DNA of 64,000 bases from NCBI GenBank assembly GCA_010093815.1, contig ML996570.1, one strand, 5' to 3'. The stretch is from Pseudovirgaria hyperparasitica (Eukaryota). Shown here piece after piece: positions 1-64,000 of this stretch (position 1 is the first letter of the stretch; each line of letters begins with the position of its first letter). The notes under the pieces were generated by a model that did no database searches, was not told the origin of the DNA, and was given only the letters and a program-made list of their open reading frames with translations. The position numbers and the translations under genes are program-made.

Positions 1-1
1 T

Positions 2-940
2 GATAGCCTCCGCACCGAGTCCAGAGCTTTACGCTCACGTATCGACGAGATGGACATCGAAAAGTCACGCTTTGACCGCGATCGCTTGAACTTTCAGACT
101 CAGGTCACCACTTTACAGGCGCAGCTCGCCGAGCGCTCCAAGGCCATCGACACTGAGGACACCGGCCTTTTCACACCGCCACCACCTACCCCACCTCCTT
201 TGAACAGAATGAACAGCCTTGCAGACGAGCTCTCAGGACAAAGCGACGACGAAGAAGAGGACGAAGAGGACGGGAATTCGCTGGCCGAAACCGTGAACAT
301 CGATATGATTGAGCACGAGACGCAGACTGACCCTGAGCCAATCGTTGAGCCACCTAGCCTGAAGAGCAGTGTTCTCACTATTGTCTCCTCGGAGCCTCTC
401 GACGCACCAGCACCCCCAGAGCCGATCATAGAGCGTCTGACTCCAAGTGGCGTTCGTGAAACAGTATCTTCTGTCCCTGTTGCAGTAACACCGCCCTCAG
501 CACCGATCATACCCAAGCCCGTGGCGCTACCTGTCGCTCATACGAAGTCGAAGAGCTGGTCTCCTATCTCAAATCCCTACGATACCTTGTGGTATCTTGG
601 CGCAACTCTCATCAGCTTGTTGTTGGTCCTCATGGCGTCCCAGACCATAGAATACCAAGCTTTCAACTCGCCATCACCCTCCACCCCGTTGCGAATTCTA
701 CACGCCACAGCTTCGCCGGTGATCTCTGTCTTTCACGCCTTCCCATCAGCACGCGTCTTACCGATTGGATTCAGCAACACGCCTCTTTCGCGGGCAGGAA
801 GTCACGGAATGGGAAGTTGGGCCGGTGGACTTGTACCCGTTGGGTTTACTGAGAGTTACTTGGACCCGGGATATATGTTTGGCGAATGGATGATCTGGGC
901 AGAAAGGGTGTTGGGTGTGGATCGTGGAGCTTTGACTTGA
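2..940 (+). CDS. 3' part of an uncharacterised protein (coiled coil, acidic/Pro-rich region, single TM helix); starts upstream of the window
   Basis: Frame is open from nt 2 through the ATG at 50 to TGA 938-940. Heptad-like N-terminal part, DDEEEDEED tract, hydrophobic LWYLGATLISLLLVLMA. Confidence 0.75.
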   Translation, partial: DSLRTESRALRSRIDEMDIEKSRFDRDRLNFQTQVTTLQAQLAERSKAIDTEDTGLFTPPPPTPPPLNRMNSLADELSGQSDDEEEDEEDGNSLAETVNIDMIEHETQTDPEPIVEPPSLKSSVLTIVSSEPLDAPAPPEPIIERLTPSGVRETVSSVPVAVTPPSAPIIPKPVALPVAHTKSKSWSPISNPYDTLWYLGATLISLLLVLMASQTIEYQAFNSPSPSTPLRILHATASPVISVFHAFPSARVLPIGFSNTPLSRAGSHGMGSWAGGLVPVGFTESYLDPGYMFGEWMIWAERVLGVDRGALT

Positions 941-1448
941 GCTCGAAGCAATGTGGTTGGGTTGGATGGACATGGACCGTCTTTTTTTCTCTGAAGTAAG
1001 CGAATGTTTTAGATACCCGGTCGTTGATTTACTCTTTCTCCGTCAGGAGTATTGTTGGAGCGGCGGAAGACTGCCGTTGCTGTATCGCTGTCGGCCCTTC
1101 TGGACGAGTTTATGCTTAGTTACGCGGAGATGGTCATGGACGGCGATCTTCGTTGAGAATGAGACTTTATTGCTTGCCTTCAACACAACTTTCTTTCGCT
1201 GACATATGGCACTATATTTACTCCAGATTTCCATTTCACCCGTCTGCATCGTCTATATTATACTAGAGATCCAAGACTTTAAGCTCCTGTTCGGGCACAA
1301 CGTTTAGTCTACATTGAATGAGTTGATGCTGCTACATGGATGACTTTCGTTGAAACATATTCTGTTCGCGTCTTGAGTAATAACTGGGCAGCCGATATGA
1401 TCAATGTCAGTTCCATTGTCGATAGAGAGAGTCTAGCTCAGTAGGGAG

Positions 1449-1868
1449 ACGCGTCTAGTGAAGGCTTGACAGGTAGGCGACGCGAGTAGAAGTTGCGGAA
1501 CGACTTCGGATCGTGGAAAAGGGCGCTAGCCAAGTGCAAGTGCTCGCAAAACGCACGGGCCAACTTTGCAGCCAACAAAGGTTGCAAAGAAGTGACGGAA
1601 AGCAGTCGCTCTTTCCAGCTTAATTGCACCACGCGCTTTTGCAGGCAGCCTCCGACGTTGTTGATGCTGGATTGATGTTCTTGCGCGCTTGCCCCGTTTA
1701 GTCACACGTGTCTTCGCTCGTCGCTCCTACCCTCCGTGCTCCCCATTATATAACCCTTTCCCCCCTCGTGCTTTCTGCCACTTGTTTTCTTCCCTTCTCC
1801 TCCTTCTTCCCATCCCCAAACTCAACTTCGCCATCAATATTCCATCCATATCTCGACCACCAACGCGT
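1449..1868 (+). promoter_or_regulatory. Histone H4 promoter with MCB-like ACGCGT sites and TATA
   Basis: ACGCGT at 1449-1454 and 1863-1868 (another at 2037-2042 in intron 1), ACGCGA 1480-1485, TATATAA 1747-1753 followed by a CT-rich leader. Confidence 0.4.
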
Positions 1869-1915
1869 ATTCCATCGACTTTTCCACTTCAAATAACTCA
1901 TCTTACTAATTCAAG

Positions 1916-2521
<606 letters not shown>

Positions 2522-3181
2522 GTGTATTCGTCGTCATTCTGGGTTATAAGGGGCTACTTCAGCGTTGCGCTTGCATAGTTGCCATATTCACTACTTGCTC
2601 GCGTAACACATGTAGATTGTCGCACGTTGTCACAGGATCCGTTCGGATGGTATGTAGGTCCGTGACTGTGTGGGTTGGCGTTTGGGTGGTATCTGGGTCC
2701 ATGGTGTCGTTGACGATATGTTGCGATGCATCATGACTTTGCTTTACGTTAGTTCTAGTAGAACAATATGATACCTTTGATCAAGTCTTGGTTCTGGTTT
2801 GATGTGAAGCATTGATTAACAACGTGCCTATTGCGGGCTTGAAGATGCCAGGAGATGGTATGCATATGAAGAAATCATCCATGAATAATCGTGCGTTTGT
2901 TCGTTATTTATAGCAACCCACCTACACCCTGAGTCCCGACTTTGCCTATCTGCATACCATACCTAACCTGGCCCTACCTACTACTTACTACCTACCCAGC
3001 CCTACGAATCAGCATCACCACCATCAAGCATAAAAGAAATTTCACCCCCTCACCCCCCACCAAAAAGGGAAGAGAAGAGAAGAGAAACACCACCGAGACA
3101 TGTGAATAGGAAATTCGTTCGTTCGCCCGTCCGTCAGCCTGTCCGCCCGTCAAAAGCCGACACGACACGATCGCTAGAATG

Positions 3182-3207
3182 AAAAAAAAAAAAAAAAAAA
3201 AAAAAAA
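3182..3207. repeat. A26 homopolymer
   Basis: Direct read; lies between the convergent 3' ends of H4 and the 3924-6308 gene. Confidence 0.95.
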
Positions 3208-3923
3208 CGAGAAAGGGCAAGGCGAAAAAGAAGAGGAAAAAAGAAAAAGAATTGATTGGAATTGTGGAAATTATGGAAACATGATGATAAGTGCGTTTGT
3301 TAGGGGAGTTGGGGAGGGAGTTGGGGGGTGAAACAAGTAAAGCAGCATAAGTTTTTAATCGGTCAAAACAAATGCTATGTGTGTGTATGTGTGGGTTTGT
3401 GGAAAGATGCTCGCTGTCTTGTCTGTCTGTCTGCCGTTATACTGCGGTCCCCCGAATCCCGACCCCCCCAAAACCCCGAAAAAAAACCATCGCCCGATCT
3501 CGTTCGCGGTCTGTCTGTCTGCCTGGCTGTCTATTCGTAATGATCGATTGTGTAGGGAGCAGGGAGGGGCCTGGCGGTAATGGTAATTTGCCGTTTCGTG
3601 TATAGTCGTTGTCGCATGTAATGTCGTCGATCCATGGCATTGTATGCATGAGCCCAGTCCTGCTCCTGCTGCTGCTGCATGGCGCAAAAGAGGTTGAATG
3701 ACGGTCTGCGGGACAATGCCATGAATCCTTTTTTTTCGTCTCGTTATATAGCTTTTCAAATGATAGACAGAATAGAAGGGAAATGGAACTGCCAGTCTAG
3801 ACTAGCGTCGTCCAATCACTTTCCAGTGCAATGGCACTCACTTCCATGTACATGTTGTGCTGCTCTCGTGTAAATGGTGCGCGCAGCGAGAGAAAGTGAT
3901 GCGCGAGTCGCCCGTCGCAACTA

Positions 3924-6308
3924 CTACCTGTATCGTTTGCCGCGATGGTCGTGGATGACTTCGCGCTCAAAGACGAACTCGTCGTAGCTGGACCGAGGTG
4001 CAGGATGCCGAATCTCCTCACGTTCCCACTGAATCTCCTTGATGCGCGAGCGACGATCGCGGCGGATATCGTCTGATAGTTCGACAAGCTGGAGAACGTC
4101 CTCCTGCTATATATTAGTACTACCCCTCAAGACGAATCAAAGGATCCACTTACGTAGCGAAGGTATTCCATTACGTAGAAGAAGGAGTCTGTCTCTTCGT
4201 ATTCATATCCCATTGTCTTGATTGCATCCTCAAGCACTAGATCTTTGGTCACTTCTGTCCACATGTCCTCTTTGGGTTTCGGAGGGTGTGGAGGCGCGAT
4301 AGCCTTCTGACTGCTACGACTTGACCCGAAATCGGTCGCATATTCGCCGTCATCAGTGATGAATTTCGACCGGCGGTTACCGCTATATCGTTCCCAGCTG
4401 ATTTCTTGTCCAGCGCCTCCTTGGCCGTCCAGACGTACACGTCTGGTGCCAGGAGGAACATCGACCAGTCCCCAATCTTTAGTGGCACCGTTGTAGGCTT
4501 CACCAGGGTAGCCGCGATCAAGTGCTTTACGGTTGTAATAGTCAGCCTCGGCTTGAATATCGTCCTCATAGTGAGGCTGTGGGCGTCGATGAGCGACTTC
4601 ACGATCGCGCTCGCGTGGTGCAGCGCTCTGAGAACGATGGCGAGTGATGGAAAGCTCAAAACCCTTTTCATCACCACTAGAGTCGTCCTTGTTATCCTTG
4701 ATTTCAATCTTCTCAATCTCAGACCTATCTTCGCGCACGGAGCGCGCTCTCTTCCTGTCTTTCTTTTTGGAGCGTTCCGGTTCTTTCTCTCGACTGGACT
4801 CAAAGGTGATGTCCTCGTCGTAGGACTTTCCACCAGAAGTGTGGCTAAGACAGCGTCAGTAAGCTAAAGGTTTTGGGGTAGTAGAACTGACCGTCGATGG
4901 ATTGAGAGCTCAAAGTCGTCATCCTTGGGGGGCTCAGGGGGTGGTGGTGGGGGAGTCAAAGGGCGCGCGCGCTCAACACCTGCTACAATTAGACGACGAG
5001 CAAAAGTACGCAACTGGGCACATTACCATGGTCAATGTGTCGGTGATGGGTGATGATCTCCTGGATAATGGGAGGTCTCATGATGGGCTGTGGCTCCGGC
5101 GGAGGAGGAGGAGGAGATGGTGATCTAGATGGCGAGGAACTAGGCGAACGCTCGGTACGACGAATGATGATCTCTTGCTTCTCGACCTGAGGTGGTGGAG
5201 GTGGCGATGGGGGCGATGGAGGTCGCTGCTCGCGGCGTCGGTATACAAAGTCTTCACGTTCACGGGCTACAAGACGCGGAGGCGGCAAGCTACGCTCTCG
5301 CGGACGAATGACAATCGTGTCCTCATGAACATCGCGACCTCTTGGGCCTCTGCTATGCTCGTCGCGAAAGATGATCTCTTCTCTCTCGGGAGCACGAGAT
5401 CTGGTGGATCTGGCGGACTTTGGTGGTGGTGGTGGACTCGAGCTTCGCTCCTCATGCCTGAAGATGATCTCGTCTCTGTCGACCTCACGGGGCCTCGACG
5501 GTGGACCCGATTCCCGCTCTTCATGTCTGAAAATGATTTCTTCCTTGTCGACATCGCCTCCACGATGCGACGGAGGAGGGCCTGGAGGACCACGCGGCCC
5601 ATTTCCGGTCCTGAATCGGATCTCCTCTCGTTCCTCCTCACGAATCGACTCGCGGACAGACTCTCGTGGTGGTCCGCGTGACTCGGTCCGTCGTATCGTG
5701 ATCTCTTCCTTGTCTACGTCACGGCCACGAGTGGTCTTGGAGCGGTTGGTCTTGACGCTTCGAGTATCTTCCTCTGCGGGTGGTGGAGGTGGAGGACGAC
5801 GTGAGGTAGCTCTGCTCTCAACATCCTCTTCCCGACGTCTGTATATGATCTCGTCTCTTTCGACCTCACGCGGTACCTCACGCGGTGGGGGAGGCCCCCG
5901 CCTCTCTCGAAATACGATCTCTTCTCGCTCTACGTCAGTCTCTCGCGGCGGGGGAGGGCCACGCTCACGACCACTGGGCCGGCGTTCATTGCGGATGATT
6001 ATCTCCTCGCGGTCCACGTCGTGTTCGCGCGGACGAGGCTTGGCTGAGGAAGCTCTCGAGCGTGCATCAAAGTCCTCGGTGTGGCTCTTGCGAATGGTCA
6101 AGGGGCCTGCTGTCGTGCGGCCGTAGTCTTCACGGAGGAAGTCAGGCTGGCTGCGTCGAGGATCACCACCATAGTCTCGACGGGAGGACTCGCGAAGCTC
6201 GACATCAAGCTCGTCGTAGCTACGCTGGGAGCGACCACCATGACTGTCGCGGTAGAAGTCCTTCTGACGCTCTTCGTAGAGCTCAGCGGTGGGATATCGT
6301 CGAGACAT
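3924..6308 (-). CDS. Conserved fungal Arg/Glu/Pro-rich disordered protein with a small C-terminal conserved domain (DUF8035-like)
   Basis: ATG 6308 (MSRRYPTAELYEE). Introns approx. 5026-4980, 4891-4846 and 4152-4105. C-terminal WTEVTKDLVLEDAIKTMGYEYEETDSFFYVMEYLRY|EDVLQLVELS; stop TAG 3926-3924. Confidence 0.85.
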
Positions 6309-7817
6309 GGTGGGCGGTGAGGGAGAGCGGGTTGCGGGTAGCGGCGGGGTTGGAGAGATGAAGCTCGCAAGCTCGCGAGGCTGGGAAGAAGCAAGACGGG
6401 CAGTGATACACGGCACAAACGAGAGGCACAGGAAGATGTGGTGAAGAGCACAGCGAGGCCTCGACAGAAGAAGCCAACAGTCTGAATGGCTGGGCGGAAG
6501 GGTGAGACTGAATGGGGATGTGTGTCAGGTTCAGGTTGGAAAAGAGCGCGGTTGGGCAGATGATGTCAATGCGCGGGCAGGACTGGGACTTGGACTGGAA
6601 GTGGGAGGGACTGGCACTTTGGGGTTTGGGCGGGGGGCTCAGGCTGTTGTTGTTGCTGCTGTCGTTGCTGCCCTGCCCTCGCCCCGTTTAGCTGGCTGGC
6701 TGCCCGTCGTCTACCTGGTGAAGACTACTATTATTATATTTATACATACATCCATACATCCCAACGTTAATCACACACTGCGCCTCAGTCATCATGTCCT
6801 GTCCACTCACGGTCCGCCGGATGCCGTCGAGACACGTACTATGTAATTATATATGTTACCACTGTGCCTCAACCTTGAACATAGTTATAGCCTTTATTGA
6901 CGTTAATCGCTGTCCAGCTGGTATTATTAGTCCAGCCTCCTGGCACAGCACGCACCCGCTCGCGCACACCTACATACGCACGCTGTCTCATGTTATATCC
7001 TCACCATTGGCTGCCGCGAACGAGTGAGCGAGTGAGTGAAAGCTGAGAGGCTGGGACGCAGACACCAGAAGCGTTTCGTCTCGTGCCGCTGCCGCAGCTC
7101 ACCGGCGGCCGTTCGGAGCGGGGGTAAATGGATGCGTAGGAATGGATCTAGCTTCTAGAAACGTGGAGTCTTTGCTTGCAGATGTGTGCAGGCTGATTGC
7201 AGTGGTGGTATGCGAACTGCCATGGCCTGGGGCGAGACAGGACCTATCTTTGAGAGCTGGACGCTGTTCTTGATGTTCTTATACTGCTTCCAGGGCTTCC
7301 TGGCTCGATACTGCTCGACGACTGGACGACGAGGCGAGACTTTGTGTTGATACTTTGTCGGCCCTGGTACCGGCCAGGTAATCGATAAGCAAGACGTCAT
7401 CTTGCGTAGTCGCATGCCTGGCTGGCCTGAAAGTGAAACAACATAAAACTAGGACGACTAGACAGCCCAGCCCCCTCAATTTGCCAATCAACCTTGCCGC
7501 CAGGTCATCGTATTTGAGCATCAACTCATTCGTTCCTCTCCATCCGAGCCATTTGTTGTTGCGCCTTTTCCACGTAGTGTCATCTGCTTGAGCTGCCAAC
7601 CAGCTGAGTGACTGCCAGCCATTATGTCATCATGCTTACTCAGGCGTTATTCAGCGACTGACACCCGACCCTCGAGGATTCATCTCTCTCCTCTCCACTC
7701 TCAGTATATCTTGTCACGTACAACAATACCATATCCCGTCTGTCAGATGGTGGAAGGGTGAATTGTGAGTTATGCTGGGTAGAGCGAACATAAGTTCTTC
7801 GATTTGTCAAGAACTTA

Positions 7818-8774
7818 TCACTCCACGTCGTACAAGTCATTCCAGAAGAGGATATCGCTCAGCATCTCCTCTGGCAGATTGATTGCAGCGAAGTTCTCAC
7901 GCTTTGGAGTTCGTATTTGAGTATGAACGCTCGCCGCAGTTTTCCAGCCAAAGAATCCAGCCATCTCCCAGTCGACGAGACCAACAATCCGATCGTTATC
8001 AACAATGCAGTTTGACTGCGAGACATCGTTGTGCATGAGGCTGAGGTCGGAGTCTTTGTTGTCCTCTGCAAAGATGATTTCTCGTTCGAGCTCCTGAATG
8101 CCACGATGCTCGACGGGATCTGGATCCGGAATGACGTATGATCGGCGACTGGTCTCAACTGTCGGGGTTATTGTGCGCAGTCTCTGTAGTATCTCTCGTG
8201 CCTGTTGCTTGAAGGAAGTCTTCTGACGCTGCGAGATGTACTGCCATGCTACGTTGAGGCCCACTCCAGGGATTCTCTCTTGCACAAACACATCTCGTCC
8301 GTTGACCTGTCGACAACTTAGTAGTGCATAGGCCAAACAGACATATTCTACTAAGCGTATTGGAGAGTGAGTAGGTACCTTGGCTGCGAAATAGACCCGA
8401 GGGACTTTTGTGGTGCCATCCAACACCGTCCTCGCAAGAGCAATTGCCTCGACCTCGTTCGCATCGGCGTACGAATAGTCGCGGTGAGCCCGTCGCCCTT
8501 GGAGCAGCTCCTTCAGGTGACTAGACTTGACAATCACGCCCCCGAGCGCAAACACATCGCGCCCTCCGTCCTGGTTCTCGTAGATTCTGGTCGACTCGGT
8601 GCATTTCGCAAGGACCGTAGACCAGTATTCTAGGGCCTCGGGCGTGGTGCGATTGATGTGCTTTGCATCAGGCACGAAGTCGGTGGGCTGGGGACGGTAG
8701 CGGCCGTACAGAGGCACGTCTGCGTAGCGGTCTGTGGGCGGTATGTTGTCCGGGTTGGCTTCGTATGGGTTCAT
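7818..8774 (-). CDS. Aminoglycoside phosphotransferase (APH)/protein kinase-like fold protein
   Basis: ATG 8774 (MNPYEANP); 72-nt in-frame intron 8378-8307; HNDVSQSN (HxDxxxxN) and LVDWEMAGF motifs. Confidence 0.88.
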   Translation of the reverse strand: MNPYEANPDNIPPTDRYADVPLYGRYRPQPTDFVPDAKHINRTTPEALEYWSTVLAKCTESTRIYENQDGGRDVFALGGVIVKSSHLKELLQGRRAHRDYSYADANEVEAIALARTVLDGTTKVPRVYFAAKVPTHSPIRLVEYVCLAYALLSCRQVNGRDVFVQERIPGVGLNVAWQYISQRQKTSFKQQAREILQRLRTITPTVETSRRSYVIPDPDPVEHRGIQELEREIIFAEDNKDSDLSLMHNDVSQSNCIVDNDRIVGLVDWEMAGFFGWKTAASVHTQIRTPKRENFAAINLPEEMLSDILFWNDLYDVE

Positions 8775-9607
8775 TGTGTGGGTGTTGTTGGATTGATGGA
8801 CGGTGACGTTACGTGCGAGGACGGTACATCCAGCAGAGAACCACGAGCCGCCCACAAATCCATGTGCACGGGCCGTATCTCCGCTCCCAACGGTCGCCTG
8901 CCATGTGATTTCACCTTAGCAAGACCTACTTCTCAAACTCTATTTGTCCTTCTATCCTCCTGCTTATGTGAGGCGTACTTGTAGTCTACTTTAACGCCGT
9001 ATACTGAAAGCTGTTATTTATATTATGCTTGCATATCATCTTCTACACAACCCAGTCAACACACCATTCCACGTGCAATATCAGCCAGCACATGCGAAAG
9101 GCGCGGAACACGAGGATACCATCCCGCGGGTACATCGAGTAACGTAACCCACTAGCCACAAACAACAGATATCCAACACCATCTTTCCACATCCAGCCTA
9201 GCGCGAGCCCTATATCGCCTTCTAGAACGACTACCGGGGGTCGGCAATATCATAATCACGAATCTAAAAAAGGGGGGCGCGCGATCCCATTTCCCATCTC
9301 TCAAACCCCAACCGCGCTACGCAATAACACAATAGATTCGTTAGTTAGCCAGGTCCCTTGAAATGGGAGTGCTTTCAAAGCATATAGCGTAGCGGCGGGT
9401 TATTGCCAGTAGCCCCCTGCTTGCTTGCTTGCTGTATAAAGTCCTTGGCCCCGAGACTGGCTATTCACTGGTATTTTCGTTCTGTTTTGTTTCGTCCTGT
9501 TTCGCCTTGTTCAGTTTCGTGCAATACACACACACACATACACCTCGTCGCTCTTTAAGCAAATATCTCCCCCAACCACGCTCGCTCACCACCACACCAA
9601 ACCCACC

Positions 9608-10343
9608 ATGAAACCCACCACCACCACCACCCCGCTCCTCGCCCTCCTCACCCTCCTCACCACCCCCCTCCACGCCCAATCCCCCACCACCACCGTAGTC
9701 TCCATGTTCGGCCTCGCCGGCGCAAACTACACCGCCTCCATCATCGCCATCGCCTCCTCCACCACCACCCTCCAGCTCATCTGCCCGTCCGCCCTCTCCT
9801 CCCTCTCCCCCGCCTCCAACGACGACGAACAAGACTACGCCTGCTACGCCCCCACCCTCACCGTCACCACCGCATCCACCTTCTTCGCCTTCGACTACAC
9901 CGATCTCGACAACGGGAATACCGTTGGGGGCCCGATTACCTGTTCGCTTGGCGGGACGACGGCGGCGGCGTGCACGCAGATGGCGAGTGGGGTCGTGGAT
10001 GGCAGTTCGTTTAGTACGAGTGGGGAGTTTAGCGTTAGTGCGCCGGAGGATTTTGTCTGGGTGCCTGTTACGATTACGGGGGGGTTGGAGAAGATTGGTG
10101 GGTTTTTATGCTTTCTTTTTGCGGTTCTGCGTTCTTGCTGTGTTTTTGGGGCTCTTTGGGGGGGGGGGGTGTTTTGTGCTGACGTTGTGATGGGTAGAAA
10201 GTGCGACGCGGACGGGTACGGGGGCGGCGGCGCCGACGGGGTCGCAGGGTGCGGCTGCGGAGGTGACGGGTGGTCGGGCGAAGGGGGTGAATGCGGTTGC
10301 TGTTGGGGCTGTTGGGGCGGCTGTTTTGGCGTTTGCTGTTTGA
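9608..10343 (+). CDS. Secreted Ser/Thr-rich, probably GPI-anchored cell wall protein
   Basis: Signal peptide MKPTTTTTPLLALLTLLTTPLHA; 4-Cys domain ending VPVTITGGLEKI; intron 10098-10197; exon 2 gives ESATRTGT...VNAVAVGAVGAAVLAFAV*; TATAAA at 9435. Confidence 0.85.
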
Positions 10344-10820
10344 GGTTTTGGGATGTGGGAATAGGGGGGGTGGGATGGCGGGAGGGGATGGCAGAGGGAC
10401 GAATGTTTTTATAGCTGTTGATGTAGACAGAGTGTGTATATGCTTTTAATATGTACGTTTGATATATACGCTGAACACATACAATCATATCCACATATGC
10501 AAGCCTCGTTTCCGATTCTATACTCAAGGCCTGGTTCTCGCGTTCTCGGGTGGGATTGGGCTTTAGAACGTTGATGATATACTTCTTACCTGCTTTGCTT
10601 ATATTCTCCTAATTCATGTATAGGTATGAAAGCGAGGTAAGAGTAGGGACGGGTGTGGACTATAGGGGAACAGGGAAATATAAGATGTGTAAGAGACAGT
10701 ATAGAGACATGGAGGATAGAGAGTAAAAGAACGAAAAGAATAAACAACGTAGGAAAGCACGTAGTCCTCTTGGCTTTGAATGTTGTTTGTTTCAATATCT
10801 AGGTTCAAGTTGGTTGGTCT

Positions 10821-11020
10821 GTCCAGGTATCGATTCAGAGATCAGGAACAAGTAGAGTCCTGTCTGGTCTGTCCAGGCATCGATTCCGAGAGTAGGAACA
10901 AGTAGAGTCCTGTCTGGTCTGTCCAGGCATCGATTCCGAGAGTAGGAACAAGTAGAGTCCTGTCTGGTCTGTCCAGGTATCGATTCAGAGAGTAGGATTA
11001 AGTAGAGTCCTGTCTGGTCT
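10821..11020. repeat. Minisatellite, 50-bp unit x4
   Basis: GTCCAGGYATCGATTCMGAGAGTAGGAACAAGTAGAGTCCTGTCTGGTCT at 10821, 10871, 10921 and 10971; copies 2 and 3 are identical. Confidence 0.95.
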
Positions 11021-11166
11021 GTCTGGTCTGTCTGGTCTGTCTGGTCTGTCTGGTCTGTCTGGTCTNNNNNNNNNNNNNNNNNNNNNNNNNNNNNNNNNNN
11101 NNNNNNNNNNCTGTCTGGTCTGTCTGGTCTGTCTGGTCTGTCTGGTCTGTCTGGTCTGTCTGGTCT
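11012..11166. repeat. (GTCTGGTCT)n 9-bp tandem array spanning an assembly gap
   Basis: The array flanks both sides of 45 Ns (11066-11110); its true length is unknown. Confidence 0.9.
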
Positions 11167-11667
11167 ATCTAGTCTGTCTAGTCGTCTATTCTCCCCGACC
11201 CTACAGATAGGCTATATAGGACATGCAGGACAGGCAAGACAACATCTCTCCTCTCCATCACAACAACTCCCGGTCATACATGGCCCCTATCCGCTATCCC
11301 ACCGTGCGTGCATGCGTCTAAACTGTGAACCTAACCCTTATATATCCCACATGCGCTCGGCTTCTGTGCACGTGCTTCCAGACACGCGCAGGCCCAAGGC
11401 CCAGGCCCAAGAGCGGGTGTGTGTGTGTATATAGCTGTACGGATGGGGTGTGTGGAGGAGGATAGGATAGGATAGGAATGCGCCACCGCGTCATTCCTGC
11501 CTCTTCCCACGCTCGCTCCTTCCTTTCCTCTCATTCCAGCCCAAACGCACTAATTAGTTAGTACTGCTAGCACACTGCTATGGGTTCAAGCGGGTATGCC
11601 ACACCGTATATACAACACTGAGTACCACAGTTGAGGCCCGGAAGCAAGGTCGGGGTCGTGCAGCAAA

Positions 11668-11729
11668 GTCCACGTTCAACGTCCACGTTCAACGTCCACG
11701 TTCAACGTCCACGTTCAACGTCCACGTTC
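11668..11729. repeat. (GTCCACGTTCAAC) 13-bp tandem repeat, about 4.7 copies
   Basis: Direct read. Confidence 0.9.
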
Positions 11730-13121
11730 CTTGTCCCTGTTCCATCCATCCATCCAGCGGAGACGCGCCCGTTGATCGGCGTGTGGATGGATGGATGGAT
11801 AGACAAATGGACTCTACTAGTCGGTCGTGTAATGAAGTGTAACATACTGTAAATACTATACATCAACCACAAGTAAGATCAAGGCCTCACTAACATACCC
11901 GCGCCCAGCCCAGTACTCAGCGACGGACGAGTAGGAAAGGTTGTTGCGAGATATACCGCTGTCTGCCATGTCTGTGTCGTCCGCTATGTATACAGATTAT
12001 AACCAGGAGAATGTAGCGTGATCGACATGCATGTCGGAGGAGACTCCTACACATCTACCTACCTCCTACCTACCTACATACATACTTCCTACTCCTCCTC
12101 CGCGCCCATACACAGACTAGCAAACACTAACGATAACCCCCTTTCCAACCACATGTGTGCGTTTCGCATATGCATGTGGTGCGTTCGGCATCGTGAATAT
12201 CCCTCAATCTCACTGGGATGTCCATCCACGAGGTAGGAGCCCAAGAGTACAGGACGCGAACAGGATAGGAACAGGATAGGAACAAAGACAGGATAGGAAC
12301 AGGATAGAACAGAACAGCTCCACGGCGCGACCCGGCGTGGAAGCGAGCATGCCAGACGCCCCATTCGCGCTGATACAGCACTCCAGCACTCCATGCCAGC
12401 ACACACGCACGACCCGGCATGAGCACAGTGGCGCCTTGAGGGGAAGATCTTGATGCCCTACGTTAGTACGTTAGTCGTGCCCGGTGCAAAAGGCGATAGG
12501 AGGCACAGGTCACGTTAGGTTAAGGTATTGGCCATAGGGAATGAATGGTCATGGAGTCGTTTAGTATGTATGCTTTCTGGGGCGTTGTCCAAGTGTGAGT
12601 GGCTGTGAGTGACGTCTACATCAGGACCTGCATTCAATCAGCGTCAACGGGGCAGCAGCAGTATTAGTATCAGCCCTACACGGCCTCCAGTCCAGGGCAA
12701 ACACGAGCATGATGGGCAAGTACAAGTCTAGAAGCGCAGATCGGGGAGGAAGGGATAGGGATCGACGACCTTTGGAAGGGGAGCAGGTGTGGCGCATGGA
12801 TTAAAGTGTGGGGCAGGCAGTGCGGAGAGGCGGCGTCAACCGCAACGTTGGCGGACGTGCAGCGAGGAGTTGAACAACGACAACAACGACAACAACGACA
12901 ACAATGATCTCGTAGATGGATCGTGACGGCTTGTTTGCTTGATATTGCGAGTTGTCTTGCGAGCTGTAGATCCAGGTCTTGCTTTGACGATTAAGAGCCT
13001 GCACGTTATTGAAGTTGCGCCACAGGGCGTCGAGCAACGCAACACGCCGACAGGCCAGTCCGCTCTCGCCTCGACCATCACGTCAAGAAGAGCTCCTGGA
13101 GAAACATCCAGTGACTGCAAC

Positions 13122-13315
13122 ATGTCGGCGCCAAACAGCCTGATCCTGTACCACTACCCAATGTCGCCCTCCTTCGCGGGCCATCGTGTGGTGTCTGGCT
13201 CTGCTGGGCGTCGAGTATGCCGAGTGTGTACGTACAGGCATCACGTGTCGTGGAGCACAAGGTCAAGCTGGGGCTAACTAATGCAAAGCAGTCACCTATC
13301 CACTCGAGCGGGTAG
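13122..13315 (+). pseudogene. Frameshifted, truncated glutathione S-transferase N-terminal remnant
   Basis: MSAPNSLILYHYPMSP(S)FA, then after a frame change (R)AIVWCLALLGVEYAEC, an intron-like GTACGT...GCTAAC...AG, then QSPI and an early TAG. Resembles the fungal GST_N pattern LYHYPxSPFARRxVWxLxLxGxxYxxCxQPPI. Confidence 0.6.
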
Positions 13316-14931
13316 TGACGGACCCTGACATGAGCAGCACCAGTCTGCCAGCGAACTATATCTCTCAGCGACCGTTCCCCAAGGTGTTTTGCGTGGATCG
13401 GACGGCGGACAGCGCCAAGCCTGGCAGTATGGAGCAGGATGAAGCACGGGAATGAGAGAGGATTGTGATTCATATGCCACGGACGGGATTCAGGGTGAAG
13501 CGAGTGGGAGCGCAGCTGTAGAGGAAGTGCATGAGGCGATTGGGGCCTCAGGACTGAGGAGAGCGAATGGGGCGGGGCAAGATAAAGAGAGGTGGTGGTA
13601 GGTTGGGCTCGCAAGCACAGCATCTGGTAGGTATTATTGTGAGCAATATCATGACGGAATCACGGCAGTGGACAGTTGGATGATGATGATGGCAGTAGTA
13701 TCCTTGTAGTATTAGCGATGCAGGAGGGTGAGGTGTGTGGATATAGAGAATGTCTTGGCAAAGGCTTCTCGCACCCCGTTTAGCAAGCCGTGCTGTGTGC
13801 TGCAGGTGACGGCAAAGGTCCAGTGAACGGGCGCCACGCAGACAGGGAATGCTGGATTGAGCACAGCGAACAGAGTGGTTAATTAGTTTGGTAGACAGTC
13901 GAAAAGGACGACGAGGAGGATCGTGGAGATGGGCAGCAGCAGACAGATGACACAGCAGCAGGCATGGGCCAGTAAGCGGAGGATGTGAAGTATCGGGAAG
14001 ACAGGAGTGACTGCGAGTAGAAGCGGGTTGTGCGATATTATTGATTGATTGATTGATTGATCAGTAGTGATTGCAGTGCAAGGAGGAGGAGGAAGAAGAA
14101 GAAGGGAGAAGATTGGATGTTGAGGTTGAACATGGAGGTGGTGAGGTGAGCCCAAAGCAGGCTAGTGCGTGGGTAGAAGCTATGGGGAGCTGATAGAGAG
14201 CTCTTGAGGAGCACGACTTGTCGCTCATGCACTCTCTTGCACAGCATTCTACATGTCGATCGTGTGCTCGACAAACATGAAGAAGCAAACAAGGCCAGTC
14301 CGACGATGGAGTCACGATCCAGTAGCAATGGATGGAGAAGAGGAGGAATGAAGGTATTGGGAGGTGTGTGAGAGGGATAGTGGAGTGGAGGGCTGGACGG
14401 GCATTGGGGCACCGAGCGTGAGAGCATTGCTGCCCAACGAACACGTTGACGCCTGGACTGGCACTAACACGGATCCAGTTGGGGGCACGACTTGCAATCC
14501 ACAGCATCCACACACTGCAACCCAACATTGTCTCAAACAGTGCTGGCGATCGGTGTTTTATTTACTCTTTGGCGCGACGATCATGTGGCAGAGTGTGGTG
14601 CGGGAGGGTATCTGGCGGTGGAGTAGAGGAATGATGGGAGAGAGGTTTAGAGAAGGCTTGAATGGGCAAAAGAAGGGTGAGTGCAGCCCCAATCGTCGTC
14701 ATCGTCATCGGCCACGTTTTCTTGCGGGTTGTAATTAAGGGCCAGTCAAGTAGGGCAGAAAGGGGAAAATGGGGGGGCAGAAGGGCAATAGGGCAGCAAA
14801 ACGGCAGCAAAAAGGGCAGCGAAAAAGGCGAAAAGGCAGCTATCGGCAGGCGGCCCAGCGCGCGTCATCGGCGGGCGGGCGACTACTACTACTTAGGGGG
14901 CATGCCCGTCCAGCAGCTAATCATCACAGCT

Positions 14932-14958
14932 CACACACACACACACACACACACACAC
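14932..14958. repeat. (CA)n microsatellite, about 13-14 units
   Basis: Direct read. Confidence 0.9.
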
Positions 14959-16050
14959 AGATTAATTACTACCACCAAGAATAAGTAACAGGAGCCCGAC
15001 GTTTTCCCTGTGGTATTGGTGTGGATGATGTAGATGATGTGGACACCCCTCCCTCCCCCCCCTCCTCCAAGATAACATACTATACATGGCCGGTATGGAA
15101 CAGCTACCAATCAGTGCCAATCGCCCCCCTCTACAAAAAAATAGAGCCGCACTCTTCCCCCACTAAATTCTCTCTCTCTCTCTCTCCTGTCTCTTGATCT
15201 ACTTCTTCTCCCTAATAATTACTACTCCCTCCCCTCAGTAGTAGTAGTAGTAGCATCATCATCATCATCAGCATCAGCATCATACTTACTACTTCCACTT
15301 GATCGCCATCCACTAGAACAGGACCCTTGCTCTTCCAACCTCTTCCCTCGTCTTCCACCCTTGCTGTCCTGACGTCTTCTTCTTCTTCTTCTTCTACTAC
15401 AGCTTCTTCTTCTACTGCTTCTTCTTTTCCAACCTACCACAACAACCTTTACGCCTCTCTGCCACATACGCATTGCTGCTCTCTTCTGCTGCAACCAACC
15501 AACCGACCGACCACTCACTGCTTCTATTCCGCTTCCGTGCCACCCCTCTGCTGTCTTCCCACCGCGCTACCTGACTTTGGTCTGACTGCCTGACTGACTG
15601 ACTGCTGCCACTTGGACCCTGGTCAAAACTCTGCGCCTGCGGACACACCTCCACTATTACTACCACCACCACCACCACCAATCCCCAATCGGACGCCTCT
15701 TGCTGCTAGCCCTGTCCTCTTATTTCTGCTCCTGTTCCCTCTTACCACTTCACTGCCCCCCGCCCCTCACCTCTTACTCTCTCTCTCTCTCTCTCACTTC
15801 TTCCATTTCTTCTCTGCTCCTTGCTCCTTTTGGTCTTCTTCCACCACCACCACTACCACCACTACCACCGCATCTCCATCCATCCTCTCTGCTGTCCGGC
15901 CTTTGGTTCCATCTTTTGGTTCTCTACTCTACTCACCTGTCGCAGTTGGCTGTCCTGTCCCGTACTATTTGGTTCTTCGACACTGTCCCCCAGTGTCGAC
16001 CTCTCTCTCCACACTCCTCTCCAAACCCTCTCTCCTGCACATCCGCAATC

Positions 16051-17065
16051 ATGTCGTTAAATCGCCAGTGGTTTGTACCCGGTGACGACATTGCTCGTGA
16101 GGTCATCACCGCCGATATCCAGCGATATCTAGGTCCTGATGCCACCGTCAGACCGGGAACCGGTACTGGAGAGTACGAGGCAAGTACACCACCGACGATG
16201 CATCATCATTATCACCATGTCATCTAACCCTTTCTACCAGGGAATGGACGGTTTTTGGATAACTGCCTATCGTACTCTCACTTCGGTATGTGCTGCCCTG
16301 CCACGTCTTGCTCGCCACGACGACCATCACGCTAACCACCCCTTCCCTCCAGAACATGATCAAAGACCTGAAGCAGGACTCGCAAAGATGGAGAGCCGAG
16401 ATGGCTCACGGACGAGGTAGTCTAACCGGCAGCCATGGAAAGGGCTCAAAAATTGACGCAGCTTTAGTCGCCTATCAAGATTCCACCACCCACCAGGCCA
16501 GGCAGCACTACGGTCCCACTCCTGGTCCCTCGCGCCACGATCCTGCCGCTGCCTACCAGCAGACTGCTCCAAGCTATGCCACTGGATACGGTAATTATAC
16601 CCACCAACAGCCGTCCAGAGGAGGATATGCCCAGCAGCCCCAGCAGCCCCAGTATGCCACTCCCGGATACCAAGAGCCCGTCCGGACCACCGCTCCAAGC
16701 TACTCGTACGGCAACCAGGACACCCAGGCGGCCTATGGAGCTTACCAGCAGCCGCAGCAGGACCCGCGCTATCCCTATGCCCAGACAACCGCTGCCCCGC
16801 GTCAGGACATATACTCCCCACAGCAGCAACAGCCAAGGTATTTTGGATATTATCACCGGAAATATTTGGTCCTTCGCTAAACTCCTCTCTCAGTTCGGCT
16901 TCATATGGTAGCAACGCGTACGGCCACGAAGGGCGACGTAAGTCTTGATTAGCTTTCCACTCGGTTCGCCTCGTGTGATGAACCACCACCACTAACTTGC
17001 TTTTTTCTCTTTTAGCATACATACAACAGCAGCAGCCTCCATCGGGTAGACAGGGTCGTCGCTAG
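16051..17065 (+). CDS. rfeG: RfeG-like putative transcription regulator with Q/Y/P-rich low-complexity tail
   Basis: MSLNRQWFVPGDDIAREVITADIQRYLGPDATVRPG...GFWITAYRTLTS|NMIKDLKQDSQRW. Introns 16180-16240 (GC-AG), 16286-16352, optional 16417-16467, approx. 16838-16893 and 16937-17015; stop TAG 17063-17065. Confidence 0.8.
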
Positions 17066-19411
17066 TCGATGTGCCGTCTCGTCTATCCTCATCATCATCA
17101 TCATCCTACTGGTAAACTTGCATCTGCCGGCTAGTTTTTTGATATATCTCCCACTGCATGGCGTTTTCCCGGGGTACATGTATTTCACCGTCGGACTTGC
17201 GGACCTCTTTTGACCCTTGGAACTAATGACAATCGGACACGTGCTACTGCTGCTGCACTCGAAACATGGAATAGTCAAGCGAGTCAGAGTTTCTGGCATC
17301 TGATTAAATCTTGGCCGCTCAGTCCTTCCTGCCTTGGAAACTTAGTTCCACTCTTGAGCCGCTGGAAAAGCAATAAAAGGCTTACGTAGCCTGGAAGATT
17401 CCACCCCCCAGTCAGCCCCGCACCCCGATGTTAGAGGATGTTATCCGTTGTGTGGACGATTTTGACGAGATTTTTCTTTTTTTTCTTTTCTTTTTTACTA
17501 TCTTGCCGAGGATGGATATATGCCGGACAGCCCTTCCTGCCCCGGTCAGGACCAATATTAGAGCCGTGTTGATCAAGGACCTGTCGTACCACCGCCCCTT
17601 TTATCCGCGCCGCGTTGTAGCATCTGACAGCCTCTAACCACTACTACTATACACACATGTAAGAAGCTCCATGCTTTTGGCTGTTCCAGGAATTGTACCA
17701 ACCGGTCGTCTGCCATCAAATGGTCATCTGCAACGCTAGATAAAAAGGATGCTGCCGGATCTGCCGGATTTTGCGCGCGCGCCGTAGTATATCCATCACT
17801 GTTGAGCATTTGTTTTGAGCTTCATGTACATACCCTTGGCCTGACAGGCCCTTGCTTCAGGCGACAACCAGGATTTCTGTATCGGAGTTTTTATCCCTTG
17901 TTTCTTTCAGCGCCCGTTGAGCTCGACTGTTGCATAGCATGCGCCACGACGGTACAGACGATTGAAAATGACATGTCTTGAATACTTGCTTTTTTGTGAC
18001 GAACGGGCCTGCCTTGCTGACTGCCTGGTCTTCCTTTGCAGTCTTGCAGTCTTGCAGTATTGATGCTGTTGCTGTGCTTGCTGGGTGATGTCCGATTGTT
18101 CCAGTCGTGACTCGGATCGCCCGAATATGCGCTCCATTGCTGTACAGTCTACGGTCATTCCACGTGTTCTAGTCACCACACCCTGTCCACGTAATCACGT
18201 GTTGGCGGTCGTGTACCTAGCTGCGTTCAGACAATAAGCCTGGGCATGGCGGCTTGCGTATAAGCTACCTACCGACCTTATTGAGATATCTATCTAGCTA
18301 TCTCCCTCCCTGTCTCCCCTTACGTATCCACCTCCCTGTCTACCGCCCAGCCAATTACTGACCAACCCATCTACCTCATCCCTTGTCTCCCTATTATCTT
18401 CCAATCTACTAATAGAACTACCTACTTATCTCCCCGTCCATCCATCTATCCACCACCTCAACCCAAGTCATTCCATTTATCCCACACACCATCTTTGTCT
18501 TTTGACTTGCACTCTTTTATTTTCAATTTTTTTCTTTTTATCATTTTATGGTGTATGGTTTCTATGACTCATGGCTTTGTAATCTCAATTCAAATTTGAG
18601 TTTAGGGATATGTAGTACTATATGTTTACTTGTTGTGTAGCTGTTGTTAACTTGGTTTTGGGCTATGTTGTGTGTGTATGTGTATATATATGTATATATC
18701 ATGATAGTCTGGTTGTCTTGTCTTATACTGCACTGTACTCCATTCTACTCTCTTACTCTCTTACTCTCTATATTCTCTCTATATTCTTTCTTCTCTCTAT
18801 CTATATGAATGAAACCTAACTTGTTAACCCGACTTTGTAAAAAACCAAACCTTTTTCTATATACTACTATGTTTTTTGTAGTTTTTATTTTATATAGTCG
18901 AGGCTGGGAGGAGGTATATGGACGGTATTTCTCTAGGTCTCCTTCTACGCCTCCTTCTCCTTCTCCTTCTCCTTCTCCTTCTCCCTCCCCCTATCCCTCC
19001 TTCTATCCCTAATTTATCCTAGCCTATCCCTATCTCTATCCCTATCCCTATCCCACTCTTCTCTATTCCATCCCATTCAAAGGGGGTAAAGTATACGTAT
19101 CAGTTAACACCCGCAAGACACGTGTTTTTGACATTTCCATCAGAGTAAAGACATGATGATGGTAGGATGTATATACAATAGGTAGGGTATGTAGTACGGA
19201 TCCAGTATCTATATACACCACGTGCAGACCCCGGAAAAGAAATGAAAGAAAAGGGTGTTCATCGTCATAATCGTCTATTCGTCGTCTATCATCCCTCGTC
19301 ATCCGTCATCGCCCATCATTTCAGCAGAGGTATATATATCCACATCCACACCCACAAACCCCCCAAACCAGTCCCTCTCACCCCTTAACCCAACCCCCAA
19401 CCCCCAACCCC

Positions 19412-21022
19412 CTAAACAGCAGCAACCCGCACCACAGCCCCCTTCTCCCCCTCCCCCTCTCCCTCTCCCACCCCATCCCCACCCTTCAAGTCCCCATCCC
19501 CCTTCAACCCAACAGTAGAATGCGTATACGCATCCAACTCCCTCCCCTTACACAAATTCAAATAAATCGGAAACGACCACGCCACGACAAAAAACGCCAA
19601 CGGCACAACCATCGCCCGCCTAACCCCAATCCGATCCGAAACATTGCCCAAGATAGCCGGCACAACCGCGCCGCCGGACACAGCAGCAACCACAAACGAC
19701 GCCCCCCGCTTCGTATGCCTACCCAGCCCCCGAATCGAAAGCGTAAGAATAAGGGGGAAAATGCAGGATTCGAAAAAGAGCACGAGCATGAGCATGGCCA
19801 GACCGCCCCAGTTCGGCGTTGTCGGGGAGCCGGTGTTGACGGCGATGGCGGCGATGATGAAGACCATGATGAGGGTCTGGAAGACGAGCAGGACGTAGCG
19901 GGGTTTGAAGACGAACATTGCTGCTGCGGCGGCGAAGCGGCCTGCTGCGAAGAGGGCCTGGGCGATGGCGTAGAAGTCTGCGCCTTTGATGTGGGCTTGG
20001 GTGGTGGTGAGTTGGGGGTTCGCTTCGGCGAAGTAGTTTATGAAGTAGCCTGCTATACCCACCTGGGCGCCTACGTAGGCGAATTGCGCGGCGGTGCCCC
20101 AGAAGAGGGTGTATTGCTTGCGGAAGGGCTTGTCGGTTGCGGCGGGAGTAGTGCCGTCGGGGCCAGGGGCGGCGATCATTTCGGTCTGATCTTGCATGTC
20201 TGCGTCTGTGATTTCGGGGATGGGCGCAAAGTAGAAGACGACGCAGAGGATGGCGACAAAGGCGGCGATGCCGAGGTAGACGAACTGGACGGCGCCGAGG
20301 TCCTTGCCGTCGGTGCCGACGTGCTTGAAGATGACGCGGGAGGCGAGGATGGGCGCGATGACGGAGCCGACGGCCTGGAAGGACTGGGAGAGCTCGAGGC
20401 GGAACTCCGAGTACTTTGGCGGGCCGCAGACGGCGATGTACGGGTTTGCCGAGACCTCGAGGGTGGAGAGCCCGGAGCCGACGATGAAGAGGGAGCCGCA
20501 GAAGCCGCCGAAGGAGCGGTAGACGGCCGAGGGCCAGAACATGAGCGCGCCGACGCAGTAGATTGCTAGGCCGAGCATGAATGTGTAGCGGTATCCGAAC
20601 TTGCGGACGAACCAGCCCGAGTAGGTCAGGGGGCCGATGAAGTAGGCGCTGCGGGGTTCTTGTCAGTTCTGTGGTGAGTGTCTCGGGCATGTTCACGGGT
20701 TCACGTACCCAAAGTACGACGCCTGCAGCCCGGAGGACTGTCCCTTTGTAATGTCCAGCGCGACCTGGAAGCGGCTGTTCAAGACGTCCAGCAGGCCGTA
20801 CGCGAAGCCCCACATGAAGAACAGGATCGTGACCAGCGCGACGGGCACGATGGACTGCCTCAGCGTGATCTGTGAGGCTCCGGTGATCTGCTTGTCGCTG
20901 ACGCTCTTGCGGCGGACTTGGTTCTCGGTGACTTCAGCGATTGAAGGGCGACGATCCTGCTGAGCGTGGACATCGTCCAGCGTTGGCTCCTGAGAGCCTC
21001 CCAGGCCGAATTTGAAGCCCAT
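19412..21022 (-). CDS. MFS L-fucose/glucose-galactose permease (FucP/FHS family)
   Basis: LVTILFFMWGFAYGLLDVLN, GLSTLEVSANPY, AQFAYVGAQV, FFESCIFP motifs; intron 20708-20649. Confidence 0.93.
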
Positions 21023-24000
21023 GTTGTGGCGACGCGGACGTTGAGGAGGACCGGGGACGGTGGGTTGAGGACTCCCCTTTTGCTAATGTCCTGAGACGAG
21101 GGGTTGGGAGGAGGATGGTGGTGATGAGGAGAAGGGATGGTCTGTTCGATGATGCATGGATCCGGGTGGGAACAGGCAAGATATTATATATTGCTGGAGC
21201 GCTTTCGTGATTTCCTCCATGGACTCATCCAGATGTCGAGCCCAAGTCATTGAAAACGTGCCACCCATGGAGAGTCTGGAGAGAACGAACGGTGCGGCAG
21301 TTAGAGCCCAGGACAGATGCAGCGGACCCAGATCGTGTCCCAGAAGAGGGTTGGCAGCCCCGAGCGGCCATTCGCGCGCTCCACCTTGCCCGCGGCCCGG
21401 CAACCAATCGGCCAATGGTTGACAGAGCCTGCGAATGCTTGAACGGCAGATGGTGGGGATTTAGCGCATATGCATTTTCGCAATTCGCGGAGAGATGGAG
21501 ACGCGACTGGGGATGACTGGGTGACTACCTACTATCGTCCATAGTCTTTGTCGTTGCGGCCATCGATTCATTCATTGGGGGGCGCCGATGTTTCGCCTTG
21601 ACCTGCATTCATCCTGCATGTATGTCCCTGGCTGTCCTTGTGCACTACGTAGATCACGTATTATCGAATGCTGTCCGATTATGCCCGTCGAGAGTCGACT
21701 TCCTCTGACTTTGCCCCTCGAGACAACAAGACTCTCCCAGCCCGACTGTCCATAGCTTGCCTTGCTCTCAGACGCCGGGCGTGAGGGAATTGTCACTGTA
21801 TACAGGACGAGAGGAGGCGCTCTCGCCATGACGGCCAGCCAGCTGACTACATAGTATCATGTCGTGCAGGTCGTTTGCGGTTTGGTGCTCCGAGAGCCCT
21901 GCGATGTTCTCGCCGATTGGCCGACGGCGAACAGAAGCGTGGAAGCATGGAGCAGCAACACTAGAAGCACGCTCTACTTCCTCCACACACCCCGGACCCC
22001 AGTGTGTTGTGTGGGTGTGTGTGGGTGGGTATGTAGTGTGTGTCGGGGTTGAGTCTAGCCAGCCTCCTTCTCCGCAAATGCACTCGCGTGGCTTGGCTAA
22101 AACTGCAATCCCTGACATCGTGATCGTATCTGGAGTTTTGATGCTCGCGTGACTAAGGCGGCTCAACAACGTCGTCGACCTTGTCGCAGGTTTGCTGTTT
22201 GATGCTTGCTGTGCGCTGGTCAGTGTGCGTGCTGCCGCCCACGTGTATGTATCGCTGCTCGAACTACTACACATAGTCCCGCCGCCGTGCACAAAGGTAC
22301 ATTCGTGTCAGTCTGATACCGTCAATATCTTCTCTGTACAATGCGCCAGTCCACTTAGGCGTGCTGAAGCTATCGTCTTATCCTTGTCTTATCACAACAC
22401 AAGCACCAGCGTCCAGCCGCGAGACGAGACAAGTTCTTCGCTCGTACGCCTCCTACGCCTCGGATCGTCGAAAGCACGCAAACAGTGCTGCACACGCCAT
22501 GGTTTGCTAGCAGAGAAGTGGATCTGATCTAATGGGAGACGAAGCGAGAGAAGCGGGTAGTGGTGGTGGTGGTTGTCTTGAGTGAGAATTGCAGCGACAG
22601 AAGGGCCGCAGTGCTTTATCCGCTTGCCCGGATCTCGGGACTCGGACTTTCCAGCATATTCACTTCCCTGGCCTCAGCGCCCCTCAACTCAGTGCTAGTT
22701 CTCTGAAAATCTTTGCTCGCTGAAATGGGCCCAAACGCCTCCTTGCAGCCACAAACATCTCATCATCTCATGACGGTGATAGTGCACACGATAGGGCTGC
22801 AGCTGGTCCTTACCCCATATACCGCCATTTCGGCTCCTCTTCCCTCGAGCAGATTTGAGACCAAGCTTTGTATCCCATCTTAGTCTTGTTTACCTCCACC
22901 CTGTACACAATCGCGTCTGGCCTCCCATGTCTCGGGTAAATATCAGCTCCACCATGTCGCGTGCCGTGGCTTGCGAATATATAGCTAGCATCCCATAGCT
23001 CGCCCAAATATTCAATTTCTTCATACACCCATCTCAAGCCCCGGCGTTGCGGTCTTCGCGTTCTGGCCAGGGCTCCTCATGTGCATCTCATTCAACAGAG
23101 GTCTGAAGCATGGGAATAGACTTTTTGAGAGAGGCCGGTGGCTGGCGATATCGGGCTGCACCAGTGAAGAGTATTTGCATTCCGCGTCGGCAGGCTGGAC
23201 GATGGCTCGAGTTCTGAAGACTAGATGTTGATATGCATTAGAGGGTACTTCTCGAGGAGTTGTTTGGGTCTTGCACAACGAAGGCACAGTCATTCAAGAC
23301 ACGCCATGCCAGTGACTAGCAATCTAGATAGGAGAACATCTCAACAGCCGACGAAGCTTTCAGCGTCTCGACTCGAATGAAGGATCATGGAGATGTCACA
23401 AATAAGCTTATCATGAATTCAACCAGGTCATGAACCCTCGACCTCCATCGCAGTGAGCTGTGCGGAAGCCACTGCCATCTGGCAATCTCATTATTGCATC
23501 CGCGCGACCCACGACCACTCTGCCGTTTCTCTCAACACGCCTAGACTGTAACCCCTTCTGTGAGGTGGTATTCCTCTACAGCTTCGCTACTGGATGACAT
23601 GCCATTCGTACTACGACATGTCAGTATGGCGACGGGTCCTGAGCAAGCCAAACGAAATAACTGAGATTTCAGACGGTACAAGAGACTCCTTCCACATGGT
23701 TTGGCATTATACAATACTCGCTGCACTGGTATTATGAGAAGCTGATTCTTTTATAGAGCTCATTCGGTGTTGGCATTCCGGATACACCAGCAACTCCTGC
23801 GTCGTCTTGTTCCCCTTCCTCCTCCACCCTTTAATCGCCATTCGAGTTGAATAGCTACCTCATGAGTAGATTAGATGGTATAATGATGGCCTGACCGTTG
23901 TATCATTGTGACGGGCTATGTCTATGATATATCTGTTACGCTATGTCTATTTCTCCGATGAAGCCATGAAGATTCGACTTGATCATCTAGTGTATGGGCT

Positions 24001-24306
24001 TAGTGATCTTCTTGTAGGCTTCGTTCGATACATCACGATATTCGATATCAGACTCACTGGACTTTGTGCCATTTCAGCGCCAGAGATTTCCGATATCTGA
24101 CTGGAATGATTTTACCTGTCTCTAGTCTCCGTAGAAAGCTACATATGCCAATCGAAAACTTGACCGAAACCCTGACCAGTTCTTCGGCCCCCTTGATCAT
24201 TTACTTCTCCTCCTGCCTACATACACACATTGATCAAGTCACCCATCCCACAAAACAAACGTCGTCTCCCGCCCGTCCAGCCCATCTGAATGCCCACATC
24301 CACACC

Positions 24307-25073
24307 TCACTTACACTCCTTCGCAACCTTCTCCAGCACCGTCACATACGCCTCCACCTCCTTCGCCCCCGTCTCCGTAAAATCCCTCCTCCTCCCCTCA
24401 ACAACAACATGCGGCACACTATCCACCCCATCCCTCCCCATCCCCCTCACCAACCCCCTAACCTCCTCCTCGCCCTCCTCCCCCTCCACAAACGCCCTCG
24501 CCTCCCCCTCCCCAACCCCAACCTCCCCCAAACACCCCACCAGCGTCTCCACACTACCCGGATGCCTCTCCTCCTCAAAATACGCCCGATACAGCGCCTC
24601 CACCAACGCAAGCGTCCTGTCCTCCCCGAGCCGCAGCACGTCCTGAACATAGTAAATACACCGGTGCGCAGGCAGCGTATTCGCAATCACCCCGCCGAAC
24701 CGGAACGCGATCGGCGGCGCCACCGACGCGCCGTACATGCGCATCAGCGTCTCGTACTTGTGCATCAGCGCCTCGCTGCCCTGGTACCGCTTGTGCATGT
24801 ACCACGCGTGCTTGTCCTCGCCCGTCGACGAGTGCTCTGGGTAGAGCTGGTAGGGCGCGAACCGGAGGTGCTGCCGACGACGTGTTATTAGCATGAACGT
24901 TTACGTGGGAGGTGGGAGGAGGAGGCGCACCCCCCCCTGCGTACAAATGTTGCGGGCGCATCTGGGTTTGCTGTCCGGTATGTGTGCAGCGCCTGGAGGA
25001 GGCGGCGCAGCGCGAGATAGGTCCATGGACAGATGGTGTCGAGCGTGAACGTGATTGTCGAGTCGTACGCCAT
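24307..25073 (-). CDS. DSBA-like thioredoxin-fold protein (FrnE/HCCA isomerase/GST-kappa-like)
   Basis: MAYDSTITFTLDTICPWTY; intron 24944-24871; ANTLPAHR and GVDSVP (cis-Pro loop) motifs. Confidence 0.88.
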
Positions 25074-26108
25074 CTTTCCTCGGTGTAGAACTGCGCGGCC
25101 GATTCTTTTGTCGTCTGGAGTCCTTTCTTGAGGAGCAAGTATGAAGCGTGCGGAGGAACGCCCGGCTTTGAATGGGATTGTAATGTCTCTGAACGAAATG
25201 CAGAAGCGAGCTTCACGACCGGATGACGCTGTATATGTATGGATGTATGTACGTATGCTATAGATAATTATGCTCAAGGGCCCTCCGCCTCCATCGGCCC
25301 AGCCCGGACAAACTCTCTCGGCACGACGCGCGCGGAGCAAAGGAGCAACGAAAGAAGCAGTGAAAATGGCGGATCTTGCGTCATGCAGCATTGCGCCCGC
25401 GCCTCCCCACGCAGGCCATACCAAAAGCAGGCGAACTAGGGAGAGGCAGGCCGGGCTGAATTAGACGCCTGGGGTTCGGCTGCGATTAGTTATCAGTGTG
25501 GGTGTTATTGGGTGCTATACTTCAGGTGTTGTATTATAGAAGACGTTATATATAGATATCTCGTGGGTTGGTTGGTGCTGTTGCCTTGCTTGTGTCATCC
25601 ATCCATTCTCGTACTGCCTGCGCACGTGGAGGGCGGGGCTGAGGCGCTGGTTGGGCGGGAGGACACTCCGAGTGATGGCTACGGGCTGCGCTTGGTAGTG
25701 GGTTGCATGAACTCCCGGGACTTCGGGTGTGCAGACAATTGATATTGGGGTGTTGACGCATGTGAGGCATGTACACGCGGAAGTGCTGCTGAATGGAGGA
25801 TATGAGCTTGCATGACTGGGTCGAGCCAAGGCTTGGGTGGTATGTCTGCATTATCGCGATGTGGATTCCTTCGAGTGGGGAGACAGGATCAATAGGGCTA
25901 TTAAATTCTCGTTCATCACAGAGCTCTGTATCTACATTACTCCCCGGTCGCTCTCGCCTCGCTGCGGCTGAGCGTCCCCAGTCGCTCATCTATACTTTTG
26001 ATCGTGTGACTGCAGGCCGAGCAGGAGGCGGAGGACTGTCGCTTCGAAGATGCTGGGCCAAAATAATAAACTAACAAACGCCGACAACAAGACTGTGATG
26101 TAGGATAG

Positions 26109-27663
26109 TCATGAGTTTAGCTGCACGTAGTTACCTGGTGGATGGTTAGCTGACATCGAAAGAGAAGGCTTCCAAGTTGCGCAAGACGTACCAGGGAATT
26201 GCCCTTGCCGCGTTCCGATTTTCCCTGTCCACCACTCATTTTCGTTCTGCGTTCGCTGCACAATCTCAATCACCTCGCCAGTTGAGAAACTCAGATCGCC
26301 ATGGGCTTGTGCTTCGTAGTCATATAATGCCGTCACGGTCTCTGCTGCCGTGGGTGCTCCGCTAAGCCTCGAGGGTTTCGGTTTCGGTGGTGGTGGTTTC
26401 GACTTGGCTACCGTGCCCCAATTCGCACCCGACACAGGAGGTGATGTCGTTGAGCTAGGAGGGCTATATGGTGGGGGAGCACTCTCCTTGCCGTCTGACA
26501 AGGAGCTTCTCCCCGAGCCTTGAGTCAATAGCTTAGGTTCACGCTTGTTTTCAAGCGCGTATTTACTCTGGCCATATCGGGACTGATTCAACTTCCTTTG
26601 CCCTGTAGTCTTGAATTTGACGATTGAGATAGCCTCTGCTTGGGCTTGGGTGTCGCCACGCTTCTCCTCAAAGGAGTCCTCAATAGCCAAAGTAAGGTTG
26701 AAATAACCAATGTCGATGTCTTGCATCTTCTCGTGAAGGGTATAAAAGATGTTTAGCTGCATGTAGTAGAAAGACTGAAATAGCGGACGTATGAACTCGC
26801 GTTCGAGTCTGAACAGCTGTGGTAGCTCCTCCTTGAGCACATTGTTGAAATATTCATAGTCTTGGGTCGCCAGCTCGACGTCGTTCTCAGCCTTATAGAG
26901 GGCCTTTTCGTCCTTGAGTGTCTTCTCTTTCTTGTCCTGAAGTTTTTTGAGCGTGGCACGATGTCGATCGTAGTCCAGTTGTTTGTGGTCTCGTTTCACC
27001 GCCGATTTTCGAATGACCTTTACGATTTCAAGCAACTCCTCGGCGGGTTTGACGATTCTCGACTCAATCATTTCCAGCTCCGGCGCTAATGTGGCCTGGA
27101 GCTCTTTGACAATAACTTCATATTCTTCACAGGCGCGTATGCCCTCCGGGTTGCCTTCGGCTACAAAAGAGTCGGGATCGGACATTCGACCAGAGATAGG
27201 TTTGTATATTTCCGCGATAGCTCTGGAGAATTCAATCTGGTGGGACAGCATGCCTGCATCCAGTCAGTTCTTAGTCAAAGCATCTTTGCTCATGGTATCG
27301 ACGAACCGTTGATGGAGTCAAAGTACCTGGGAATGATTAGCTTGTGCCATAGACCCTCGCCACTGATCCTTACTTCTTGGATTCATCGTGTAGTTTCTTC
27401 GTCTCCTGCTCCAACTCTTGGAAACGCCTTTCAGCGTCGATGTAGATGGGATCTTTGGATATTTCCCCCTGAGCTGCATCAGTAACCCCGCGTCGACTCT
27501 ATCCATCTACGCAGACGGTCATTTGAGGTGGGCAGGCTCACAATATTGAAGCGGCTCTTGACTGTTTGAGGGGCCTATATATCACTAGATTAGAGTCACC
27601 GAGTAAAGCATCGTCGTGGTTACTCACTCGGGTGATACCCTTGGTGAAGCCTTTCCAACTCAT
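26109..27663 (-). CDS. RVS167: Amphiphysin N-BAR + SH3 endocytic adaptor Rvs167/Hob1
   Basis: Spliced N-terminus [46 protein letters not shown] domain; SH3 [15 protein letters not shown]...WWTG...GQFP|GNYV; last intron 26191-26135. Confidence 0.95.
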
Positions 27664-28453
27664 GGTTCGCAAAGGTGGGGAGGGAAGAGGATACGGGTAT
27701 CAGAGAAATCTAAGATTGCAGATGTGTAGCAGATAGTGAGAAGAGATGCGACTGGTATAGCGCTGCCTAGTATATAATTCGCAATGCGCGTTGTGTCCCA
27801 GGGTGGAGTGTCGTCCGTTGGGTCGTCAGCCGAGCAGAGCAAACCTGGGCTATGACGATGGTTGTGGCTGAGCTGCGCGCGCAATGCTAAGGCTTGGTTT
27901 ACGTGTGTAGTGAGGCACTGAAAGTATGGCTCGGTCTTGAAGTTTAATGTTCATAACTTATGAGAAATTGCAATTGTAAAACTCACGAAGAACGCTACAA
28001 CGACACCGCAATGCTATGCGCAGGATTCATGCGTATTCAGTGAACGGCACCAGGGTCACTGTGATTGTGAGCCACAGTCGCCTGGCCTAATGTGGCGTCA
28101 ACCGCGAATCCATGGACCGATCGTTTAGAACCTTGACCTGCGAAATCAACCACTTTGTATCCATCTTGCGCAGTTTGTGCACGTTTCACATGCAATTTGT
28201 ATGTAGGGATCCGACTTGTCATGGCTACCCTGCATCATGCAGAACTCCCTCCTTGAGACTGTTTCACAAGAAGACTCCCAGCACGTGACTACAATCTTAT
28301 CAGATCAATCTGAGTCAGCGCTCCCCGCAAATATTTCGAATACATTTGTCACCATGCGTCGCGTACCAAAAAGAGCTTCTCTCATCGTCACAACTATCAT
28401 CCTTCGCCCCTTCAACTCTCCTCGCACCCTTTTCCAACTTCACACACTCCGAC

Positions 28454-30230
28454 ATGTCTAATGTAGCCCCTACAGTCGTTCGACAAGCTTTCAGAACCTG
28501 CTCTCGCAGACCTTCATATCAAACACATCCTTCCGCCACCTCGCGCATCACATCATGCATCGCCTCTCGATCACAGGGACGTCGGTCCTACGTTTCCGAG
28601 TCGAAACCAGCACAAGCGACCGTTAACATTGAGACCACAATCAAAGCAGATCAAAGAGCGTTCCTTAATCAGACCGGCAAGCGACCTCAAGATGAGATAA
28701 TGCCAACAACTGGCATGAGTGCAGACGCAATGATGAGTCCAGCAGCGGGTACGACATCAGATTGCTTCATCAAATTTGCCTTGTACGCTGACAGCTTGTG
28801 CTTAGGTATACTCAAGCAAGCCACGGTGATGGATGAAGGCACTAGGCCAATATACCTTGACATGCAAGCAACAACGCCATTAGACCCACGTGTATTGGAT
28901 GCTATGCTCCCGTTTTATACCGGCCTGTATGGTAATCCTCATTCCCGAACTCACGCATACGGATGGGAGACAGATAAGGCCGTCGAACAGGCCCGAGAAC
29001 ATATTGCTAATCTCATCGGCGCTGATCCAAAAGAAATCATATTCACTAGTGGCGCAACCGAGAGCAACAACATGAGTATCAAAGGTGTGGCACGCTTCTT
29101 TGGTCGTGGAGGCAAGAAGAAGCACATCATTACCACACAAACGGAACACAAGTGTGTACTTGACAGCTGTCGTCACCTTCAAGATGAAGGCTTCGACATC
29201 ACTTATCTTCCCGTCCAAAATAATGGCTTCGTCAATATGGAACAGCTGGAAGCAGCTATTCGACCTGACACTGCACTCGTCAGTATCATGACCGTTAACA
29301 ACGAAATTGGCGTTATCCAGCCTGTCGACGAGATTGGGAAGCTCTGTCGGTCGAAGAAGATCTTCTTCCATACAGATGCTGCTCAAGCCGTTGGCAAAAT
29401 CCCAATCGATGTTAACAAGATGAATGTAGATCTCATGTCCATATCTGGCCATAAAATCTATGGTCCCAAGGGGATCGGTGCGTGCTATGTTCGTCGACGA
29501 CCACGTGTCAGACTCGATCCCATCATCAGCGGTGGTGGTCAGGAGAGAGGTTTGAGGAGTGGAACTTTGGCTCCACCTCTTATCATTGGCTTTGGAGAGG
29601 CTGCCAGAATTTGCAGCGAAGAAATGGAGGTATGTAAAGCACCCGTCCATCCAAACTCCCTCCCTCCTCAGATGATTATAAAAACCTATACATGCATGGC
29701 TTTCTGAGCACTCTGTGCGATGTTGCTATATAGTACACGTATGATTCCTTCGAGCATACACACAAGTACACCGTCTATTGTCCGAACACATCATTGACTA
29801 CTAGCAGTACGACTCCCGCCGGATCAAGAAGCTATCCGATCGCCTACTGAAGGAACTTCTTGCTCTCGAACACACCAGTCAGAATGGTGATCCTCAACAC
29901 CGTTATCCTGGTTGTGTAAACGTATCTTTTGCCTACGTCGAAGGCGAATCACTTCTTATGGCCCTAAAAGACATTGCTCTGTCATCCGGTAGCGCGTGTA
30001 CCTCCGCTTCACTAGAGCCCAGCTATGTGCTTCGCGCATTGGGTAACAGCGATGAAAGTGCTCATAGCAGCATACGTTTTGGAATCGGACGATTCACTAC
30101 GGACGCCGAGATTGATTATGTGCTGGACGCAGTGAGGAAGCGAGTGACTTTCTTGAGAGAGCTCAGCCCATTGTGGGAACTTGTCCAAGAAGGCGTTGAC
30201 TTGAATACCATTCAATGGAGTCAGCATTAA
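28454..30230 (+). CDS. NFS1: Mitochondrial cysteine desulfurase
   Basis: Arg/Ser-rich presequence; [20 protein letters not shown] (PLP Lys), [15 protein letters not shown] (catalytic Cys), ends IQWSQH; introns 28749-28805 and 29630-29807. Confidence 0.98.
29668..29756 (+). ncRNA. Candidate intronic box C/D snoRNA with an 18S rRNA guide
   Basis: Inside the 178-nt NFS1 intron 2: C-like ATGATTA 29672-29678, guide ACATGCATGGCTT 29690-29702, CTGA 29704-29707, C'-like ATGATT 29741-29746. The guide is the exact reverse complement of 18S AAGCCATGCATGT. 3' boundary uncertain. Confidence 0.72.
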
Positions 30231-30653
30231 TGAATCTATTGACGGAGCACACGGTGGATGCATGAAATTGGGATCGTTTACCTCTGAATATATTCAGCGA
30301 CTGTACAAACTCTACCTCAGATACCCTTTGATGGATGCTATATGTATAATAAACACACACCATGCACGAGAATTGCGTGCTTACAATATTCCGTACGATG
30401 TTAATATACGAACCGTCATGCGTGAGCATTCGTTGTTGCTATCCATCATTCTGAAGTCTTGGCTCTGACGCCTTCCCCGCCGACACTCCCGATCATCAAC
30501 TTCGAATTGAGTGCTACAGTCCCACACCATGCGAGTTGGATGCAACGACGTCTGCATACCGCACCACAACACCCCAATGCCCGGTATTCAGCGATTCGAA
30601 ATCTGATATGAGTGGTAGCTTATCATTCGTATCCTATCTTACGGCCAGTCATC

Positions 30654-32589
30654 ATGTCGGCTTTGCCTGACAGCGTACTGAACTGGCTCTACGGCCAGCT
30701 CTCCACAGTAGGTCCTAAGCTTAACAACTCGTTGTTGTTCTAACGTGCAGTCTAGAGCTATCTGGACGCCAATCGTACATACTCTGATATCGTCGAATCC
30801 CTCTCGAATTATCGGTCCCTGCGACCGCGAACCGAAGTTTACAGTAGGCTGCTACCCTTTAAGGCCACACAAACTACGTAGCTAAGAGATTCCAGCATAT
30901 GAGAATGGACAATCGGCCTTATTCATAAATATAAGCGGTACCATACCTGTGCAATTTAGGGGCGTAGTCTACAGATTTCCCGTCACGATATGGGTGCCAT
31001 ATGCGTACCCAAGAGAAGCGCCAATGGTCTACGTGACGCCCTCACAAGATATGGTAGTCACACCAGGTCAGCATGTTAGCGGAGATGGAAGAGTGTATCA
31101 TCCGTATCTAGCGCAATGGGGACAATACTGGGATGTAAGTTGGAATGAACAGTTACTACTAGGATTGGGCACCTGGAGACTTGAGAGAACAACAGCTTAC
31201 TTTGTCAGAAATCTTCGCTTTCAGATTTCATATCCGTCCTCCGGGGCGTCTTTGCGAAAGAACCGCCAGTGAGAACGAAACAGCACCCGCAGTTTACGTC
31301 TCCACAGACCACACAACCTTCACCTCAACCTCCTCCCGTCCCGCCGCCACCGGAGGAGCTTCGAAGAGCAAACCATCATACGCCTACGCCTGCCAATACG
31401 ACCCCCTCGAATGGAGCTCCACAGCCTCCGCCAAAACCCCCAAAGCCTTACTCCTCCACTGGATCCCCTATTCCAGGTTCCGCCCCTCCACCGCCCCCAA
31501 AGCCGCCTCATTCATCGCAGCAGGATTATACACAGGTCCAACAACGTCATAGCTGGCAGCAAGCTCATGATCTACAAGCTCCACAACAGTCCCAGAGCCA
31601 ACACCCTCCTCAGAGACAGTCCTCTTTATCTCAGCCTCCACGTCCGCAGATCCAACCACAGTATAATCGCCAGGGCCAGTTCAGTAGCCCTGTGAGTCCC
31701 ATAACTCCGATATCTGCACCTCGCGGACCTGTACCTCAATTCCAGCAACAACAACCACAACCATACCAACCGCAAGTGCATTCCGGACTACGACAATCTC
31801 AACAAACTCTACACGACACAGCTCTTCCTCAGCCACACCCGCACTACCACCCTTCAGGCCATCTGCAACATCAATCATATCCATCTCAACCACAACCACA
31901 CTCTCAATCACAGCCGTCCAAACCAAAGCAGCCCATCCCTGACCTACTTGATGCTCCCTTAGACGTCACCCTTCCCTCCCAAGACCCATCGCACGCCCAT
32001 CTCCCGGCTCCTCCCATTCCCCCGAACCCTGAGAAAGACGCCCTCCTTCGTACCCTCTCTACTGCTCTTACTTCACGCATAAGCACCACCATAAATGCCA
32101 ACACGGCCGCCATCCCTGCTCTTCGAAGCCAGCAGACCGCACTCGGGCAAGCGCACAATCAGTTGCAGTCTGAACTCCATGAGCTACAACAGCTGGACGC
32201 AACACTTGCCGCAAATGAGCAGATAATTCGAGAGGCAATGCTGACAGCGGATCGGGTTATGGACGAAGCGAAACGCCGGAAGGTACCAGATGTTGATGAG
32301 GTATTGGTCGCGCCAACAGTGGTAGGTGGACAATTGTACACCTTATGTGCAGAGGAGAGAGCTGTTGGAGATGCCCTATTTGTGCTTGGGCGTGGGCTGG
32401 ACCGAGGGAGGGTGGGTGCTGATATATTTGTCAAGGTAAGTCTGCAGAGTCGACTCTACGGTGTTAGTGTTGTATTAATCCGATATCTAGCAAACACGAA
32501 GTCTGGCGCGCGAGCAGTTCTTGAAGAAGGCGTTGATCAAGAAGATTGCGCGCGGCATGGGGCTCGAGGTGTATGACTACGGACGATAG
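30654..32589 (+). CDS. VPS23: ESCRT-I subunit Vps23/TSG101 (UEV, Pro/Gln-rich linker, coiled coil, steadiness box)
   Basis: Introns 30708-30755, 30844-30895, 31135-31208, 32436-32490. GTIPVQFRGVVYRFP..WVPYAYP..P.VYV, GRVYHPYL, FVK|QTRSLAREQF. Confidence 0.95.
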
Positions 32590-33375
32590 AGGCTCTGATG
32601 CCGGTGTTCGCACATTTACGATCCTTTGCAGCTCTCTCAAACACAGCTGTGCGGCAACTTGACCGAACCTGTTAGAAGCGTACCGAACCACAGTGAACTT
32701 CAGAATTTCCAATGGAGGCCTCCGCTATCATAAGAATATCCAAATGCACCATTGGAATGGGCACTGGCGTCTGATGGGCATGCTTTGCTTGATCTAACAC
32801 CTTGCTAGTGACGACGCCAATGTCGAGGCCTCGGGCGGATCCCGTGACGTGAGCCACACGACGCAGAGGACTGTTCTGGCTCCTACGTGAGTGAGAATAG
32901 ACATAAATGAAACGTCGAAGGTGGTCATCTTGCTAGGAATTTCGATTCCTAGCTATGTCTTTCTGGCCATATGAAGTCAAGCATCACTTGGGCGCTGGTC
33001 AAAACAGAGCCTCAGTCTCATGCTAATTGTAAGACCTCTGGCAGGCGATCTACTAAGAACATTCGCCGTACCAATGCATACAAACAACCGACTTTGAGTC
33101 CTTCGAGATGAGATGACTTTAGGTTTGCGACCAAAGTTCACACTGTGTAATGAATCATATGTCGGCGCAGATGGAAACAGAATAGTCTCCCAGTCCCCAA
33201 AAAGACAGAGTAGGCTGTCAAACAAAGAAACCATCTACTGGTGCAGAGTTACACCCATGTAGCAACCTGCAACGTGACGTCAGACTCCAGCCACAGCTAG
33301 AATATAGAATGTATTATGGCATAGCTCCAGGTCCTGATTTTCCCCAATGGTCACACCTTCCACTCGAATGACAAC

Positions 33376-35217
33376 ATGTCTGATGAATACAGCTATGAGA
33401 GAATTGACACAGATAGGCGCGAGATACGTCTACTCGTAATTCACTGTCCGCCGGGAACAAACAGTGATTTGGTTTGCTGCGACTTCAAGTATATCTCGCT
33501 TCTTGACGACCCAGTTACAGAGTACAAAACCATATCTTATGCCTGGGGCGCCGACTATCCAAAGGCGAAGATATCTATCGGGGGTAAACAACTTGTTGTA
33601 CCCCTGAATGCCGAAAAGGCGCTTCGATGCTTTCGACTGCCCGATCAGGACCGCGTACTATGGATTGACGCCGCGTATATCAACCAAGCAGACGACGGTG
33701 AAGATGGCGAAAAGGGACCTCAAGTCCGGTACATGAGTCTGATATATTCGAAATCTCAGGGAAACCTAGTGCATCTTGGTGATGACGCTGATGGGCTTGG
33801 AGGATTAGCGTTCAAGACGGTGCGATACCTGCGAGACAACAGACTGAGCATGCTTGACGATGATGCGATCAAGCCGGACTCCGACGAGGCGAGAGCACTC
33901 TCCAGCCTGTTCTCCTGCCCGTGGTTCTGTCGTGCTTGGGTTGTGCAGGAAGTAGTCCTTGGAGGCCCGGCACATTGCTTCCTCGGCACACACGACATCT
34001 GGATCAAGGCATTTCTAGAATGTGCGCTCTTTGTCGGCATGGAGAGAAAATGGCAAAGTGATGCAGGTCAGCTTGCCGAGAAGTTCGGTCGCAGTGCTGC
34101 TATGGCTATAGACAACTTGATCACCCTACGCGATGTTCGCCAAAAATACAAGGAAGGGTGGTCTGGACTTCAGGAAAAGCCTGATATTGCAACACTGCTG
34201 CAGAGGAGAAGACAGTGCAAGGATCCAAGAGACATGGTGTATAGCATTGTCGGTCTCTGGGATCCAGATGTGACACGCGATATACCACCACGGCTGAGGA
34301 TTCGATACGAGGCCTCGGTGCCGGACGTGTACAGATCGACAACAAGGTATTCTATTCGAACCCGGGACGGTCCGTACATCCTGCATCAGGTTGCTCATCG
34401 AACGGATGGGGACTTAGAGGAAAATGACATACCAGCATGGGCATATCAAGAGAACGGTACGGTCGAGGAGCACAATTTCCCCACTTGGGTACCTCGTTGG
34501 GACCGTGATACAGAAGAAGGTGCACCACATGACCTGAGTGTACATTTCAAATGCTGGCATCCGTGGAATGCACTGGTCAAGCGCGCAGACAAATGCGAGG
34601 ATTCTATAGCGAACATTCTAACTCTCGATGGGATTATGATCGATACTGTCAGCGCAGTGACCTCACCTCTCCGAGCGGACCAACAGCGTGATCCTGTTGC
34701 ATTGCACAGCTTCGTGGAAGCTGTTGAGAGGATCACAAGAGGAGTTATGGACGGGGATGTCACAGATTCGGTCGCAGAGACACTCATTGCAGGGTGTCAG
34801 AATCCACACAAACTCGCTACAGCAGAACACTGGGCTCCATATGAGACATTCCGAGAGCATCTTACTCAGATTGTAAAGACTGGGGTGGACATGCGCCTTC
34901 CGCAAGCTATGCATGCGGGAGGAGGCAGGAAAGCTTATTTCACACGACTTGTGACCGCGTGTCTCTGGCGTCGGTTCATAGCCACAAAGGATGGACATCT
35001 AGGGCTTGCGCCGCGGGCGACAAGGGAGGGTGATGTCCTAGTGGCTCTGCGGAACGGCATGTGGCCTTTTGTGCTGAGGCCTATGGTAAGCGAGAGCGGT
35101 GTAGAAAGCAAGTATCAATTTCTCGGCCAAGCATATCTGAGAGGATTCATGCAGGGCGAGATTGTGCAGCAGTGTACTGATGGAAGAAGAGAGACTCAAA
35201 CGTTCAGTATGGTATAA
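33376..35217 (+). CDS. Heterokaryon incompatibility HET-domain protein (HET-6-like)
   Basis: EIRLL, YKTISYAWG, LWIDAAYINQ, QVRYMSLIYS, WFCRAWVVQE, DPRDMVYSIVGL, PTWVPRW, GLAP...GD, GQAYLRGFMQGE; intronless. Confidence 0.93.
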   Translation: MSDEYSYERIDTDRREIRLLVIHCPPGTNSDLVCCDFKYISLLDDPVTEYKTISYAWGADYPKAKISIGGKQLVVPLNAEKALRCFRLPDQDRVLWIDAAYINQADDGEDGEKGPQVRYMSLIYSKSQGNLVHLGDDADGLGGLAFKTVRYLRDNRLSMLDDDAIKPDSDEARALSSLFSCPWFCRAWVVQEVVLGGPAHCFLGTHDIWIKAFLECALFVGMERKWQSDAGQLAEKFGRSAAMAIDNLITLRDVRQKYKEGWSGLQEKPDIATLLQRRRQCKDPRDMVYSIVGLWDPDVTRDIPPRLRIRYEASVPDVYRSTTRYSIRTRDGPYILHQVAHRTDGDLEENDIPAWAYQENGTVEEHNFPTWVPRWDRDTEEGAPHDLSVHFKCWHPWNALVKRADKCEDSIANILTLDGIMIDTVSAVTSPLRADQQRDPVALHSFVEAVERITRGVMDGDVTDSVAETLIAGCQNPHKLATAEHWAPYETFREHLTQIVKTGVDMRLPQAMHAGGGRKAYFTRLVTACLWRRFIATKDGHLGLAPRATREGDVLVALRNGMWPFVLRPMVSESGVESKYQFLGQAYLRGFMQGEIVQQCTDGRRETQTFSMV

Positions 35218-35841
35218 TGGTCTCTGATCAAGACGAGTCTGAGCATCTTTCAATGTCGAAAAAGAAGAGGGTCTTTTGATAGGCACCGTTTCAAGGGTCA
35301 CAAATCAAAGACACAGACACAGATAGCAAGGACTTTGATGGTTATTTGGCCCCTCAGATGGTTACGAGGACGGGCGCAGGAGGTGAGCTGCGCTTTGGTT
35401 TAGGATTCGGAATACGAGATTAGACCCACGAGCAAGGCTGACTTTAACCGGAGACGTAATACATAGTCCGATCCGAGTCAACAACATAGAGGCTGTGCAT
35501 ATCACCGACGGCGCAACACCGACCCGACCCCGTTCTAGCTTCTATATCAAGCTGATGCCAAGCCATCGCCAAGGATACACAACAGAGCTTGGTATGTCTG
35601 GCAGCCGCGGAATTGGGGCGGAGCCCAAATGCTAAGACTGTATATGGCATTGCTTGCGTTATGCTAATTGCGCGGGCTATGATACGCTTCGTTCAATTCT
35701 CGTGATATCAGCGCCCAGTAATCCTGACGCGTATACCTCTCTCTCTGCTTTGGAAATGACCATCTACTATATAAACAAACACATATACGGCATGAACCTC
35801 TCGGCACCTTCAGCAATTTATTCCCTTTATCTATAGCGAGC

Positions 35842-37641
35842 ATGTTGCAATTCCAGAATTCCGTGAGGACACGATACCTCTCATATTCCTTTCTACTCTA
35901 TCTGGCCTCTGTTTCAGTCTTGCCAAATCTTGCATTGGCACAGGACACTAATCTTGACTGGGTCAGCTTTGATCGCAGTCAATTCGACGGAAATGCTGCA
36001 CTCGATACGGAAGGAAATGTCCAAGTCTTCTGGAAGACCGGAGACAACTACTCGACATACGGAGTTGCCTCTCGATCCGAGGGTTATCTCGCACTCGGAT
36101 TCAGCGAGACTGGCGCAATGACTGGTGCTGATATTGCCGTTGGATACAGAAACAGTGATGGAGAGTTTGTGCTTGAGAACCGCCATGCAACCGACTTTGT
36201 CACCCCGGAACTGTCTGATGACCAAACCAACAACATTCGGCTGAGAGAAGGGTCCCAAGAAAACGGAGTGACAGCGTTCGTGTTCGAGAAGAAGAACAGG
36301 GCAGATTGTCTTGAGAACCAAGTCGATGTCTCGACAGACTCCTGGCAGTGGTTCATATACGCCTTTTCCGACGAGAACACTTTTGCCCAGCACGGGCCTG
36401 GTCACAACGGAAAGAAATACATCAAGCTAGGCACCGGAACGACGATTTCGGTCAACGAGATCCGAGATATCGACGGTGCACAAAACTTCACCATCGCCCA
36501 GCCTGAGATGACCATTCCTACCCAAGAGACCACCTATTGCTACACCCTCCACAAGCTGCCCGAGGGCAACAAGAACTTCATCCTCGGCGAGCGCCCTTCG
36601 TCTTCCAGCGACCTGCTCCACCACCTCGTCGTCTACGCATGCTACGACCTCCCCGACTCGGCCAAATCCATGGTCGGCGAGGACCCCAACTGCGACTTCG
36701 AAAACTTCTCCAACCCATGCACCGGCTTCGTCACCGAATGGGCACCCGGCATGACCGGCCGCACCTTCGAGCCCGGCTTCGGCAAGCCCTTTGGCTCCGA
36801 CAGCTACGAATACGTCATGTTCGAGACGCACTACAACAACCCAGACGGCCTCGACGACGTCTCCGCCACAGCCGCCTACACATTCCTCTACAACGACGAC
36901 CAAGTCGACACCGAAATCGGCACCCTCACCCTCGGCGACTACCAAGTCGAAGGCTGGACCCTCGAGCCCGGCCAACCCCTCGTCCCACACTCCACCGTCT
37001 GCACCCCCGAATGCACCTCCCGCTGGCCCTCCGCCGGCATCACCGCCGTCAGCGTCTTCTTCCACATGCACCAGCGCGGCGTCAACCAACACGTGCAAAT
37101 CATCCGCGACGGCGTCGAAATCAGCCCCCTAGCCTCCATCCGCAGCTTCGAGTACGGCTACCAGTTCTCCAAGAGCATCGCAGAAGTCCAACTCCTGCCC
37201 GGCGACAAACTCATCACCATCTGCGAATTCGACACTTCTGCCGACGATACCCCGGTGCCGGGCGGGCTGGCGAGCAGGGACGAGATGTGCTTTGCCTGGG
37301 TCGACTATTATCCTGCTAACGGCGTTATTGTCTGCTCGCAGCTTGATCTCGGCCAGGCGCCGGATAATCCGCTTAATGGCACGGCGGCGCTGTGTCTGGA
37401 TGCGTATAATGATAGTATGCCTATCTATCCGTCGGACCAGATCGACGCGTCGTTTACGCCGTTGGAGGAGAGGGGGAATGCTTGTGATGTGTCTGGGGAT
37501 GCCACTACAGATGAAGCGCCGTCGAGTGCGGGACCGGCGGGAGCGAGTCCTACGACGGGCTCAGCCTCTTTATCCAAGGGGTTGCCGGTGCTTTTCGGGG
37601 CTGTGGTTGTTGCGGCGACGGCATTGCTTGTTACTTGTTAA
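35842..37641 (+). CDS. DOMON + copper type II ascorbate-dependent monooxygenase (DBH/MOXD1-like), secreted, probably GPI-anchored
   Basis: Signal peptide; DOMON GYLALGFS...MTGADI; ETTYCY, LLHHLVVY, ETHYNNP, FFHMHQRG, GDKLITICEFD, DEMCF; hydrophobic C-terminus; TATATAAA 35768-35775. Confidence 0.9.
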   Translation: MLQFQNSVRTRYLSYSFLLYLASVSVLPNLALAQDTNLDWVSFDRSQFDGNAALDTEGNVQVFWKTGDNYSTYGVASRSEGYLALGFSETGAMTGADIAVGYRNSDGEFVLENRHATDFVTPELSDDQTNNIRLREGSQENGVTAFVFEKKNRADCLENQVDVSTDSWQWFIYAFSDENTFAQHGPGHNGKKYIKLGTGTTISVNEIRDIDGAQNFTIAQPEMTIPTQETTYCYTLHKLPEGNKNFILGERPSSSSDLLHHLVVYACYDLPDSAKSMVGEDPNCDFENFSNPCTGFVTEWAPGMTGRTFEPGFGKPFGSDSYEYVMFETHYNNPDGLDDVSATAAYTFLYNDDQVDTEIGTLTLGDYQVEGWTLEPGQPLVPHSTVCTPECTSRWPSAGITAVSVFFHMHQRGVNQHVQIIRDGVEISPLASIRSFEYGYQFSKSIAEVQLLPGDKLITICEFDTSADDTPVPGGLASRDEMCFAWVDYYPANGVIVCSQLDLGQAPDNPLNGTAALCLDAYNDSMPIYPSDQIDASFTPLEERGNACDVSGDATTDEAPSSAGPAGASPTTGSASLSKGLPVLFGAVVVAATALLVTC

Positions 37642-38121
37642 TCCTATTCAGATATTGCATTGGAGAGCGCGCGCGAGAGAGAGAGACACTATAGATTCCA
37701 TGAAGTCCACCCTCATCCCTTGTATGTATTCTTTTGAACCTGGAATTTATATTTAAATATATCATATGTACATGGCTGGCATGGACAAACAGTCCAAAAC
37801 ACGCTATACCGTGTATTCCAACGTACTACTACTCTAGATGACACAAAGCAACGAAAACGCCGGACAGAAGCGTATGGCGGGGGGCCCGAAGGCCCCCAGT
37901 CCCTCCAAAACTTGCAATTGCACGAGAGCCCCCCGTCCCAATCCCTGACGCCACACATGCTGAACCCGCTCTAAATGCTCCCTTCACTGTTCCACCTGTC
38001 CTATATGCATTACAAATCAAAAACATCAAAACGATCGACTCCTTCTCTGCTTCCCTGTGCTCTTTCTTTCCCCTCCTCCTTTACGCGGAGTAATAGTCAC
38101 TCCGCTAAGGGAAAATAAGTC

Positions 38122-41100
38122 CTAATCCTTGTGCCCCGGCAACCTGTCCAAAAGCTTCTTGCCCAGTAGCATCTTACTTTTCCTCCTCGTGCTCTTCGAA
38201 TCATCGTCCTCCGTGCCATCATGGCCCGCCGTGCTTGGCCTCCTTCCATTGACGCCATCGTGCTTGTTGCCCAGTGGACTTAACCCACTAATCTTCTCAC
38301 CGATTGCATTATGCGTCCGCTGGCTTAAAGTTGTCAGGTGTCTGCTGAGCGTGTGTCGTACCGTCTCCGGCTCCATGGGATCCACGCGGCCAAGCTCCTC
38401 GGCGAACTTGACTGCTTCACCTTGAAACTCTTCCTCGCCGGGAATGTGCTCGCCAGGTACCCAGGCTGAGTGCATGGATGATGCGTAGCTGCTAGCTGGC
38501 TGAGAGATAACCGAGCCGCGACCTGAGCGACCTGAAGTGAAGGATTTGCGTGGCGGGCCGGACGGATCGGACAGTGAGGTGTCGGATGCATTGGCTGGTG
38601 TGGATGAGTACGGGCTGCCGGATGTGGGTTGGCCTGTCGCACAGTCTTGGGCTTGCTGGACAGCGGCGGAGGAGAGTAAAGCGCTGCTATTGGCGATCTG
38701 GCGGAGCTTGCTCTGTTGCAACTTGCTGGGGCGGTGATGGCTAAACTTGTTCCCGATGATGGCGCCAGTATGGCTTATGAGCGCCCGAGTAACGTCCTTC
38801 TTTAGTTGCAAGGCTAGGTCGAGGTTTGACCATGTCTTGTTCCGATACTCGAGAGTTGGCATGCGGAACACGAGATTATGTACATCCTCGACATTGCGCT
38901 GACCTTTGCCCTTATAAGACAAACAAAGTACCAGGCTTGGGATCTTTACATATGCCAAAGTCATGTAGTTCGATGCACGAGACATCATCTGCGTAAGGTC
39001 ATCAGAGCGAGTCTCTTTCTTAGTTGCGCTGGTACTGGTCGAAGCTGTACTGCTGTTTACACGCGTAAGTCGAAATTTGTTTGGTCTATTGCCATCAAGA
39101 GAATTGGAGTGCGATGGCTGCCCACTTGACGACATTACTGAGGGTGACCGAGCGCTCGGTGGACGAGTGGAATGAGTAGTGAGTGTGTCCGTAGAAACGT
39201 CATGCTTGCGGAAAATCGATCCTCTACTACTACCCGTAGAGTCTCGGAAAAGTCCAAGGCCGTGTAGTCTATCCCGATGTGACTGGGCACTACTCTGTGT
39301 TGACCGCGTCCTAGACTGTGAAAGATTGAGCGTAGGCTGAAGTCTTAATTCTAAAGATCCAGCGCCCAAAGCATCATCTTCCGGTGGTTCTTCGATTGTC
39401 GGGATATCCGGCACGTGTCTATTGCTAGGCTCCCCAGACTGCTCGTCCTCGTCCTCCTCTTCTTGTGATGGCAACATGCTACGGACCAAGAAGGGAGAAG
39501 AATTGGTGTGCTCAGCTCCCTTTTTCCCTTGCTTGGGGAAGACGTATTCGAACAACTTGAGACCAATTTCCTTTTCTAGCTGGACCTTTAGCGGGAAGAG
39601 GTTGACTTCAAAGTGGTTGACGACAGGTATGCCAGCAATAGGCTCCAGCATCAACCAGTTTACTCGAAGCATTCTGGCCTCGCGACCCTCCGCAAATGCC
39701 CGTCCTTCCTCTTCAATAAACGGAGATATCATTTCAGGATACAAAGCGTTCGGCAAGAGATTTAGACCCTGCACACGACCAATCTCCACCGTGTTGTTAT
39801 TTGACCCATCGTTATTATTAGTGCGATCAAAGGAGGCATCCTTCAGTTGAAATTCGGCGAGAGGCTCATTGCCCTCACGCACCAGGTGCCATACAATCTC
39901 AGACGCGGCAATATACCATCGAAGAATACCCTCCGATTCTGATGCCTTTGCTCTGTCGTCCATACGTCGCTGTGACGTGGTAATAGCTTTCATCATGAAG
40001 AACAGCTCGTCTTCACAAGAAGCCAAGTCTTGCTCCATCGCGAGCCGGTCTCTCCATCCTTGGCGATCAAGATATTTTTCGTTGACCTGGAAATGCGTCT
40101 TGATTTCTTCTAGTTGACGAATGCGCTCCTGGAGCATGACTACCATTTCTGGAGCCCCCGACAGGTTGCTGAAATCGGACGCGAGTATGATCTTCTCGAG
40201 CCGCTCGTTCCGCGTCTTCTCCAAAGGCTCGCTGTACAAAAGTAGATCCAGAACGATAATATATAAAGAGTAGTATTGTGCAGAGTCGCAAATAGCTCTG
40301 AGATGTGGAAAGTCAATCCACAGATGGTCCATGCGATTTTCTGCCGAATCCACCACAGACCGTCTCTTCTTGTCACCACCGGTAACATCGTCATTGTACT
40401 TGAGACGTAAAGTGTTGTATTTATCGAAGCGCAGGCTCGCCGAGGTCCTCTTGACAACCCTTTGAAATCCATAAGGATTGAGTTCAAATTCGAACATAAC
40501 CTCGAATGGTACCCACGGCGGCCACGATGATCCGTAAGGAGCGCCATAGCGGTTACCAGAATACATGTGGAGATAGTCGGTGGAAAATGTCTTGCTGTTT
40601 GTCACAAACATCTGCAGTGAGTCCATCGCTGCCGTGAACCTCCGCTGGACAAGGCCGCTGACCGAGTCGCTCACACGCTCTTTGTCCATGATGGAGATGA
40701 CCTTCAATTGCATACCCTTGGCAGCAACAAGCACAGCAGCGTTCTTGTTCTTCTCGCTCTGTAATTGGATTTGTGGCGCGATCAGACGTAGGTGGTACGA
40801 ATTTTGGGCTGTGAACTCCATTGCGATATCTTTACTTGCAGGATCTGCATAGTCCTCATTTTTCTCACTCTTTTCAGCGTCTTCTGCTTTAACAAACTTT
40901 TTGGCGTCATCGATAAGCTGTTGAATTCGATCTTCAATATCAGGATTTTCGCTCATTGGAGACATCGGAACTGACCCCTCTGCTGACGAAGTACCTTCGC
41001 GACCGTTCGTGGTGGGATATTGTGAGGTCCCTTGTTCTTCTACAATGTCTAGGATAAATTTGACAGCTTTTCTGGACATGTAATAAACAAAACCTCTCCG

Positions 41101-44100
41101 CTGACTGACTTCGTGGATGTAACGTAGAATGATGTTACGCAGAGAATTGTTCCACTTCAGCTGAACATTGTGAACAATGAAACGATTGTTGAAGTCACTG
41201 ATATAATCTGCGAACGGCGTAGAATCCAAGCCCTTCACGTCAGGATCGTGTGCGTCAGAGGTGTCTTCTCGGGCCTCGAAGTATTCGTCGTCTGCAGCTT
41301 CGCCTGTATCCGGGACGGCGCGTCGGTCACCAGTCTTCAGTCGCATGTCAAGTGTATCATACGCTGATTGGAGAAATACCTGCTTGCGCCTAAGTGCATC
41401 AGAGTGCCTCTGCAAGATACGTAGGCGTTCGTGCAGTTCTTCTTTCGGATTCGACTCTCTGACAATTAAGAGCTCTTGCTCTCCAATCTCGCGATTGTTA
41501 TGATCAAGCTGTTCAATGACTCTCGCTAATCGCTCTTCGATTAGGTCACGTTGAACTCTCCGAGGGTCATTTCTTGCGGACATTACACAAAAGTGCGTTG
41601 GTTCTTTCCCAAAATGGCTGTGTCGACTGGGATCCCCCGAAATATGGCCCTGGTGGTCTGTTTGCCGGAAGTATGTAAATCGTGGCGCGAAAGCCAGAGG
41701 GAGTATTTGCGTTTGTGGCACGGCCTCCGTAGGGAGTACCCAATCTAGCTCCACGAAATCATCCATGTCAATCCATTTGAGGTCCTTATCAGGTATCGTG
41801 AAATTACTGAGGTCCACAGGCGACGTGGCGCCATCCGTTTGGTAAGAGGCTAGCATTTCGTCTGTGGCCTCGTCGAGATCGTTGGAGTTCGGAGCGTTAA
41901 CAAGCGCAGATATCGCTCTAATATCTGCTGCGATGAAGTCTAGCTGAGCTTCGTTGATCCGCATACCTGTGGTTTGGTTCGACTTGTCATTTCCTGACGC
42001 TTTCGGTCCTTGTACCAGGGTCTTGAACTCTTCTCGTCGCTGGTGGAGATCGAGCATGAAGCTGTCTAGTCTGACCTTTAGTCCTGTGGCAGAGATAGCG
42101 CCATTATCGGTCCCTTCGTTATCTTTATGTTTGTAGATGTGGCTCATGAAGAGGGGCGACAATAGCAAGTTGTATTTGATCGTAGCAAGATGTCTCCCAA
42201 ATTTTTTGCTCGACTTTTCAACCCCGGGCCAAAGCTTGCCCTGCCGAATTGGCAAGGACATAGCACCAGAGAACATCGACCACCAGTTGAAAAAATGGCT
42301 GAAGAAGCGTGGTGTAAGGTGAACGCTGTTGTAGTTGCTCGAAGGTTTCAGATTAGCCACAGACCAATCTCGATCGTGGGGTGCTGACACTGCTATCGAA
42401 AGATGGATATGGTTGCTCCTAAATCCACGAAATGCATCATAAACCTAAACGAGTCAGTGATATTTAGCGACATAAAGCTCATATTTGACGTACCTTGTTA
42501 TTAGCACATTTCGCAAACTCCGGATTCTTCAGGACCACTTTGTAATGAGGAATGAATTCGAATGACCGATTTGAGGCTCTCTCGAGGTTACGTTCGAACA
42601 CGAGACCGGCAAGCCACTGAACTCGGCCAGAGAGCTTCATGATGGTCTTCTTGAAGGATGCTTGGTGCCGGTTGCTGAGCCCACTATGAACACTATCGGC
42701 GTCTGAGATTTCGGGATCGGCTAGAATACGGGCGTAGTGACCTAGATCTGGAATTGCGAGCACGTAGTTACCACTGTCGACGGTCATGAACTTCTTCGGA
42801 TCATCATGGCGACACAGGCTCCATCGAACGTCATTTCGCCAACACATAACAAAACCAGCACCATGTCCTGTGACCATGTATGGATCGCGTGAACCTAAGA
42901 AAGTGTGTATGTTAGGACTAGGTGCCCACGAGTAGTGACAAGAAAAACTAACCTTTCAGGATTAGGTGGACATCCCCGTCGCCCTTCCAGTGTACATTGA
43001 TGCGTGAATGGAAGGTGAGACGGATTTTGTCCCAGAACCCGACCCTTTCCGATGGGTCTATAGCCGGCTTGGTGAAGCTTTCAATGACTTGCATCATGTC
43101 CTGAATAGCTGGTTGATACGATGTTCCCCAAGTAAACCGGGTCGGATAGCTCGTATTGACATCGACGCTCATGTCGGAATATGTCTTGACAGGAGAGACA
43201 GTACGTGGAACTCTGACTGAAAACCCTTTGGCAGCCTTTCCAGTGTCGTCTGTTTGAGCTGGGACTACCACAACGTGCACATATCGCATGGATTCATGAT
43301 CTTGAAATTCTTCCCCAATCACAAAGTCTGTTCTCAGAGACAGACTTGGCAAGCGCGGCGATTGTCCTGATCTAATGGCAGGTACATGAAGCAATGGAAG
43401 TGGATAATCTCGAAGGGTCACTCTGACTTCGCCCATGTTGACCTGAACATTCATAGGAATGAGCAACGAGTACTTTTGGTCGAATGGCATGCCTTTACCA
43501 ATGCGATGTAAGAAGGTCGAATACTGTGAAACTGGAAAGGACGGCTTATCGATGACCAGACTGAAATCGCTCACAAGCATGCCCATCAAGGCAGGTCTTT
43601 GAGGAATCGCCATGATGACCTCTTTTTGCTGAGTATCATCATCAGGCATCTCATCTAGGCCCCAGAATATAGATCGGATGTCCTTCATCGTCCGAGATTG
43701 CGTGTCCAGCCCGTGATCGATCCTCTTCTTCCAAGTTTGCGCATTGAGCTTCTGAAGTCTCTCACGGGCTTCCTCAATGTCCATTTGTGTTGATGCAGAC
43801 ACATTGGCTTTGCCTTCCATGTCATAACGCATTTCACGAGTCTTGCGGTTGGGCGACAGTGTATCCTCGTCTGAGACATGCTCGCTTTTGCTTCTCCCTT
43901 TCGCTGATGTGCGCTTCTTCTTAATTCGACTGCGACCCTCGTGCGTTGACTTGGCGCGCACTTTATGCGACGTTGATCCACGAGTCTTATTAAGCTCTTC
44001 GAGCTTCTTCACTTTGAGTCGGAAAGCTTCCTCTCGAGCTAGTCTCTGCTTTTGTTCGAGTAGGCCTAGACGGTATATGACACCCAATTTCCACTCAAAC

Positions 44101-47100
44101 GAACCATCTTCAATTTCAAAAAGCACAGCTTGGCTTCTGAAAGAAATCTTGGGGACATTTTTTGGTTTCTCAGGCTCCTTGTCCAGGATGTATTCGTCTG
44201 TTCCAGTGTGAAAGCGGTGGTGTAGCTGCTGCACTGTTTTTGTCAAATTGGCGAAGTTATCGAAAATCTTGTGTATTACCAACTGATGAGGTACCGCAAG
44301 CCGGACGGCATCAGTAGCTACGTCGATCGATCTTTCCTCGACTGTATGGCCTCCCGACGGCTTGTGGCGAGACTTGCGCAGGTCTACCCGTGCGCCTTTA
44401 ATACTGACTACGCGACTCCATACGCCCGGCATTCTCGGTGTATCGGCATACAGTCGTGTGAGACGTGCGCGGAAGAATGGTGGGGCCCAACGATGTCTCC
44501 CGCTCTCCAAGTCTTGGATTTGGATCATGAGTAGGGGATCGTTAGGCATGGTGGCCTTGATCTGTACAAACGCAGCCTTGATATCGATAGTAGTAAGCTC
44601 TGGTTTCCCACTACTCAATTCTCCAAGCTCGTCAACTTCGATATCTGGCACACCAAGGCTGCGACCAGATCTAGTCTGGGTTGGCGTCTTGATAGGAGGT
44701 TTAAATGCTTTGCGAAGTACAAGCGTAGCCACGCCGATACAGAAATGGCGATACATAGAATAGTGGAAGAACAAACTTTTGGCGAATGTATTCACATGGA
44801 ATATTGGCCCTGAGTTATCACTAGACGTTGAGAAGGCAACTTCGAAACGTGGCAGTCCAAGGAATGGTTCCGGTTCCCAGGTGTCAGCCGACTCGACGAC
44901 GAAGCCCTCAAGACCTTGAACATGGAATGCAAGCCGTCGTCCGTCGCTTGCATTAGTAAGCTTCCTCATAGGAGAAGCCGGTGGCGTAGACGGCTTCAGA
45001 TAATCTTCGCGCTGAAAGGTCCTCGACGCAGCTCGCCTCCTTGTATGCTGTCGTTCAGGCTGCTCTTCCCGATTTGCTTTATACTCTGCGTTCCACGAGT
45101 CTAAATGTACCGCGACGCCTTTCGGAGTATCGGAGACTTGCGGATCTATTCCTGCAACTTCGGCGCTGAAGTCTGATCCAGTGAGAGAAAAGTGCTGTAG
45201 CCAGGAAGGTAACCGTCGCAAAAAGCTTACTTTGGAGGACATATGAGTATGATAGCGTCGCATAGGGGACGTTTCGCTTCGCAATTGCACGACAATCTGC
45301 CTGATACCTTCGGCGATTTCTGGTCGGACCATATAAATGGAGAAAGTCTGCAAGTCGCCGGACGCGATCACTGCCACTTCAGGTGAGGCGCTCACCTGTA
45401 CTTTAATCTCTAAGCTTTCAGTGAGCAGGAGGTTGTGCTTCTCACTGGATGCAGTCTGGTAATACAGCTGGTGGGATTGGACACGAAAGTCGGATGCAAG
45501 CGAATAATGCAATTCTCCGCCCGCAGAATGTGAGGATTCAACGTCAAGTGAAATGTTCGACATGGCTGATATCAACAGATCAAATTCGTCAGTTCCCTGC
45601 TTCTCCTTCTCCATTGGAGGAAGAGTAACTCGCACAACAGGTTCATGAACGGAGACCTTGATACTGGCTTTCGGGAGAAGTTTAGAAATTAAGTGTCGTT
45701 TGGTTTGCCTCGAGGGCCGTATCACAGAAGACTTCTCACGGCCCTGGAGAAGATCAAGAACGAGTGGAAGGTGCTTGGGGTCGAGGTCTAGGGATGGCGA
45801 TGTGGCAACCAGGTTAGCATAGAGAATGTTGGCGTTTCTCTCAGCAACATTCTTCTCACGCTGATATTGGATGGTCTTTGAGGGCAAAGTCGTCTTAACA
45901 GTGGCGGTGGCCATCGGAATATATAGCAACCTTTCATGATCCTCGCGCCCATCGTCAATTCCTACTGAGACGGCAATGGCCGCAAGAAGTGCTTGATGAG
46001 CTACATCATTGCGTGAGAAGTACTGTAGATGGGCCGGGCTTTTCTGGTCAAGGCGCACAAGGTCCAATCCGACTTCCTTCATGGAGACGTTGAGCCATAC
46101 AGGTGTTTCTGTAGCATTTGCTGACCGGATGCGCTTAGTAAGGCCTAGATAGCTGACGGCAAACTGGATCTCCTGTATTCCCCTAAGTATAGAGGCAACA
46201 AACTCCTTTGAGTCGGACACGGTGCGCACAATATTCTCTTCGCGGCTACCCGGTTGGTCCAACTCTTCAATCACATCTGAGAAGGATATATCCGATTCGC
46301 TAGCGTTCGTGCCTCTTCGGCGGTGGTGTAATGATCTACATCGCTTGCTTCTCTCCACAGCTGTTTGAATCTCATCAGAGGGAATGTTCAGACGTCCCAG
46401 CTTCAAAGCTATAGAGGCGTCCCGAAGACCGTCCAGTTCTTTGTAAAGAAAACCATGCACGTTCAGGGTACAGTGGTCCAAGATTTCGGCAGATTCGCCG
46501 CCTTCAGGGTTTAGCAGAATGCTCCGCACGGTAAAGATCCATTCGGCCGGTCTGCGCTCGTCCGTCTTCGTCTTACGGTGCTGAAAGAGTCGGCTCCGAT
46601 CGACAGTCTTGCGCCTAGTGTCCACAGCCATCGTAAAGTGACTGACCTGGACCGATCCGACATCAACCACGACCAGAGCCGAGCTCGTTGTTACCAAGTC
46701 CACCAGCTTTATCCACTGTATTTTCCTGTGTAACCGCTTGATCTTCTCTTTCGTCTCGGTCAATCGCTCCCATGTCCGACTTCTTGGTGTCTCAATATGC
46801 CCAGTGCCATCATCGTCGAAGTCGGATGATATTGGAGTAGAAGTTTCGCCCAGCTTGTCTGTGGATGAGTTAGGCCAGTGAACCCAGCCAGGGCGTTTTG
46901 GGGGTTTCGATCCAAGTTGTTTGAGGTCTATTGTGATCTTGAGCTCTGTAAGGACGACACTGAGCCATGTCGGCTGAGCAAATGTCGGTCGGTGAAGATT
47001 AAGGCCCAGTCCGCGAAGCTCTATCTTAATGCCATCACGCGGGACGTAGGCTATACGACGCAGGCCTGTGTACCCAATCCTTTGTATCGAGACTCCGGTT

Positions 47101-47189
47101 GTGACGCGTATGAAAGCGAATAGGACAAACGAGCCCAGGTATGCTAGGACAAGCAAACCAGCGACGAAGGATACCGAAGGAACAGCCAT
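38122..47189 (-). CDS. FMP27: FMP27/Hobbit/BLTP2 bridge-like lipid transfer protein
   Basis: About 3000 aa with N-terminal TM; LRDYPLP, GFWDKIR, WPPWVP motifs and Apt1-type C-terminus (LEYRNKTWSNLDL); introns 42952-42895 and 42493-42445. Confidence 0.95.
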
Positions 47190-48006
47190 GTTGGGCGCGC
47201 TGCCATAGGTCGCGCAATCGTCAGATAAGACGGACTGCGCCGGAAAGCAGTGAGGCCACACAAACGATCAACGCGCCAGAGGAGTGGCTAGGGTTCGGAC
47301 GTTCGGACTCTGCATTTCTGTCTTCACACACTGCGAGGTATTGCGCAGAGGGTTGTGTAAATAAAGTAGCGCCGATCATTCAAGGATGAGCAATATCGCA
47401 AATGCGTCGTTCGTGGGAGTGGGTCGAACGGAATGCGAGGGGAGCGTCTGAGCAAGCAAGTAATTAGCTTGTATCCAGGAACAGTCTTCACACGGAAGTG
47501 GTTTAGAGTCGGCAGAGGTCGAATGACAGAACGGATTAGGGATTGCGATCAGTGTTGCAAAGGCGATAAATACGGATGGGAATGTTGTGTGAACGGGCCA
47601 TGGCTGATCCGTTTCCGGGAAGGTGTAATATCTTGACCTGCAATACCGCCCCAACCTTCCACGGAGGGCCGCACTATGTATTTTGCTTAGTCAAGCTGGA
47701 GCAACGCGTGGTGACATCAGGCCTCATCAATTAAGCCTCATCGGGCCTGACTGCCGTCTCCGACTAATTCGGGGGTGCGGGCAGCGGCGATAGGGCTGTC
47801 CGGGGCGGGCTCCCCAGCTAAAGTACGGGGGGACATGGGGCGACACGGGGCTACTCATCAGCCGCATAATAGCTACATCCACGCACGCTTCCCCCATTAT
47901 CACGATTCACCCTCAATAAATCCAACCTCGCGCGATACCTGCACCAAACACCGTAAGAATCATTATGTTCGTCTGCCTCATCAATCATAGTAGACATACA
48001 TAACAT

Positions 48007-48277
48007 TTTGCTCCTTTACCAAGCACTCAATACACGGCACATGGCGCACGGGGAAAGGCTCCATCATAGACATTGCCATTGGTCTCAGACATGGCTTCGC
48101 TAACTTTCCTCAAAGGCCGCATCCTCTCCTTTCATCTGTCTTCACTAGATATTCTTTCATACCGTCGTTGACCCTTCAAAGGCCTCATCGTGGTCGGTTT
48201 CAAGGAGATGCAGGTGGTTCGTGCCAAGGCCAAGTAACGCTGCTGTTCTTGTCCCGGAGAATCCAGAAATGTGCTCA
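48007..48277 (+). promoter_or_regulatory. Putative Mac1-type copper-response elements upstream of Ctr
   Basis: TTTGCTC 48007-48013 (yeast CuRE core) and TGTGCTCA 48270-48277 (Aspergillus Mac1-type site). Confidence 0.45.
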
Positions 48278-48434
48278 AACCTGCGCTTATCTCCGCTTTT
48301 CCTCTGGGCTGTCTTGAAGATCCCTCATGTATTATTTATATCCTTATCCCTTTCGCACTTCTTTCTAGCTCATCCTGGCCTCACCTCCACGAAATCAGGA
48401 GAAAGAACCGTCCGAAACAGACTCTCTGAACACT

Positions 48435-49114
48435 ATGGACCACAACATGGATATGGGCGGCGGCTCCGGGCCTAGCTGCAAGATCAATGTGAGCTTCCAC
48501 GAAACGCATACAACTTGGACCAAGGAAATTAAATGGATGCTAACAACATCCAGATGTTGTGGAACTGGTACACGATCGACGCCTGTTTCCTCTCTTCGTC
48601 ATGGCACATCACCTCGCGCGGCATGTTCGCCGGCTCTATGATCGGAGTCATCCTCCTCGTCATGGCCCTCGAGTTCTTCCGCCGACTTGGGAAGGAATAC
48701 GACCGTTTCCTCGTGCGTCAGTACCAGCGTACGTACAGCTCGCGTCCTGCTCTCGAACCAGAGTCCACCACGGCTTCTTCCGGTCCCCCAAAGTCGCCTG
48801 GTGTTACGGTCAGGGCCAGTAACCCAGCCCAAGCAAGCTTCAGGCCGAACCTGGTGCAGCAGATGGTCAGGGCTCTGTTGCATATGGTTCAGTTTGCGAT
48901 TGCGTATATTGTCATGTTGCTGGCTATGTACTACAATGGCTATCTCATCATCTGTATCTTCATTGGCGCTTTTCTGGGCAACTTTGCGTTCAACTGGGAG
49001 AGCATTCCACTTGGGTGAGTACAAGGACTCCCAGCTTGTCCACAACAATCCTAACATCATACTAGAGGAGGCGAGGGCAGACCTGCAGAGGACGCGACTG
49101 TATGCTGCGGTTGA
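48435..49114 (+). CDS. Ctr-family copper transporter
   Basis: MDHNMDMGG...CKIN|MLWNWYTIDACFL, MLLAM (MxxxM), GAFLG (GxxxG), C-terminal VCCG*; introns 48489-48553 and 49015-49065. Confidence 0.95.
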
Positions 49115-49497
49115 TGTAGTAGTTGGCGACTATCATACTATGACGAGCGAGATAGTTTGGTATACGAAGGCGTTACGGTCCTTATTGAGTATGAACAGAT
49201 GATGGAAGATACATGCTTGGACGACTAGATGACCAATAGAACGCGCGCGTTTTATCACATAGTCGATATACGCCACCCGGTGCAGCATGCTTGCGTTAAC
49301 TCGTCTAACATCGACTACAATCTCGCAGCTAATGATGAAAGGGGCCATGGCAACAACCGAAGAGGTAGGGTGTTAGCCGACACTGCATGGAGCACTGCAT
49401 GGAGAATAGCTGGATATACTGAATAACGATCTCTTCGGAAAAACTTCTCGAGTAGATTCGCTTCCAGACAGTGACACACTAATTCCAAACATAGATC

Positions 49498-51127
49498 TCA
49501 CGCATCACCCACACCGACAGAAAGCGGATTCTGGAAAACGCCATTCGGATCAACCCTTTTCTTGATCGCTAACAGCCGCTCATACACCTCGGACCCAAAG
49601 TACAACCGATGAGCCTCCGCCGGCGAAAGCTCCGGATCCACATAATTATGATACGCGGCAAACTTCGTATTCGGCATCTTGCTCGTGATGGCCGTGCTGA
49701 TGCCATTGACAAATGAAATCAGCTTCTTGTCGAACGCGCGGTTTCCCTCGACGCCGGCAGACATCTGCAGCGTCCACAGCGCGTTGCGCGGCTGGAACGC
49801 CGACCACGTGCTGTTGTAGATGCTGACCTGGCTGTCCGGCCCGCCGTAGAGATCGAAGTCGCAGGACCATTGATTCGGCGACGTGATCTGCGCTCCGGCC
49901 GTCGTGGCATAGGTATACCAATTGCCCAGCGCCTCTGCCGAGAGCGGGTCCGGGACCGTCAGGCTCTTGGTGTAGAAGGTGTCGTGCTCGGTGTACGTGC
50001 CCGGCTCCTTGGGTTTTGCAAGCGCGGCCGTGTCTTCGGAGCCCTCGAACAGCGCCTGGGCTTTCAGCCAGGAGACCTCGCGCACGTCGCTGCCTGCGGG
50101 CTTCGGAAGAGTGCGGAGGAGTTCGGGCTCGATTCGTGTCTTCCAGTCTGTGAGCGTGCCGAAGAATTTGCCCTGGATTGACCATGAGTCTGTGCCGAGC
50201 CACATGCCCCAGTTCAGACGTCGGTCTTGGACGGTCGTGTTGAGGGCAAAGCTTTGGACGTGTTGGAAGGCCGCGACGAAGGTCGCTTTCTTGGACATAC
50301 AGTTGGACAGATCGTAGGACCAGTACACGAGTTTCTCGGGTGCGGCTTGGGTGCGCATGTGGAACTTCGTGACGATCGCTATGGAATCTGCGGCGCCTCG
50401 TGCGGCCTATTCTTCTGTATGAGGCATTGATTTGAATGGGTGATGAGTGCCATGACTCACCCAGTAAACGTCCTCGTTCTGCTTCGCAGAGACTCGTTGG
50501 ACTGAACCATCGGCCAACACGACTTCAAGCGCCTCAATGTGATCTAACGCCAGGCCCCAAGCTCGTGAATCGTAGCCGTAGCCACCGTGTGTGCTGTGGC
50601 CGCCAATACCAACACCTGCACAGGTTCCATGACTGATTGCTCGTTTACCGGCATCAAAAAGTGAAAGATCGAGGTTCCCAAGCCGGACACCGCCTTCGAT
50701 TGTTGCGGACTTGTTAGCATGCACGGTCACGGTGTTGAGTGAAGCCAGGTCTATGATGACACTCCCATTTTGTCCTCCTGTGCTGAACGAGGCATATGAA
50801 TGGCCTCCACTTCTAGCTTGGACCTGGACACATGTTAGATATGAATTCAATGCTAGGTACCGCACCGCACACCTTGAAACCGCCGCAGCTACTGGCACAT
50901 TTGACGCCTTCGGAAACGTGAGACACGGTATCTGCCGACACAACTACGGCTGGTTTATATTGCAGACGAAGGTTGAAAGGAGAAGCAAGCTTTGCCCAGT
51001 TGGAATTGTCACTGAAGGTCGAGGGTGTGCTTTTGGACGCCAGACAGGTTCGAAGACATGACAAGTCCGGCTGTGCACTCGCGATGGCGACACATAAGGT
51101 TATGCAGAGACACCAAAGCTGCAGCAT
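49498..51127 (-). CDS. Secreted FAD-linked oxidoreductase, BBE-like / CAZy AA7 oligosaccharide oxidase
   Basis: Signal peptide MLQLWCLCITLCVAIASA; RSGGHSY (FAD His), HGTCAGVGIGGH (FAD Cys), YHNYVD, RLLAIKKRVDP.GVF; introns 50872-50824 and 50460-50407. Confidence 0.92.
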
Positions 51128-52934
51128 GATTGATCTTGTAGCAGGGACTAGAGCGAGTTGCAAGACTGGTGAGCTGGAGTATCTTGCTCCCACCCACGAG
51201 GAACAGTTACATCTTGTAGTAGCTTGTCTCCTTGAAAAACGACTGCACAGATGCAAAGCAGCCAAGAAGCTCTAGAACTTGGACGTTTCTGTATGCATGC
51301 AATAAGTACTCCTGGCGTATCAACTAATGAGAAAGATGCGGATACGATGTACAACACGGCGGTGTGATCGCTTGCGAGCTTGGCTCATGATCCGATTCGT
51401 GCATTGGCGAGCTGAATAAACATCTGCTTATTCTGCAATAACGTTGTGTGACTACCTTATATTGTGCATTTACGAGCTGCGTTATGTAATGAAGACTGCG
51501 ACGGTGCGAATAATAGATGTTCTGGGGCTTTTGGCCACGATGTACGAGAAATGTCTTGGTTGCTGACTTCAGAGCTGCTTCGATGGTGTTAAAGGCCTAG
51601 AGACTGCTTATCGACAAAGTTCATACAAGGCGGATCATGTACATGTTGATGGTCTTGCTCTAGGATATCTCATAATAGATGAAGAGGATGAACGCTAATA
51701 CCTTGATCTCAAACGTCGATGTTGGGCGCTAGGCTAAATCGAGCTAGCTATCGTATAATGATTAGTTTTTGTATGTCTTCAAAGACTGTCAATCAAAGCC
51801 CAATGTTATATGGGCTGTAGTATCAGAATATACTACCGCAATGAATCAACGTGAAAGAATTGAAGTCAGCAGACATGATACGGCGACTTTTGTCTCCTTG
51901 ACTAACGTGATGTAGGTAGCTTTTTATATTATATGAGTCTTGGACGATTCTAGTAACATCGCAGGTATGCTTGATCTGCAAACTGATGGCAATTGAGAGC
52001 TTCATTGACAACGAACAGTCGAATCACGTCGGCTGGGCAGGATTATAGACTCCTAATTCTGCCATATCAGTAATCCTGCTTGTGTCATCACTCGGAACTG
52101 GTCTTATTATACGAGTATCCTCATTAGAGCCTGAATTCAGCCGCGTTCGCCTACCCCTGTATGTATATCAGCGGTACATTATATCAGTCGCCCACCGTCC
52201 GAATGTGCTAAATGAAATGCTATCATCTTCAATACTTAATGAAAGACGATCAGATCCCGGGAACCTGAGGAATTCGCTGAGATAATGCCTCGATTCTCGC
52301 AAGTGGCCTTTGGTCTACAAGGTCTTGCCTTACTCCTCAATGGCGTTGCGATGATCGTAGCCCCCAGCGCTGTTACTCCGTCTCTCTCAAACGCGCCTCA
52401 CGATATTGTGACTGTCTTGGGGTGTGTTGCCATCTCCGTGAGCTGCCTCCGCTGACATATTGTAGTCTGTCCACTCTCACTCTGGGAGTATGCCAGACGG
52501 TCGTGTCGGTACGACATCAGGTAGTTTTGCGCGAGCTACTAATGTGGTCGGTGCCGCTTCGAGGACTGGCGGCAGTGGTGCTACTCAAGCAGGGGCACGA
52601 GTGGAGGGGCGTCGCTGCGTACGAAGGGCTAGCAGGACTGGTCAATGCGATCACTTGGTGGTTTAGGTTATGATGATGGTTTTATAGCGCAGTCGGTGAG
52701 AACGAGACCCATGAGAATGTTCCTAAGTAAGCTGGTCATCGGCGTACGAAGTGAGGCTCAAACGCCGAAGGAAGCTCCCCACCACGTCCCCCACTTTCAG
52801 AGATTCAGAGGTCATTACCCACCTTCCTATCTTTACCTCCTGCGTACAGCAGTACAGTCAACATGTAGTCGTCCTACGGACCATTTTGTCTCTGCCTCTT
52901 GCACACCTCACACCAATACATATACACTGCTACC

Positions 52935-54076
52935 ATGAAAGTCGTCGACATCCACACCCACGTCTATCCTCCATCCTATGTCTCTCTTCTCCGCTCGCGC
53001 CAGACCGTCCCTTATATTCGCACCTTCCCTGATGCGCCCGACTCCTCACGCCTGATTATCCTGCCCGGTGAAGATGACCCTTCTACACCTTCCACCTCAC
53101 GCGGCCGGCCGGTCGGTCCCGACTACTGGGACATCTCCAAGAAGATCGCTTTCATGGACCAGCACGGAATCGACAAATCAGTCATTTCCCTAGCCAACCC
53201 ATGGCTCGATTTCATAGCTCCTGAGGAGGCCGGCGAGGCTGCTCGCAAGATCAACGACGAGGTCAATGAGATTTGCGCAAACTCCTCTGGGAGACTGTAC
53301 GCTTTTGCAGCACTGCCGCTCAGTGCAAAAGCGGAGGTAGTCGTCAAAGAGGTGGAGAGGCTCGGAAGCTTGAAGTATATTCGTGGTATTATCATGGGAA
53401 CTTCGGGACTAGGACAAGGTTTGGATGACCCCGCGCTCGATCCTATATATGCGGCTTTGGAGAAGAATAGGCAGTTGATCTTCCTCCACCCGCATTATGG
53501 TCTGCCTAGCTCTGTTTATGGACCGAGAGCGAATGAGTATGGCCACGTGCTTCCACTTGCACTAGGATTTCCGCTCGAGACTACCATTGCAGTAACCAGG
53601 ATGCTGCTGAGCGGGGTATGGGACAGATTCAAGGGGCTAGACGTGCTAATTGCACACTCGGGAGGTACCTTACCGTTCCTCGCTGGACGTATCGAGAGCT
53701 GTATCGCTCACGATGTGCATTTGAAGAAGCATGGAAAGATCGAGGGACGTAGGCCGGTCTGGGATATCTTGAAGAAGAATATCTATCTCGATGCTGTCAT
53801 TTACAACGAAGTTGGTCTGAACGCAGCCATAGAAGCGTCGGGGGCAGACAGATTGATGTTCGGTATGTTTCAAGAATTGTCTCCCATGGAAATGCTTTGA
53901 CTCACATTCCTATAGGTACTGATCACCCCTTCTTTCCTCCACTAGAGGGCGAGGGTTCAGAATGGCTGAGCGTCAACACGAATTACGCAGCTATCAAAGC
54001 AGCATCTGGAGGGAAAGAGGCCATGGCGGACGGTATTCTAGGAGGAAATGCAATTCGAGTACTGAGGTTAGACTAA
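52935..54076 (+). CDS. Uracil-5-carboxylate (iso-orotate) decarboxylase, amidohydrolase-2 family
   Basis: VDIHTHVYP, VISLANPWLDF, FLHPHYG, LALGFPLETT, AHSGGTLPFLAGR, FG|TDHPFFPP; intron 53863-53915; stop TAA 54074-54076. Confidence 0.9.
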
Positions 54077-54872
54077 AGCACCGAAGTATAGAAAATCTGA
54101 TGCAGCCTCGAGTTTCACACCGAACAAATATTCTCCTCCACAACCAACGTCCAACCGCCTTGCCCAGCATGACTTTACCCGTATGCATGTACGTACCTCC
54201 CACAAGCTCATGCTCAACTCCTATCCCATCCTTCCCACCCAGCCCTCGCAACGTAGAAGGCATAGTTTCCCTTTCCTAAGACCAAAATTCAATCTCAACC
54301 CGCCGTGGCCGTAGATGCCAGCCCAACAAGACTCTTGTACAGTCTCGAACGGTTCGTATTGATCAGATCAAAGCCAATCTAACCATAAACTCGTCATCTG
54401 GGAGCATCCGAGCAGTGTCTTCTACAGATGCGATGGGTATGTAATTGCAGGAAACAGCGTTGATTTGGGTCAAGTCTGGTTGCGGTGCGGCTTGTACTTT
54501 GCTCGGATCTGTTTCGTTGCTTCCTCATCTCGTTGTTCACTATAGAGTACGTACTGTGAGCCCCCCAACAAATTACAAGCTGCGAGTTTGCATAGCAACG
54601 GGTCTATCATCTCGTCCCCCTCGTGTGTATGTCCTCTAGCCAGACTTCAGAATGATTGCTTAGATTTCTAGACCTTTTACATTCAGGGCCGTTAAGACAG
54701 GCAATCAATTAGTCAAAGCAGTTAGTCAGCAACAGAAACTGTACTGCAATGGACATCTCACTCACTATACACATTCTGCAGTCTAATCAAATACGAAAAC
54801 GGGATACACTGCTCTCAATTCTTCGGGGATAAGTACTAAATCTCGCTGTACGCCCACTCTGCTTTCCTGAAA

Positions 54873-54888
54873 CCCCCCCCCCCCCCCC
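54873..54888. repeat. C16 homopolymer (G16 on the minus strand)
   Basis: Direct read; downstream of the RhoGEF stop. Confidence 0.9.
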
Positions 54889-55180
54889 GGAAGATCCACC
54901 CCTGGCCCAAAATCCCGTCCTCCCAAATGCTACCGCAAATGTACGTACATACGCATACATACATACACGAGAACGTCTAGGTATCATATAAAATTTGCCG
55001 CGAGCCTTCTTTGAAGCATGTGTTATCCAAAAGTCACATGCTCCATGTGCGTCCATCCATCCATCCATCCATCGCTATCGTCAGACCTGCAACCGCCTTC
55101 GCGCCAAAACAACCAATTAAAAACAAAACACCGGCCTCACACAAAAAGGGAAAACACTGGGCTATGCATCGGCGCCGCTA

Positions 55181-58100
55181 TCATTCCTTCAGACCTTCAT
55201 TCAGCAAGAGCTCCACTACAATTTGGCTCCTCTCGACTTCAGGGTGCTGCATGCACACCTTTATAGTCCTGTGTCCGGCCGTTCCCCCGGACAGCGCATC
55301 GTCCAGGAGCTTGACGTCTCTACCCGCGATGACCTGCCGTAGACGACCGTTCTGCGCGTTTCGGATCTCCACAAAATTCGGGTCAAACAGGACGACATAC
55401 GGTCCGTATAGGGCTGCAGATTTGGCCTTCCCGACAAACTCCATGATGACCGATCGCGAGATCTCTCCATACTTGTTGACATATACAGCACATTCCTCGT
55501 AACAAAGAAGGAACTCTTGGTCCGAAAGACGGAACATCCCGAGCGGCGTCTGGTTGGCAAGACGGGCGGCAATTGTTGCAACGTGTGGTGGTTTCAGATC
55601 AGGGACAGACCAGGACTGCTTTTTGTCCAATGTGAGAACCTCAAATCCTTTGGAGGTAGAGACGGCGAGAGACGAATGGAAGAGGTTTATGCCGTAGCAC
55701 TCTGTTGGAATGTAGAACTCATCATAATCCCGGAAGTATTCTGTCTTTCCAACCCGAAGGAATCGACTCTTCTTCTCATTTGACTTTTGAAAGATCGGCT
55801 CAAGAACTTTGAATGTAGATGAGAGACCTTCGCGTTTTTTGTAGAACACCAGTGTGCGGTCTTTCATCTTCCCCGTTGCAAAGAAGCCGATGTCGCGAGT
55901 ACCTGATAGCTTTTGGGGCGCGCGACGTTCGTTCGCGGACGTTGTGCCACCGACCGGGCAAATGGCATCCAGATGGTAGGCAATCAGTGACTTATCTGAG
56001 ATCAAGAGGAAGAGGCCAAATTCTTCGAGCACAGCAATCTGCGACACCTTTGGCGTCTGAATCGCCTGCAAAGCGTTAGCTCAATGGTCCACATCGAGTT
56101 GTGTTCACTTACTCGATTCCAGCCTCTTGGGTTGTCCACTTCTGCTATGTAGACCGCGTTATCAGTTCCGACAGCAACGGAGTTCTTCCCTGTGGGTTGC
56201 ATGAATGCAGTAGCACAATTTACTCTTGCGCGACAGACTGGCGCTGGTCGGCCAGAGTTCTGATATAGCTTCTCCACGTCTGCTATGGCTCGATCAAGAG
56301 GTGTGCCTTTGATTACAACGCTCTTCGAACCAGGAGGCCCTGTCTCGTAGGCAAATGCGGAATCGGCCATTACGCGTAGCCTGAAAGGCTCAGCATTCTG
56401 GGTAAATAGTCCAGCCGCATGTTTTGTCTTTGCTTCAACAATCTTGGCGCACCATTCGCTCCGATTTTGTGAACTTGTTGCGAAAAGAGTATAGTCGTCT
56501 TTACCAAGATGCTTTATCCTGAAAGGATACAAGACCTTATCGTCCTTTGCATCGGCACTAATAGTGGGACCAAGTGTACGTCCAGAAGAAGTGGTGCTAA
56601 CTGAGTTGACCGACGTAGACGTATTGGTGTGGGTAAGAGCTCCTGGCAGCGGGCTTTGACTCGAGCTCGTTCTGCCTAAGCGATTGTCTTGCACAGCCAC
56701 TCGAGCTCCAGTGCCGGTAATACCTTTCAGCGCTGATTTAACCACAGGCTCGTCGTCGGTGCTCTCCAACACTAGAAGCTGCATGGGAATAGGCTGCAGC
56801 TGAGGTCAGTGGAACATATCGCGAGAGACGCTTGCTTTATACGTACCAGTTTGTTGATGTCATATTTCTCTGATTTTGACACGCCTTCTACCTCGCGATG
56901 TCCAACAGTCTTTGCCAACACTAGATAATGGTCGAAAAGTAGAGCATGTGAGTCCTGTAGTGTGAAGCGTGTATTTCCCATTCTTTGGAGATCACCCTGG
57001 TGTATCAGTTCGCGGCCCAGGTGGTCGAGGTTGAGCTCCACCATCTGCATGCCAGGACGCAAGATGAGTTTGGATTGCAAGTCACTGAGATCAACCTTCC
57101 TTGTCATGTCCGCCACACGCGCATCACACTCCATTGTGACAGCTTTGATTTCCTCGAGGGCTTTGAGTGTGTTACGCTTTTCGTCGCCATCTTGAGTCGA
57201 GTTTTTTAGAACAGTGTCCAAGAGTAGGCCATAACGCTGTAACCTGGCAACTGGTGCTTTCAGAAAGCTATCCCAGCCAAGCCTGTTCGATCTTGCATTC
57301 TGGCGTGCCTGGTCCAAGAAGCCTCTGAAAAGCATGTTCCTGTCCGCTTCCTGCCGTATCAGAAAAGTCGCGTAAGGAAGCGCAGACGCATACTCAATGT
57401 ATGCGATCTTTGCTTTCCGAATCCATTCTCTAAATATCTCGCTAAAGCCAACAATCCAGGGCCCTTGTTCCTGTTGTCGGTACTTTAATTGTGGTAGTAA
57501 ATGATCCTCGTTAGCTTTCTTGACAGCGTCAGCTTTTCCGAAGGCTGAGCTTAGAAAACCTGCCAGCTTCTTGGGTCCGATGACTGGCGGCTGCGCTGCC
57601 TGGAGTCTGTCACGGTACAAGATCCTCAGTACATCAAGATCTCGCATGAATTTATCCTCACCCTGGACAATTTCGTGCAGAATGTTCTGTCGCTCGATCT
57701 CTTTCTTGTGTGTGCCTTCGAGGTCCTCCTTCTTAAGTTTATAATACGTGGCCCAGTCTGCTTGCTCTGCCACATCAGCCTGCGACTGGAGATCAATCTT
57801 CTTCACGGTTCTCTGGCAGTGATGCGAATAGCAGCGCCCATACAAGGGCATATCATGTACTTTGGGCGAGTAACAGCCGATGCCGGTAAATTGGTAGATT
57901 ATCCCGGTCGTTGACTTGTTACTGAATTTCAGCCATTCCTCGTCCCGCACGACGGCGCCAGACCTGAACATCTCTTGCATGACCTGCGTACTCAAGGCCT
58001 CAACATCGAAGATACTCATGGTCGGCACTTTGTACGAGAAAAGAGCCTGGAGACCTTCGACAATCGCATGCTCCTTCAAATCAGCTTCTCCAGCAGCTAG

Positions 58101-60380
58101 GCCTTTCATCCACTCGAAGATTGAGCTCAGTGCCCATGGCTCGGAACATTTCCTAAAGTCATTCGCTGTCAACTTAGCCGGGTTAAAGCGTTTAGCAGCG
58201 GGGAGCGCTGGGAGATCGAGGGCAACCGCATCACCTTGTGGCTCGACTAATGTGGAGGTCTCACTTCCGTACATAGTTGACATGCGATTGTTCTTCTTTG
58301 TCTGCTCTGCATCGGTTTTCGATCGGATTGGCGCGGTTGTCTGTGGTGTTCTGCTCTGGTTTAATAACGAAGTCGAGCGTGGCACTTGTATACCTCCCGG
58401 AGTTTGTTGCTGATATGAATCAGGCGCGTAGAGCTGGCCATATCTCATATGCGCATCAGCGGACTCATATCTTGGCTCACCAGGAGGAGGAGGTGGAAGA
58501 GGTCGATTCTGCATACCAGGGTGGTAGAACATGTCTGGTATCTCGCCGACGGCTCCAGCTCGAGCCTCCATGAGCACGCTCTCGTCACCTTCATCGTAGC
58601 TGAGACGGCGTCGGTGACCTCCCGGAGTCGGCTCTGAAAGTCCACCGGTCCCTGCGGTGTCAACCCTGGCAGTTGGGTTGGTGTGGCCTGCGAAGGGAGG
58701 AAAGGGGTGTATAGGGTCGAATTCGTAAGATGTACTCCCATCGCTGGTGTCTTCAGAACGCCTGATAGAGCTGGATGTCGATACTGGTTGACTTCCTCCG
58801 TCATGCCGAGCGGTACTGCCTCCCGCTGCAAGTTCGTCTGGCCGCCCACCATACGAGAATGATGGTGCTATCCCCCCTTGGAACGATGACATATCCACAC
58901 CAACGAAGTCACTATCGCTGCCTTGGTCGGGTGGATTGCCAGCTGCAGTGTATTGCTGAGGTGGCGGCGCCAGAGAACCAGAAGTGTAGCTGCTGAACAA
59001 AGCATGGTTTCCACTCTCCTTACGAGCCTCATCTTCACGTTCTTGTTGCTCTGCCATCTGCAAAGCCGCCAGGCCTGCAGCAGCTTCAGCATCAGATTCA
59101 TCACTATAATTATAGTATCTAGCCGTGTCACCAGGAGAAAGGCGGCCATTTGACCCACTATTGTTGGGGCCAGAACCATGCCTACCGGATCCAGAGTACG
59201 ACCTGTCTATTTCACCCTCATCGATGGGTTGCTGGTTGAGCTGTATCTGTGGGCTTGTCGCACCTGTGCTCATACCTCTATAGGCGCGTTCTACATCATC
59301 GAAGAGGTCGTCTTGATCGAAATATGATGGAGTTTGCGGTGGAGGAGAAATTTCTTCACCTCCTGGTCGACTCGGGTGCGGTGGCAAAGGCCTGTTCCCC
59401 CGATTGATAGTATCGGCGCGGTGTGGAGGAGGTACAGGAGCGGGTGGAGTAGGAGGCAGAGGATTAGAGGTGTGCTGTCCTATGGTCGGAGACTCGAGGC
59501 GAGGTTGGGAATAATTTTGACGTATATTACCTCCTATAGGAGGAGATGGAAGTACATGGTGTCGGTTGGTAGTTGGGTCAGAGGAGTGTGAGTAGCTAGG
59601 ATAGACTTGCTGCCTTGGCGATATGGGGTTCCACTCGTCCTCCAGAGAAGCTGCAGAGGGAGGGACTGGCGGAGGCGGAGGAGCTGGGGCAGTGTAGGCG
59701 CTGGGGCGACCTTGCGATTGCTGAGAATGATCGTTGTACCGATTATCTCGTTGCGACTGGGCTCTTCCTCCACCAAAAGAATATGACTGAGCCTGCGGCA
59801 TAGTAACGCTTGGGTATGAGGATTGCAGAGGAGAGGTCGGTGTGTACTGAGTCGTGGGGGAGGCGTAGCCATACGATTGACTGACAGTATTCGCGCGGCC
59901 CATCGTGTTATCTGCATAGGCAGCCGGATTATATGGCTGAGGTGGAGAGTTTGGCTGGAATGTCGTTCGATTTACGCCGCCGTAGGTTGCAGGATTTGGT
60001 TGCTGTATTGGGGCAACATAGCTCCGAGGATTATAAGTCGTCTGTGGCTGCGGTGGAGAGGCCTGGCCGTATGAGTATTGATGAGCGTATGTGTTAGAGG
60101 CGGAAGCACCGACTGGACGGTGCCCTGCCCCTGCCGACGCATCACCAATAAACAGCTCATCGTTTGCTCTTGAGGCCGAGCTGTTGCTTCTCACATGCTG
60201 TTGTGAAGCTGAGTAGTCATAGCTATTGTGGGCGCGACCGTTGGTCGCGCCGTATGCTGGGTCTTCTCCATTGTCGTAGGCCGTTGGATGATTCGGATAT
60301 ATGGTCTGATATTGGTTTGCTAGCGGCTGCTGGTAGTTCTGGCCGTAATCAGGTTGCTGACCGTTCGGGTAATAAGACAT
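55181..60380 (-). CDS. Rho guanine nucleotide exchange factor with DH, PH and CNH domains (Rgf3/Tus1/Rom-type)
   Basis: ERQNILHEIVQGE, FLKAPVARLQRYGLLL (DH), LLFDHYLVL (PH), CNH C-terminus; introns 56846-56794 and 56112-56066. Confidence 0.93.
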
Positions 60381-61360
60381 GGTGAAGATGTTCCACTTTC
60401 GAGGGTCGGGATGTCAGGGAGTATGAGGGTGGGATCGCGACGGGCTGATCCAGGGCTCAATGTACAATCAGCTGCAGCATCCGGTGCGCAATATGATGAT
60501 GAAGCGGTCGCGATGACCACATCTGCCCAGCTTTGAAGATATTCCGCAGCGCAGTGAATAGATGCGCGGCGCTCAAGGTGGGGCTGGGACGATTCTGTAA
60601 AGGACTGTTGGTGCTCTCGCGGTTCTTCCAGCGCAGGCAAGCGGCTATCTTACGTCGTATCGTGTCGCGTATCGAAGTTGAGCCGGCGTCGGGTCTTTGA
60701 CTGTTGCAAAGAGTAATGAATTAGGTATTGCGGAGGAGATGATGTGTATTCTTAGGTTTTCGATGCCGTAGCGTAGGTAGGCAGGGTGGATAAGGCGGGC
60801 TGCAGACAGGTAAGCAAGGCATGCCTGGTAAGGCACGTATTGTTGTTTAATACGCTAGTATCAATACTATTACGGCTATTGGCGTGATTGACACTTACGG
60901 CCTGAGGCCTCCAACTGTCAGCCAGCCAGCACCACTCAATGACTCTAATATCAGTAATTATTCCATGTCCAATTGCTAGTTCTAACAATCACCGTCCAGC
61001 CTTCCACATCCCTCAAGGGCTCACGATAATAGACACTCTTGCTGCTCCATCAGAGGCACGCTTTCTATGCAATGCTGTTCCTGAAACTACAGATAAGAGC
61101 ACACGGCGCAACATTATTTCTGCAACGTGTCTATCATCATTCCTCATCTGTTCCCTCACAGCCAGCGGGACTCATAGCGTTGTGCACCGTAACTCCAGAC
61201 TGCCTTTTTTTGGCCTGGAGTACGGTCTGACCGACGTCGGTAGCGGACCTAGCGGCGTCACTTAACACACGTTGTTATCTAAATTCAGTCTCACCAGTCG
61301 CGAGAAACACCGACGCAGCCCAGGCCAAGAGACATTATACCCAGTAGACTGATGCAAGAT

Positions 61361-61414
61361 ATTCAACAAGATACTAAGACAAAGTGAATTCAACAAGATA
61401 CTAAGACAAAGTGA
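61361..61414. repeat. Perfect 27-bp tandem duplication
   Basis: ATTCAACAAGATACTAAGACAAAGTGA at 61361 and 61388. Confidence 0.9.
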
Positions 61415-61759
61415 GTTGTATTGCGAATAACGAAAGAGTGCGTGAGCAGTGTGTGTAGACAGCTGCAGTAGGACGCGCAACACGCCCACGTCACCAATCA
61501 CAACTCTTCGGCAATGTAGGTTCAACGTTTGCTCTCATCACCGAGCGTCATGCTACACCACAGAATAAGAGGTACAGCTACCCCGCAGCCAAAAGTCTGT
61601 CCCGATCGATGGCTAGGGTCAGGCCAAGTGGACCGGCACGACGGCTGGGTGAAATGATATCCCAGTAATGCACTCAATCTGACAATACTATCTATCTCTT
61701 GGTGATAGTGTCAAATATCCTGCAAGGTGCTAGATATTTCTTAACGAAAGGTCACTCAC

Positions 61760-63813
61760 ATGATAACGACTATGGAAACAGCAACTTCAACCAGTCCGTC
61801 TGATTATGACGGCGAACCATATCCAGAGTTTGATCAGTATGGTTACAACATACGCGAACAGCCATTAGGCACAAAGCGCAGAGTCCGAGTTATTCTCATG
61901 GGTGCTGGCGCCTCCTCTCTCAACTTTTTCAAGCAAGCCGAGACAGGACTCCAGAACGTTGACATTACATGCTATGAAAAGAACAAGGATATAGGAGGCA
62001 CGTGGTCAGTTCCGGACATGGCCATTGCGAATGAACACGTACCTAACTTATGCCAAGGCTGGAGAACAGATATCCAGGCTGCGCGTGCGATGTACCAAGT
62101 GTCAATTACCAATTCTCTTGGAAGATCAGATTATGGTCTCATTACTATAGCTACTCCCCAGAGATATGGGAATACCTGAAAGAGATCGAGCGAGAGAATA
62201 ATTTTATCGAAAAGTACATCAAATTGCGACATAAAATTGAGCACGCTGCATGGGACAATGAAGCAGGACTATGGAGACTTCAGATCAGAGATCTGGAGGA
62301 AAATAAAGTGTTCGGCGATACCGCTGAATTCTTCATCAATGCTGGCGGAGTGCTCAACAAGTGGAAATGGCCGGACGTGCCAGGATTACGCAACTTCAAA
62401 GGCAGAATCATGCATTCTGCTAGGTATGAGGTAAACTATCCTTTGTCAGGCAAGAGAGTGGCAGTACTTGGAGCTGGAAGTAGTGGAGTTCAAATAGTAG
62501 CCGCCATACAGGAAAAAGTTGACACTCTGTATCACTGGGTTCGCTCGCCTATCTGGATTACTGCAGGCTTCGCTCAGACATGGGCCGGAAGAGATGGAGC
62601 TAACTTCAAATGTGAGTACATGTTGCAATAATTTCCTTGGTCGTTTTGCGGGATATTGCGAACTTCGACATACTTCGATGGGGGATATATGCCATGACTC
62701 CACTTTCGCAAGACAGACGCAGCTCAAAAACTTGCTGACGTTTGGGTAGATTCTCCTGAACAAATAGAGTTCTTGAGAAACAATCCGAAGAAATACCATG
62801 AGTATCGCAAACAAATCGAAAATGAGCTCAATCAGCGGTTCAAGTTCATCATTAAAGGCTCGGAAGATGCGAGGAAAGCCAGGGAATCTGCACATGAACA
62901 AATGTCACGAAAGTTGAAGCACGACCCACGCCTGTGCGAAAGCATTATTCCAAAAAATTTCAATCCTGGATGTCGCCGGCCAACTCCTGCTCCGGGCTAC
63001 CTAGAATCGCTTTTAGCATCTAATGCCAAGGTCTTCACAACTTCGATCAGCAAGATTGATGAGGATGGTTTTGTTCAAGACGGCACCCATTACGACGCAG
63101 ATGTGATCATATGTGCCACAGGGTTCGATACGTCGTGGCTGCCGCACTTCACCTTCGTAGGCAAGGACAAATCCATACACGAACTGTGGTCTCCCGATGC
63201 CGGCGTAACGTCATATCTGTCCGTGGGCGTACCAACCTTCCCCAATTATCTTTCGTTCTGTGGTCCCTATGGCCCGCTCGGTCACGGCAGTTTCATGCCA
63301 TTGATCGAGGAATGGACCAGGTATATGTTCAAGATTATTACGAAGGCGCAAATCGAGAATATCAAATCCTTTACTCCTCGTATGGACGCTTCTTGCCAAT
63401 TCCGCCAACATGCAGACCTTTTTCTGAAGCGTACTGCGTGGACCTCGCCATGTCGCTCTTGGTTCAAACAAGGCAAGGCGGATGGCCAAGCTGGGATCTG
63501 GCCAGGCTCTCGACTGCATTTCCTACACATGATGAAGGATGTGCGCTATGAAGATTACGAGATTGATTACTGGGACGAGAACCGCTTCGCTTTCATGGGT
63601 AATGGGTTCGACACGCGAGAGTTCGACGGGCGCGATATCACAAATTACCTAGGGATTTTAAACGATGAGGGCAAGGACGTACAGCCGGAGTATGGCGAAG
63701 AACTGATGAAGACTCTGGCTGGTTGGGCAATCGATGAGAAGTACGAGGTTCGAGGCGTGGACAGAGAGGCCGGAGACACAAGAGACGGACAGCCTTGCGC
63801 TCCAGAGGAGTAG
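61760..63813 (+). CDS. Flavin-containing / Baeyer-Villiger-type monooxygenase (MoxY-like)
   Basis: MGAGAS, GGTW|LENRYPGCACDVP, FKGRIMHSARY, VAVLGAGSSGVQ, GCRR, ICATGFD; introns 62005-62057 and 62612-62749. Confidence 0.93.
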
Positions 63814-64000
63814 GCTTGAAAATGCTTCGGACGGAGGGCGTCGTGCTCTTTCCACAACAAGAGCATCTGTCCCAGGTTTCTTCATGCGCCAAGTATTGTG
63901 TGTTTGGGAATATCTTCTTCCGCACTCCGTGGGGCTAATTGCTTGACTTGCGAATAGCTATGCAAGACTTGGTAAGTCCCTCAACCCAGGCAGTGCGAAC

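Follow-up and report, generated by a model that had tools for sequence, protein, structure and literature searches.

The NFS1 locus and its introns

The window analyzed here, a stretch of 64,000 nucleotides from contig ML996570.1 of Pseudovirgaria hyperparasitica, carries on its plus strand a gene for the cysteine desulfurase NFS1, in which three exons are separated by introns of 57 and 178 nt (Table 1). NFS1 is placed between a BAR-SH3 (Rvs167-like) gene on the minus strand (26109-27263) and a VPS23-like UEV gene on the plus strand (30886-32576), with a HET-domain gene (33325-35217, plus strand) in the neighborhood. A Paraphaeosphaeria protein named as UEV-containing (P0153) clusters with NFS1 proteins, which hints that the adjacency of NFS1 and UEV genes is conserved. 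At another NFS1 locus, an intron-containing tRNA gene is found nearby (L018:1380-1474, minus strand).

Removal of 29630-29807 restores the NFS1 reading frame, and Pfam assigns PF00266 to both of the flanking exons. In public data, contigs of runs X1 and X2, which represent one sample whose library type is not on record, jump exactly 57 nt and 178 nt, both stretches being bounded by GT..AG. The larger intron had drawn attention in a first-pass annotation for being about three times the local norm, which holds in comparison with the gene's other intron, as delimited by the spliced contigs. The 57-nt intron is absent from related loci wherever the N-terminus is covered (14 of 14; a single ungapped-length HSP, residues 1-373). 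The 178-nt intron has counterparts in relatives and is the shortest of them, the orthologous introns being approximately 182-250 nt long at the 34 loci where both exon ends could be aligned. Contigs with NFS1 do not cover this intron, and are thus uninformative about its snoRNA either way.

Table 1. Features of the NFS1 gene and of the predicted box C/D snoRNA in its last intron, in window coordinates
Feature	Position	Strand	Basis
NFS1 (cysteine desulfurase) exon 1	28454..28748	+	spliced frame; spliced contigs
NFS1 intron 1, 57 nt, GT..AG	28749..28805	+	joint in spliced contigs
NFS1 exon 2	28806..29629	+	PF00266, E 5.7e-82
NFS1 host intron, 178 nt, GT..AG	29630..29807	+	restored frame; spliced contigs
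Predicted mature snoRNA, Nc CD4 ortholog (very probable)	29667..29749	+	alignment A1; profile built without the window
Box C, ATGATTA, U at position 6	29672..29678	+	read from sequence
13-nt D' guide, complementary to 18S 5' region	29690..29702	+	identical to Nc CD4 guide
Box D', CTGA	29704..29707	+	D' in Nc CD4; invariant in alignment A1 by selection
D'-C' hairpin, minimal, 4 bp, 3-nt loop, without TGAC loop motif	29708..29718	+	read from sequence
Degenerate box C', ATGTTGC	29720..29726	+	aligns with C'-like column block of relatives
Box D, ATGA	29741..29744	+	ortholog matrix, combined C'+D 23.2 bits
NFS1 exon 3	29808..30230	+	PF00266, E 1.5e-10; spliced contigs

Box C/D elements within the host intron

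Box C/D snoRNAs are recognized by terminal C (RUGAUGA) and D (CUGA) boxes that form a kink-turn and by 10-21 nt of antisense sequence upstream of D or D'. In the 178-nt intron we found variant kink-turn boxes, a 13-nt guide, an internal C' box and an intron position compatible with processing, with box C beginning 42 nt past the intron start and box D ending 63 nt before the 3' splice site (64-91 nt in relatives). The distance from C to D is 73 nt, compared with 71-109 nt in relatives. The ends of the RNA given in Table 1 are predicted, lying up to 5 nt outside boxes C and D. A hidden box C/D snoRNA in NFS1 was what the first-pass annotation had proposed, and its ATGATTA, guide and CTGA are all where it had placed them. 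One spacer base separates the guide from D', and G29699, the fifth base upstream of D', is opposite the target C. The guide and D' pattern occurs once in the 64 kb, against 0.01 occurrences expected from shuffles (at most two mismatches). A profile built without the window matches 29668-29746 (E 6.2e-10), a score to which the guide contributes, and on this guide the loci had been selected. A covariance model, R1, had included the window, making its match there circular, and guide-only matches already reach 15-31 bits with it.

The position of box D required correction. TCGA near 29750 and CCGA near 29782, between which the first-pass annotation had left the choice open as degenerate D boxes, score -4.3 and -0.2 bits on the D element derived from orthologs, versus 8.2 bits for the ATGA at 29741, which is contained within an ATGATT that had also been noticed, without being taken for box D. 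The C' element reaches 14.9 bits on the ortholog matrix. With the window left out of the matrix, the combined C'+D score was matched by none of 600 random window stretches, the highest of which reached 12.8 bits. By this measure, box D is the ATGA at 29741-29744. The complementarity between CTCAG and CTGAG that had been pointed out around box C is present in the letters and pairs in the predicted fold, but it did not stand as a stem of the snoRNA: the fold is no better than that of shuffles (z 0.60), TCAG precedes box C in none of 31 distinct relatives, and the pairing would mask box D' rather than form a terminal stem. The predicted fold has no terminal stem, an optional feature in fungi that, according to the accessible part of the survey by Canzler et al., is missing from over 40% of fungal C/D snoRNAs (Canzler et al., 2018, PMC5824354).

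The variant boxes have parallels. A U at position 6 of box C is also found in 19 of 29 distinct NFS1-hosted relatives, and the A at position 1 of box D can pair with it, such that the ATGATTA/ATGA combination keeps both GA dinucleotides together with a U-A pair, as do 12 of the 29. In the same survey, D position 1 is given as substituted in 4.2% of fungal snoRNAs, usually by adenine (Canzler et al., 2018, PMC5824354). Across the 29 relatives, the base at position 6 of box C and that at position 1 of box D form G-C in 10, U.C in 7, U-A in 12 and G.A in none, counts that would fit a swap from G-C to U-A via a U.C state. The associated Fisher p of 0.001 overstates the evidence, since nine of the ten G-C loci belong to one clade (UFBoot 94), and the D-calling rule was chosen after the data had been seen, once a first rule had failed; the covariation is not independent evidence. 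In the tree of NFS1 loci, where one misaligned row (L110) was disregarded, the position of the window has weak support (59).

The first-pass annotation had named Rfam as a check, and a strong match was absent: in the window, no family reached the gathering score. The relatives gave a similar result, with no snoRNA match at gathering among 19 loci and two weak matches (E >3) among 13. With a relaxed E-value, the window gave a match to sR14 (E 0.19) that lies in an exon on the minus strand and was dismissed as chance. The blank result fits the survey figure, as of 2018, of 64 of 75 Neurospora snoRNAs missing from Rfam (Canzler et al., 2018, PMC5824354).

Conservation in NFS1 and probable orthology with Nc CD4

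A scan of metagenome contigs for the guide and D' pattern gave at least 121 loci, all of them selected on the guide. Among the 121 matches listed, at least 38 fall in the last intron of NFS1 and at one and the same exon boundary, and in all of these a C-like box is found shortly upstream; being redundant, they reduce to 29 distinct C-to-D sequences. The matches listed also comprise two of the CD4 form without NFS1, 31 in three other snoRNA classes, three in tandem arrangements and 47 unclassified matches, which are probably due to chance (for two that were inspected, L021 and L097, there was no snoRNA context). An independent sample was chosen by protein similarity and consisted of 120 NFS1 homologs, 47 spliced and 73 not. 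Twenty of the 120 read at least 28 codons past the exon end, and the translated guide is present exactly in 15 of the 20 and in a looser form in 18; of the two misses, one does not read through into an intron and, by eye, a partial variant of the guide is present in the other. In many filamentous ascomycetes, then, the element with the predicted Cm49 guide occupies this one intron of NFS1, which is the outcome that a comparison of orthologous introns, as recommended in the first-pass annotation, should give for a conserved guide and D' box. Massarina eburnea provides a named protein among the NFS1 homolog matches, almost all of the named ones being, we presume, from Dothideomycetes; none of them served to label a locus as Aspergillus or Neurospora. 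In four of the homologs (P0019, P0021, P0032 and P0119), the translated guide is a variant with a changed 5' end, which may mirror a change in the organism's own 18S rRNA.

The first-pass annotation had anticipated that the snoRNA might already be in a Neurospora catalogue, and it is: we conclude with considerable confidence that the window copy and Nc CD4 of Neurospora are orthologous box C/D snoRNAs, each with a single guide that is predicted to direct methylation of 18S C49. The Nc CD4 family was thus described in 2009, and the window copy is a genuine but mostly ordinary member. Nc CD4 (EU780928) is reported as an 81-nt intronic RNA of chromosome V, cDNA-cloned and northern-positive, with a guide at D' that matches its predicted target, 18S-Cm49, at 13/0 (Liu et al., 2009, PMC2780460). 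As printed there, it agrees with the window at 18 of 18 letters over the 13-nt guide, the spacer base and the D' box, and the two RNAs share the D' location of the guide, an intronic setting, a similar size and the predicted target. They differ in their boxes, which are canonical in Nc CD4 (AUGAUGA/CUGA, 81 nt from C to D) and AUGAUUA/AUGA with 73 nt in the window copy. One of the NFS1-hosted loci, L003, agrees by eye with Nc CD4 over 73 of its 81 positions (approximately 90% identity), which suggests that NFS1, annotated as NCU04636 (PMC4020840), may be the host in Neurospora too; no host is named in the accessible text of Liu et al.

The 13-bp duplex and the C49 target that the first-pass annotation had derived from the fifth-nucleotide rule correspond to what is printed for Nc CD4, where the target is in Neurospora 18S rRNA. 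The annotation's remark that the site is not known in budding yeast is also in line with Table 1 of Liu et al., where no homolog is listed for S. cerevisiae, S. pombe, Arabidopsis or human (Liu et al., 2009, PMC2780460). In the accessible part of that paper, methylation was mapped by primer extension for CD11 and CD29 only, such that Cm49 is a prediction there. A Chaetomium study reports 33 Nm sites in 18S rRNA, marked only by color in a figure (PMC12723226), and mapping of Cm49 was not found in the accessible parts of a T. rubrum table and the Chaetomium papers or in literature searches. Two further Neurospora RNAs offer partial parallels. The orphan Nc CD55 (EU780979) has, by eye, AUGAUUA near its 5' end and AUGA near its 3' end, as in the window; at 137 nt, with a different internal sequence and without the Cm49 guide, it is a precedent for this box variant and not a homolog, and the available text of Canzler et al. 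describes it as Neurospora-specific (Canzler et al., 2018, PMC5824354). The 18S-Am28 guide snR74/U27 (Nc CD21) is likewise a D' box C/D guide for the neighboring 18S 5' region; its guide and site differ from those in the window, and it is given as conserved in yeasts, plants and humans.

Outside the guide, the window copy is similar to its relatives in the 3' half, as the combined C'+D score shows. All 31 relatives have a motif after box C and another before box D, and 24 of the 31 have TGAC in the D'-C' loop (4.0 expected); the three motifs, which were defined after the alignment had been seen and two of which are only 3-4 letters long, are missing in the window copy. In relatives, they could be extra rRNA-pairing elements analogous to those described by van Nues (2011, PMC3116282). 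For a putative helix joining the spacer that follows box C to the region ahead of box D, cognate pairs had no clear advantage over swapped ones (permutation p 0.07 and 0.25). It is conceivable, given this loss together with the degenerate C', the minimal D'-C' hairpin and the shortest host intron of the family, that the family is real and the window copy is decaying or weakly active, having kept its boxes and guide and lost accumulation or efficient methylation. We consider this unlikely, as the guide and D' remain intact over all 18 letters, boxes C and D are still complementary, and the C'+D element stands far above background although the surrounding intron is unlike that of relatives.

A functional, ordinary ortholog of Nc CD4 would be expected to follow the standard box C/D pathway. 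The ATGATTA and ATGA boxes would fold into the terminal kink-turn, in which a U-A pair would replace the G-C pair that is usual there, and Snu13, Nop56, Nop58 and Nop1 would assemble on it. From NFS1, presumed to be a constitutively transcribed host, the debranched intron would be trimmed by exonucleases to approximately 80 nt. The D' guide would then pair over 13 bp with pre-18S rRNA, and Nop1 would add a 2'-O-methyl group to the cytidine facing the fifth base ahead of D', which is C49 when numbered as in Neurospora.

The snoRNA might instead act mainly as a chaperone for folding of the 18S 5' region, as for U3 and domain A of U14, with methylation absent or incidental. The target is in the 18S 5' domain, and the short motifs conserved in relatives could add rRNA pairing (van Nues, 2011, PMC3116282). 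The exact one-base spacing between guide and CTGA, kept in four snoRNA contexts, is what is expected of a methylation guide, the available listing has no homolog in yeasts, and the extra pairing that van Nues describes stimulates methylation and would involve motifs that the window copy is missing, all of which make a chaperone very unlikely in our estimation. The first-pass annotation had raised a role in folding as well as a coupling to expression of NFS1; beyond the conserved host gene, neither has support.

Least credible of all is chance complementarity in a long intron with no snoRNA: the blank Rfam result, the unremarkable fold and the unclassified matches such as L021 and L097 could be read in its favor, but it is countered by the recurrence in the same NFS1 intron at 38 or more loci, the identity with a cloned RNA, the absence of most Neurospora snoRNAs from Rfam and, from the protein-selected sample, the guide in most of the read-throughs.

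Afu-203 and the Cm49 guide in other hosts

The NFS1 location bears on an RNA from Aspergillus fumigatus. Afu-203 (AM921950) was reported as a 111-nt cDNA with a 110-nt northern band, in the sense orientation in intron 1 of Afu3g14240, and was published as an entirely novel ncRNA with no conserved motif or function (Jochl et al., 2008, PMC2377427). Afu3g14240 is nfs1 (PMC6250123). At each of the 14 related loci with N-terminal coverage, no coding-region intron precedes the one that holds the snoRNA. Among the relatives that have AUGAUUA/AUGA boxes, several measure 100-109 nt from box C to box D. Judged by host gene, intron and size, Afu-203 is probably the Aspergillus form of Nc CD4; none of the compared loci was shown to be from Aspergillus. 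A search by name and accession for literature on Afu-203 found the original paper only, and a literature search for a snoRNA in an NFS1 intron in fungi, judged by title or the start of the abstract, found none.

The same guide is present in other snoRNAs and other hosts. In a calcipressin class of at least 17 loci (L005, L011-L014, L019, L034, L042, L043, L053, L058, L061, L064, L074, L099, L114 and L118), an intronic double-guide snoRNA located just after the calcipressin frame has the Cm49 guide at its box D and, at D', a guide that by eye resembles the one of Nc CD19/snR56. Searched for a single locus, L061, the calcipressin has its best named match in Lactarius (86%) and is closest to Lactarius and Russula, which suggests that the carrier is like a Russulaceae basidiomycete; a search of the ESM Atlas with the calcipressin piece returned nothing. 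A second snR56-like element is found approximately 150 nt downstream in L011 and L061. In a second class of at least eight loci (L002, L004, L026, L030, L038, L100, L107 and L108), the guide is at box D within an intron of a Bot1p-family (PF12298) gene, and the D' guide is, by eye, like that of Nc CD39 (26S-Am897). In a third class of at least six (L044, L050, L056, L071, L081 and L106), it is at box D in an intron without an evident coding host, following elements that by eye are U18-like and snR39b-like. In the sources accessible to us, we did not find the NFS1 host, the identity of Afu-203 or the basidiomycete box D guide. The distribution of CD_4, the change of guide position in basidiomycetes or the Afu-203 sequence may already be in the supplements of Canzler and Jochl; clan CD_19 of Canzler (snR52, snR56) may already cover the basidiomycete guide (PMC5824354 supplement).

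It is tempting to consider that hosting by NFS1 is itself functional, such that, across filamentous ascomycetes, production of the Cm49 guide follows that of the protein which donates sulfur for Fe-S clusters and tRNA thiolation, with Afu-203 as the Aspergillus form. Iron or sulfur status would then tune an 18S methylation that yeasts lack. We give this little credence, as the same guide is found in unrelated hosts, in the basidiomycete group and elsewhere, and two loci of the CD4 form (L090:275-357 and L104:253-340) have canonical boxes in introns whose 300-nt flanks are without an NFS1 match, a possible change of host. The guide's presence in other hosts argues for a greater importance of the target site than of the host gene.

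Taken as a conserved guide for predicted 18S C49 methylation, the snoRNA has modest implications. It fills an annotation gap, as the Nc CD4 family is not in Rfam and many of its members have AUGAUUA/AUGA boxes, which can escape consensus searches, and it probably gives a function to Afu-203, an RNA without a class since 2008. The distribution suggests that the predicted C49 methylation is common to filamentous ascomycetes and at least some basidiomycetes, and that the guide switches, from one snoRNA to another, between D' and D. In practice, work on the essential nfs1 gene that exchanges its promoter or removes its introns would affect the snoRNA as well. In a further arrangement, three loci (L023:57-212, L041 and L091) carry short units in tandem; each unit has a C box and the Cm49 guide at D', and a CTGA follows 35 nt further on.
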